Made by a program: the position numbers and the translations under genes. Shown here piece after piece: positions 1 through 64,000 of a stretch of DNA of 64,000 nucleotides (position 1 is the first letter of the stretch; the number at the start of each line of letters is the position of its first letter). The stretch is taken from the NCBI GenBank assembly GCA_013239625.1, contig MU053334.1:693190-757189 (forward strand), given 5' to 3'. The notes under the pieces were generated by a model that was not told where the DNA came from, ran no database searches, and worked only from the letters and a program-made list of their open reading frames with translations. The stretch is from Lama guanicoe (taxonomy: Eukaryota).

Positions 1-330
<330 letters not shown>

Positions 331-548
331 ACACATAGCCCCCTCCCCCAGCACGGCCCTGACAGCGGCCCAGGCCGCCTCGCCGCCCGCCACGTGTGGA
401 CCCGGGGCCGCGCCCATCTGTCCGCCTAGACGGCTGTGAAGCCGGGGAGGAGGGGCACTGGGGGCCACGCCGCGCTGGGCCTGCCCGTGCGCTCCCCTCG
501 CTGTCTCTCTGCCCCTCTGACAACGCCCTGTTTCCACTCTGACACCAG

Positions 549-568
549 GAATTATCCCGAAAAGTTAA
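549..568 (+). CDS. BRSK2: BRSK2 alternative terminal exon, short isoform ending (G)IIPKS*
   Basis: ctctgacaccAG|GA ATT ATC CCG AAA AGT TAA, same phase 1 as the acceptor at 107. GIIPKS is the recalled end of the short BRSK2 isoform. Confidence 0.85.
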
Positions 569-1410
569 CACGTCGCCTCCACGAGGCCGCCCTCTGTGCT
601 CTGCGCCGGATGCTGGCTGACCCAAGGCCGCTGCCGTGGATCTGTCCTCTCCTCTCCTGCTGCTGCTGCTGCTGCCCGCCCGGCGGCCAGGCTCTGCCCG
701 CCTCTGCCTGCCCGCCCATCGCCTCTGCCCGCCCGCACGGCAGCTCTGCCCGGTCTCAGCTCCGCATGGCCATGGGGAGGAGGACCCGGCTCCGAGGGGA
801 AGCTGCCCCCGGCCCACCCGACGGGATGCGCAGCGACCGGAGCCCTCAGCAGGTCCAGCCTGCCCAGCCGGCCTCCAGATCAGGGCCCAAGGGGGCAAAG
901 CAGCCATGAGGCCCAGCGCCGTGCGGCCTCTCCTCGGCACCTCTCCTCCCTGCAGCTCCCTCCTCCGTCCAGGCACCTCATGCCGCCACGGCTCACGGGG
1001 CTCAGACGCTCCCCTTCCTTCCTGGCCATGGGGGGAAGAGACCCCGGAGGCCCGGAGCACCCGCCCGCCCGCCCCGGGCTGGCCGAGACCAGTGTCACTT
1101 ATTTGCGGTTTTACCTTACTGAGTTTCTTACTTCTCTGTTCAGGGAAGGGGCAGCAGCAGCGCCGTCCTGCCGTCTGTCTGTCTGTCTGTCTGTGTGTCT
1201 TGGGCAGGGTGGGGTCTGGGCCAAGGTGCCCGTGGACAGAGCCGGCGGGGGCAGCCGGTGGATGCGGCGCTGGCAAGCTACTGTAAACTTTAAAGAATTC
1301 CTGCAAGATATTTTTATAAACTTTTTTCCTTGGTTGTTTTTGGAGAAGGGTGTTGGGGGACTGGGGGCAGCGCTAGGCTCGGAGTTCCGCTCTTTGCTCT
1401 TGGTCCTTCC

Positions 1411-1452
1411 TGCACACGCACACGCGCGCGCGCACACGCACACACACACGTA
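1411..1452. repeat. Alternating purine-pyrimidine (CA/CG)n microsatellite
   Basis: tgcacacgcacacgcgcgcgcgcacacgcacacacacacgta. Confidence 0.9.
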
Positions 1453-2071
1453 TTCAGAGAAGGGTGCGCTTCGCTCGGCCTTGGCCCTGGCCCGTTCCGT
1501 GGGGGCCCGGGCTGGGGACCATCTTGGTTTCGTGTCCGAGTGTGGGGCAGGAGGAAGCCCGAACCGCCCACCCCCCCGAGACAGCAGGGGCACCGCAGGG
1601 TTCTTTTTTATTAAAATGACAAAAATTTAAAAAACACAAACAGCCAGGGAGCAAGGCAGCGGCGGCCTCTGCGCGTGGAGGGCCGCCTGTCCGGTCTGTC
1701 TCTGCCTCGGGGGCCACGGGCGCGGAGGCAGGTGCGATTGCACACCCTTGCTGTGACAAGTCCACTTTGCATCTGGTGCCTCCCGCCCGCCCTGTCCGCT
1801 CTCCTGTCGTGGGTAGATTTGAACACTTGTTACACGGACCCCCCGACCACAGGCTGGGATTTCAGTACATGACAAAAAAGCGAACACCTAGAACAGCGAG
1901 AGCCGCGCGCGCCGGCGGGAGGGGCCGCTCCAGAGACAGAGGACACGGAAGCAATACCTCTCGTTAGCCTTCTTCCTCTTTTGTACTCGGGACACACGGA
2001 CGTCGTGCAGACGGACAAGCCCCACCCAGTGTACCCCTGTCAAATAACTGTGAGCGACTTTAGTTCCAAAC

Positions 2072-2077
2072 AATAAA
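2072..2077 (+). terminator. BRSK2: BRSK2 polyadenylation signal AATAAA
   Basis: First canonical AATAAA seen after the BRSK2 stops. A variant ATTAAA at 1610-1615 may be a proximal site. Confidence 0.75.
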
Positions 2078-4469
2078 CTCCTTCCGTAAAGACACCTACG
2101 CCAGTCTCCGTCCAGGCGGGTGGGCAGGGCGGGACGGGGGGCCGCCTGGGGCTGGCTCCGCTGGGTGGCTGGCGCTGCTCTGCCCCAGCTGAAGAGGACA
2201 GGCTGCCGTGTGGGGCCGGGCGGGCAGCATGGGCTGGGCCGGCTGGGAGCTGGGTGCAGGACACAGATCTCTGCTGGGGATGGATGCCTGTCGAGCATGG
2301 ACCCTGCCCAGCCACTGAGCTCTGCTGCCACCCGAGACGAGACCAGCACCTTTTTCTCCTGGAGGCTGAGCCTTGGGGCGCCTACCCAGCCTGGATGCCA
2401 CGGGCCGAGGCTGGCGGGTGACCCTGGAGATGGTGGGCTGGCAGAGCACATGGTCCCTGCTGTGCCTACCTCGACCCCACACCAGCCAGCTCCGGCCTCT
2501 GCTGCTGCAGCACCAAGGACGGGTCCCACCTCCCGAGAGCCGCGGGCCACCCAGCCCCATGACAAGAGGGCTGCACCTGGGAGTCGCCACACAACTTTGA
2601 GGATGGACAAGAAGCGATCCTTGACGAGGGGTCTCAGCAGAGACCACAACGCCCGTGGGGCCTTCCCCTGGCCTCTCACGCACGCACCTCCGCCCCTACA
2701 CGAGGAGGTCAGATGCAGCCTGGCCACTCTGCACCCACCATCTACCCCGCCACAGCGCCACCAACACGGGGGCCCGTGGTTTCTGCAGGGTGTCAGCACC
2801 GTACCTGGGCTCCACCCGCTAGAGCCGGTAGAGGCCTCCCAGCCCATGTGGCAAGCTGTTCCCAGGCCTTGCCACATGTCCCGCGGAGGGGCGGGGGCCT
2901 GACTCTCCCCACGCCCCGTGCTGGAGGAGCGCTCCACGGCGGCACCATGCTCCTGGCTGCTGAGCTGGGGGCCCCGCCGACGTGGAGCTGGGCCTCCCCC
3001 ACCGCCCGGCCCTGTAATGTCGCCTGGCCTCTGAGGGAGCTCGGGGCCCAGGAGGGAGAGGGAGAGGCCAAGGGGACCAGCTTCCACTGCAGTCGATGGA
3101 CTGCATAATGTCCCGTTACCTTGAGCTTGAAAAAGGGGCTGGGGGAGGGGGTTTGGTTGCTGCATTCTGGCAAGGCACACGATTGTCTGGCTCCTGGGGC
3201 CCTGTGTGGCCAGCCGCCAGAGAAATGTCCTCGACCTGTAGTTCCACATCTGCTTTACTGAAGGAGCAGCTGACACACAGACCTCCTCCTCCTCCACTCG
3301 GCCCTCTCAATGTTTGCAGTCTGAAGTGTCAGCCTTAATGGGCACATGACTGGAGTCCCAAGAGAAAAAGCCACGGCAGACCACCAGCTTTCCGTCTGCC
3401 CGCCACCACGCTCCTCCAGTGGGAAGGAGCCACGTCCTGCAAGCCCCCTTTGACGTGAAGCTCTCCCTTGTCTGTAAGCAACAAACCAGGGCAAGCTAAG
3501 CCAAAACCTGTTAGTGTTGATATTTGCTAACATAAAATAAAAGCCAATACCCAAGCACTTACGATGTGCCAGACACTGTTCTGAGCACATCACACTTCCC
3601 TTTCTTGGACACACCCCGCACCCCACCACCAGCCCTCAGCTCTCTTGGGAGTGACTCAGCAAGGGGGAAGGTGAGCAGGGAACAGAGAGGGTGGCCAGGG
3701 ACGGGAAGACGACCCCACGGCAGTGCTGTCTGCTGGAGAAGGGCAGCGGGGGCTGACGGACGAGGGAGGGGACAAACAACAGCCGTAGGGGCGCCGGGTG
3801 GGACTGTGGGTTCTGGCTGTCAGGCCCAGGCCCAGGCCTGCTGTCTGTCAAACTCACCCTGGGAGTCGGGTCCTGGGCAGGTGTCTGCATAGGTCGTCTC
3901 CTCTGGCCTCAGAGTGACCCTGTGAGAGCCCCCTGGCCCGTCTGACAGACATGTTAGTTTCCAATCACTGTAGGAACAAGTTACCAAACACCTAGTGGCT
4001 GAAAACCACAGAAGTGTGTTCTCTCAAGTTCTGGAGGCCAAGACCTGGGTCTCACGGGGCTAAAATCGAGATGAGGCCTGGGCTGCGTTCCTTCTGGAGG
4101 CCCCATGGGGTCCTTTTCCAGCTCCTGAGGCTCCAGCATCCTTGGCTCATGGCTCCTTCCTCCACCTCCAAGGCCAGGGACGTCGGGCTGGGCCCCCCTG
4201 GCTCTCCCAGTTCCAGGGACCACCATGATCACACTGGGCCCAGACAGCTTTAATTCCCGTGCTACGTAAGGTGGCGTGTTCACAGGTTCCGGGAATCAGG
4301 GTGTGGACTCTTCTGGGTGGTGGCATGATTCTGCCTACCCGCCAGCAAGTTTCATGTCTACCTCACATGTGAAACACACCCCACTGCGAGGTCCCCAAGT
4401 CTCAACCCGTGACAGCATCAAGGCAAACCCCAATCCCACCTAAATCACCTGACTCACGTATAAATGGGG

Positions 4470-4594
4470 TTTTCTGCGGGGGAGGGGAGGTAACTAGGTT
4501 GGTTTATTTATCTGTTTAACGGAGGTACTGGGGATCGAACCCAGGACCTCGTGCATGCCAGGCACGTGCCCTATCGCTGAGCTACACCTGCCCC
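4470..4594 (-). mobile_element. tRNA-derived SINE (camelid vic-1-like)
   Basis: Reverse complement reads GGGGCAGGTGTAGCTCAGCGATAG...GAGGTCCTGGGTTCGATCCCCAGTACCTCC...AAATAAACC, with A and B boxes. Confidence 0.85.
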
Positions 4595-4732
4595 TGCAGG
4601 TGAGACTTCTGAGTATGATCCACCCTAGCAAAAAATTCCTTTCCACACGTGGACCTTTGAAACTAGGCAAGTTCTCTGCTTCCAAAACACAACGGTAGAA
4701 CAGTCGTGAGATGCCCAAAAGGGGGGACAGCC

Positions 4733-4870
4733 GGGGGGACGGTAAGCTCAGTGGTGCATGCACGAGGACGTCCTGGGTTCAATCCCCAGTACCTCCGTCA
4801 AATAATAAGTGGATAGATAAATAAATAAACCTAACTACCCAGTATCTCCATAAACCACCCCCACAAAAGC
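4733..4870 (+). mobile_element. tRNA-derived SINE (vic-1-like)
   Basis: ggggggacggtaagctcagtgg...gtcctgggttcaatccccagtacctcc...ataaataaacctaactaccc. Confidence 0.85.
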
Positions 4871-5091
4871 CCCGAAAATGCAGAAGGGAGAAAGTGGAAG
4901 GAGGCAGGCGATTTCAAAATCCAGGCGGGCACACCCCATCAGCGCCCGTCAAGGCCCCGGCTGTGCCCCCAGGTCCCCCCTTTCCTCGGGAGGAGGGGGG
5001 CGGGCCCTCAGCTGAGGCGCCATCGGTCTGTCCTCCGCCCGCAGGATCTGCAGCAGAGGCCTTCCACGCCATCCTCTCTGGTCTGCTTCTG

Positions 5092-5204
5092 CTTTGCGGG
5101 GGAGGTAATCCGGCTTATTACTTATTTTGATGGAGGCTGGGGATTGAGCTCAGGACCTCGTGCGCGCTAAGCGCATGCTCCACCTGGAAGCTGTACCCGC
5201 CCCC
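5092..5204 (-). mobile_element. tRNA-derived SINE (vic-1-like), degenerate
   Basis: gggggaggtaat...tggaggctggggattgagctcaggacctcgtgcgcgctaagc...gctgtacccgcccc. Confidence 0.8.
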
Positions 5205-8200
5205 TTCCCATGCCCTCTCTGCCCCTCTCAGTCTGAGCTGGCAGGGATTCTGACGGTGCAAACCCTCAGACCTGCGGTGTGTGTGTGCAGGGCACTTGCT
5301 CCACAGGAGAAGGGCTCCTCAGGCCCTTCCAGGGAAGCTCTCCCCTGCGGCTCTTGCCGAGGTGGCCGAGGGTGTTGGCCACAGGGCTCCCCTGGTCAAA
5401 GCCCTCCATGCGCTGGAGTGCTCTGCCCTTGCCCGTCCTGCGGCGTCGGTGAGAGGCTGCCTGGCGGCCCTCGACATTTCTCTAGAGCGTGCTGTCCTGA
5501 CATGAGTCTCTTCATTCAATGTCTTTTGCAATCTGGCTCGACGGAGAATTTCTCAAATCATCACGTGTTCAGGGCCCTTTTGTTGAGCAGTTCTTCCCTC
5601 AACTTCTCTCTTTCATCTCACATTTTACTACAAGCAGCAAGAAGAACCCAGGCTGCGCCTTCCATGCTGCTTGGAGATCTGAGCTAAATACCCAAGCTGG
5701 CTGCTTACACGTCCTGCTGTGCACACGGCTGCAGGAGGACTGAACTCAGCCAAGCTTCCTGCCGCGTAAGCCTGTGTTTCCAGTTCCCAAAGACACGGTC
5801 CTCACGTGCGGAGCCCTCGCCCTCGGTGCTCTGACGTTCTTATCTCCACTGCAGACGTCTGTGCTGGCTTCAAGTGTTCCTCCAGGTGAATCCGGCTCCC
5901 TAAACTGTGCCCCCCGTTCACTTCTGAGTCTTCAGGAGCAGAGCCCTGAACATCCACACTTCTACCGATAATCTGTTGAAGGAAATCCAGGCTTTTCCTA
6001 TGACGCCCTTCAAAGTTCTCCTGTCCTCTGCCACTGCCTCACCCAAAGCCGACTCTTCACGTGTGAGTCTCTGTTACAGCAGCATCCCACTCCTGCATTC
6101 ACGGCCTGTTTCTGCTGTCACAAGTTACCGCGAGCTGAGTGGCTTCAGACAAAACAAACCTGTCATCTCACAGTGCTATACTCAGAAGTCCAGAATGGGT
6201 CTCACCGGACTGAAATCAAGGTGGCAGCGGTCTGCCTCTCCGGAGGGTCCAGGGGAGAACAGCCTTTTCCAGCTCTAGAGCTGCCCGCAATCCTTGACTC
6301 ACGGCACCCTCCTCCTCCCCCATCGGGCCAAGTCTCAGTCCCGCGCCACCTCTCTGCTCCTCCCTCTTCTGCCTCCCCTCCCACGTATGCAAAGTCCACC
6401 TGGATGGCCCTGGACACTCTGCCTGAACTCCTCTGGCCACTTCAACGTCACCCTGCCAGGAAAGGCAACACATTCACAGGTCCCAGGGACCAGGGCATGG
6501 ACGTCATCAGGGCGGCTGTCACGCTGTCCGCCAGAACAGAGGCAAGAGAACTAGCTAAGGCCGCACAGGGGGGCAGGTAAGTGAACGGCTGTCAGAGCAG
6601 AGCTGGGGGTCAAGCCTGAGCGCTCCCCTCAAGCTGGGCTCTCACCACGGAGCCCGGGGCCTCCGTGCAGGCGGGGGCTGAGAGGGCCGCCTGCAGCCAC
6701 CTTGTGGTGTGCATGGGGAGACTGACACGGACGAGGCTTCCCGAGGCCCCTGTGGGCCAGGACTCTGAGTTCTGCAGCAAGGGGCAGCAAGCTGGTGGAG
6801 ACCTCAGGGCCTTTCCCTCACCCTTGGGAGGTGTGCAGGCTGGTCCAGCTGGCTCAGTCCAGCAGAGGCACCCTTCAGGGGACTGGTGCTGGTCCTCACC
6901 CTTCCTAATGACCAGTGCTGTGGCCACAACCCTCATGTTGCCCAGGAACTGCAAAGCCCCTTCCTGAGCCAGACCAACATGACCATGTGGGTCCTGGAAG
7001 CCTCCCTGCAGATATCCTGTGGCTCCTTGTGGAGACATCACTCCCTGGACCCAACACACACGCTCTGTATCACAGGTTTCACTCAGCAGCTTGAGCTGAA
7101 GTTGCAGTGACCTGCTGGCACCTCTACCCAACGTTGGCCATGCAGTCCCCAGCTGTCCTCACTCCTGCCGTGGACCAGCCTCACCAGGCCTCATTCCTAA
7201 ACCCACAGGAGACACAGGCTGTGTGCCTGGCCTGCTACCCACACCCGGCAGCCTGGCTCCACCCTCTTCGTTTAACTCCCAGCGTGGCCCTCCCTGGGCC
7301 CCAGGGCATGACTTTGGCTCCCACATCCAGTCCATGTGGGACCTCTACTTAAGAGGTCCTTGCCCAGCTGGGAGTAGGGGGGGACATGCCTGGGGGAGGG
7401 GCCCATGCGACCTGTGGGCCAAAGTTTCGCAGTAAGGCCCAGACGGTGGAGGTGGTGGCAGGTGGCCGGGTGTTCTGGGAGGCGCCTGCCAGGAACAGGG
7501 TGGTGGCTGCCAAGCTCACCCCTCCCAGCCTCATCGGAGACGTCAGGGCTCAAGGGACCAGTAAGGTCCCCAGTGGGTGGGAGGTGTGGCTTGGATGTGG
7601 TCTGCATGTCCAGTGATGCGGGGTACAAAGGTACACACCCCAGTGAAGCAGCAGTGGGCTCCGAGGGGCGTGGTGGGTGCTCCAAGTGCGGCTGGCAGGC
7701 GATATGGGTAGAACCTTCTGGAACAATGCTCAGTAAAGCCACGGTAAAACAGTTCTGCGGTCCCCCATCTCCAGGGACTGAGTCAGTGGGTTTGGGGTGG
7801 CCCAGCACTGGGGAGCTTTCAAGCTGCCCGCAGTGAGCGCTGTGCGCAGGTCAGGGAGGTGCCCCAGCGCAGGATGGGTCCAGGAGACGGTGGGGGACCC
7901 TGTGGGGAGCCAGGGGCCAGCCAGTAAAGACAACGCACCCAGGATGCATGTGGACCTCCGGGGGAGCCCCAGGCCGGTCAAGGGGCAGCTCTGGGGGCAG
8001 GAAGAGGAGAGAGAACTGCAGCAGCAGCGAGGCCCACCCTCCAGCTGAGCAGGTCTGGGAGAAGGTGGTGGGGGAACTGGGTGGCCACAGTAGGCTGGGA
8101 AGACTGTGCAGGATGGAAAGGCCAGCCCAGGCTGTGGGAGGCAGAGGTGGCAGGGGGCCTGCTAGGCCCTGGGGGCTGGTGAGGTGCCAGGAAAGCAGAG

Positions 8201-8964
8201 AAAGGGTCTGCTGGCCACAGCTGGGCTCCGCGGCCAGGTGAGCGTCAGGAGGGCAGGAAACCTCGGACCCCGTGGGATGAAGGCTGGTGGGGAGGGCGCG
8301 GGAGCCCCAGTGAGCTGGGAGACAGGAGAGCAGGGACCAGGACCCTGTCATTTAAGGGGACCATGCGGGGTTAGCACGACAGGAGTTAACACTCAGAGAA
8401 GGCTGCCCCTGCATCAGCAGGCAGCATGTCAGATGGGGAGGGGGACACGACCTCGCTGGAACCCCTCTCCTCCATTCATGGGGGCTGGACAAGCTCCAGG
8501 GCTGTTCAAGCCGCAGCCACTTCCGTCCCTCGGAGTCCGGCCCACACTCTCCCTGTGCTGGCCCTCAGGCCACGCTGCCCCATGCAGAGGTGGTCCCCAC
8601 AGCTGAGCCTGTGATGGGCTGGCCAGGAAGCCCCAGCCAACTCCAGCCCACAGCCCGGGTCCCGGCTGCCTGCACTCAGAGGGCACAGCACAGGGAGAGT
8701 GGTGGAGGCCCCTGGAGACAAGGGACGCAAAGCCTGAACCCGCCCCCAGCCTCCCGTGGACAGGTCAGCAGGATACCAGCAGTCAGCCCTGGAGGTCAGT
8801 GAGAGGACAGAGCCCCCGGCGGCCTGCAGGGGCTGGGGAGGGCACAGGGAGAAGGAGACGGTGGCCACAGGGTGAGCCCGGCCACCCCCACCTGCCCTAG
8901 TAGCCTCCACACGGGTCCCGGAGACGCCGAGGACACACACAGGCGCTGACCTGAGAGAACTGTT

Positions 8965-8970
8965 TTTATT
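8965..8970 (-). terminator. MOB2: MOB2 polyadenylation signal AATAAA
   Basis: tttatt on +, ~665 nt past the MOB2 stop. On - it is followed by a GU-rich element (cctgtgtgtgtcc). Confidence 0.85.
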
Positions 8971-9634
8971 ACACCCGAATGGCGGGGGGCGAGCCAGCGG
9001 TGCTCTCCAGGGACGGCAGCCGCGACTCCACACAGGCTGCCCGCCCCGGCCCCTCGGCCCTGAGCCCGGCCAGCCCAGAAGTAACACAGCCTGTGGGCCC
9101 GGGCCCCGCAGGGCACCTGCGCCCCCCACCTGCTCTGGGCAGCACCAGCCAAGGTCCGGACCAGGCAGGAGAGAGGAGGGAGAACTGGGAAGGAGTAGCT
9201 AGAAGCAGCCGCGCCCCCCGAACAAAACAAAGTGGCAGCGAGTCTGCAGCCCCAGCCCCGACGGGGGCCCTGCCTCCCGTGTTTCTGCCTGAAGGTGGGG
9301 CCCCAGGGCTGGCGGGTGGAAGACCAAGGGGAGAAAAGACCCCAGAAGGAAGTTCAGAACGTCAGTCCGGAAGTGTCTGCCGAGCGCACGATGGACTGGA
9401 GTCCAGAGATCCTTCCTAACCAGCGGCGCAGACGCCTGCCCGCCGGGAGGATGGCGCTGGGAGAACCGCGGGAAGTGGCCCCGGGTCAGAGGCGCCCACA
9501 CGCCACGCGGCCGGGGGGCAGCGCCGCCTCTCAGACCTCTGCCCAGCGTGCCCAGCCCGTGTGCGCGCACACGCAGACACACGCGGGCACGCGGACCACG
9601 TCTCTGCACGCGGGCACGCCCGTCCGGCCGGGGC

Positions 9635-10077
9635 TCACCTGGCCTTCACGTGGTTCTGTGCCCCCGCGCCCCCGCCAGCCCCGTCCCCGCTGCCCCCGCC
9701 GCTGCACAGCACCTCCGTGAGGTCATCCATGACGGCGGTCTCTTTGGGGTCCAGCAGGTTGAACTCCCGGGCGAAGAGGATGAAGTGGACGTAGAGGGTG
9801 TTCAAGTACCCCGCCCCCCCGCCAGCCCCCTCCCCGCTGCCCCCGCCGCTGCACAGCACCTCCGTGAGGTCATCCATGACGGCGGTCTCTTTGGGGTCCA
9901 GCAGGTTGAACTCCCGGGCGAAGAGGATGAAGTGGACGTAGAGGGTGTTCAAGTGTCCGTGCAGCTCCAGGGCCAGGGTCTCCTTGAAGTGGGCTGAGTA
10001 GATGTGGGCCAGCACGTGGAACAGGTACCTGCAGATCTTTTTCACCAGGGACTCGAAGGAGCTGGGGAACTCCCGGC
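9635..10077 (-). CDS. MOB2: MOB2 last coding exon (G)REFPSSFESLVKKICRYLFHVLAHIYSAHFKETLALELHGHLNTLYVHF...AQNHVKAR*, containing a 147-bp in-frame duplication
   Basis: Acceptor ccccgcAG at 10079-10078, phase 1, TGA at 9637-9635. Matches the recalled MOB2 C-terminus. Confidence 0.95.
9661..9954. repeat. Tandem duplication, 2 x 147 bp, inside the MOB2 CDS
   Basis: 9661-9807 vs 9808-9954 are identical except 9661/9808 (c/a), 9668/9815 (g/c) and 9683/9830 (g/c). Confidence 0.97.
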
Positions 10078-10611
10078 CTGCGGGGACGGGCCAACTGGTC
10101 ACCCAGAGCCCGCTTGGTCTGCCACACCCTCCTTCCCCAGTGGCCAGAGGCCAGACAGGCCCCCCGAGTTCCCAGCTGGTGGAAAGGCGGCCAGCTGGGC
10201 GCTTCCTGCAGGACCTGCCTGGAGGGCCTTGCACCCCCTGCCCACTGCTCCTCTGACCCTGCAGCCCTCACTGAGCTGCCCACTGGTAGGCACTGGGGTG
10301 ACACCCCACTGCCCAGAGGATGGCTGCTTGCCGAGCTGTACTGATGGCCTGTGAGGGGAGGGGCCTGCGACCCCGCCACACACAACCTGAAGCCCAGACT
10401 TGGCTCTGGGGTCACACGTGCTTCCCTGACAGGTGCTCCAGGGCTCTCTCCGAGGCCTGGGCTCCAGAGGAGGGGGCCCAGGTGACAGGAACCTCTTGCC
10501 AGCCAGGGGCTGCCCTCTGGCCACTCAGGATGGGCCTGGATCCCCGCTAGCCCCAGAGCACGGGCTGGGGGTGCCCTGACCAGCCCGGGCTCGCTCTCTG
10601 GGGACACATAC

Positions 10612-10736
10612 CGTATTTTGTGGGGAACACGTCCTCATCGGTCACCAGCTTCTGTACGGAGCTCATGACAAAGTCGACGTACTGGGGGGCCGTGCACTTG
10701 ACCTTCTTCCCCCGCTCGTCGTACCAGTAGTACTGT
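10612..10736 (-). CDS. MOB2: MOB2 exon 4 (T)QYYWYDERGKKVKCTAPQYVDFVMSSVQKLVTDEDVFPTKY(G)
   Basis: 125 nt, ccgcAG acceptor and GTatgt donor, phases 2/1 consistent with neighbouring exons. MOB-family motif. Confidence 0.97.
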
Positions 10737-11746
10737 CTGCGGGGCAGAGGGGCCGTCACACGCCCGCCAGCCCCGCGCCAGCCCCGCCCCGCCCCGCCCC
10801 GCCCCGCCGGACACGGGGCCCCTGGGCAGGGCAGCCCCTCCCGTCCTCTACGGGGCAAGTGTCGTTAGGAGTTATATCAAGAGGCCCCGAGTCTGTTCTT
10901 AACAGGGCTACAAACCAGCTTTCCCGGCGCTTCTGTGAGGCTCTGCTGTGCCTTGTCACAGGGCCTGGACCCTCAGGAGCCTCCCTGCCACCACCACTGG
11001 AAGCCAAACCCTGCACGGGGCCCAGTGGGTGGAGGGGCCTCTGTAATCAGGAACCTGGTCCCTGGAGGCCCTCCAGCGCCCCCTAGCCTGCCCCCATTCA
11101 AGGGGCGGGCAGGCAGTCCCCAGGTGAGAGAGGGCCAGAGTGCTTGGGACGTGGACACCCTACGTAAGCCCAGCCGGGAAACCAAGCGAGTCTCCTGGTT
11201 CACAGCAACCGGCCCTGTCCTCTGGCACAACAGGCAGACATCTGGTAGGCTCCGGCCGCACCACCACCATCCCCATGCTCACCCCAACCTGCTCCAGTCT
11301 TCCAGGCAGAAGGCCCTGCACCTGCAGGCTGGCTCAGGAGCAGGAGGGTGGGTGGGGGAGGGAGGGCACGGGTCTGCTGGGCAATGACCCACATGGGCGC
11401 AGGCTGCTGTGGTCATCCAGCCAATGAGTGACCAGAGCACCCTCTTCCGTGGCCTAGACCCCAACCCTGTGGCACCTGTACCAGCCAGAAAGGGCTTCAC
11501 ACAGACCTCCACCTGGCGCCCCTACCCATTTAGCTGATTTTACTGGCTTCAAAACTGGCTTAGACCAGGTCCCCCCATCACCTCAACCTTGCACCTTGCC
11601 CAGGCTGGGACTCCAGGCTGGCTCTGAACACCCCGCCCTGACATATGAGCTCACCAGCACCCCTGGGTGACAGCCATGAGGACTCACCTACACTCACCAC
11701 TTTGCCAGGCCTGCTCTCAGGACAGCAGGGTCCCCATCTCATGGCC

Positions 11747-11790
11747 AGCCTGACTCTAGCCAAAAGAAGCCTGACTCTAGCCAAAAGAAG
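11747..11790. repeat. 21-bp tandem duplication (agcctgactctagccaaaaga x2)
   Basis: Perfect direct repeat seen in the sequence. Confidence 0.95.
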
Positions 11791-12539
11791 AGGCATGGCC
11801 TGCCCAAGTGGCCTCAAGACAGCCCTGCTGCCCACCTCCCCCAGCCTCCCAGCCCCCTAGCAGGACCCAGAGCTCTCCGCTGCCCCCAGCACCTGTTGGC
11901 TCATTTGTACCACTGGCAGGACTGGGGGTCGGGCTGCAAGACTTCAGGCCACCAGGAAGGAGGCCAACCCTCCATGCACAAGAGGACACAGCCCTGAAGG
12001 CCGCTGGGGCACCAGGCCCGCCCACTGCCTGCTCCTCCTAGCCAGGCGCTGCCCACCTGAAGGTGAAGGTCAGGGTGCGACTCCAGGGGACGAGGCAGAA
12101 GGCAGACTGCACTTGTAATGCAGCCTCCACAGAGCCTCCCCGCCGAGCCTGCTCCCAGGCCCCCCCCGCCCCGGCACTGCGGGCCCCACAGGGAGACGAG
12201 CCCACGAGGCCAGGAGCTGGTCGGACAAAGCCCTGGGCAGATTGGCAAGGACCCCGTCCCCGCGCATCACAGGGCAGCCCTGCTGGCCATACCTTCCCTC
12301 CCCTCACACCAGCCCCTGGGGTCCTGAGGATGGGGCCACAGACTCCCACGGGCTCCAGCGAGTCCCCAGCCCCGCTTGACGTTGGATGCGCCTGACCGCT
12401 GAGGCCAGAGTCGGAAAAATCCACCTTGGCCAGAAACTGGGAAGCGTTCCCTCGACGCAAGGCCTGGGCAGGCCAGCTCCTGGGGGCACTGCAGTCGCCC
12501 ACCTGCATGACAGTTGAAACATTGCTTTCAACGTTCCTC

Positions 12540-15500
12540 TTTTTTGTTTTCATTTTATTTTTAAACAATCACACAGTAAAGCTGACTGGTTTGGGTGTGC
12601 AGTCTTCAGCATTCGAACCCAAACAGAGGATCCACAACTGCTGCTCTCCTAGCCAGAGCCTCCCACCCTGGTCCCTGGAACACCACGTGACGTCCCGAGC
12701 TGGACTCTGCCACCCACGCCTTCTTCCTTGCTGCCAGGAGGTAGCCCTGCGTGGACACACCAGCGTGTCCACTCACCTGCCGAAGGACACCTGAGTGGTC
12801 TCCAGTTTGGGGCAATTCTGAGTCAGGCTGCTAAAGGCCCCCGGGTAGGTTTTTGTGTGAGCGCAAGTTCCCGGTGCTCTAGGTGGACACCCAGGAGCGG
12901 AACTGCTGGGTCCACGGTAGGCGGATGCCTCATTTCCTCAAACGTTCTCGGGGTGACTGTCCCACCGGCGTTCCCTGCCCCGCTCCACGCCCTCGCCCGC
13001 ACCTCGCGCGGCAGCAGCTGTGCTCTGACTTCGTGCTTCTCCACCTGCTCGTGGTGTGGAGCCCCGCAGGTCTCACCTGCCTTCCTGGTGTCTGTCCTCT
13101 GCGGCAGTCTGCCCAAGTCCTTTCCCACTGGTGACCGGATCTCCTCACTGATGAGCTGTGAGAGCTCTCCGCACGTTCAGGGGCCTGGTCCTTCTGTGGA
13201 TGTGTAATCAGTCTGCCAGTTCCCTCTCCTTTCTCTTAACAGGCTCCTTCTCAGAGCAGAAGTCCTACCTTCTGACGAAGCCCAGTTTACTGACTCTTCT
13301 CCATCAGCAGACGGCACCTGCGTCACACCGAGCGCTCTCCACCTGATAACTGAGCCAGGAAGACCCCCCTCCTGTCTTCTTCTAAGTTTTGTTTTATATT
13401 TAGATACAGAGTCCACGTGGAGTTAATCTTGGCAGGTTTAGGTCAAGACCCCCTTTTTTGAGAGGGTGGCACACAGCTGGCGGTTTTCCAACAGCATTAG
13501 TATGCGACTACCCCTTCCCACAGCACTAGCGGACGAGACGCCCCCTTTCTTCCTGGGATTTCTTCTGCATCTTGCAGACACCAGAGGCCCCGTTTGTGTG
13601 GGTCCACTTCCGGACCCTCGACTCAGCCACACCGACCTATGCACCTGTTCCTTCACCGACACCACTCCGCCTTGATTACCGCAGCTTCAGACTGAGTCTC
13701 AAACCTGGGCTGTGGGGTTCTTCCAACTTGACTGTTCTTTTTTCAAAATCAGTGAAGCTACTCCAGTGACCTTCCCTGTCCATGGAAATTGTAGAATCAG
13801 CTTGTTTATACCTACCAAAAAAATTTGCTGGGACTTTGACTGAAATTGCACTAAGTGAACAGACTGATCTGGGGGGACTTACACTTCCATCGTGTTGAGT
13901 CTTCCAATCCAGGAACACAGCGATTCCCCATTTACGCTGGCCATCTCTGCCTTTGTTCATCAGCGTTCTGTGGTTTCCAGCGTAGAGATCCTGTGTGTGT
14001 TTCCTTAAGTTTACACCTAAGCATTTCACTGTTTCTGCAGCTACTGTAAATGACGTAACTGTGTCAGCTCCAGGTTCCAACTGAACACTGCCAGTACACA
14101 AACTATGACCGATTTGTGTCTGCTGACCATGCTAAGTTTATTCATTCAACTTTTTGCTAGAGTCCTTGGGCTTTTCCACGTAGACGGTCACACTGCATGT
14201 GAACAGAGACAGTTTCGTTTTTTGTTCTGTGATTTGAACGCCTTTTACTCCCTTTCCTTGCCTCACTGCGTTCTGCGGGTGTTGTGGTACTCTGCTTTCC
14301 AGGGAACCGGTGCCTTTAGTCTAACCTGCGGGACTCATGCGTGCAAAGGTTTCTTCGTGGTGTTTTCTTATTTCCCTCTCAGTGCCTACTGGGTTTGTAG
14401 CGGCCCCTCCTTCCGTTCCTTACACTGATAATCCCCGTCTCCTCTCTTCTGATTTTGTTTTCCTAAAGGTCTCTCAATTTTACCCACGCTTCAAGCCAGC
14501 CTCTGCCTCCCTGACCCCTCTGTTGTTTCCAGGGATCAACCCCAGTGACCTCTGCTCGCGCTAATCTCCTTCTGCTCAATTTGTGTTTACTCTGCTTTTC
14601 TTTTTTCTGGTTTCTTAATATGGAAGTTTGGAGAGATTTGAGATCTTTCCTCCTCTTCTAAAATAAACCTTTAATGCTATACTTTGCTCTAGCTGCATCC
14701 CAAATTCAGAGAAGTTGCATTTTCGTTTCTGCTCCGTGTAAAACAGTTCCTAATTTCCCTGAGACTCCCTCTCAGACCCACGGACCACTGAGAAGTGCGT
14801 TTCCTTCCAAACGTCTGGAGCTTTTCCTGTTGCTAGTTTCTCATGTAATCAGGGGAGGTAGCTTGCTGTGGATTCTTTAAAGTTTGCCAAGGGCTGTTTT
14901 GTGAGCCAGGCTCTGATGTGTTTTGGTGAATGATCCCCGTGCCCTTGAAAAGAACGTGCTTTCTGCCGCAGAGGGTGGCACGATGGGGGAACGTCGGCTC
15001 AGGCCGGCGGGCTCCGCGCTACTGCCGAGGGGCTGCGCCGGCCACCCTGCGCGGACGCTCTGCGCCTGAGCGCTCACGCCCGAGCCCGACACTTCCGAGG
15101 AGCGCAGCCTCCTTCTCCGCCCCCAGGCGTGCTCCCCCCGAGGCCCACCTTGTCTGGGGCTAACACGGCCGCTTCGGCTTTCCTCCGGTTTCGTCCTTTC
15201 ACTTTCACCCTGACCGCGTCGCTGCGTCTGAAGCGAGTCTCCTGCACACACTGTGCAGCAGGCTCGTTTAGGATCTCTCCCCCTACAACCTCCGTCCCGC
15301 CATCGGCAAGTTCACATCACTGACGCTCACTGCAACGACCGGCCCTTCGGACTGAAGTGTCCCTTTATTCACCAGCCGCGCCCTTTGTTTTCATTCCTCG
15401 TGCTTCCTCTTTCCTGACTTCTTTTGCGTTGTTTTTCAGTATTTCCTTCTAACCCACCTGTTATGATTTTGACTGTGTCATTTGCGCAGCTTTTTCAGAG

Positions 15501-16200
15501 GTTGCTGAGAGGATTACAAACACGTCCTGACCTCCTCATGCCGCGCTGGGAACCAGTGAGTGCCCCCTGCAACTGGAACCGCAGAAAGCCGCCACCCCGC
15601 TCCAGCGGGCTGTCCGCCCTCGCCCCGACGGGCTCTCTGCCCCCCAGCCCCTGTGCTACCACACACACACAAGCCCCTCTTCAGACGCAGAGGAGCTCTG
15701 CTCCCCGAGCAAACCCGCCGTAAAGACCCAGGAAGGGAGCGGGGTCTGCGTGTCTCCCGTCGCTGCTGCTCGCCCCTTGTCCTGATGTCTTGTGTCCCGC
15801 CCAATATCACTCCCATCACTGGAAGAGCTCCCTGCAGCAGGTCTGCTGCGAGAAGTGCATGCCTCGTCTTCCTTCACCTGAGAAGTGCTTCCACGTCGCC
15901 GTCACTCCTGAAGGACGTCTGCAGAGTGCTCCCGGGCGGCCGCTCCCCACCCCAGCCCCTCAGAGGCGCGGCGCAGCTCCCCAGGAGGCCGCCGGCCCGG
16001 ATGCCAAGGCCCCTTCTCGGCAGTCTGCCCATGATGTGCCTGCGTGGGGACAGGCCAGGAGGTTTCGAAGCTTCTTGAATCCGTAGGTTTGTGTGTTTGC
16101 CAGATTAGGTAAGTTTACAGCCACTATTTCTTCCAACGTGCTTCTGCACAGCCCTCTCCGCCTTCTTTTTCAATTGCAACGTTTCCCTTTGGTGTTCGTC
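12540..16200 (-). mobile_element. Ancient, heavily decayed LINE-1 (L1M-type) in MOB2 intron 3
   Basis: ORF2-like fragments on - (KCLGVNLRKHTQDLYAGNHRTLM; STFFSRARGSFTKTHQSLAHKTALGK; DPAVPLLGVH). Boundaries approximate. Confidence 0.75.
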
Positions 16201-17744
16201 CTTCAGGCACCAGCAGAGCGGAGGAGGGCCTCGGACCCCGGCGGCCGGGTGGCCCCGGGGTGGCGTGTGCCCTCACAGCCTCCCTTTGCTCTTCAGCTAA
16301 CGTTGCTGAGTCTCCACTCATCGACCTCAGATGACCCCTAGGAAGGCACTATGCGCACATCGACTCACACACAACAGACTGCAAACGAGAAGGACGGACA
16401 AGTCCCAGTTCCCCAGATCTCCACGTCCCACGTACCAGGGTCAGCATCCAGACCAGTGTCTGCCTGACGTCAAACTCCATGCTCTTCCAAGCAGCCTCTT
16501 TGCAAACACACCGGCACCTGAAGGTTACGTGGGAGTGGAGCCCACCAGCCCTTCCCCACTGCCAGCCCCACAGGCCCCCATGATGCCTGGCCAGGCGGAC
16601 AGCGGGCGAGGGTCTTGAGCACACCACATGGGGTTCTGCAGCGCTGCCCGCACCCTCTTCCAGCCTACGCAGCCAGGTCTGCTCATGCGGCCACCGTCCC
16701 ACACTCATGTTCTCCTGCCCAAGCTCACCTTGAGCCTGCACTCAGCACTGCCCGCCCGGCACTGCCCACCCTCCCTGGACCAGGCCTGGCTGTGACTAGC
16801 TGGGGACACACGTGACTCCTGAGCATGCCATCAGCCGCCCTCACTGGGTAAGGAGTGGAGAGCTGGCTGCCTCTGCACTTGCTCCTGCATGACCAAGCCC
16901 GTAGCTGTGACCTGTCGGGGCCACATAGAGGAGGACCCAGCAGGGCTGAGAGCTGCAGGGTGGTGAGGACCCTCTGCTGCAGTGCTCAGTGGGCTCTCAG
17001 TGAGAGGGGCTCAGCTTCTCTGGGTGCAAGCTGGGTCTGCTGCAAACAGTGGGCAGCGCGAACGCAGGACGGCAGCTCAGACCGGTGGTCACCAGCAGAG
17101 ACCAGCTGCCCACACGTGAACTCTGGAGAGGGGACGTCTGTGACTCCTCCTCGGCCACATCCACCCCGGGCTGAGCCCCGGCCTCCTGCCATCTTTGGTG
17201 TCTTCTGTCTGAGACAGCAGCAAACCCATGCCATGCGGTGGCTCCCCGACCCACACAGCATTAACAGCTGCTGCAGAGCCTGGAGGCCCCTCAGGGACGC
17301 CCGCTCACTGAGGACGTGGATGTGCAGGCCCGTGGGAGGTCACCAAGGGGGCGTCCCAACCCCACGCAGCAGCCAGCGGGGAAGGCAGCAGAAGCTCCAA
17401 GGGCGCGAGGTCACCTGGCAGACGAGGAGCTGCGACAGGGACGCACTTCCAGCTGCGCATGCTCCGCTGTCTCAGAAAACCCAGCTGTCTCGGCTGCTGC
17501 AAGTCCCCTGCCCCACAACACAGCCTGTCGGCCCCTGTTGGCTCCTGGCACCTATGCCCCAGGGGTCCCACGCCATCAGCTGGGCTCTGCTTCCCATTTC
17601 CCTGCTGGGCCCCGGGCCTGTGGGGACTGTGGGGGCAGCCCTGGTGAGAACCCCACTGAGCAAGGCCCCGTGCCGCTGGGGGACCCCCAGTGGGCGGGAT
17701 CTGAGGAGCCCCCTGGGGCCAGGCCGCCCCAGGCAGTGCCTCAC

Positions 17745-17838
17745 GTGTTGCACACGGCCATCGTCTGGCACGCCTCTCCCGTGCAGAATTCTGAGATGGT
17801 GCTGTACTGGAGGTTGACGTGGTGGAAGAACGTCGTGG
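17745..17838 (-). CDS. MOB2: MOB2 exon 3 (T)TTFFHHVNLQYSTISEFCTGEACQTMAVCN(T)
   Basis: 94 nt, ttccAG acceptor and GTgagg donor. Contains the Cx4C zinc-ligand pair of the MOB fold. Confidence 0.97.
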
Positions 17839-18592
17839 CTGGAAGGCAGAGAGAAAGGCCAGGTATGAAAACCACATGGCGGCATCATCTGCGTACCCAG
17901 TGCCCTGCAGACCAGGAGGCCCAGCGCCTCTTTCCTCGGACCCTGGGGGCTGGTGCTGATCACAGACCAGAGACAAAATCCCCACTGTGGCACTGCCCTT
18001 GGGAGCTGGAGGCCAGCTGCTGCCATGCTGGCGGGCACGGGCCTAGACGGGGTGCCCGTGGCTGTGGAGACTGAGTAGCCCCCGAGGGGCAGGGCAGAAG
18101 ACACCCCAGCCCAGTCCCGTGAACCCCCACCCCTGCTCACAGGCACTGGGGGACCAGGGATGCCCACCTCGACATCCACGAGAGAGGGCAGCTATGCCGG
18201 CTCACGGCCACCGACTACCGCCCTCTGGAGGAGAGACAGGTCCTCACCCTCCACGTGTCGTCCTGAGAGCCCTGAGCCCGCCCAGCGGGTAGGGGTGAGA
18301 TCCACCTCCCACTTCAGGCCTCAACCCTCCTTCAGCTATAGCACTGCCGGCGTCGCAGCCACACTCCCGTCACACAGTCTCTCCTTGGCACTGGCGGCCC
18401 ATCCCCCAGGGCAGCCAGGACCTGAACTGAGTCCCTGCATCCGTGGGGACCCCCGGTGCCTTTTAGGGCTGGCCACGTCATGCCGACTGGTGTGAGTGGG
18501 CGGGGGAGGCAATGAGCACCAGCCCCGGGGAGTCCCTGGGGAGACAGAGGCCGGCTGTCCTCACTGCCACCCCCTGCAGCCGCCCCACGCAC

Positions 18593-18753
18593 TGTTGCTG
18601 GCCAGCCACTCGTTGAGGTCGATCTCCCGGGGCAGCACCACCAGCTCCTTGAACCCGAAGTCGGTGATCCTGGACTTGGTGTACTCCGGCTCCAGGTACA
18701 CCTTCTTCTCCTCGGCGGCGGGCTTCTTCCCGTTGGGCTTGGCTTTAGACTTC
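18593..18753 (-). CDS. MOB2: MOB2 exon 2 KSKAKPNGKKPAAEEKKVYLEPEYTKSRITDFGFKELVVLPREIDLNEWLASN
   Basis: 161 nt, tccgcAG acceptor and GTgcgt donor. Carries the MOB hallmark V.LP...D.NEWLA.N. Confidence 0.97.
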
Positions 18754-19261
18754 CTGCGGAGAGAAGGGGCACAGGGTCACTGCGAATGCAGGCACGGGAG
18801 CTGCGGGCCGGGACCTGGGAGATGAGGAGTGCCAGGGGGATGGCCGGGGGTCCCGCGGCCGTGGGAGGAAGCTGCCTGACCTGAACCCTCTCCGGCAGTA
18901 AGGGGCCTGAACGTGGAACCCGGGGCCGGCAGGGAGCTCTGGGCAGCGGAAGGGTGGGGTGCTGGCCACACTGGCCGGCATGGCCCTGTGATCATCTTGG
19001 CCCCCACCTGGGGCCAGGACTCGGGGCTGGCATCACTCACCCAGGCCCCGAACCTCTGAGCAGAATCCCCCAGGGGCATCCTTCCGCACAGTTGGCCCGA
19101 CAGCCCACCCCTGCCAAGAACCTGCTGTAGGCTGATGCCCCAGGGACCCCCATCCCAGGCCTCCGTCGTCAGTGGGTTGGTGGCCTGCCCTGCTCACCTG
19201 GGCTCTGTCCCAGGTACACGTGCGGGTTGCAGGTGGGCACAGAGGGGGCACAAGCAGACGT

Positions 19262-19480
19262 TACAGAGATTTGATGAAATGGCCACTTCTCACTAAAATT
19301 TTTTCTTGGTTAAGAAAATCGTTCTTTTCCATCAAAAATGCTGTTACATAACAGAATGGACTCGTTAAGGCTATTCTTACAGGCGTGAATACATGTTTCT
19401 GAAATGTCTTTGTTTGCCTTCAAGCATAGTCAATGTCAGCAGCTAAACCCCACAAACCAAAGCTCTCTGGTGCCGAGGGG
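19262..19480 (+). mobile_element. hAT-Charlie DNA transposon fragment
   Basis: AT-rich block (agagattt...ccacttctcactaaaatttttt...aaaccccacaaaccaaagctct) similar to the element at 54270-54728. Confidence 0.5.
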
Positions 19481-22400
19481 GGCTCATCCCCTTCTCAGGG
19501 GGGCGACCGCGGCCCCAGAACCAGCCTGTCACCAGCTGCCCCCAAGGCCAGAGCCGGGGCTGTGGTGTGTGCGGCCCAGGCAGGCCAGTGAGATGGCCCG
19601 GGCCCTAAGGAGGAGAACCACCCAATGGAGAGCAGCCCAGAGCCCGTCTGGGACGCCAGCCCAGGCGGGCCAGGTCTGACACAAATCACCGTGTCTGTCA
19701 CACGCTGGAGATGACCTGGGCACGGGAGCGACGTGCCTGGAGCAGCGCAGCCCCGAGGGCCCAGGCCCCAGCGCCAAGGCCCAGTGCCCAGGGGCAGGAG
19801 TGGGGCTCCTGCCAGCCTCCCCCCCGTTGGGGACCACTGAGGAGCAAAGCTGTGGTCACCCCGCACCTGCAGGGACCCACAACATTCTCAGGTCCAGGAC
19901 TGAGCTCTCGGCCGAGGGGGGGCCTGAAAAGCTAAAGGAAAAAGTGCCTAACGGCACGGAGGCCCTCCCGGTTCTCTTCCTTGATGCCTGAACTCTTCAA
20001 CGGCAGACATCGGGACGTGCAGAAAACAAGCTGCACGTCAGCCCTGTCAGGAGCCTTACTGAGCAGAAAAGGCCACTTCAGAGGTGCTTCCTTCCACTGG
20101 ACAGAGAGCGACCAAGGGCAGGTGCGCTGCCCGGTGAGGGCCCCGGGGGGCGAGGGGGCGCGGGCTGGGCCCCTGTGGCTCGCAGCCCGAGGTCCTCGGC
20201 CCCTGCGCGAGCAGAGGCACACCTGCCCGCTCCTGCTTGTCGTGCCCGCGGCCGCCCAGGTGCACGCACAGCCGGGTCTCGCGCACGGAGGGCGTCCTCC
20301 GCCCTGAGGACTCTGCAGGCCCCTCTCCAAGTCAGCCTGGGAAGCCGGGGGGTGCCACGTAGCGACGAAAGCTCTGCGGCTCCTGACCTGCCCTTTTCTC
20401 CTGTTTTGAAAAGTTGCTAGTGGTTTATTTAAGAGAAACAGGAAGGAAAAAATGCTCCCTGAAAGCCAGGGAAATGCTTCCCTTCAGCTTCTCACAGCTG
20501 ATCTTCACCTTAAAAGGCAACATGTGCTTGGCCTCTGGGTGCAGCGCCCAGAGCGGCCAGTGCCAGGCAGGGGCTATGGCGTCCTGGGGCCGGGCCTGGG
20601 CGGGCGGAGGCTGGAGCGCCGGGGTGGACTCCAGACACACACACACACACACGGACACGGACACTTCAGGGGTCCCCACAGCTGAGCGGGGCTGCTCCCA
20701 GGAAACGAGTGAGGACGTGAGCCCTTGGGGGCCAGGCAGCCTTCCCCAGGGTGCACAACGGGGGACCCAGGGTGCATTAGGGTGCCCAGGGCTCCCCTAG
20801 GAATGGGTGGTGGGCACTGAGTCCCGCCCCTGCCCTTTTCCTAACCCTGAGTCTGTGCTGCTGAGTCATGAGCCACCATCAGAAAGCCTGCACTAGCCTG
20901 GAAGGTCCCCGTGTCTAGAGCCCGAGGCACAAGGAATCAGCCTGCAGGATGAACTCCAACCCCGAGCCAGTCTCTGCTCTGGTCACCTCAAGTGTCTATC
21001 CGCCAGGCAGCTTCTTGGCTGTGAGCCCCACCCAGGCTCCCTCACCTGCACCCTAAGTATGCACCTGCCCGTGCCTCGCCCCTGTGCACACCGGGCCTGG
21101 CGATGGCCACTGTGGGGCCAGTCGCTCATGCTGAGCCTCGGTGTCCAGGTTGGGAGGGCTCCATGATCACACAGGCAGGGAAAGAGCAAGTGGGGGCCTG
21201 GGCTGTGCAGCCGCTGCCCACCCGGCTCCCCGCTCTGCCACTCAGGAGCCTGTCGCTCGGTGACTCAGGGACACACACCAGTGTCGGCCGCCGGTGGCCT
21301 TCACATGAGCAACCCAGGGCACGGCGGCATCGTGGAGCCCCTACAGAGACCTGCGTGGGGGCGCTCACTGCCTTGCTAAGGGCATAGTGTCCTTGTGCCA
21401 GCAGGCCCACTTCTGGGGGCCTGGAGCCCCTAGGCTGAGGATGTGCTCCGTCTCTGGTTCTGAGGGACCGTGTGGTCAGAAGGCCTCAGCCTCCCCATTC
21501 TTCTCGCCCCTGCAGTCGGTCCTGCCCTCCGACAACCAGTGGTGCGTGCCAGGCCCCCAGCCCAGCTTCCCCACACTGGCCCCACTGGCCTGGGCCCCTG
21601 GACCTTGGTGCAACTGGGGAAAACCCTTCTGTCAGGCCAGCTGGCCGGGCCTCTCTGGACCCTGGTCATTGACTCTTCCTTCACAGCCCACCAGGTATTT
21701 GGTAGACGGTGGGCACTGGCCAGAAGCGGGTGGGACTGAGGGATGAGCTGACTGGGGTTTGTCTGGGGACGGGCAGGGCCCTGGGCCGGGAAGAGCCTGT
21801 GCAGGAGCCCAGACACACCCGAGCACCTCTGACCCCGCGCCTGCCCCTCCCACGGCCGGCAGGCTCCTCGTCGAGATGCCTGGCCCCATGGGCACCTCTG
21901 TGCCTCTGAGCAGCAGCCAATCTGAGACTTCAGGAGATTCCCGGTGGCCTCTGAAGGGAAGAGGCTGTTGCATGACACTGCGCCCACAGGTACTGGGCTC
22001 CAACACAGGCCCTGGCTAGCCCAGGCCCACGGGCACCCTCTCCAGCTGGGGCCCCTCAGGTCCAGCAAAAGGGAAGGCCATTCCCTGGCATGGAGGGACT
22101 GTGGGCTGACTGGGCTGTGAGCAGGACAGGTCTCACTGACGGGACCAGAGGGTGGACGCCAGGCCCCAGCCCCCCACGGGGCCCACCATGGCCAGGCCCA
22201 CAGAGGACCCTGGGTGGCCTGAACTGCCACGTCTAACTGGGGGCTCTGAGGTGGGTCCCAAGTGGCCAACACCGAGTGTTTGGCGAGGCAGGCTCAGCAG
22301 GAAACACCGTCCAGTGGTCTCCTCAGTGGATGCCCACCCAGCCTCACCTATCCCCCACCCCTCCCTTGACGCCTTTACCGCAGCAGGGTGGGGTTCCCAC

Positions 22401-22787
22401 GCCCCAGGCACGGATCCAGCTGGGTCTCTCTGCCAACATGCTTGGTCTGGGACATTCCTGTCTCCAAGACCCCATCCAGCACCTTCTACCCAGTGTCACG
22501 GGGAAGGCCCTGTACCACTCCACGTGACATCAGCACAGACGCACGTGCACGCACTCGCACACACGCACACGTGTGTGTGCCATCCTGCCAAATGAGCCAA
22601 CCTGAGTGGGGAGGAGGACGCTGACTGACAGGCTGTGGGGCTGCGGAGCTGCATCAGCTCCAGGCCGAGTCCAGCCCAAGGAACAGAGACCGCTGCTGCC
22701 CGTACCAGGCAGGAGAGCAGGGCGCCCTGAGCGCCTGACGCTGATGCCAGGAGCTCAGCTCACCTCTGTCAAAACACAGCTCAGCTT

Positions 22788-22960
22788 GGGGGGAGGATAC
22801 AGCTCAAGTGATAGAATGTGTGCTTAGCATGCATGAGGTCCTGGGTGCAAAGTCCCAGTACCTCCTCTAAAAAAAAAAAATCAATAAACCTAGTTATCTC
22901 CCCCCGCCAAAATAAAAAAAAATCAATAATATATAAATAAAATATTTAAAAAAAAAAGAA
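22788..22960 (+). mobile_element. tRNA-derived SINE (vic-1-like) with A-rich tail and 16-bp target-site duplication
   Basis: TSD aaaacacagctcagct (22771-22786) and aaaacacaactcagct (22961-22976), A/B-box head, poly(A) tail. Confidence 0.92.
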
Positions 22961-25636
22961 AAAACACAACTCAGCTGGCTCTGCCCGCAGCCCCCAGGGC
23001 GGCCACCCCCACAGCGGCTAAGAGGATGCCCTGGCTAGCACCAAGAGGAGCCATGAGCAGCTTCTGGGTTTTAAAAACAGGATGAATCTTCAAGGCCTCA
23101 TTAGTGCTGGGCGAGGGGCTGGGGGTCCCTAGGCACAGAGCCATGGGGGCGGCTGGCGAGGTGACACTGGGTCGGGTGTGAGAAGCGGGGCAGAGGGCGG
23201 CTCCTTCCCTCCTCCGCTCCAGCCTGCAGCTGCCCGCGGTGCTCCTGGGAGGCTGGCACAAGTGCCAGGATGGAGGAGGTTCTCACCAGGAGGGATGCTG
23301 GGCAGCCGTGGGAGGGGCACCTGTGAGAAGTCAAGGGCAGCATGGAGACCCTGACAGAGGGTGAGCAAGGCAGGGGGTCAGAGATAAAAGTCAGGTGCTG
23401 GGCAGACCCCAGAGGAAGCCCCCCGGGACACACGGCGGCGCTGTGGGAGGCCTGAGCAAGGAGGAGCCCACGGAGAGGGACGCCCACCTGCCCAAGCCCC
23501 TGCCACACGTCTCCCTCCAGGCGAACTCAGCCCCTGGGCCCAGCCTGAGAGACCAGCTCTGGACGCCATGCCAGGCAAAGCAAGGGCATCTGGGCCATCT
23601 GCCCAGGACCCACCTGTTCGCCAGTCGGGTGGCTCGGCCTAGTCATCGCCGATTGGGCTGAGCAGCCCGCACCCCAGGCACAGGCGTGCCCACCGCCAGG
23701 GCCAGCCACCAAGGCAGCCTAGGCACGGCGGGCCCCCAAGGCTCCTCAAACATCTCTCCCCGCGGGGCTGGGGAAAGCCCCGAGTCCCGGTGCAGCAGGG
23801 CTGGGTGGGGGCCGAACACTGCACGCTGTCACTGGGAGACCCCACCCCTGGACCATGTTCTCACTGGTCTTCACCAGTCCTGGCGACTAGCCCCTTCCTG
23901 GAGCAGAGACTTGGAGGCCGAGGGTGGGGAAGACCCCTGGGCACTGCAAGGAAAGCACAGGGCTGCTTCCTCCCTGGTTTAACAGCCTGGTGGTCAACAC
24001 CCCAAACAAAGCAGTTTCACAAGCCCTGTGTCCCCAGCAACGTAAGAGACTGGCTGAGAGGGGAGTAGGCAAGGCAGAGTGAGGGCTGCGGACACCCCGG
24101 ACCGCCGCCACGCACGCTGGGCACCACGGGGCACCGCTCCAGCCAGAGCTGCAGCCACAACGGGCCACTGGGCTCAGCATGGGTCCTACTCTGATGACTC
24201 TGCCTGTGAGATGAGATGCTCTCCTCCTAACACCTGCCTGAACCTCCACGTCCACCATGAAGCCTTTCTGGACCCCCCGTGGGATGACTGGGCTGCCCCC
24301 TCCTGGGGAGCCCAGCTGGGACATCTGCAATCATGCTGGCCTCGGGGGGTCCTGCCCTCTGTCTTCTGCGGGGCCCTCCCACCATGCACGAGCGCACAGG
24401 GACCCCCCTGCAGCCCTGGCACGCTGTCGGGGACACCACTGTTCCTGTCCTGAACCAACAACCTGGAGGACAGTGAGGCCAGCAGCCCCTGTTTCCAAGC
24501 CCCACTCCTGACGTCACAGAAGGAGAGCGCTGGGGCCTCCACCTGTGACTCCCCAGGAGCCCCAAGTGGCAGGAGAATGTGCTGGTGGAAGAGGAGGGTG
24601 AAACCAAAGGTACCCAGAGACACAGCTCGGAGAGCCCACCACTGTCTCCCCCGAGGCCCACCAGCTGTCACACTTGGCCCTCACCTCAGACACTCACCAA
24701 GAAGCCCGCTCAGCTTGGTGACAATCAGAGAATCAGAAAAGTAAGACGGGCTTTCACTTTAAAATTAAGACTCACCCAAATTACAGGCAAATACAACATT
24801 CCCGTCCTGAAGGAAACCTGATTTCAGCCTATGCTGTGACACCCCATGGGTGAGGACCCCAGCGCTCCTGACACCCCAGTGAGCATGTCCAGGGCCCCGT
24901 CCCTCATGGTGGGGCCAAGCTGTGCCCCCGCCCCCAGGAGTCCCGCAGCACAAGACAGATCTACCGTCCCTCAGGGTCCCGACGGCCCGCGCCCGGACCC
25001 CACGCTCTCCGGAATGCTTGACACAGACGCCTGTACCCTGAGACAGAAGAGGCGCTGGAGTTTCTTCAACCCCTCCTGTGTGGGGCACGGGGAGATCCGC
25101 TGCGGCAGGTCAGGGAAAGGGAGACAACGGGCAGAACCTGCTTTTCTGGTTACACCCCCGACGGCGGTCATGGCCCAGGGCAGGTCTCTGGACAAGGCCA
25201 CTTGTGGACACACTGGTCACCCCGCCCGGAGACAACCGGCTAGACACCTGCCAGTGGCGAAGGGTCTGTCCAGGGGGTTGGGGGCGGGGACAAGGCAAGT
25301 CTGCTGTGGTCCAAGACACGGCTCGGCAGAAAGACGGACACAGGTCACGGGGGCCCCCTGTTCTTAAGGGCCGAACACCCCCCTTCAGAGCTCCCTCTCC
25401 TACGAACAGCAGGAAGTGCAGGAATACAGGGAGAACCTCACTCCAAAAAAGCTCCTGACCAAATCCAGCGGGTTGCCGGGCCGTCTGCAGGCGGGGCTGT
25501 GTCCGCCCTGGGCCCATCAGCCCCTCGGGCCCACCAGGGGCGACTGCAGCATGTGACCTAGGAGGGCTCCTCCGCAGACTGAGCCCTGGGGCAGGGACGG
25601 GGACAGTCAGCACCCCACCACCCCCACCACATTCAC

Positions 25637-25746
25637 CTGAGCACTTTGCCGACTGCCTGAAGCACCATTTTGCAGCTGAGTCCGGCTTTGGGGGCCTGGC
25701 TGAGCAGAGCTCGATCTGCGGGGAGGCCGCTGTGATCTCCCAGCAT
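25637..25746 (-). CDS. MOB2: MOB2 alternative first coding exon (long isoform) MLGDHSGLPADRALLSQAPKAGLSCKMVLQAVGKVL(R)
   Basis: Resembles the recalled N-terminus of the long human MOB2 isoform (MLGDH...CKMVLQAVSKVLR). Donor AG|GTgaat is phase 2, matching exon 2. CCAAT at 25849-25853 lies upstream. Confidence 0.88.
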
Positions 25747-27149
25747 GATGGGGCAGCGCGGAAGTGGGCTGGGAAAGTGGGAGCCACAGCCCCAGCAGCC
25801 GCTCCCTCCCTCCCTGCGCAGCCCTGACACGGAGCCAGCCACCGCCGGCCAATGAGGGCAGGCAGGGGGAGAAAGGAGGGCTCTCTGGGGGCCAAGCAAA
25901 CAGCTGCTCCTTTTACAGCTGAGGGCCAGCCAAATCTGGTTCAAGGAGGGAGCTTCTCGATTGCCTTTTCAAAGTGGCACCGCGCGGGTGCCGTGTGGGG
26001 CAAGGCCACAGCCGTAGGGACGGACACAGCCCACAGAGGGGACCCATTGGCGAGGCCCCAGGGTGGAACTGCGGGAGTCCTTTGAGGGGGCCGGGGAGGT
26101 CCTCTAAGAGCTGGTGAGATGAGAGAGGACCAGGCAGGGCAGCCAGGCTGCAGGGAGACTGTCCGTGTACCATGGAGCGGGGACGCAGACCTGCGGCAGG
26201 TCTCCATTCAGACTGCCCTGGAGAGACAAGGCTGGCTGGCTCCCAGGCGTCCCGGGCAGGTGCCCAGCCAGCACCAGGCAGAGGCTGTTCCTGTCACCAC
26301 CACGAGCAGCATCCCCTTCTCACCACACTGGATGCAGGATGACCCTGGGCGCATGGCGGGGACCCGGGTACATGCTGACTTCTCAAATGAGTCAGTTTTA
26401 CCAACTGTGACGTCATGTCGTCGTCATCTTCCTTCTGTGCCCCGAACTTGCAAGTCCAGATGGTGTCTGGTGAGGAGCCTCCGGGGGGTGGGGACACTCT
26501 CCCTCTGCACAGCTGTCCATCCTGCAGCAGAGGAGGAGGGCCACCACCAGCCTCACCCCTGCGTGCGGACTTCGCCCACCCAGGTTTGCCCACTTTCCTC
26601 ACACTTCTGTCAAACTGACACAAGAAGCAACAGGGGTTTCCAAACAGTGGACGAGTTCTGACGTATGGGCAGAGATGAGGCCCAACAGACACGGGTTCCT
26701 GGCAGGGAGGCAGCACTGCCAGTTGTCACACAGCTTGAAATGTTTCCCTCAGTGACACACCCAGGTCCAAAGAGAGCGCAGAGAGGCTCCCCTGGAGGAC
26801 AGACGCATCAAGCCTGAAAGCACACCCGGGGGCACAGCTGGACGCCCTGCACTGGAGGCCCCCGTACGTGGCTGGTGTCAGAACACCTCTCTCCTCGCCC
26901 CCTCGGTCTCCCCTTTACATCTGTGACTTCCAGCGAAGGACACAGACACGGGTGCTCACGTCCAGCCAGGCACCCTGCCTGCTGCCTGAGCCTCCAGGAA
27001 GCCAGCCCCAGACAAGCACATGCCCCTGGAACACCTGCTCCAAAGGAGTAGGAACCAACACGCAAGTCCTCGTGCACGAACGTGCAAGCCGCCAAGAGCA
27101 CAGTCCAGGGAAGGTGACGACAGGTGTCGGCAGTAGTAGTGGTGCTTAC

Positions 27150-30100
27150 ACCTCAAAAGACGCCAACAAGAAAATGAAAAGACTGGAAGAGCTCTGCAAG
27201 CCATATACCGATACAGGACTTCTGCCCACAACAGAGAAGATACTCTGTAAGGTATCTCCCATAAGACTACCAGCTGATTTCTCAGCAGACACTCTGCAGG
27301 CCAGAAGGGAGGGGCACCCAAAGGGAAGAAAGGGAAAAACCTACAACCAAGAATACTCCACCCAGCAGGGCCCTCGTTCAGACCTGACGGAGAAAACAGA
27401 AGCATCACAGACGAGCAAAAGCTAAGAGCTCAGCACCACCAAACCAGCTTTACAGCTGACACTAAAGGACCTCCTCTAGAGGAGAAGAAAAGGCCACGAC
27501 TAGCAACAGGAAAACTACACAACGGGGAAAGGCTCACGGGGAAGGGCAAATACACAATAAAGGCAGGAGACCATCCACACGCAAGGCCAGTGAGGAGGTG
27601 AACGACCAACATGGTGAAGTCATCTCTATCGGTACAGCTAAGTGACATTCGAAACAATCAGATGTAAAATGTGGTATCAAACGCTAAAATGCATTTGAAA
27701 TCAAGAGATCAGCAATTTAAACAAGCACACATGTATACAGACTGCTACACCAAAACCTCGTGGTGACAACAAGACAGATCTATCATAGATACACACACAA
27801 AAAAGGAGAGGAATCCAAACATAACACTAAAGACAGTCATCAAATCACAAGAGAAAAGAACAAAAAAAAGAAAGAGGGGGGAAAAGACCTACAAAAACAA
27901 GTCCAAAACAATTAACAAAACAATCGTAGGAACATACATATTGATCACTACCTTAAATGGAAAGGGGCTAAATGCTCCAACCAAAAGACACAGACAGACT
28001 GGCTGCATGGATGCAAAAACCAGACCCATATGTACACTGCCTGCAAGAGACTCACTTCAGATCTAGAGACTGAAAGTGAGGGGATGGAAAAAGGTATTCT
28101 ATGTAAATGGAAATCAAAAGAAAACGGGGGTAAGAAGACATATCAGACAAAACAGGTTATAAAACAAAGACCGTTACAAGAGACAAAGAACGCTACATAA
28201 TGACCAAAGAAACACTCCAAGAAGACGACGTAGCTATTGTAAATGCGTATGTACCCAACATACGAACACCTCGATCTAGAAAGCAGATGTTAACAGACAT
28301 AAAGGGAGAAGTTGACAGTAACAGAGTAGTGGGGGACTTTACCATCCTACTTACATCAATGGACAGATCACCCAGACAGAAAACCAATAAGGAAACACAG
28401 ACCTTAAGTGACAAATTAGACCAGATGGACTTAATTGATACTTATAGAGCATTCCATCCAAAAGCAGCAGAACACACGTTCTCAAGTGCACATGGAACAT
28501 TCTCCAGAACAGATCACATGCTGAGCCACAAAACATGCATGCCTCAGTAAATTTAAGAAAACTAAAATCACATCAATTATCCAACCACAGTGCTTTGAGG
28601 CTAGAAATCAACTACCAGAAAAAAAACGGCAAAAACACAAACACGTGGAGGCTAAACAACATGCTGTGACTTCAAAAAAGAAATAAAAACACCTGGAGAC
28701 AAATGAAAATAGAAACACGACGATCCGAAACCTCTGGGACGCAGCAAAAGCAGCTTAAAAGGGAATTTACAGCAACACAAGCCTACCTCAGGACACAAGC
28801 ACAAGCTAACACACAACCTAAACTTACACTTACAGCTACTAGAGAAAGAAGAACAAACAAAACCCAAAGTGAATAAAAGGAAAGAAATTATGAAGATCAG
28901 AGCAGAAATAAATGAAATAGAGACTAAAACACTAAAGAAAAGAGCAATGAAACAAAAAACTGGTTTTCTGAAAAGATAAAATTGATAAATCTTTAGCCAG
29001 ATTAATGAAGAATAAAAGGGACATGGCCCAAATCAATAAAATCAGAAACAAAAAAAAGTTACAACTGATATCACAGAAATACAAAGGACCATAAGAGACT
29101 ATTCCGAGCAAAATGGACAATGTAGAAGACATGGAAGATTTCTTAGACAGGTACAATCTCCCAAGGCCGAACAGGAGAAACAGACACTAGAACAGACCAA
29201 GTGCCAGCACTGAAACTGAATCAGGAATTTAAAACTCCCAACGAACCAAAGTCCAGACGGTTTCACAGGCAAATTCTACCAAAAATTTAGAGAAGAGTTA
29301 ACAACCATCCTTCTGAAACTATTCCAAAAAGCTGCAGAAGGAACATTTCCAAACTCATTCTATGAAGCCACCATCACACTGATACCAAAACAAGACAAAG
29401 AGATCACACAAACAAGAAAACTATAGGCCAGTACCACTGATGAACATGGATGCAAACATCCTCAACAAAAAACTAGCAAACTGACTCCAACAACGTATTA
29501 AAAGGACCATACACCATGATCGAGTGGGATTTATTCCAGGGGTGCAGGGATTTTTCAATATCTGCATTACAAACACATTAACAAATTGAAGAATAAAAAC
29601 CATATGATCATCTCAATAGATGCAGAAAAAGCTTCTGATAAAATTCAACATCCATTTATGATTAAGAAAAAAAAAAAACTCTCCAGAAAGTGGACACAGA
29701 GGAAACGTAACTCCACATAATACAGGCCATATATGGCAAACCCACAGGTAACATTACACACTCAATGAGGAAAAGCTGAAAGCATTTCCTCTACGACCAG
29801 GAACAAGACAAGGATGCTCACTCTTGCCACGTTAATCCAACATAGTTTTGGAAATCCTAGCCATAGCAATCAAAGAAGAAAAAGAATAAAAGGAATCCAA
29901 ATCAGAAAAGAACAAATAAAATTGTCACTGTTTGCAGATGACATGGTATTATACATAGAAAACCCTAAAGGAGCAACCAGAAAACTACTAAAGCTCATCA
30001 GTGAATTCAGAAAATTGCTCGATACAAAATTAATATACAGAAGTCTGTTACATTTCTATACACTAACAACAAACTGTAAGAAAGAGAAATTAAGGAAACA

Positions 30101-32030
30101 ATCCCATTTACCATCCCATCAAAAAAAAAAAAAGAATAGAATTTTTAAGAAACAAAAAAATAAAATACCTAGGAATCAACCCTACCTAAGGAGGCAAAAG
30201 ACCTGTACTCCGAAAACTCTTAAGACACTGATGAAAGAAACTGAAGATGACACAGAGAGAAAGATACACTGTATTCTTGGATTGGAAGAATCAACATTGC
30301 TAAACTTACCATACAACCCAAGGCAATCTACAGAGTCAATGCAATCCCTATCAAACTACCAATGACAGTTTTCACAGAACTGGAACAAAAAATGGGAGAC
30401 TGACCTAGGAAAACATTGCTATTAGTATGGAAACACAAAAAAAGACTCCAAATAGCCAAAACAATCTTGAGACAGAAGAACAGAGCTGGAGGAATCATGC
30501 TCTCTCACTTCAGACTACACTATAAAGCTACAGCAATCAAAACAGTATGGCACCTGCACAAAAACAGACACACCGATCAATGGAACAGGACAGAAAGCCC
30601 AGAAATAAACCCACCCACTTGTGATTAATTCATCTACAAGAAAGGAGGCAAGAATATACAATGGAGAAAAGATATTCCCTTCGGCAAGCGTTGTTGAGCC
30701 ACATGTAAATCAATGAAGTAGAACACTCTCTCACATCACACACAAAAATGAACTCAAAAAGGTTTAAAGACTTAAATATAAGACAGGATACCATGAACCC
30801 CCTAAAAGAGAACACAGGCAAAACATTACCTGACATAAATTGTAGCCATGTTTTCCTAGGTTAGTCTCCCAAAGCAACAGAAATAAAATTAAAAAATTAA
30901 CAAATGAGACCTAATTAAACATATGATCTTTTACACAACAAAGGAAACCATAAACAAAATGAAAAAACTTACAGACTGGGAGAAAATATTTACAAATGAT
31001 GCAACTGACAAGGGCTTAACTTCCAAAATATACAAATAGCTCATACAACTCAACAACAACAACAACAACAAATCCCCAAACAACCCAATCAAAAAACGAG
31101 CTGAAGACCTAAACAGATGTTTCTCCAAAGAAGACATACAGATGGCCAACAGGCACATGAAAATATGCTCAGTATCGCTAATTATCAGAGTACTGGAAAT
31201 CAAAACTACAATGAGGTATCGCCTCGCACCAGCCAGAACGGCCATCATCAAAAAGTCCATGAACGATAAGCGCTGGAGAGGGCGTGGAGAAAAGGGAACC
31301 CCCCACACTGTTGGTGGGACTGTAAACTGATGCAACCACTGTGGAAAACAGTATGGAAATTCCTTTAGAAACTAGAAATAGACTTACCGTATGATCCAGC
31401 AATTCTACTCCTGGGCATGTATCCAGAGAAAACTGCAATTTGAAAAGATACACGCACCCCAGTGTTCACAGCAGCACTATTACAACAGCCAAGACATGGA
31501 AACAACCTAAATGCCCATCAACAGATGAAAGAATAAAGATGCGGTGGTGTCTCATACTAAGTGAAATCAGTCAGACAGAGAAAGATAGACACCACATGAT
31601 ATCACTTACATGTGGAGTCTAAAAAATGAGACACGTGAACTTATTTGCAAAACACCTAGGATGGAATACTACTCACACATAAAAAAGAATGAAACAATGC
31701 CATTTGCAACAACAAAGATGGACCCAGAGATTATCATACCAAGTGAAGTCAGAAAGAGAAAGAAAAATACCATATGCTATCACTTATATGTGGAATCTAA
31801 AATAAAAGGACACAAATGAACTTATTTACAAAACAAATAAACTCAGACATAGAAAACAAACATGGTTACCAAAGGGGAAAGGGCAGGAGGCATAAACTGG
31901 GAGTTTGAGATTAGCAGATACAAGCTACTACGTACAGAAGAGATAAACAAGGTTCTACTGTAGAGCACAGGGAACTAAATTCAAGAGCTTGTAGTAATGT
32001 ATAATGAAAAAGCATCTGAAAAAGAAGTGC
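27150..32030 (+). mobile_element. 5'-truncated, disrupted LINE-1 (ORF1 3' part, ORF2, 3'UTR), antisense to MOB2
   Basis: ORF1 motif PIRLPADFSADTLQARRE; endonuclease VGDFTILLTSMDRS; RT LSLFADDMVLYIENPK; C-terminal MRYRLAPAR...HTVGGTVN. Many stops and frameshifts; A-rich. Confidence 0.95.
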
Positions 32031-33270
32031 TTTTTTTCGTGATCAAAAGCACTGCTCCCAGGGCAGAAGAGCCAGCTTGCAGCTGGGGACGGGGTCCCTG
32101 TCTCTCCTCCCTCCCCGGCCTTCATGAGCCAAGCAGGCACGGAGCCCAGGCCACTGAAGAAAAGGGTGATGCAGGTCCCAGCAAGTCGCCCTGCCCTGCC
32201 TGCTGGTATAAGAGGCTGGCTGCAGGATTCAGCCCAAGATTCCGGGCTCCGGGCACAGGGAGGGGCTCGGAAACCCACGGGGGCAGCCCCGCTCCCGCAG
32301 AGCCTGCTGAGACCTCGCGTGTGGCCGAGACCTCCCCCTGCACCGGCACACTGGGAATCGTTCCCCCCCACAACACTGAAATCCAAGCAAGAAACAGCCT
32401 CTCACTAGAACAGAGCCAGAGAGACGTGGAGGAGCAGCGCTGCGCCGTGGAGGGGTGGGGGGAAGCTTCCACGGGGTGGGGGGGACAGCCCCAGGAAGCC
32501 CAGTGCAGGGCTGGGGAAGGACTTCCTGCCCGCAGCACCCCAAGCCCCAGGCTGTCCCATGTCCGCCCCCAGCAAGGCCACTGTCGCCCCTCTGCTGGAG
32601 CTGCAGACTCGGCAGTGCCCACGGGCCCTCGCGCGCAGAGGCTGAGCGAGCGGCTTCCTGTCACGGACACAGAGGCACTCGGCTGATTCCCGGCCTGTCC
32701 CTGGGGGGCTCATGTGGGAGAAAGCCACTTGCGTCCCGCAAGTCACTCAGAAAAGGGAGGCTGCCAGCCCCTCCTCCTCTGGACCCTCTGCTGGCCAAGG
32801 TCAAAGGGCAGAGGGAGGCAGGCGGCCCCTGTGGTGCACTCCCTTTAACTGGAGGTGCTGCTATCTCCTCTGAAGGCGGAGGGAAGGCGCCCCCCATGGG
32901 AGTGTGGGAAAGTGGCAGGAGAGTCAGCCAGAGATGCTGCAGCCCATCCTTGAGATTCCTCAGGGGGAGACCCTGGCAGCCCCGCTGGCTCCGACAACAG
33001 ACTGGGCTCGGGAGTCGGGAGAAGGAAGGGCTGCAGGGACGTCAGTGACGGCGAGGTGGAGAAAAGATGTGTCCCAAGGCAGAACCAGTCCAGAGAGTAA
33101 AGGAGCGCAGCCGAGGCCACAAAGGGGGAGCCCTTTGAGGATGCACACATCGCCGCGTGGCCTGGACGAACCCATCCCTTCCTCCTCCAAACTCGTCACA
33201 TCACACACTGCACCCTGCAGAATGACGTGGTACGTACACCGCACCCTGACACCACTGATCTCTCTCTCTG

Positions 33271-33308
33271 GCACACGCGCGCGCGCGCGCACACACATAC
33301 ACACACAC
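33271..33308. repeat. (CG)n/(CA)n alternating tract
   Basis: gcacacgcgcgcgcgcgcgcacacacatacacacacac. Confidence 0.9.
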
Positions 33309-33713
33309 TTTCCAGCATGATCCTGAAATCTGGGAGATGAGAGTGGGGCGGACGACTGCAAAGATGGGCCTAGAGGATGCCTGCCCGCCACCTCAACCGC
33401 CAGGGGAAGGCCACGTGGTACTTGTGCCCACAGTCAGGGTGGCTTATGTTACTGGAACCCAATTCACAATGAAATACAAGACTGGGGGGGAGCTTCCCTC
33501 CATGGTTCACGCCTTTTCCAAAAAAAGTTCTCTGAAAGTATGCCCTGCACGTGTAACAAGGAAGGAAGGGTGAAACGACGCTGGAGCGACATGGACATGT
33601 CTGTCGTGCTGACAGCCACCGACAGGCCCGACACGCCAACCACTTGGAATTAGGTTTAATGTGGCTCTTCAGAAACTGAAGCCAGGAATTACTAATTAGG
33701 TAAATTAAGAAGA

Positions 33714-34125
33714 CAGACATCCCTGACTTATGGTTCAGCTTAACGAATTTTTGACTTTATGATTGTGCAAAAGTAACACACGTTCAGTCAAAACCAGCCA
33801 TGGAACGTGGAGCTTTGCTCTTTTCCTGGGCGGTGATCCACACCCCCCGCCCCCCGCTGTGGTGCTGGGGGCCCCAGTCAGCCCCCGATCTCGGGGGACA
33901 ACCACCACCCTGACAACCGTCCACTGCTCAGTCGGAGTACAGGAGTCAGTCAGTGACGCAGACAGTCAACCCCTGAGTACAAAACAGGCCTTGTGTGAGA
34001 CGATGTGGCCCACGTGTGGGCTCCCGGGCATGTTCTGAGCACACTGAGGTGGGCAAGACGAAGCTACGACGTTCGGCAGGCGTACCGAACGCATTTCCAA
34101 CTTAGGCTGAGTCTGTCGGGACGCA
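33714..34125. mobile_element. Tigger4 (MER46/Zombi)-like TcMar DNA transposon fossil
   Basis: cagacatccctgacttatggttcagctta...tttttgactttatgat...atgttctgagcac...agctacgacgttcggcagg matches the recalled Tigger4 layout. Confidence 0.6.
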
Positions 34126-34427
34126 GGGAGAATAGTACCAGTAAAGGCCCCACACAGAGGACGCCCAGTCACACTCCTCTGAAATGAGCCAGTGTTGTCC
34201 GAGCAGCCTCTGGACAGCGACCCAGGATGAGTCTCAGCCCCGGTCCTTCAGCCGCGGCCCTCCCTGCACCCCAGCCATCTGCAGGGCAGCCCTTCCTCCC
34301 ACGGCTGGAGACCCCCTTCCTGTCCCTTCGTACCGGGTCTCCTCAGAAACCTCCCAAAATAGGGTTTGTGGGAAGCAATTTCTTTTTTTTTTGCAGGACA
34401 TGCATGTGAGAAAATGTTTTTATTCTT

Positions 34428-35953
34428 CTGGGACAGAGTGGAGAGGCGGGGCCGGCAGCCAGGCTGCCGGCCCCGCCTCTGACCTCATACAGAGAGGAGG
34501 GGTTCAGGCATCAGTTGGTAGCTGCGTGCAGGGCCCCTACGGGAAGGTTCAGCTGATGTGATGTCCATGTTGGAAATTCTTTCCTGACAGTCTCTTGAAG
34601 ACTATCCTTCAGTTTCCAGGTTGGAATTTTGTTCGGATTCCTGATTTGTTTTTGATTTGCTCCTCTCTCTCACGTTTCCCAAATCCTTTTTGGGTCCCTG
34701 GTGCTCTGAAATGTCACCACCATGTTCCCTGTTGTGGGAACAAGGAACATTCACTGTCTGGGGCACTGGGTAAGCCCGTTCAATCTGAACTCACTTTCTG
34801 TGATTCTGGAAAACTTTCTAGTTGCTTATAATTCCTGCTCTGTGTGGAGTCATCCACTGCTCTGACGGCCATCCCTTTGCCCTCCTGGTCCACACCTGAC
34901 TTTTCCTTCTCCTTGCTGGGAAATACATCTCCTACCTCTTTATCAGGGTTTTAATTTGCTCTCACACCTCTAACTTCCTTCTTTTTCCTTGCGGGATATT
35001 CCTTTTTCGTAGTAGCCTGCTCTCTGCAGCCTGGAGGTCTCTGGGGGAAAGAATGACAGCTCATTTCATTTGGTTGTTTGGTCTCTGTCGTTTCCTGCCC
35101 ACACATTCAACAAAACATCCAGTGATCTGGGCCATCCACTCGCATTTGAAAGTGGACACCAGAAAGCTCCATGACCATGCGTGCGCACTGGCAGGCCGCT
35201 TCAGGGCCGCTCTCCAGGGGCCGTCTGGCGCCCTGGCACGCGGCATGGGGGTTGTCTGCCCCCTACTGTCGGGGCCTGGAGGGCTTTTCTCTTGGGCGGC
35301 CAGACTAACCCTCTTCTGCCCAGGGAGCAGACTGCAGCTGCCAAGGCCTTGGAGACCAGGACTGTCCGGAGTCGCGGTGCTGGGAGGCCCCCAGGCCTCA
35401 CCTGCGTGACAGTGGCCACAGTGCAGTCCTGTGACTCATGCTTTCCAGACCGTAACCCTCTGGGTCAAAGCAAACGGGCGGGGTGGGGTGTCTAGCTGCC
35501 CCTCAGAGGCACCTCCAGACCCTTCAGAGGCTCCTAAACTCCACGAATCTGGGAGCCACCCTGAACTTCCTTGGAAGAAACCAGCTCCCTGCCTGCCAGG
35601 GATTCAGCCTCCTCAGGCCTGCTCTCCTCTCTATCCCCAGGGTCCAGCGTGCGACCCTGCCTGCTGTCTCGTCTCCCGCCCCTGTCCTGGGGTCTCCGCC
35701 TTCCCAGAGCCCTCAGCTCTCCTTCTAGTGGGGCTGTTGGGGGAGCAGGTACAACACACAAGTCCTGAACAGTCTATTCAGGCATCAGGGCCAAGTGCAG
35801 CACAGGGTACCGGCGGACAGCCCATCAAGGGCCACTGTGCTCTCTGCCTTCCCGTAGGGCCCTGCATGCGGCTACCAACTGATGCCTCAACCCCTCCTCT
35901 CTGTGTGAGGCCAGAGGCCTGGCTGCCAGCACTGACTCTCCACTCTTTCCCAG
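34428..35953. repeat. Inverted repeat pair, arms 34428-34547 and 35847-35953
   Basis: The reverse complement of arm 2 (gggaaagagtggagag...cacagagaggaggggttgaggcatcagttggtagccgcatgcagggccctacgggaagg) aligns with arm 1. Confidence 0.92.
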
Positions 35954-38900
35954 GGAGGACCAGGGCCCAGCACTGGAAGGAGCCTGCCATCACTGCACTT
36001 GGCTGTTGGGCTGGCCAGCCTCAGAGGAAGTGCGCTGCGATGGCCCCCCGCACAGCCTGGCCCCACTCTCCTGCCCAGGCGGCTCCTCAGGATGACCCTC
36101 CCTTTGCCCCTCTATGGCCAAGCGCCAGAGCCAGCACGTCCCGTGACCCAACCCTGAGGCTCCGGGAGCTGCGCCCGACTCAAGGCCATGGGCTGTTACC
36201 CAAGCCCTGGCCCAAGGCCGCCTCTGTGGAGATGCGCCCAGAGCCGAGGACGAAGCACAAGTCTGCCGTCCAGTGGACTCTCCGCCCGGACCAAGGCTGC
36301 TAGCCTAGGCTCCTGTCTGCTCGGGCGGGGGGGCACGCGGGAGGCAGGCACATGCCAACCAGCCCTGGCGCATGCAGCACCTGTGCTCGTGGGACGACCC
36401 TGCCACTAGCCACGCCCTGCCCTGCCTTGAAATTTGGAAAGCCACTTGGAGAAGGTTTGTGCGGCTCAGAGAGGTCCCCACCCCCTCTGCTGTGGCCACG
36501 GGCAGAGCCCCTAATCCTGGCAGAGACCCCGCCCCAGGCCTCAGGCCATGGCTGGCAGAGTGGCTGTTAAGTGGACAGCAAGCGCTGCCGGAAGCCTTCC
36601 AGTAAAACTCCAGCATGGGGCCGAAGCGCAGGGTAAAACGAACAAGGCCGGCTGTGGGCCACCTGAGACAAGGAAACACCTGTCCACCGACCGGACAGAG
36701 ATGGAGACACTGACACCGGCCAGGCGGGAGCAGGAATCCTGCAGGGGCAGGTGTGGGAGGCTGGACTGGCCGCTCCCCCATTCACCAGGCGCTCGGGGGG
36801 TCCAGTTGAGCTGACCCGCGCCTGCGTCAGCATCCACGTGGCAGACAGGCAGCTCCTCCAGCCTCAGTGGGTGGGACCGCAGGCTCATCTCTGTGCTCCC
36901 CTGGTGTTGGAAAGCCCAGCGTGGGAGCTGGCTCTGCCGCGGGCGCCCTCTGGTGGACGTGGGATCCACCCAGAGGCGAAAGTCCAGCCCCAGCCTCCCT
37001 CTCTCCTCCTGCCAGTCCCAAAGAGTCCCCAGCCCCGAGGCCGCCCCGCCCAGCTCCCCAGCCACCCCCACTCCCTGCCCTCACCTCTAGGAGCTTCAGA
37101 GCCAGTGTCAGGAGGCCCTCAACGGAGTCCCCCAAACACACACCAAAGCCTCGGAGAGCGGGCTCGGGAGCAGAGGGTGGGCATGTCACTTCCCAGCCTG
37201 GGGACCTGGACAACTGCCTGAACTGTGCCTCATTCTCCTGTCTGTAAAAGGGGAACACTGCTCTCCAGTCCACCGAGCAAGCCCCGAGCGGGCACCCCGC
37301 TCCTGGACACGCCTGGGCCACCCCACCAGGAGCTGCCACAACATGAGGCCCTGAACTGCGGTGGGATCGTTTCCAAAAGGAACAGAACTGAGTGGATGAG
37401 GAAAGGGAGGGTCCTCGGGCAAGCGTGACTGTGGGCAGAAAAGGCGAATCTTACGCTGTGCAAACAGAATGTGCCAAGTACCGGCTGCTTCCCAGGCCCA
37501 GCTACATCTGACTACGACAGCCCGGCTGGCTCCTGCCACCCAAGGGAAGCTTCTCTGCCTGTGAGCATCGTTGAAGGAACAAGCAAAAGTAGATCCCTTC
37601 TTAGTGAGCGCTTGACTCAAAACCCAGCACCCGAGACTGTGACGAGCTGCTCACAGAGGAAAGCGTGTAAGAGGGAATGAAGATGTAAAACAGGCTCAGC
37701 CCCGTGAGTGAGAGACAGCGCCAGCGGAGGGACGTCCGCCTGCCGCATGGAGGGCCATAAAGGGCGGGCAGCCCCAGCAGCAGGAGGTGCCGGAAAGGAC
37801 ATGGCAAGGTGTGTCATCAAGGGAGGGCCAGCAGAGGTCTCCCTGGCCGAACCAAGTAGCAAAGACAAACGGGCCGAGACGGTCCCGCCACACTCACACC
37901 GCGCTGCGGCCTCCTGGGCGGGGAACAGCCCCAGCAGGCTTAAGCAAGAGCTGGAACACAGCATCCACCGCTTCTGTTTCAAACACAGAAGGAAAACCAG
38001 GGGAGGGCCGGGGTGGGGTGCCCCGACGGACACCGGCCCACGCGAAGTGAGCCTGCGTCTCTTTGCACAAGGAAAAGCCCGACAGAAAGACAGCTCCGAT
38101 CCAAGCGTCAGGACGACCGCCCAGGACACGCTCATCCCCCAGTGCGGTCCGGGGTTTTAGGAGAGAAAGTAAGTGCCAAGGACCCCAGGGGAAGGGCAGA
38201 GGCGGGGGGTGCTGACCGAACGAACGAGCCGCACTCTTCGGTCCCCGTGGAGCCCAGCCCCCCTCCCTGGGGGTGCCTCCTCCCCTCACCTATCACCCAG
38301 CTCCTGCTTCAGTGCCCACCGGGGCACTTGCAGCAATGACCGCCCCCTCCCAGGCTGCTCCTCCCAGCGCTGCTTGGAGCTCCCCTTCCTCCACCCTCCC
38401 GCTCCCCTCCCAAGCACCGCTGAGGCTGAGGAGGGCAGGGAGGAGCAGGGCACGGACCGCAGTCAGAGTCCGAGTGCCCACCACGTCACCATCTCCGTCT
38501 CCACCTTGGGCGCCCCAAGCTGGCACTGACCAGGCACCGGGACCCCGAGGTGTCCTAACCGGCCTCCTGCTGGGGGTCCTGGCAACGTCATGTCATCCCC
38601 TTCTCACCACACCGGAGTGGGCTTGGGAAAGCCTCCCAAGGGGCCGCCCCGCCCACACCCGCACACATGGCTCACAGCCCCTGCGAGCTGGGTGCAATCA
38701 CCACTCCTGCCCCCGTGGGACGGCTCAACTGGTACCGGCCCACCAAGGCCACCCCTCAGTGTCTGCCTGAGTGCACGGGCAATGTCCTCCCCCACCCGTG
38801 AGCACGCCGAGGGCAGCCCAGCTGGGTGACTCACTGCCAAGGCCCCGGGCTTGGCACACAGACCACGGTCTTGGCAGTGGAGAGAGACCCTCACCGGCCT

Positions 38901-41900
38901 GGCCACCCGCAGGGCGGGGCTGTGGACTGACAGACTTAGCTGATGCTTGCTCTGTCAATCAGCATTGCAGTTAGCACCACAACACCATGCCCGGCCCTGC
39001 CTGGTGCCCGGAATGTGGCAGACTCATGTCGTGATGTTAAGTGATGTCATGTTATGTGGCCCAAATCCCCGCCTCCTGGAGCCACCACTTCCAAGGATGG
39101 ACACAAACACAGAGAACTCAGGTACTTCCAGGTGAGTACGGCCCTGCAGAGGACAGCATGGGGAAGGGGAAGGGAGGGGGCAGCTACCAGAAGCGGGAGG
39201 TCGGGGACAACCTCTCTGGTGAAGGGACACTAGCACCAAGACCTGGGTAACACAAAGGGGCAAGCCAAGAAAAGATGGTGGGAACAGCAAGTGCAAAGGG
39301 CTGGGGGCACCAAGCAGCTGGCCATGCAGCCCGGCAGGAGGGCCAGGAGGCTGCACCTGGGCAGGTGAGGCCCACAGGGCGGAGGGAGGGGTGGCGAGGC
39401 CTGAGAGTCCAGGGCCACAAGCCGACACAGGAGTCCAGGGCGACAGAAACCGATGTCCACAGCAGTGGGCACTGCAGCAGGAGGGGTGCAGCCCATCTGC
39501 TGCTGCGGGGCGCACTCAGGTGCAGAGGCAGAGAAGAGGGGGCACCAGCTAGGGCGTCAAGAAAGTGGCCCAGGGGCAAGCCTCCTGGGGATCCCCAGGC
39601 TCACCTGCGTGGCCAGAACCCAGGAGGCCTGGGGTGTATTTGGGGGTGGAGCTGCCTGGGCAGACGGCACCGTTCCCCGGGACATGGCCAGTGGGCACAT
39701 GGTAGGGACAATGGAGCTGAAGACCTGACACGTGGTGGAGCCGTGACGGAACCTTGATGGACAGAGGTCAGGACCCACAGGGGGCAAGAGCTGAAGGCTC
39801 GTGGTTGGGAGAGCAGGGGCCTGCGAGAGTAGCCCTCAAATACTCTCAGGAGCGGCTAGCGTCAGTTCCAGAAAGAGCTCCTAGCACTTTGCCCTGGACT
39901 CCGGCAGGAAGCAGGCAGAGGCTGCGGCTGCCTTGCCTGCTCCCCGGGAGCTGGGAGAGCAGGGCCACAGAGCGCTCCGCACCCGGCGGGGGACAGCCTC
40001 CGGCGGAGTGAGAAGCCCCGCTCCAGCCCTCCTGCTGCTCCACCTTTCCCGTTCCCGCCGCCTGCCCACGCCACCTGCCCACGCTGCACACCAGCCCCCT
40101 TCCGACACGGCCGGGGCAGGAGGTGGGGCTGCGCTGCGCCCAGGAGCAAGTCTGGGCCCTGGCACCGGGGCCACCTGGGCCCTGCTGGCCGGGTGTCCGT
40201 GCAGCCAGAAGGTTCGGAGCTAAGGAGGGGTGCGAGACGGTACTCTCCTTGTTTTGAAAAACCTTTGCTCGTTCACTTAAACACGTTCGTAACAGAGAAC
40301 CACACAAGCACACATGTCCTGGAGGCCTCGTTTTCTCCCAGGAGTCTCGATTCTGATTCATCACCACAACCTCATCTCTCTGGGTCCCCAGAGCAGAGGA
40401 AGTGAAAGGCAAGAGGCGCCGGGCCTCCAAAGCTCCTCGCTGAGCCCCGAAGGGCGTCTGGAAAGCCAGAGCCAGGCCCATGAGGTGGGGGGCAGAGGGC
40501 AGGGAACACGGGGTCCACACCCGAGCTGAGGCCAGGAGGAGCCCTGGTCCTGCCCTCTTCCCTCCTGACAGCAGCGACTAAGGACTGCGGAGAAAAGCCA
40601 GTACCACGGCCCTTGAGGGTCCCAGGGCCCCAGCCCCTCAGCCCCGGGCAAGGCCGTGCTCAGCTCACGCCCCCACGACATGACCAGCTCCAGGGCCAGG
40701 CTGGGCTGCATTCCGGCTCCATCCCGACTGGCCGTGGTGGAGCGCTCACTCGGCCCCTGTCCCGGGAGGAGGCACCCCCGCACATGGCGGGAGCACGACC
40801 CACTCAGCGCACACCCCCCGCACACGGCAGGAGCACCCGCACCCATACACACAGCACATTTGAGGTCGCATTACAAAATGCATTTCTTACACGGGTAGTG
40901 ATCACAACTGGGAAAGACTGCTCTAGCACGGACGGCTGCTGCCTCTGGCCCTTCGTCTGAGATGGTCTGCGGGGGCACAGGGCCTGGGCCAGCTCGCCTG
41001 CTGCCGTGTGTCTACGGGAGGCCCTTCCTACACATCCAAGGGGCACACACAACAGAAGCATCGTCTCTGCTCGAGGCTGGTCCAGGGTGCAAGGGCGCAG
41101 CACAGGGTCTGCAGCAGCACTGGGAGACGCGCGCTGGGGGAAGAAAAACGTAACTGTGCTTAAAAATGGAACCAACGGAAAATGCTTTCCAAGTGCAGTG
41201 TACTTCAGTGTGTTCAATGAATCAGTGTTTTACAAGCTGGCTGTGAACTTTAAATGAGGTCTGCTATTTTTAGAGTTGCTTTTCAAGTTCTGCTCCAGAC
41301 AGTTACTCCAAGCTTCGCTTGACGAGTAAAGGTCCTCCCCAAACACCTCTTGCAGAACCGTCACCTCAACACCCTCGACTCCCAGCCAGCTTCCTGCCTC
41401 CGGACCCTCAAGCTCCCAGCACCTCCCAGGCCTGCGGTTCACCCGAGCCGATGGGTGTTGGCAGTTAAGAGTGAAGACAGGCCGACGAGGGGAGCCATGG
41501 GTCCCGGCAGCACCAGCTCAGGGAGTGGGTGCATCCGAGGCCCAGGACCTCCTCCCATGTTCCGGCTGAAGCCGTGGGATGGGCACTGCTGACCGCACGG
41601 CCTGGGCTCCACACGGAGCCTGTGAGCAGGCCACTACCGGGCACAGCCACCAGGCAGGCCAGCGGGCTAAGATCATACCACGGGGCAGCACATGTCCGGA
41701 AGGGAGCAGGGAAGTAAGAAGCTCTGTGACTCCCAGGGAGCCCACCACTGACACGGGCCCCAGAGAGTAAGGCGGGCCAGGGCGGAGGAAGACCCGCTGG
41801 AAGGTGGGGGCACGGCAGACCCCGACGCTGCGAGGTCTGATGGTGCGAACCAGCCAACCGACCCAAACCAACCACAGGTCCTTCCCAAGACGGAGCCGGG

Positions 41901-42629
41901 ACAGAGGACAGGAGGAGGACACGGCTCAGACAGAGAGGGCTGACCCAGCCCTGCTCTGGCCATGCAGGGGGACAACAGAAGTGGGGTCTCTAGAGCGCAG
42001 TGCTGAGAGAGCTATGGTAGCCCCCAGCACACACACATGGAAACCCGCCACCTAACTTTAAAAAAGATCGACAGAAAAGAGAGGTGGGTGAATCTGATTC
42101 CAAGTTATTAAAAGACAACAGAGAATAAATAAGAATTAGAAGAGCATCCTCTGCACAAGGGAAGCATGCCGGACAGACCCACTCCTGAAGGTAAAAGCTG
42201 TCACCTTCAACTTCACAACTGCTTAAAAAATGAGGAAAACAGAAGAAGCCATAAGCGAACCATGATCACAAATCAGAATTCTGAAGACTCGGGGTGACAG
42301 GGGAAGACCCTAAGGGCAGAGTCAGATAACCTCCTGGAGAGAAGCGCCCCGGAGAGCACAGGACACCCTGACGTGACCGAGGGGCGCGGGCTTCCCCACC
42401 CCTGCTCTCGGCATCAGCACCGGGGGCAGTGCCAGAGGTGCTGTGACGTTCCGAGTCCCGAGTGTGGACAAGGAGGACTCAAGTGGGAAACTGCATCAGC
42501 GACTGAGCACCTGGGCCCTCCACAGCCGAGGGGCGGCTATGGGTGAACCAGGTGGCATGGAAGCCCCAGGCTGCAGGGGAATGCGGAGGGCTGGCACGAC
42601 TCCACGGCGCCTTCAGTCTTTCCATGTGT

Positions 42630-42960
42630 GGTCTGTTCACCGAGAAGTCCTAGAAACAATGGCCCTCCCAAAGCAGTGGGCACCCCTGGCACCTGGAACA
42701 TGGCCTCTAAAACCCATTTCCCAGCACAAGAAACCAGGGCTCCTTGGACAAAAGGTGGATTCCAGAGCTGGATGGTGCTATCACACTAGAGAGCAGTGAT
42801 GCTGTCCGAGGTCACTAGGGTCACTGTCACCAAGACTTGGAACCAGCACAGATAAGCTCCCAAGGGCCAAAGGTGGGATGATGTGACCACCTATGAGGAC
42901 CACAGCTACAATGCACTCAAAGACCCAGGTGGTGAATCCATGAATTCTTATTGAAAGACC
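42630..42960 (+). mobile_element. Old L1 (L1MC/MD-like) 3'-region fragment
   Basis: tagaaacaatg...gcacccctggcacc...ccatttccca...gaaaccagggctccttgga...gattccagagctgg resembles the recalled L1MC/MD 3'UTR. Confidence 0.5.
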
Positions 42961-43469
42961 TATTTTAAACCCTGTTGGCCACTCTGAGAAGACGCTACAG
43001 AATCAACTCTGACAGGGGAAAGCATCTCTCCGTAGGAGTCTGCAGCCAGAGCCCTGCACTCCAGGCCACCCCGACACTGGCCTGCGTCTACATCTCAGAA
43101 GAGAAGGCTCACACCAGCTCTGCCCCTCACCCCTTGAGGAGAAAACAACACGCAAAGTAAACAGATGCACACGCCCAATTCTGACCTTGGAAGCGAGGGG
43201 AGACCACACGATGCCGTGAGCTCTGCGGGGCAGGTTTCCAGCTGGCAAACGGGGCGGCACGGGGCAGACGTCTTCTAGACCACACGCCCTGCCTGCCGTG
43301 GCCACTGCAAGAAGCCAGCATCGCCTCTCTCCCGTCACCTCTGTGCACCCAGACCAGGCCGTGTGCGAGGACAGCCCAGGAGGACCTCCCCTCTGCGGGC
43401 CCAGGGCCCTGTGGAGGGCGAGAGGGGGAGGTGGTCAGGTGCCCCATGTTTATACAGTAGGTGGAAACA

Positions 43470-43640
43470 GGTGAACTTAATTTTATTATCATTTAACCCC
43501 AAATATCGTCACAGCTACGTCTAATCAATATAAAAACACTAGGAACTCTTCACACTGTTTTTTCCAGGATGCAGTGTGTTTCAGACTTCAGCACATGTCC
43601 AGTACTCGGAGACCACACGTGGCTAGCGGACCCTGGACTC
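43470..43640. mobile_element. hAT-Charlie MITE fragment (MER3/MER33/MER58-like)
   Basis: AT-rich body ending in ccacacgtggctagcgg, typical of these MITE termini. Confidence 0.45.
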
Positions 43641-44449
43641 GAACAGCTTCTGCATTTGGATCCACCTTCTTCCAGGCTCGATTTTTCTTTGTATGATGTG
43701 AGGTTTGGGCCGAGTCTTAAATATAAAATACGCACGGCCATCCAGCTGACCGGTGTGATTTACCACAAAGACTGTGGTAAAGAGATATTTCACTTCGTTC
43801 CTATTTTCAAGGAGTTGCATCTGGCCTTGATGACTCTCTGCTGAAGATCCACCTTCTGTCTCACCTGCGCTGCCCTTTCTCACCCTCCTCCTCTCCCTGG
43901 GTTTGTGCCACTGTCCCCCTGGGGACTCGACACGTGCGCCCAAGGCCCTGGACGGCTCTCTGACCCCTGGGCCCCACAAGTCTCCACAGATAGAGCTTTG
44001 TCTAAATACGGGGAGCTAGCGTGTCTCTGTGGCTGCTTTCTGGCTGGACTCCTCCAGGAACACATGCTGGACGTTTCAGTCTGCTGAAGTTGGCTCAGAT
44101 ATCGGTCAGTCTTTGTTTTAAGTGTCCGTGAGGGCCTGGAGAGGGTGTGCAGCCGGCTACTGTCGGGCTCACTATTCCCCGTGTTAGGTCAAAGGTGCAA
44201 GTCGTGGTTTTCACAGCGCTACGCCGCAGGCACGAATGGTCAGGGCACAGCCAAGCTGAGCTTCTGTGGGAAGGGCCCCCCCTCCTCCTGCATTAGTGCC
44301 AGGCAGGTGAGTGGGCTCAGCCTCCCCACGCCCTCCGGGGGCCCCAGACCAGCAGGGCAGCTCCACCTCCTCCTCAGGGCCATCCAGGGACCCCAGGGAC
44401 CCCAGGAACGCAGGAGCAACAGGAGAGGCTAGCCAGGACGGGCATCTCT

Positions 44450-45990
44450 TTTTTTCCCGTAAAAGTTTGTACCCTTTTACCAACCTCCCTATTTCCCTCA
44501 CTCCCAGGCCCTGGTAACTACTTTTCTACCCAGTTTTCTATGAGTTCCAACTTTTTATTTCTATTTCGAGATTCCAGACATAAGTGACACCATGTGGCAC
44601 TTTCTCCACCTGGCTTATTTCACTTAGTATGATGTCCACCAGGTTCATCCATGTTGTCTCAAATGACAGGATTTCTGTCTTGTTAAAGGCTGCGTAATAT
44701 TCCATTATGCACGCACGTGCATTTTCTTTATCTGTTCGTCCACTGTTGGACACTGAAGTTATTCCATACCTTAGCCACTGTGAGTAACGCTACAGTGAAC
44801 ACAGGAATACAGACGTCTCCTCAAGATGACCGTTTCCTTCGACTCCATTCCCAGAAGTGGGATTGCGGGATCACACAGTAGGTCCACTTTTAATTTTCTG
44901 AGAACCTTCCATACTGTTTTCCCAGGGGCTGCACCGATTTACATTCTCACCAACAGTGCACAAGGGCCCCCTTTTCTCCGTGCCCTCACCAGCACCTGCT
45001 GTCTCTTTGATGATGGCCATTCTGACAGGTGTGAGGCGGTGTCCCGTGGCTCTGATCTTCTCCGCAGTGAGGAGCGATGTGGAGCATCTTCTCACGCACC
45101 TGCTGCCCCGCTGTGTCTCTTCCGCCCGTGTCAGCTCCAGGCGGACTGCAGGCGCGGGCCTCTCAGCAGACCTGGGGGCTGCGGTGCCTCCTCCTGTTCC
45201 CCGGGTGGTCTTTTCACTCCCTGATGGTCTCCTTTGTTGTGTAGAAGGTTTTAGTTGATGCAGTCCCATTACTTTTGCTTCTGTTGCCTTTGCTTTGGTG
45301 TCAGGTCCAAAAAATCAACACTAAGGCCAACGTCAAGGAGCTTACTGCCTCGGTTCTCATCTATAAGTTCCAGGTTTTCAGGTCTTACGTTCAAATCCTT
45401 AATGCGTTTTGAGTTCACTTCTGCATGTGGTGTAAGGTGGCAGTGCAGGTCTCCCAGTACCATTTATCAAAAACAGTGTCTCCTCCTCGCCGTGTATTCT
45501 TGGCGTCTTTGCTGTAAGTTAGCCAACCACATAAGCACAGGTTTATTTCTGGGCCCTATACTCTTTCCGTTAGTCTACATGCCTTGTTTTTAAGCCAAAA
45601 CTGTCCTGTTCTTATTACCATAGCTTTGCAATATAGTTTGAAACCAGTGAATGTGATGCCTCCAACTTAGTTCATTCTTAAGGTTATTCTGGGGTCTTCT
45701 GTGGTTCCATACAAATTTTGAATTGTTTTTGTATTTCTGTAAAAAAAAGTCACGGAATTTTGATTGTGATTACACTGAATCTGCAGACTGCTTTGGGTAG
45801 TATGGCCATTTTAACACTATTAATTCTGCCAATCCATGAACACAGAAGATCCTGTAGGTCTTCTTCAGTTTGGTTCATCAACATCTTACAGTTCTCAGCA
45901 TACAGGTGTTTCACCTCCTTAGTTAAATTTATTCCTACACATCTTATTCTTCCCCACGTTATTGTAAACGGGACTGCTTTCTTAATTTCT
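44450..45990 (-). mobile_element. LINE-1 3' fragment (ORF2 C-terminal part and 3'UTR)
   Basis: - strand peptides GINLTKEVKHLYAENCKML...CSWIGRINSVKMAILPKA, IKDLNVRPENLEL, HRLTPVRMAIIK, MEYYAA...TTWMNLVDIILSEISQ. Confidence 0.92.
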
Positions 45991-48900
45991 AATAGAGAGG
46001 GCAAGCATCTTTAAAAAGATGGCCAGGAAGCTGGCCCCTCGCCTCATTTGTGTCTGGGTCCTGAAGCTGAAGGTCAAGTGTTCTAAGAGCCCACAGCCAG
46101 CAAAGACACACAAGAGTCAGGAGGCAAAGGGCCAATCTCCAGGCCAGGTGTCTCGGCCAAAGAGGGTGTATCAGAGGCCTGACCAGGCTGCAGTGCAACA
46201 GGTACCTATGGGCTGGGGGGTCGAGGATGGGGGAAAACGGGGGACCTAGACTTCACCCATAGGCAAAGGGGTCCACTTTCAAGCAAGAGTGTGACGTGGT
46301 CAGCACTCTGGTTTGTGGAGGCACCGAGAGCCTGGGCCCCGGCGGAGCCGGCTCAGCCCAGGGAGCCAGGGGCCTGCCTGGAGCAAGCCCAGGGAGCTCA
46401 TGGCCCTGATGAGGCCACACCACCCACGACTGGCTCCTGGGCCGGGCCAGGCCCGGCAGCCGGGACACGAGGCATGCGAGCAGTCAGGACCAGGCCTGCT
46501 CCAGCCCGGGTTCGAGGCCCAGACACACCGGCTGAAGAGTGTAGTCTCCACCTCAGAGCCTGCTGGACTTCATCTCAGGAGGTGTTTTGTTATTTCTAGC
46601 AGAAAGCAAGACTTCTGGGAAGGAAACGAGGGCCGGTGAGCTGCAGTGCTGCTGTCAACTGCTCCCGGCAGGCCGTGCGGCTCTCAGAGGACAGGAGGGC
46701 CCGCAGTCACCACTGTGCTCCCACCGGTGCCTGCTGTGTTACGAGGAGGACCTTGTGACCCCAATTATGTGCATCAGCAGAAGGCTGGGGATGTCTGCAG
46801 GTGCACTGTCTGCATCCCACATGTGAACCATCAGGCTAAAAACTGTCAGAGCCGACTCAAAGCCTGATGCCTGGGCCCACAGCTCCCCGGCTCTGGGAAG
46901 TCACGAGGGCTGGGCCACTCCCTCGCAACACCCCCACCCTGCTGTCTGGTCCCAGCCCTGTCACCACCCACAGCATTCCGGTGCTGATCCCCAAAGGCCA
47001 CAAATGCCATGACAGCACAGCTGTGCACCACACCCTCCCTGTCAAAGCGGTGCAGGGCGAGGGCACTGCAGGGACACTGGCCACCAAGCCCTTCACAGCA
47101 GCGCCTGCCCCTACAACGCGGTCACTGCTGCAGGCAGGACAAGAACAGGCGCCACCAGGAGCCAGGCGTCAGGACGTCACCAACTGCCACCAAGATACCA
47201 CGGACCCCACACACGGGGGGCGATGGAGGCTTGGAGACCTGTCACAGCAGTGCCTCCGGCCCCCATGTGTGCTGCCGCCAACACCAGCCCTGGTCGGCCC
47301 TGTTCCAGGGAGGAGGCTGCAACAAAAGGAGGAAGACACAGTGGGGGGTGGGCAGACAGCACCCCTGCTGGGCCCCTAAGTCTGTGTGCCCTCCAACCCC
47401 ACGCCCCCGGCCGCCCAGAACCATCAGAGAGCACGCGGCTGAGCTGCTCCATCAGGAAAGAAGATCAATGCAGTCCCACGGAGGGTGCGTGCACCCTGGG
47501 GAGGGCCCCAGCCGGGAGGTAAACCAGACCTGCCCACGGCCCCAGAGCGGCAGCAGAGCAGGGAGGGGCCGGCAGGGCAGGGGCAGCTGGGGCCCCAGTG
47601 TGAGCACCAAGGGGCCTTCATAGCAGAGCCAGTGCTGTGCACGCAGGCCTCCCGCCCCCACCCCACCTCCAGCGCCCACTCGGGGCACAGCGGGTCCTAG
47701 GTTAAGCCCAGTCCTCCGCCCAGGCCCCAGTGGTGCAGGGCGGGAGTCCAGCTCAGTGGCTGGGCAGGCTGGAGACTCTTGTGTGCATGGACCATGACCC
47801 CACAAAGGCCCCCCACGGCACCAGCTCCACCATCAGGGTGGCAGGGCTGTGCCCTCGCACAGAGCCATCTCAGGAGAGTGAACACTCTGCCAGTGAACCA
47901 AGGGCCCTGCTGCCTTTCTGACAGTTCAGCCCTCGGGGGCCAGCAAACCACAAATGCTCCCACTTAAAACCACAAGTACAACGAGGAGACAACAAATGAG
48001 ACAAGGTGACACGGCACACACAGCACGCCAAGAGGAAGCGCATCCCAACCCCCCCAGTGCCGCAGAGTGAGGGGTCGCGGGGCCGGCCACCCTGCACCCG
48101 TAAAAGCTGGCTGCGCCAGGCTGGCCTTGGAGGCAGTGCACAAAAGCCAGCAAGGTCGCGACAAGGCAACACGTCTACTTTCACATGAGTTATAAATGCC
48201 GGGAGCTCGACAGAGCTCAGCTGAGCCCAGCACTTCTTCAGCCAAAAGGCAGGAGGCCTTCCAGCAGGAACAATAGAATGTACTTGAACACAGGATTTTA
48301 ATTACAAAGCGTTCCTAAACCTCTGCTGCCATGTCCATGTGCAGAGAAGTTGCCTGGGTCTCCATTCCAGCCGCGCAGAGCAGACGTTGGGCGGCCCACC
48401 GCCCCTGCCCAGAGCACAGCCAGACACAAGGCCTTCTGCATATGGCCACCCAGACCTAATTCCAGGCACCCTGCTTCCAGGAAGCAGGCAGGCTGGGCCT
48501 GGAGAAGCAGGGACAGCCTGCTTGATTACAAACGTGACCCACAAGACCACTGCTGGGTGTCCTTGGTGCTCCAGGCACTCCGGGGGGCTTAAGCACATCA
48601 GCATCCCTGAAACCAGCAAAGCGACTGCAGTAAGGCGAACACCAGCCACTCTCCAGGGACCCACTGTGAAGGGCTGAGGTTTAGGGAGCAGTCTGGGCCC
48701 CAAGACCATCTGACCTGCAGATGGCATGTGGAGTGGGCACCCAGGCCTCCTTGTCCAGAGCGTGCAGGGCCAATGCCCCATGGCCAGCATTCACCATGGC
48801 CAGCTGCCCACAGGCTGGCTCCGGGGCCTCAGTGCCCACCTGCTCTCAGGCAGAGGAAGTGAGGCTGCGGAAGGGAAGCACCTGTCACACGTTTTGTCAC

Positions 48901-51900
48901 AGGAGCAGGGCACAGGACAGTCGGCCGGCAGAAGGCGCTCCTCTGGTGGACAGGAGCAAGCTGTCCCGGGGACACAGCCGTGGCTCCAGTGGTCTGCACC
49001 GCACCCCGTGTCGGCGATTCTCAGGAAGATGGGGCAGCCTTGGCCCCGCGCACACGCTGAAGCCCCTCCGGTCCTCGGACGCCACACAGCTCGTCCAGAA
49101 AAAGGAAGGGACGTCACTGGGTACTAAATGCCCCACACTCTCCAGCAAAAAATTCCTCCAAGAGGACGCAGGGCCCTGGGGGGAGGGTCCCCATCAGCAG
49201 TGGGGGGAGTGAGCAGACAGCAGGGCCGCCTGGACGATCCACGGCCCTGATTTTCCTCTGCTAAGCCCTTTTGTGTTTGCTCATCACCTTCGACAGCTTG
49301 GAGAAAGCAAGGGCAGCAAGACTGGGAAGACGGCAGCGAGGGACACATTCTGCGGGGAAGGTGGGTCAGTGGAGGCTGGGCTATGGGCCCACGAGCATCC
49401 ACTCAGAGGACAGGCGTTCCCTGAGTGACACTGAGAAACACTACTCCGGGCTCTCCACGTTCCCCACAGCCTTGGAGACCGGACGCAGACCCGCAGGGCC
49501 CTAGGCAGCGCGGGAGCTCCGTCTGTCCCCATGGTCCTGCTCAGGCCACACCCAGAGCCACACACACAGGGCCCACACCCGCGCACCCGCACACAAGCCC
49601 TCTGCACTCTGTCCCACTGCCACGGCTCCGGTCTCCTGGCACACGGAGCTGCTCTGGGCTCCCGGTCCAGCTCTCAGCACAGCCCCACACTCTCCCCTCG
49701 GCAGCAGAACCCATGCCCGCGGGAAGTGCAGCAAACCAGGGGGGGCTGGGGGCCGTGGAGACAGCCCACTTTGGCTGGGTTCCAGCACCTCTGAGGTTCT
49801 GCCTGCTCTTACCTGTCTCTTTAAGAATAAGCTCTATCATCTTAGTACTTGGGATTTAATACCCTTAGAACAGAAAGAACTCCTGCCAGTCAAAAGAAGC
49901 CGGACCACTCGGCAAAGACCAGGCTGACGAGTCACAAGAGCAGGAGGCAGGGGCTGCGCACCGGGGAACATCACCTGCTCCTGCCCTCCCGCAGGGGCAG
50001 ACTAACCAGCACCCTCCTTGCCTGCTTGGCAACGGCCTTCCAAGAAAGAGCACCGCGGCGCCCAGCCAGAAGCACGGGGTGAGCAGACAGAGCCCCGGAC
50101 GCGCCGCGGCTGCAGAGGCCCTGGCCAGCCCGCTCTCCGAGCCCACAGCGCCCTTCTAGAACTCCACCTGATGGCACGCCAACGCCGGGCAGGGTGGCCC
50201 ACCTGCAGGGCTGTGCAGGACGCACACAGCCTGGAGACGCCGAGCACCCAGCCATAGCCAAACAGCCGCCGAAAATCCCCTGCTCAGAGGCCACACTGCT
50301 GGGGAGGGCATGCACAGGGTGCGAGAGCAGCTCCAAGCGGGAAAACTGTTGGGGAGACCAAGTCGCTTACGCTTCCCGGACCGCTTCCCCTTGCTGGGCC
50401 CTGAGGCCGAGTTCTGGGGGCGGGCGGCCCGCGGCGTCGGAAGCTTTTCAGAAGTGTTTGTCACTGAGATCGTGGAGTCCTCAGCCTCTCTGGGTGTCCA
50501 GCTAGCCTCAGCCTCCCCGTGCTTGGGCTCCCCTCCCCACAGGCCTCAAAGCATGCTGTGCACAGGGACGCTGTGTCGGCTCCAAAGGGAGCAGCCAGGA
50601 GAAAGGACGAACGCACTGGCGCCCACTCTGGGGTTGTGGGCCCAGCCCCCACGGTGGCCCCCGGCCCATACCTGTCCCGTGTCTCCCCGTGTGTCTCCAC
50701 CCAGCTGCCTGGGAAGCGCGACCACGCTGCCCTGAGGGCCCCCTCTGGCCTGATTCTGTGGCTGTCTCTGCCCATGACCCACACACAGGATGACAATCAC
50801 CAGCACAGAGACCACAGACCACAGGCAAGGCTGGGGACAGCCTGAGTCAGGGTAGTGACCACTCAGGGCCCATCCCGAGATGCTGGTCTCGGCCTGGCAG
50901 GGCCGACACCTGGGCAGGGTCATTCCCGAGGCGGGGGGTCTTGCTGGCACCACAGGATGCCCAGCAGCGTGCCCGGCCTCTACCCACCCTGGCCCTGCAA
51001 CAGCTCCAGCCCAAACTGCCTCCAGGCCCTTCCTGGAGACCCTGGAAGGGGAGGTGACTCCAGGCAGCCCGCTCCACGGAATGCAGCGAGGGCAGGACCA
51101 GGACCAGGTCCCGAGAGGCAATGCACCAGGCCCTGGGGAGCCAAACATGGGCGTGAGCCAGGGCCTGCCTTTTGGAGGTGCAGCCTGGTCAGAAAACCGA
51201 CTTGCTGCTGCCAGGTTCCGTGGCCCCAGGCCTCGTCACAGTCCCGGAGCAGGGCCCGGGAGATGATCCGAGAAGAGAGCTCGAGCTCAGGGCAGCCGCC
51301 TCAGGCCTCAGCGCCCCGCCGGCTCCCAGTCTCCCACCCACCCCTCCTCTTCCGTGCCTAACAGTGCTGACACAACAGAAGGACATAAGAAAAAGCCAGC
51401 CTTGCCTGCCTGCCCCTGGGACCAGGCGCCTCTACGTGGACTAACTGCATTGCTGGCCATGCTGGCCACTCAGCAAGGCTCCCTCCCCTTCCCTAAGGAG
51501 GAAACAGGGAAGAGGGGACATAAGGGACTTCAGGCTGGGCTAGTGCCAGGCCTGTCTGTGTGCACCCCCCCCCACCTCCCAGTGCCCCCATAGCTGTCAG
51601 GAAGGCCACGCTGAGATAAAGCTACAGTTCTGGGGACGTCCAGCTATCTCCCATCTGCCTGCAGTGCCCTCTGCCCTGTGCGGCCAGGGGGACCCCACTC
51701 AGTAAACACCACTCCCGGTCCCCTCCCCAACCCTGACCGAGGGCCACTGGGCCAGCGTCCCCACTCTTTGAATCAGATAAGAGTCTGTTTTGATGAGAAG
51801 CCGAGGAACCCAACCAGCATTAAGCAGCCCACTGGGGTACAGAGAACGGGGTGAGCTGCCCACAGAGAGGCTGACCCAACCACAGAAGAGGGCACAAAGG

Positions 51901-53837
51901 TCTCCGAGCGGGCAGAGATGCCACAAGCGCCGTCCAGCAGGAGGAGGCCGGCCACGCTGCAGCCACTTTGGTGAGGCCTCTACTCTTTCCTTTCACTCAG
52001 AAGCCTTGGCTGCTGAGGGCAGTGTGCCCACCCACAGACTGGGGCAACGAGGGCCAGGAGCAGGATGCTGGGACTGCAGGCGTGCATCCCCTGGGCCATG
52101 CTGAGGACCTGTGCGGGTGACACCCGCCAAGCCAGGATGCAGGGAAACACAATGAGCCCACGCTCAGCTGGAGAACCCAGCATGGACCCCTCATTTGCAG
52201 CCCGGCTGCACACCAAGAAGGTGCCCTCCCCTCAGGAGACAGGGCCAAGCATCACATCGCAGAGGAAGGAACTGGCCTGCAAGAAGAGGCTCTGCCCTGG
52301 GGTCGACCCCTATCAGCCTGCTAAGCTGCCCCAGCCTGCTTCGTTCCAGGGGGCGGGTGGGATGGAGGAAGGAGGTGGTCCAAGCCTGCCAGGCCCTAAG
52401 GCCTTGTGCTTCAAGGATGAGTCTAAAATGGGATCAGTCAGAAACACCCCTCGCTGCTCCCCAGAGACACTGCCAAGAGAAGCAAGCGCAAGGTGAGGGC
52501 AGGCACGGTGGCAGGACTAAGCTGGCTGAGCACGTGTCCATAAGCGGCGCCAGCACCACGGGCAGGGGCGCAGCACACTCGGGGTCAGACATCTCCGTCG
52601 GCATGCGACCTCATTCTGAAAGCAGGGTCTCCTTTCAGGGTCCGTCCTTGGACGGACAGGGCACTGAGCATGGCCTGAGATTCCCCCATGAGCCAGGGCA
52701 TGGAGGGGGAGGGCAGAGGGAGGAAGCCCGAGAGGCAGCATCGCGATACAGCAGCCCACGAAGTCAAAGGGAGAAAGAGGCATGCCGGCTGGGGGGCATC
52801 GAGGGCCTCCTGGGGGAGGAGGTGGGCTGGGGAGCAGGAGCCTGGCTCGGAACCAGTGCCCGTGAGCTCACAAGGGAAGCGTGTCGGGAACTGGGAGAGA
52901 GAGTGGACCTGTGTGCAGAAGCCTGAGGGCAGGCCGGAGGCAGAGAGCTGCACCCAGCAGGGAGGTGATGGGAGCTACCATTCTAGTTTCAAGCTCTGCT
53001 GTGGGAAAAACAGCCAGTCAAGCAGGCAGAGGGAGGGCAGGAAGAGGGGCTGCCCTAACCCACGAAGGAAAGATGCACAAGATGGGTGCAGGAGAAGACA
53101 CCACTTTAAAACGAGAAAACAGTGTCGATGATGAAAAGCCCACCAGGCAAGGCCAGACCAGAGCTGATGCCTCCCGGCACCCCGCCCCCGCCATCCCATT
53201 CGGGCTCCGGCCCTGGGAACAGACTCTCCATGGAGAAAGTGCGGCGACGAGAGCCAGCCACCACGGGACCTCCCATCCCAAAGGCGGCAGTGCCTTCAAT
53301 ACCTGCCAATGGTCACCAGATTGGGGAGGAGACACGAGGGGGCCCTGGCAGCTCCCACAGCACCCAGGCCGCACCCTCCCCGCCACCCCAGGGTCAGCGT
53401 CAGCAGAGGCGCTGGCGTCCGGCAAGGAGATCGGTGGGGCAGGATGGCGGCACCGGGACGGGGCACGTGGTGGACAGCAGGCAGCATCCAGGGTGCCAAG
53501 CCCCAACCCGTGGGCGCCCTGGGCTGTAGCAGCCAAGCCATCGCGGGAGGCCCCACTGGCACCCTATCCCCGCGCAACAGCAGCACTCGGAGAGCTGGGC
53601 GGGGGAGCACTCGGAGACAGGGACAAGGTGGCCGGCAGGACGCCAGCCCACGGAGCTCCAAGGCTGCAGCACTGCAGAGGGAGGGCAGGGACGGCAGGAG
53701 GGGCAACCTCCAGGCCCTCCCCAGGGGGAATTCCAGAAACGAGGTCTTGAACCAGGGCCGGGGCTGAGCCTCACCTCAGCTTGCAGGAGGACACCTCACA
53801 AACCCACCTGCGCCACCGGCCAGGGAAGGTGACCGCT

Positions 53838-53925
53838 CAGCCCATTTCACAGACGACAAAACCAAGGCTCAAGGAAGTGAAACAGGACACCTAATGAAGC
53901 TGCAGTTGGGATTCAAACACTAAAC
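53838..53925 (-). mobile_element. MIR SINE fragment
   Basis: cccatttcacagacgacaaaaccaaggctcaaggaagtgaa...gggattcaaac resembles the MIR core. Confidence 0.55.
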
Positions 53926-54269
53926 CACCTGGCCTCCAAGCCTCATTCTCTTTAACACCTGTGCAGAAAAGTCACCTGCCTCCAGACCAGAGGCCCTGAG
54001 CTCTGAGCTGTGGTGGACGCTGGGGTCCCGGCAAGACCTGGCCTGGGATTCCCAGCCCTCTCACCTCCCCACATGTGGGAACCCTCAGCAGAGAGAAGGG
54101 TCTGTGCCCTCCCACCCCGCCCCTGACCTGACTCTGGGAGGCCCTGGGACCTGCCTGACCAACAGAGAGCAGCAGAGTGATGCTCTCATCTTCCAGCAAC
54201 GTCCACTGTGGCCGCCCTGGCCCGAGGGCTCCCTGACTAGAGCCAGCAGGCCACGTGCAGAGCCCTAGA

Positions 54270-54728
54270 GCTGCGGTGCCCAAGGTGGGGTCCAGGGGTC
54301 CCTAGGGCTCCCCAAGGACCCTTCTTAAAACTCTTCTCATGGTAACGCAAAGACGTGACTTGCCTCTTCGACTCTCGCTCTCTCACAGGGTCCGGGAGAG
54401 CTTTCCAGAGGCCCAGACGTGTAAAATCACATCACAAGGAACACAGAGGCAGACAGAAGGATCCAGCCCATGAGCTCTGCAAAGAGTCATACTCTTCCTC
54501 CCACCTTTTTTCATTCTGAAAAATACAGTCATTTTTTACTTTAAACGTTACTGACGTTAACGTATGCTGGTGTGACTATTCTCTCTAAACAAACTAAGCA
54601 GTGTTTTTAAAAATTTCTTAATTTAAATTTCTAATATGGTAAAAACTTCTGATCACCACAACCCACACAAACCTACCAATTTCTGAGAATGTCGAGGGCC
54701 CCAAGACCAAAAGCTTGAGAACCCTGTT
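54270..54728 (+). mobile_element. hAT-Charlie (Charlie1-like) non-autonomous element
   Basis: Termini gcggtgcccaaggtgggg and ccaaaagcttgagaaccctg, with an AT-rich interior (aatttaaatttctaatatggtaaa...acccacacaaac). Confidence 0.6.
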
Positions 54729-57629
54729 CTAGACGGATGGAGCCCAGGTGCAGAGAGACCACTGGGGAAGGGGAGGCGTGACCTCGCCCATCATCCCACA
54801 GAATCGGAAGAGGTAGAGGTCCTCGTCTAGAGACATTAGTCTGGAGATGATGTTGTGGTCCAGGCACCTCCCAACGTCCAGGCCAGAGAGAGCCCCGCAG
54901 ATCCCGGGATGGGATGTAGGACACACGTCCGCACCCCGGCTAAGGCGCCACGCTCTGCTGGGAATTGAAATGGCCAGCCACTCAAGTGCGTCCTCACCAC
55001 CACCTGAGGGGACATGGCCCTGCAAGGCTGCCATCAGAGCTCCCACTCAAAGGGCCACATCTCGGTGAGGCTGACCGCGTCACAGACAGCAGAGGCCGAC
55101 TGTGCACCCACAGGGTGACAGGAGTAGAGCTGTGGGTGATTATGAGTTCACGTACACTTTCCAACCTGACTTACGCAGTCTTTTTAGTTTTACTTTATAT
55201 TGTATCCTTCTAACATCAAAATCATAGTTACTAATGATACTGACGTATTGATTTTCTTCAAACCTACAACACTCATAAAATAGTCCCCAAATCGTGGGAC
55301 CAGCATGACTTTTAACACCACCCTGAGTCGTTGGACGTCTTTCTGAACCCCTACTACAGCGGCTCGCGTGCCCCAGCTCTCTGTCCTCCCTCCCTGTTCA
55401 CCTGCAGTCCTTCCTCACACCTCTACTCAGAGCAGGTGCCCTGCATCCTCTGGCTCACACCCACACTTCACGGCACCACACAGACTAACTGCCTGGTCAC
55501 AAGTGGCACCAGCACACTGTACAGGGTGGACCTGGGGGTCGTGCTGGGAAAGAGACCAGGTGCAAGGCTGCCCAGAATCAGACCCACAGACGAGCTGCCC
55601 CCACTGGTCTCACCCCTGAGCTCACTCGCTGGCCCGCCCAGGGCCGTGGGCCTCTGGCTCCCACTCGGCCAGCTGGCACCACATCAGGTTCTTCCAAGGT
55701 CTGGGGCCCAGTCCCAGCAGAGCAGGGTCTGGACACTTCAGTGGAGGCCAATGGAGCTCTGGAGGTGCGGTTCCCAGGGGCAGCACACTCAACCCCATGC
55801 AGACACTGGAGGGGAAACGTTTCTCGATCCCGGAGGGGAAGGACGGTACACCCCCCTGCTTTAGCACACTGGCCTGCCTTCTGGGGGAGAAAGTGCATCC
55901 CTCCATGGGAGCCCCACTTCCTGCCACCCCGAAATGCTCAATCAACACTTACCCAAAACCACCCCCACCACCCAACACAGCAGCAACACTCCAGACCGAA
56001 CAGAGCGACGTAACTGTGGTGACTCTACCCCCAGCACCCCTGTGGTGAACACGCAGACACCTGCAGGGAGGCAGGGGATGAATGCTCCACCCCAGGTACC
56101 TGCATGACAGCTTGTTCTCACTAGAGAAGAAAACCAGGTGACAAGGAGAATGTGGCCACAGCCCAGGGCCACACGGTTCCACACAGTCCCATGGATCCCA
56201 TGTGGCCCAGATGCCCGCCAACCACCTTCTCCTCTTCTCCTCAAGCACCCACTTCCTATCCTCCAGTCCAACTGGTCCCACTTCCACGTCCCCAGGCCTG
56301 TCCGAGGGGACAGCACAGAACACCCGCGGGTGCGCCCCAGCCAGGAGAAATCCTGTGCAGAAAGGAAAACAAACACGAGGAAGACAAAGAATGGGAGGCC
56401 CTCTAGCCAAGGCAGCCCGGAATGCCACCTCCCCTTCCGGACAGGGCCGCTGCTGGCGGGGACACACACACAAGTCACCACTGGGGACTGAGACCAGCTT
56501 CCCACAGAAGCACAGAGGGCAGATGTCTCGCCGAGCAGACCCACCCCCGGGCCCAGCCTCCCTCAGTGGAGCCACAGGAGCACGCCCATGACAGAGCCCA
56601 GGATGTGGGGTCTGGGGGAGTCCAGGTCTCCAGGACCACTTGAGGAAGACGGAGGGGATGGCGGGAACACTCACCCTGGCATCCCTGGAGGTGGCCTCCG
56701 GCACCCCCTTCCCAAATCAGCCTCACCCCTCCAGGAGGCGCCCCCAGAGCTGACAACAGCCTGGTCGGATCAGCGAACCCCTCCCAGGCCACCACTATCT
56801 CCCGACAACACGGTCTGCAGCCAGGCACCCCCGCACCACCTGGCTTTTCCAGCATCCTGGAGGAGAGGCCTCGGAGAGCTGGCAGCGGGCAGTGACACCT
56901 GGCAGTGAGGACAGGGGGACCAAGGCTGGAAGTAGGGCACCACAGCTGCCTCAGGAGTGCCTGCCAGGAGAAGGGCAGCCCCGCTCACCCCCCGCAGGGC
57001 CTCCTGCGGCGCCTTCAGTGGATTCGTGTCCTGCCTGTCCCCTGCCAACAGCACAGCTCTGGGGACACTTTGCAACACGGCTACCAGCAGATACGCCAAG
57101 CAGGAGGACAGACGAGAAACAATGTGCTGCCAAAAGTGTCCAGGCACTCGGGGCTCATCCTACAAAGGGCTCTGTGTGACCCTGTTCTCTTTAAAGGGCA
57201 TCTGAATGGACCCCAGCCCGGGCAAGCACGGCCACAAGTCAAGGCCCCAGTGGGCACCTGTGTGGAGAGCCGCTGTTCCTGGATGTTCTCCCGCCATCAG
57301 GGTTCCCAGCTCCCCTGCACCCTCCTAACCACCCACCCAAGCCCACCACCCCACCTCACTCACTCACCTTCCCCAGCCCGACAAAGCTGAAACCGTGTCT
57401 TCTCCATCTTGGACGCTTTGATCTCCAGCACAGGGCCTGGCCCACGACAGACCCTGAACACAGTCGGGACCAGAGGTCTCCCGGTGGGAAGTGGGCCAGC
57501 TCGCTGCCAGAAAAGGCTGGGTCATGTCCCTATCTTTCAGGATCAGCAAAAAGCAGGAATAATCCAGATGCCAATGGGGAGACAAAATACACCTATCTCC
57601 ATATGCTGGAGTATCATTTGGCTAAAATA

Positions 57630-57975
57630 AGGACCGCTGATACGTGCAACAACAGGGATGAACTTTTAAAACCTCAGGCGAAGTGAACCAGCCACAAAAG
57701 ACCACGTGTTGTGATGCCGTTCGATTCCCACAAGAAATGCCCAGAACAGGCAAATCTGTAGAAATAGAAAGTAAACTAGTGACCGCCCAGGGCTGGGGTC
57801 GTTGCGGGGGGCCACTTCAAAAACGGGCACAAGGTTTCTCTCAGGGGTGATGGCCACGTTCTCAAACTAAACTGGTGATGATCACACGACTTGGTAGCTT
57901 TCCTAAAAATTACTTAACTGTACGCTTGAAGCAAGCAAACTTCACGGCTTATAAATTATACCTCAAAGCTGCAGA
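57630..57975 (+). mobile_element. L1MB-like 3' end fragment
   Basis: tgcaacaacagggatgaac...ccagaacaggcaaatctgtagaaatagaaagta...ggtgatg...gttctcaaact...aaattatacctcaaagctg. Confidence 0.7.
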
Positions 57976-60900
57976 CCATGTTGTCAGGAGCTACTGGTGG
58001 CCTTGGAGGGGTTCGTTGGTCCAACCAGGCTGTTAAAAAACAAGTCTAGAGACTCAAGCCAGTTCAGTCTGGGTATCCCCATAATCGGATTTGATTGGCA
58101 GCCACAACATCCTCCCCAGAGGCGATATGCAAGAAAAAGAAAGTCATCCACACCCCAAATGCCTGCAGAGATGCCATCTGCAGGATGTGGTCCCCTCCGC
58201 CTGAGCACAAGATGCCTGAAGGCCAAGATGGGCGGGCCGAACACCCCGCGGCATGGAGCAGAGCCTTGTCAGCTGCCCACGAGCACCAGCTTCCGTCACC
58301 CTCTGTGAGACCGCCAGTCCTGCAAGCTTATCTCCTTCTGCCAGAGCCAGAGAGTGCTAACCTCCACCTTGCCCCACCCCATCCGCAGCCTGGGGGAGAA
58401 GAGAGGCACGGAAGTCATGGTAGGGTGCCGCCCGGGAAGGGGGCTCTGCAGGGCCCCACCCAGGGCCAGCAGAGGGCTGGTCCGCTCCTGCCAGCTGGAA
58501 GAGGGAGGAGGTGTGTTTCTCCTCTCTGGCAGCCCGGGTGCTTGCAGGGAAACTTCCGGACTGCTCTTTGCTGGGCAGAACTTGAACTGCACTTCAGTCA
58601 TCCACTCACAGGGCCTGTCGCTGCCCGTTAAGGACCAGATGGCAGCTTGCTCTGGACCACCACCCCGCCCCTGCTCCCACAGCATCTCCCAGGGGCTGGC
58701 TTCCTCCCGCCCTGTCGCCTGTCATCCACAATGGCCAGGACTACAGGGGTGACCTACAGAAGAAGTGGGAACCCTCTACAGGTTGGAAATTACTTTTGCA
58801 AAAAAAAAAAAAAATGACTAGGCATCTCCTCCTACAGCCAGCTCAACGCCAAGCGGAGAAAAAGGCGCTGAAGCAGATGGACACAAGCTGCCCGTTACAA
58901 AATTCTTCTCCCAAGAAGCCCCAGCAAACTCCCGCACAAGTCCTAACACGCTGGCTTTACTTCTGGCCTCCCTGGCGGGTTTCCTGCGGGACCTCCCTTC
59001 CCCGGCCGCTGCAGGGAGAGACAAAGCTGCCTGCACTGCTCAGCACGGCCCTCAGTGAGACCGGCTGCGGTATCACTCCAACATCTGGGCACCGTGCTGT
59101 GGGTCGTGATAGTGATCACTGTCAGGAGAGGGAGGACGGCGCACTGCTTGCTACCACAGCTAAGTCTACGCTTCGTCACCTGAGATGAACTAATGCAGAG
59201 AAACTCTTTCTTTTAAAAAAAAGTACAAAAAACACTTAAAATGTGAGAATTATATTCCAAATGACCTGGTTGACAGGGTATAGTGTTGAATTAACAAAAA
59301 TGTCAAAAAACAGTTAAAAAAAAAACCCACACATTTCCTCAATCCTTCCAGGCTGAAACCTGGCCAAGGATTAAGGACAAGCGAAGCCACAGCAGCAAGC
59401 ACGGAAAGGGCACCCGGCAGGAGGCGGCTCCGCGCAGCGCTGCTGGGGCTCTCCTGTCCAGGCAGGCGGACGGCTCGGGGCAGGGCGGGCTGGCGGGCCC
59501 GGGGCCTCCACTGTGCCCTCACTGCAGCTGTGAGTCTGGGCCTGAGAACCCCCGCACTCCATGGAGACCCTCAGTACACACAGGGGAGGTGAGAGGGCCA
59601 CTGCAGTGTCCTGACACCCCGGGAACAAGCTCTCAAGAAGATGAGAACTTGACCACTGAGGTCGCACCACTGTTTTTTTTTTAAAGAGGGGAGATTCACA
59701 ATTAAAGAATTGTTAAGGAATTTATGATTCATAAAGGCTGATCTGCAATCCACTAAGTTTAAAAACACATGCACAAGGATGCCCAAACTCCATCCTCACC
59801 TCTCTTCCGAGCTGTCTGGCCCACTTTTGGAACAGACTATTTCACAGCCAGGCAGCAGCGAATGCTCCTTCCCTTGCCAGAGACCACAGGAGACGCAGCT
59901 CCAAGCCTTGTCCCTTTCCAAGCTGTATTCCTCCAGCACCTGGACAGCCACCCCCCACCCCCCCAGCATGGGGCCCATGAGGTAAGTGCTCCGCTGACCT
60001 TACCCAGACGACCGCCTGGCTGCCAAAGTCTTGACAAGGGCCTCAAGAATCAGACCCTCATGAGCCCAGCTGTGGGAGATTTCTGCTTGTCCACAATGAT
60101 GACGGTAAAGTGCACAGAGAACAGACCTCGGTCAGCTTCCAGGCACAGAGTACCTGCTTCTTAGGGACACGAGCACATGATAATTACACACTGACAAAAT
60201 ACAACCAGCTGCTTCCTCAGCAGTCCAAGTGGCACGGTCGATCCTTCCGACACGGAGCCCTGTGAACTCAACTTGGCCAGTCAATTGTCTGCGTCTCTGA
60301 AACAGACTCACAGGGTGGCCAGGTTGTCTCCAACGCAATCCCACCAATAAATGCAGAAAGGAAGCATCCAGGATTCAAAATAAAGCAAGCACAGCTGTCT
60401 GCCCTCAATTCTCGGTGACCGTGGGTTACAAAAGCCTCCTACAAAACATCTCTCCTTAGCAACAGTGGTCAGCATTCACCAACATCAAGCACCGTGCTAA
60501 AGGCTTTTCTCTGTCACCTCAGTTTACCCTTCCACAAGGCTACACTGTGAGTGCTACAATTTCCACCTTACACATGAATTTCTTCTTTCCAGATGACTTT
60601 TTAAAAGCAGGTCTGGAGAAGAAGCGATCACCTAAGGTCACGGTTAACAAGCTGCAGGGCTGGGATGGCAGCAGTGCTGAAGCCAGGCCACGTGTCCTGC
60701 CCCATGGCTGGTCCCTGCATCACCCACACACTTCCCTGACCCCTGCACTCTGGCTCCGGGACTACCCCTGCCATACTCAGCACGTCTCTTTTGGCCTCGT
60801 GGTCCATCCTCATGCAGCTTGTTCCCCTCAGACACACTAGACTGCACCCAACCTGCAGGCAAAGACGGGTCTAATTCAACTCCTTGTTGTCCTGACAGCA

Positions 60901-61289
60901 ACCCCCACTCTGCCTACGAAGGCCTTACAGACACTGAAACGAAAGGTACAGCAGATCTTTCACCTCCCTCCCAGGACCTCAGTGTCTCCACAAGCCCTTC
61001 CACCAGCCCAAAGCCAACAAAATAGCAGCAGCTCCCTCACTCCCACCCCGAGACCCTGGAATAATTAACCTGACTCCAGGGGGTACTATTCAAATCAGAG
61101 GTAAGCACAGATGTAGAAGGACCACGCTACTGGGGGGAAACTGCCTGCCCTTCTCGTTTCTCCAAAAGAAATTAAACTAAAAAAGAAAAAAAAAAGGATC
61201 GCTTTAGCCAGAACAACTTGTTGAAAACGACGTGACGTTCCGCATGTTTACCTAACTTCCAGCAAGCTCAACACAAAGGCAACGGGAGG

Positions 61290-62110
61290 GAAGCCCGGCC
61301 CGCGGCCCCGGTGCCGATGCTTCCTTCCTACCCCGCCCTGCGGCCGCCCGCCGGCCCGCGTAGACTCCGATCGCACCCGCCCGGCCCCGCCAGCCTCGCC
61401 CTGCTCTCCCTCCTCACCCGAGCCCCGCGGACGCGTTAGCACAGCTGAGTCGTTTTGCTTCTTTCCCCTCGTTTTTAAGAAACTCTTCTCTGCCGGCGTC
61501 AAAGTTTCTTCCAGAAGCAAGTTCCCTGCGGCGATCAGCGAGAGCAGCCGCAGTCCGACCTCCCCGGCCGCCCGACACCCAGCGGCGAGGTGTGGCCGGC
61601 GCGACCTGGGCCGGCCCCCGGGACGCGGCGGCCCCGCGCGGGCGCCGGCGCTGCAGGCCGGCGCGGCCCTGCTCCGGTCCCGGCGCCGCGACCCCGCTCT
61701 GAGGAGCCGCCAACCCCGCGCCGCGACCCCGGGGGACGCCCCTCGCCGGCCCGGCCCGCTCCGCCCGGGCCCGGTGCCCTTGACCGGAGCAGCCCGCGGC
61801 GCGCCCCGTCGCCCTTCCCGCGGCCCGCCCCGCCCGCCCGGCCGCCCGACTGCCCGACTCACCCCATGAGCCAGTCCATGGCTGCGCGGGGCCCGCCGCG
61901 CCCGCCGCCCGACTCGCTCGGCCCTCAGCCCGCGGCGGCGGCGGCCGGAAGTAAACACTCGCTCGCTCACTCCCACACGCGCGCCGCTGGCGCCGCCGGA
62001 AGTGACGCGCAGGGCGCCGCCTGCTGGGAGATGTAGTCCCGGTGGCCCCGCCCACTCGCCTGCGGCGCCCGGGTCCCCGGGGAGCTGTTCCTTCGCAGCC
62101 CGGCTGTCCC
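61290..62110. promoter_or_regulatory. MOB2: CpG island and MOB2 main promoter
   Basis: Very dense CpG. ETS sites CCGGAAGT at 61945-61952 and 61996-62003, ZNF143/THAP11-type ACTACATCTCCCAGCAG on - (62021-62037), GC box at ~62044-62053. Confidence 0.92.
61863..61879 (-). CDS. MOB2: MOB2 first coding exon, short isoform MDWLM(G)
   Basis: gcagccATGG Kozak context; ATG GAC TGG CTC ATG GG|GTgagt; phase 2 joins exon 2 to give MDWLMGKSKAKPNGKK, the recalled MOB2 N-terminus. Confidence 0.93.
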
Positions 62111-63244
62111 CCTGCTCCCCACATTTCCCCCAAGCGCTGGCTGCCCCATCTCGCCAGAGGGAAGCGGCCCCTCCATCCGCCCCTCTCCGCCAGGTACCCT
62201 CCTTCCCCGGGCCCTCTCTACAGGCTCAGGAAGCCTCAAATATCAGGCTGAGCGCTCAGTTGCCTTCAACAGATAGGTCTGGGTGGAAAGGAATTTATGC
62301 ACGGATACTGGGTAGCTCACAGCACTGCCAGGAGAGCCGGGGAGGTGGAGAACTTCTGAGACCATGGGCCACTCACAGGGGCCTCTTCTGTGACTCTAAG
62401 CCCCCGGTCTCCTGCCCTTCCCCCTGGTGGAGACCAGCAAGTGAAACCTTTCCATCCCAGCCTCCCTGGCAGCAGCGGGGGTCCAAGGACGCAGCTACAG
62501 TCAAGGGGGTAAACCAGAGGTCTGCTGGGGAGGCTCCCTTCCCCAAAGGAAGGACCAAGCCTGGGGCAGAGAGGTGCTTGGACTTCTGCTGCTTCTGCAG
62601 GGGCATGATGCCTGGAGGTACAAGACCACAGGGATGGACGCCTCTGGCTAAGAACAAGGATGGAGAAGACAGAACTTAGGACCCGGCTGACATGCTGCCC
62701 GCCGTAGTGTGCCCGCCCTTTAGATACTTGAAACACCACTCACCCCTCCCTGACGGGCCCAACCTGAGTCTTGTCTGGGCCGGTCAGGTGCGCGGAGACA
62801 CTGTTCTCCTTTTATTGTCTTCATCCCTGTGTGGCTCACAGGGAAAACCGCACACTTTTCCACCAACCACCTGAGACAGTGAGGAAAGACACTCCCCACA
62901 GACAAAGGAAAGTGGGGAACTCGCTTAACACACAGCTGCTCAGAAAGGAGCAACACGCAGATAGCCGCCTGGGGCTCCGTCCATACAGCCCAACAAGTGG
63001 CCGTGGTTGAAATGCACGACTTCGCCTGGTGCCAGGCACTCTGCAGTTGCCTCACTGCCTAGCACAGTGACCCAAAGCATCCTTCCTGAGGAGTGCAAGC
63101 CCTGGGAGTTCCTGTGTGCACCCAGTTGCTACAACCTTCCCTTAACTGTCACTGGAGCTTCAGGCAGTCCTCCAAGGTTGTGTCCACCTTCCTGCCTCAC
63201 TACCAGCAGTCCTGTGTCTCCATGGGAGTCTGGGTTTTGGGTCT

Positions 63245-63340
63245 GTGCTCTTCCACTTACTGACTGGGTGACTTGGATAAGTTGTTTAATGTCCCAGTGA
63301 CTCAAGGCCTTTATTAGTGTAATGGGAGTAATAATGTGAT
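63245..63340 (+). mobile_element. MIR SINE fragment
   Basis: cttccacttactgactgggtgacttggataagttgtttaat...gtaatgggagtaataat. Confidence 0.6.
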
Positions 63341-64000
63341 CAGGTCACAGGTATCGGCTGAAGATGAGGAAGCAGGGAGGTATGACTTGGTGTATCAGGA
63401 GGGTGACCCACCTGCTCAGGCAACTTACTTGTGCTCCAGGTCCATCCACTTTCCCCTTGCTGATGGTTTCCTGTGAGGCACACCCCACTTTATGGCTTCA
63501 TGTCAGCCAGTCTGTAATGGGCAGTTCAGATCTCATGGTCATGTGATGTCCCATTGTCTTAGGGACAGCCCAGAAATGGACCTCAGTGGCAAGCCCGAAC
63601 TTATATCTCAGAGAATCATGATTTATTTCATAAGACGATATGGCTTTGCTCCAAAAGCCTGGGGCCCTCCTATCTCATTCTTCTATTAGAGTTGCCACAG
63701 TCCCCACAGAGCACCGCTGGATCTGTCGAGTCAGAAGTTCCAAGTGATAGAACTGCTTATAACGCAGCCTCAGCTAAATCTTCTTCTCAGTTCAAAGCTA
63801 GTACACCCTTAGGTCTCTTGATAATTTGATAAGAACCGTACACTCATTGAGTGCTGGTCAGAGACTGTACATTACTTGCCCAATATCCGTATCCTCTTCT
63901 TTCTTCTTCCTTTTCTTCTGATTCTCTTCCGTCGCCACCTCCTCCTTCTTTTACTCAGCTTCCCATGTAGACAGGGTGGCCGATGAGATGTAAATGGAAG

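Follow-up and report, generated by a model that had tools for sequence, protein, structure and literature searches.

The 64,000-nucleotide stretch of contig MU053334.1 from the guanaco, Lama guanicoe (hereafter the window), raises the question of whether the last exon of MOB2 has gained a 147-bp in-frame tandem duplication in this animal, or whether the second copy was added when the genome was assembled. MOB2 is described as a regulator of the NDR1/2 kinases in the text available from PMC6627106, and that available from PMC5857600 connects the loss of MOB2 with a disorder of neuronal migration. In the window, five MOB2 proteins matched five exons by tblastn, with canonical AG/GT ends, and the translation of the last exon matched the Mob1_phocein family (PF03637) with 109.4 bits, against a cut-off of 27, in two stretches. 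The last exon reads through both copies of the repeat on the minus strand without a stop. The coding exons are as follows.

9635..10077, minus strand: last exon of MOB2, coding part (443 nt with the stop codon), AG acceptor
10612..10736, minus strand: MOB2 coding exon 4, 125 nt, AG/GT ends
17745..17838, minus strand: MOB2 coding exon 3, 94 nt, AG/GT ends
18593..18753, minus strand: MOB2 coding exon 2, 161 nt, AG/GT ends
25637..25746, minus strand: opening coding exon of the long isoform (110 nt), with a GT donor
61863..61879, minus strand: opening coding exon of the short isoform (17 nt), with a GT after it

Summing the exons gave 310 amino acids (aa) for the long isoform, or 261 aa with one unit removed, and by the same exon-length arithmetic the short isoform, which uses the 17-nt first exon at 61879, has 279 aa, or 230 aa with one unit removed. 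The MOB2 identity, the reading frame, and the gain of 49 aa (279/310 instead of 230/261 aa) that a sequence-only reading of this DNA had proposed are thus borne out by the Pfam match, the exon mapping, the stop-free exon, and the exon sums. Some 36 kb separate the first coding exon of the long isoform from that of the short one, which is the more upstream of the two and is set in very GC-rich surroundings (GC-rich stretches at 61592-61926). Between the two alternative first exons, an AT-rich, A-skewed segment at about 27000-31500 (GC 0.37) holds broken frames on the plus strand, antisense to MOB2, which we take to resemble pieces of the endonuclease and reverse transcriptase of LINE-1 ORF2. 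A prokaryotic promoter scan of the window was empty, and is irrelevant to MOB2.

A TRF analysis of the 64-kb window found the tandem repeat at 9662-9954, with a period of 147, 2.0 copies, and 98% matches. Comparing 9661-9807 with 9808-9954, we found 144 of the 147 positions identical, the mismatches being at 9661/9808, 9668/9815, and 9683/9830, and 124 nt (9684-9807 and 9831-9954) forming an identical core with no synonymous differences. The unit is the sole exact repeat of at least 30 nt within the window, and no N character occurs in the window, hence none between the two copies. The parts of the repeat, with upstream and downstream given in transcript order, are listed below.

9808..9954, minus strand: upstream copy of the 147-bp unit, whose last 23 nt hold all three mismatches; suspected redundant contig end
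9661..9807, minus strand: downstream copy of the 147-bp unit, which runs into the normal C-terminus and retains an Asp as in camel MOB2
9808..9808, minus strand: junction base T, matching neither flank, in a Tyr codon that stands in the register of an invariant His (camel His174)
9809..9844, minus strand: G-quadruplex-type motif (regex) in the Gly-rich tail codons of the upstream copy, with 88% GC over 9808-9850
9661..9697, minus strand: G-quadruplex-type motif (regex) in the downstream copy

All three mismatches are confined to the final 23 nt of the upstream copy, a clustering that would arise by chance with a probability of 0.003 (0.022 without the boundary base). Two of them have a G in the upstream copy and a C in the downstream copy on the minus strand, both inside G runs, which are thereby lengthened in the upstream copy. 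At the junction itself, the T at 9808 differs both from the C preceding the first copy and from the G ending the second, and the resulting Tyr replaces a His that was present in all 387 occurrences of the motif among the homologs we fetched. The in-frame repeat at 9661-9954, the novel Tyr joining the copies, the three differences within 23 nt of the junction, and the two C-to-G changes in G runs had all been read from the bare sequence, and each was recovered here by TRF, by the exon translation, or by the comparison of the copies. The ends of the unit share no microhomology in the 147 register; a three-base word that they do share is one base out of register, and a microhomology-mediated origin was rejected on that account.

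The junction lies in a G-rich context that is hard to sequence. The G-quadruplex-type (G4) motif of the upstream copy contains the mismatches at 9815 and 9830 and adjoins the junction base, and the corresponding part of the downstream copy, at 92.5% GC over 9661-9700, ranks in the top 0.2% of the 40-nt windows in the 64 kb. In the text accessible from PMC13202175, G4 motifs are tied to raised sequencing error, strongly for AVITI and modestly for NovaSeq X Plus, and the accessible part of PMC12887540 likewise associates them with higher error rates. However, the same part of PMC12887540 also places real mutation and breakpoint hotspots at such motifs, so that a break at this point cuts both ways. 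About 20 nt past the repeat, the C-terminus at 9641-9643 on the minus strand reads Lys-Ala-Arg. All 353 of the fetched homologs with the tail motif end in Glu-Arg (336 in Lys-Glu-Arg and 17 in Thr-Glu-Arg), and the Lys-Ala-Arg ending may have arisen in the lineage or be one more miscalled base at this locus.

Next to the homologs of other animals, the duplicated state stands almost alone. One search scored the 7998 candidates sharing the most words, and the best 120 of its 126 matches were used. In total, we fetched 397 distinct homologs, consisting of cluster representatives plus at most 15 members from each cluster; they are not independent, as many are isoforms of a single gene. The segment occurred once in 387 of these, was absent in nine, and occurred twice in one; a duplicated cluster member beyond the 15 or fewer sampled per cluster could be hidden. 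The best match among 295 homologs was the MOB2 of Camelus dromedarius/bactrianus (P0192, XP_031304374.1), in which the segment is single-copy, as it is in the long Camelus isoform (P0327, XP_031304373.1); the single-copy state thus covers the Old World camels and more distant animals only. Camelus MOB2 is identical to the window in the MOB core of the last exon and carries in its Gly tail the same Asp as the downstream copy, whereas it differs in having a single copy, a tail four residues longer, a Lys-Glu-Arg instead of the Lys-Ala-Arg ending, and an Ile in exon 4 where the window has Val. Since this Asp agrees with the downstream copy at the sole mismatch visible in the protein, the changed state is placed at the end of the upstream copy. 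Neither form of the window's own MOB2 tail, single or duplicated, was among the proteins retrieved in the homolog and cluster searches. The exact translation of the last exon was absent from the protein collection as well, an uninformative result, since a fragment covering one exon would not be expected there. A member of the Logan set (P0363) has the expected 230 aa, but it was rejected as a match because its tail is different.

The only homolog with two copies is a partial gene model from the naked mole-rat (P0002, EHB17870.1), which has an exact 79-aa repeat of the last exon from residue 360. Like the guanaco repeat, it is internal to the protein, and its first copy breaks off at the beginning of the Gly tail; unlike it, the unit spans the whole exon up to the tail, and the case is known from the partial protein model alone. 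The protein is the only member of its cluster, and the related protein of Fukomys (P0182) has a single copy. The naked mole-rat repeat is probably an independent assembly or gene-model error, and on the protein sequence it may be read as a second, comparable break in this G-rich part of the gene, although it could also be real. A literature search, which lacked most subscription papers and supplements, found no report of an internal repeat or duplication in MOB2.

We consider the 147-bp repeat most likely a false (homotype) duplication that arose in the assembly from an unmerged contig overlap, and probably not real DNA. This reading is favored because the mismatches are one-sided and clustered (none in 124 nt and three in 23 nt), because camel MOB2 agrees with the downstream copy at the one mismatch visible in the protein, because the break coincides with a G4 motif whose GC content ranks in the top 0.2%, because the 147-bp unit is read-sized and has no microhomology in its register, and because the segment is single-copy in camel MOB2 and in 387 of 397 homologs, with the sole repeated homolog also breaking at the Gly tail. 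Under it, a contig running along the MOB2 last exon would end in the G-rich codons of the Gly tail, its final 23 nt containing three miscalled bases, and the next contig would start 147 nt earlier; the mismatched ends would have been left unmerged and joined end to end without a gap. The guanaco would then carry an ordinary single-copy MOB2 of 261/230 aa. We infer the contig boundary, the base-call errors behind the mismatches, and the joining step from the pattern in the sequence, with Illumina read-end errors being a plausible source of the mismatches. That misassembly was at least as likely as a real duplication had been stated as a caveat by the sequence-only reading, and it is now the better-supported explanation.

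The lack of an N gap between the copies weakens this explanation. In the available text of PMC9516828 (Ko et al. 2022), false duplications can produce false exon gains and are mostly separated by gaps, a wrongly filled gap occurring only sometimes; homotype false duplications are located at contig boundaries and are about one read long, as the available part of PMC8081667 (Rhie et al. 2021) says of long-read assemblies. As so described, the guanaco repeat resembles this class in having near-identical adjacent copies that may be about one read long (147 bp, 144/147 identical), in having its mismatches confined to one end, as the edge of a low-quality contig would, and in mimicking a coding gain. 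It differs in having no gap, and on its sequence it is a candidate for the class, which is defined by depth and k-mer tests. The negative gaps described in the accessible portion of PMC3504050 (English et al. 2012) are similar in that adjacent contig ends go unmerged with mismatches in their overlap, but the validated cases there measure 1-43 bp versus 147 bp here. We also compared sampled 31-mers with sequencing runs. Of the 24 runs listed, 14 held 0.95-0.96 of the 406 sampled words, and none held more; these 14 carried four organism codes and seven study codes, 13 being marked "DNA?" and one being of unknown kind. Six of the remaining runs held 0.10-0.22 of the words, three held at most 0.03, and one was not indexed. 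Words found only at the junction make up 53 of 3877 distinct 31-mers, or about 5.6 of the 406 sampled. The shortfall in the runs fits a missing junction without showing it, there being too few junction words to weigh.

The main alternative is a real and recent tandem duplication, private or polymorphic and nearly neutral, produced when replication slipped, or a break was repaired with errors, at the G4 motif and leaving one untemplated base and two nearby substitutions at the junction; the protein would fold normally using one copy, with a 49-aa dangling extension. We regard this as improbable, though not negligibly so. In its favor, template-switch and end-joining repair can leave short untemplated insertions and clustered substitutions near junctions. 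There is no assembly gap, the reading frame is kept, and the MOB2 tail is variable in length and tolerant across mammals. A G4 motif is, moreover, a plausible stall site according to the accessible part of PMC12887540. However, a real event needs three changes in 23 nt versus none in 124 nt, two of which lengthen G runs as base-call errors would, and the repeat is absent from the homologs of close relatives in the fetched set. The open frame is weak evidence for a real duplication, since one in three duplications would be in frame by chance.

A duplication that is not only real but also fixed and functional in this lineage has been suggested as well, in which a spare copy of the last bundle helix and the terminal helix on a Gly linker would allow domain swapping or alter NDR1/2 binding. 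We examined this with a predicted structure of camel MOB2, which represents the ortholog and not the duplicated form, and which was built from a 30-sequence alignment with a moderate mean pLDDT of 59.9. The model has helices at 168-188 and 194-209 and matches MOB1/Mob2 structures with a best E value of 3.6e-09 and TM scores of 0.42-0.50, from which the camel ortholog is predicted to adopt the MOB fold. The 147-bp unit corresponds to camel residues 175-226, so that the extra copy begins inside the long helix, and it aligns to MOB1A from Leu179 onward. The repeated segment is presumably H7-H9 of the MOB fold. The claim that the unit covers the last long helix and the terminal helix therefore agrees with both the camel model and the MOB1A alignment, the unit matching the predicted helices at 168-188 (from residue 175) and 194-209. 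A functional role gains something from this match and from H7, which contributes to the kinase-binding surface of MOB1 in the structural account available from PMC4917820. In the same source, the zinc ligands are His161 and His166, both of which the alignment places outside the unit, and MOB1B is monomeric in solution. A functional pair of extra helices is nonetheless most unlikely: the 124-nt core has no synonymous differences and so shows neither age nor selection, Tyr stands in place of the invariant His in the second copy, the start of the helix is missing from the repeated copy, the zinc-binding His residues are not duplicated, the repeat is absent from camels, and MOB1B is a monomer. The spare helix, the domain swapping, and the altered NDR binding proposed earlier find no support here, and the repeat is absent from the fetched homologs of close relatives. 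If the duplication is real, a normal fold with a dangling extension is the simplest outcome.

Another possibility assumes a real duplication that is removed from the transcript as a newborn 147-nt intron (an intron gain of the Rogers type), restoring a normal MOB2 mRNA. Its donor would be the GT at 9859 and its acceptor the AG before 9712.

9712..9859, minus strand: repeated AG/GT site, with GT at 9859 and 9712, both sites weak

The unit holds exactly one AG/GT, which its duplication turns into the two ends of a 147-nt intron with no shift in register; joining the first GT as donor to the second AG as acceptor would excise exactly 147 nt (9859-9713, minus strand). This length exceeds the intron minimum of about 60 nt given in the available text of PMC3265369, according to which such duplications were spliced at about 6-16% in human cells. 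Some homologs also behave as expected if this GT sometimes served as a donor. Directly after the DDLTE motif, 10 of the 357 homologs with the motif turn to unrelated sequence, and two more end within two residues beyond it; the switch is found in predicted models from horse, raccoon dog, rabbit, macaque, pig, blue whale, and siamang, and in one unnamed record. On these sequences, the GT after the DDLTE codons (9859 and 9712) is suggested to be either a cryptic donor or a shared assembly break, as the 10 switching homologs are predicted models that may reflect assembly breaks. The splice sites themselves argue against an intron, the donor being off consensus and the acceptor having a G at -3 and 11 pyrimidines of 20, versus 12-17 of 20 at the four real acceptors of the gene. 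The proposal also requires the duplication to be real, and we give it very little credence. The intron gain by tandem duplication in ATP2A1 (Hellsten et al. 2011, PMC3265369), as far as the accessible text describes it, is similar in having a coding unit with an AG/GT and a spacing above the minimum intron, but the present candidate has a weak donor, a GAG acceptor, and no clear polypyrimidine tract. A combined scenario, of a real and very young camelid allele born at the G-quadruplex in which a mammalian intron is emerging from the repeated AG/GT, a site that may already serve as a cryptic donor in other mammals, with some transcripts dropping 147 nt to give normal MOB2 and the rest encoding a spare helix pair on a Gly linker, is very unlikely too, if marginally less so than either the functional helices or the intron taken alone.

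If the repeat is an artefact, as we favor, it warns that an in-frame false duplication without an N gap passes gene prediction as a protein longer by 49 aa, and draft assemblies of mammals may break repeatedly at the G-rich codons of the MOB2 Gly tail. Were the repeat true, it would be the first internal repeat in a camelid MOB2 among the sequences and literature searched, and it would offer a natural setting in which to test whether duplicating exon sequence creates introns, a process that is rarely seen in mammals according to the available text of PMC3265369.

Two other short repeats were seen in the gene. A G/C-rich short tandem repeat occupies 10757-10832, immediately before exon 4 in minus-strand order, and is another place prone to base errors. 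In an intron of MOB2, at 11747-11790, there is a perfect 21-bp tandem repeat (2.1 copies, 100% matches), which may reflect either a genuine small insertion or one more short overlap.
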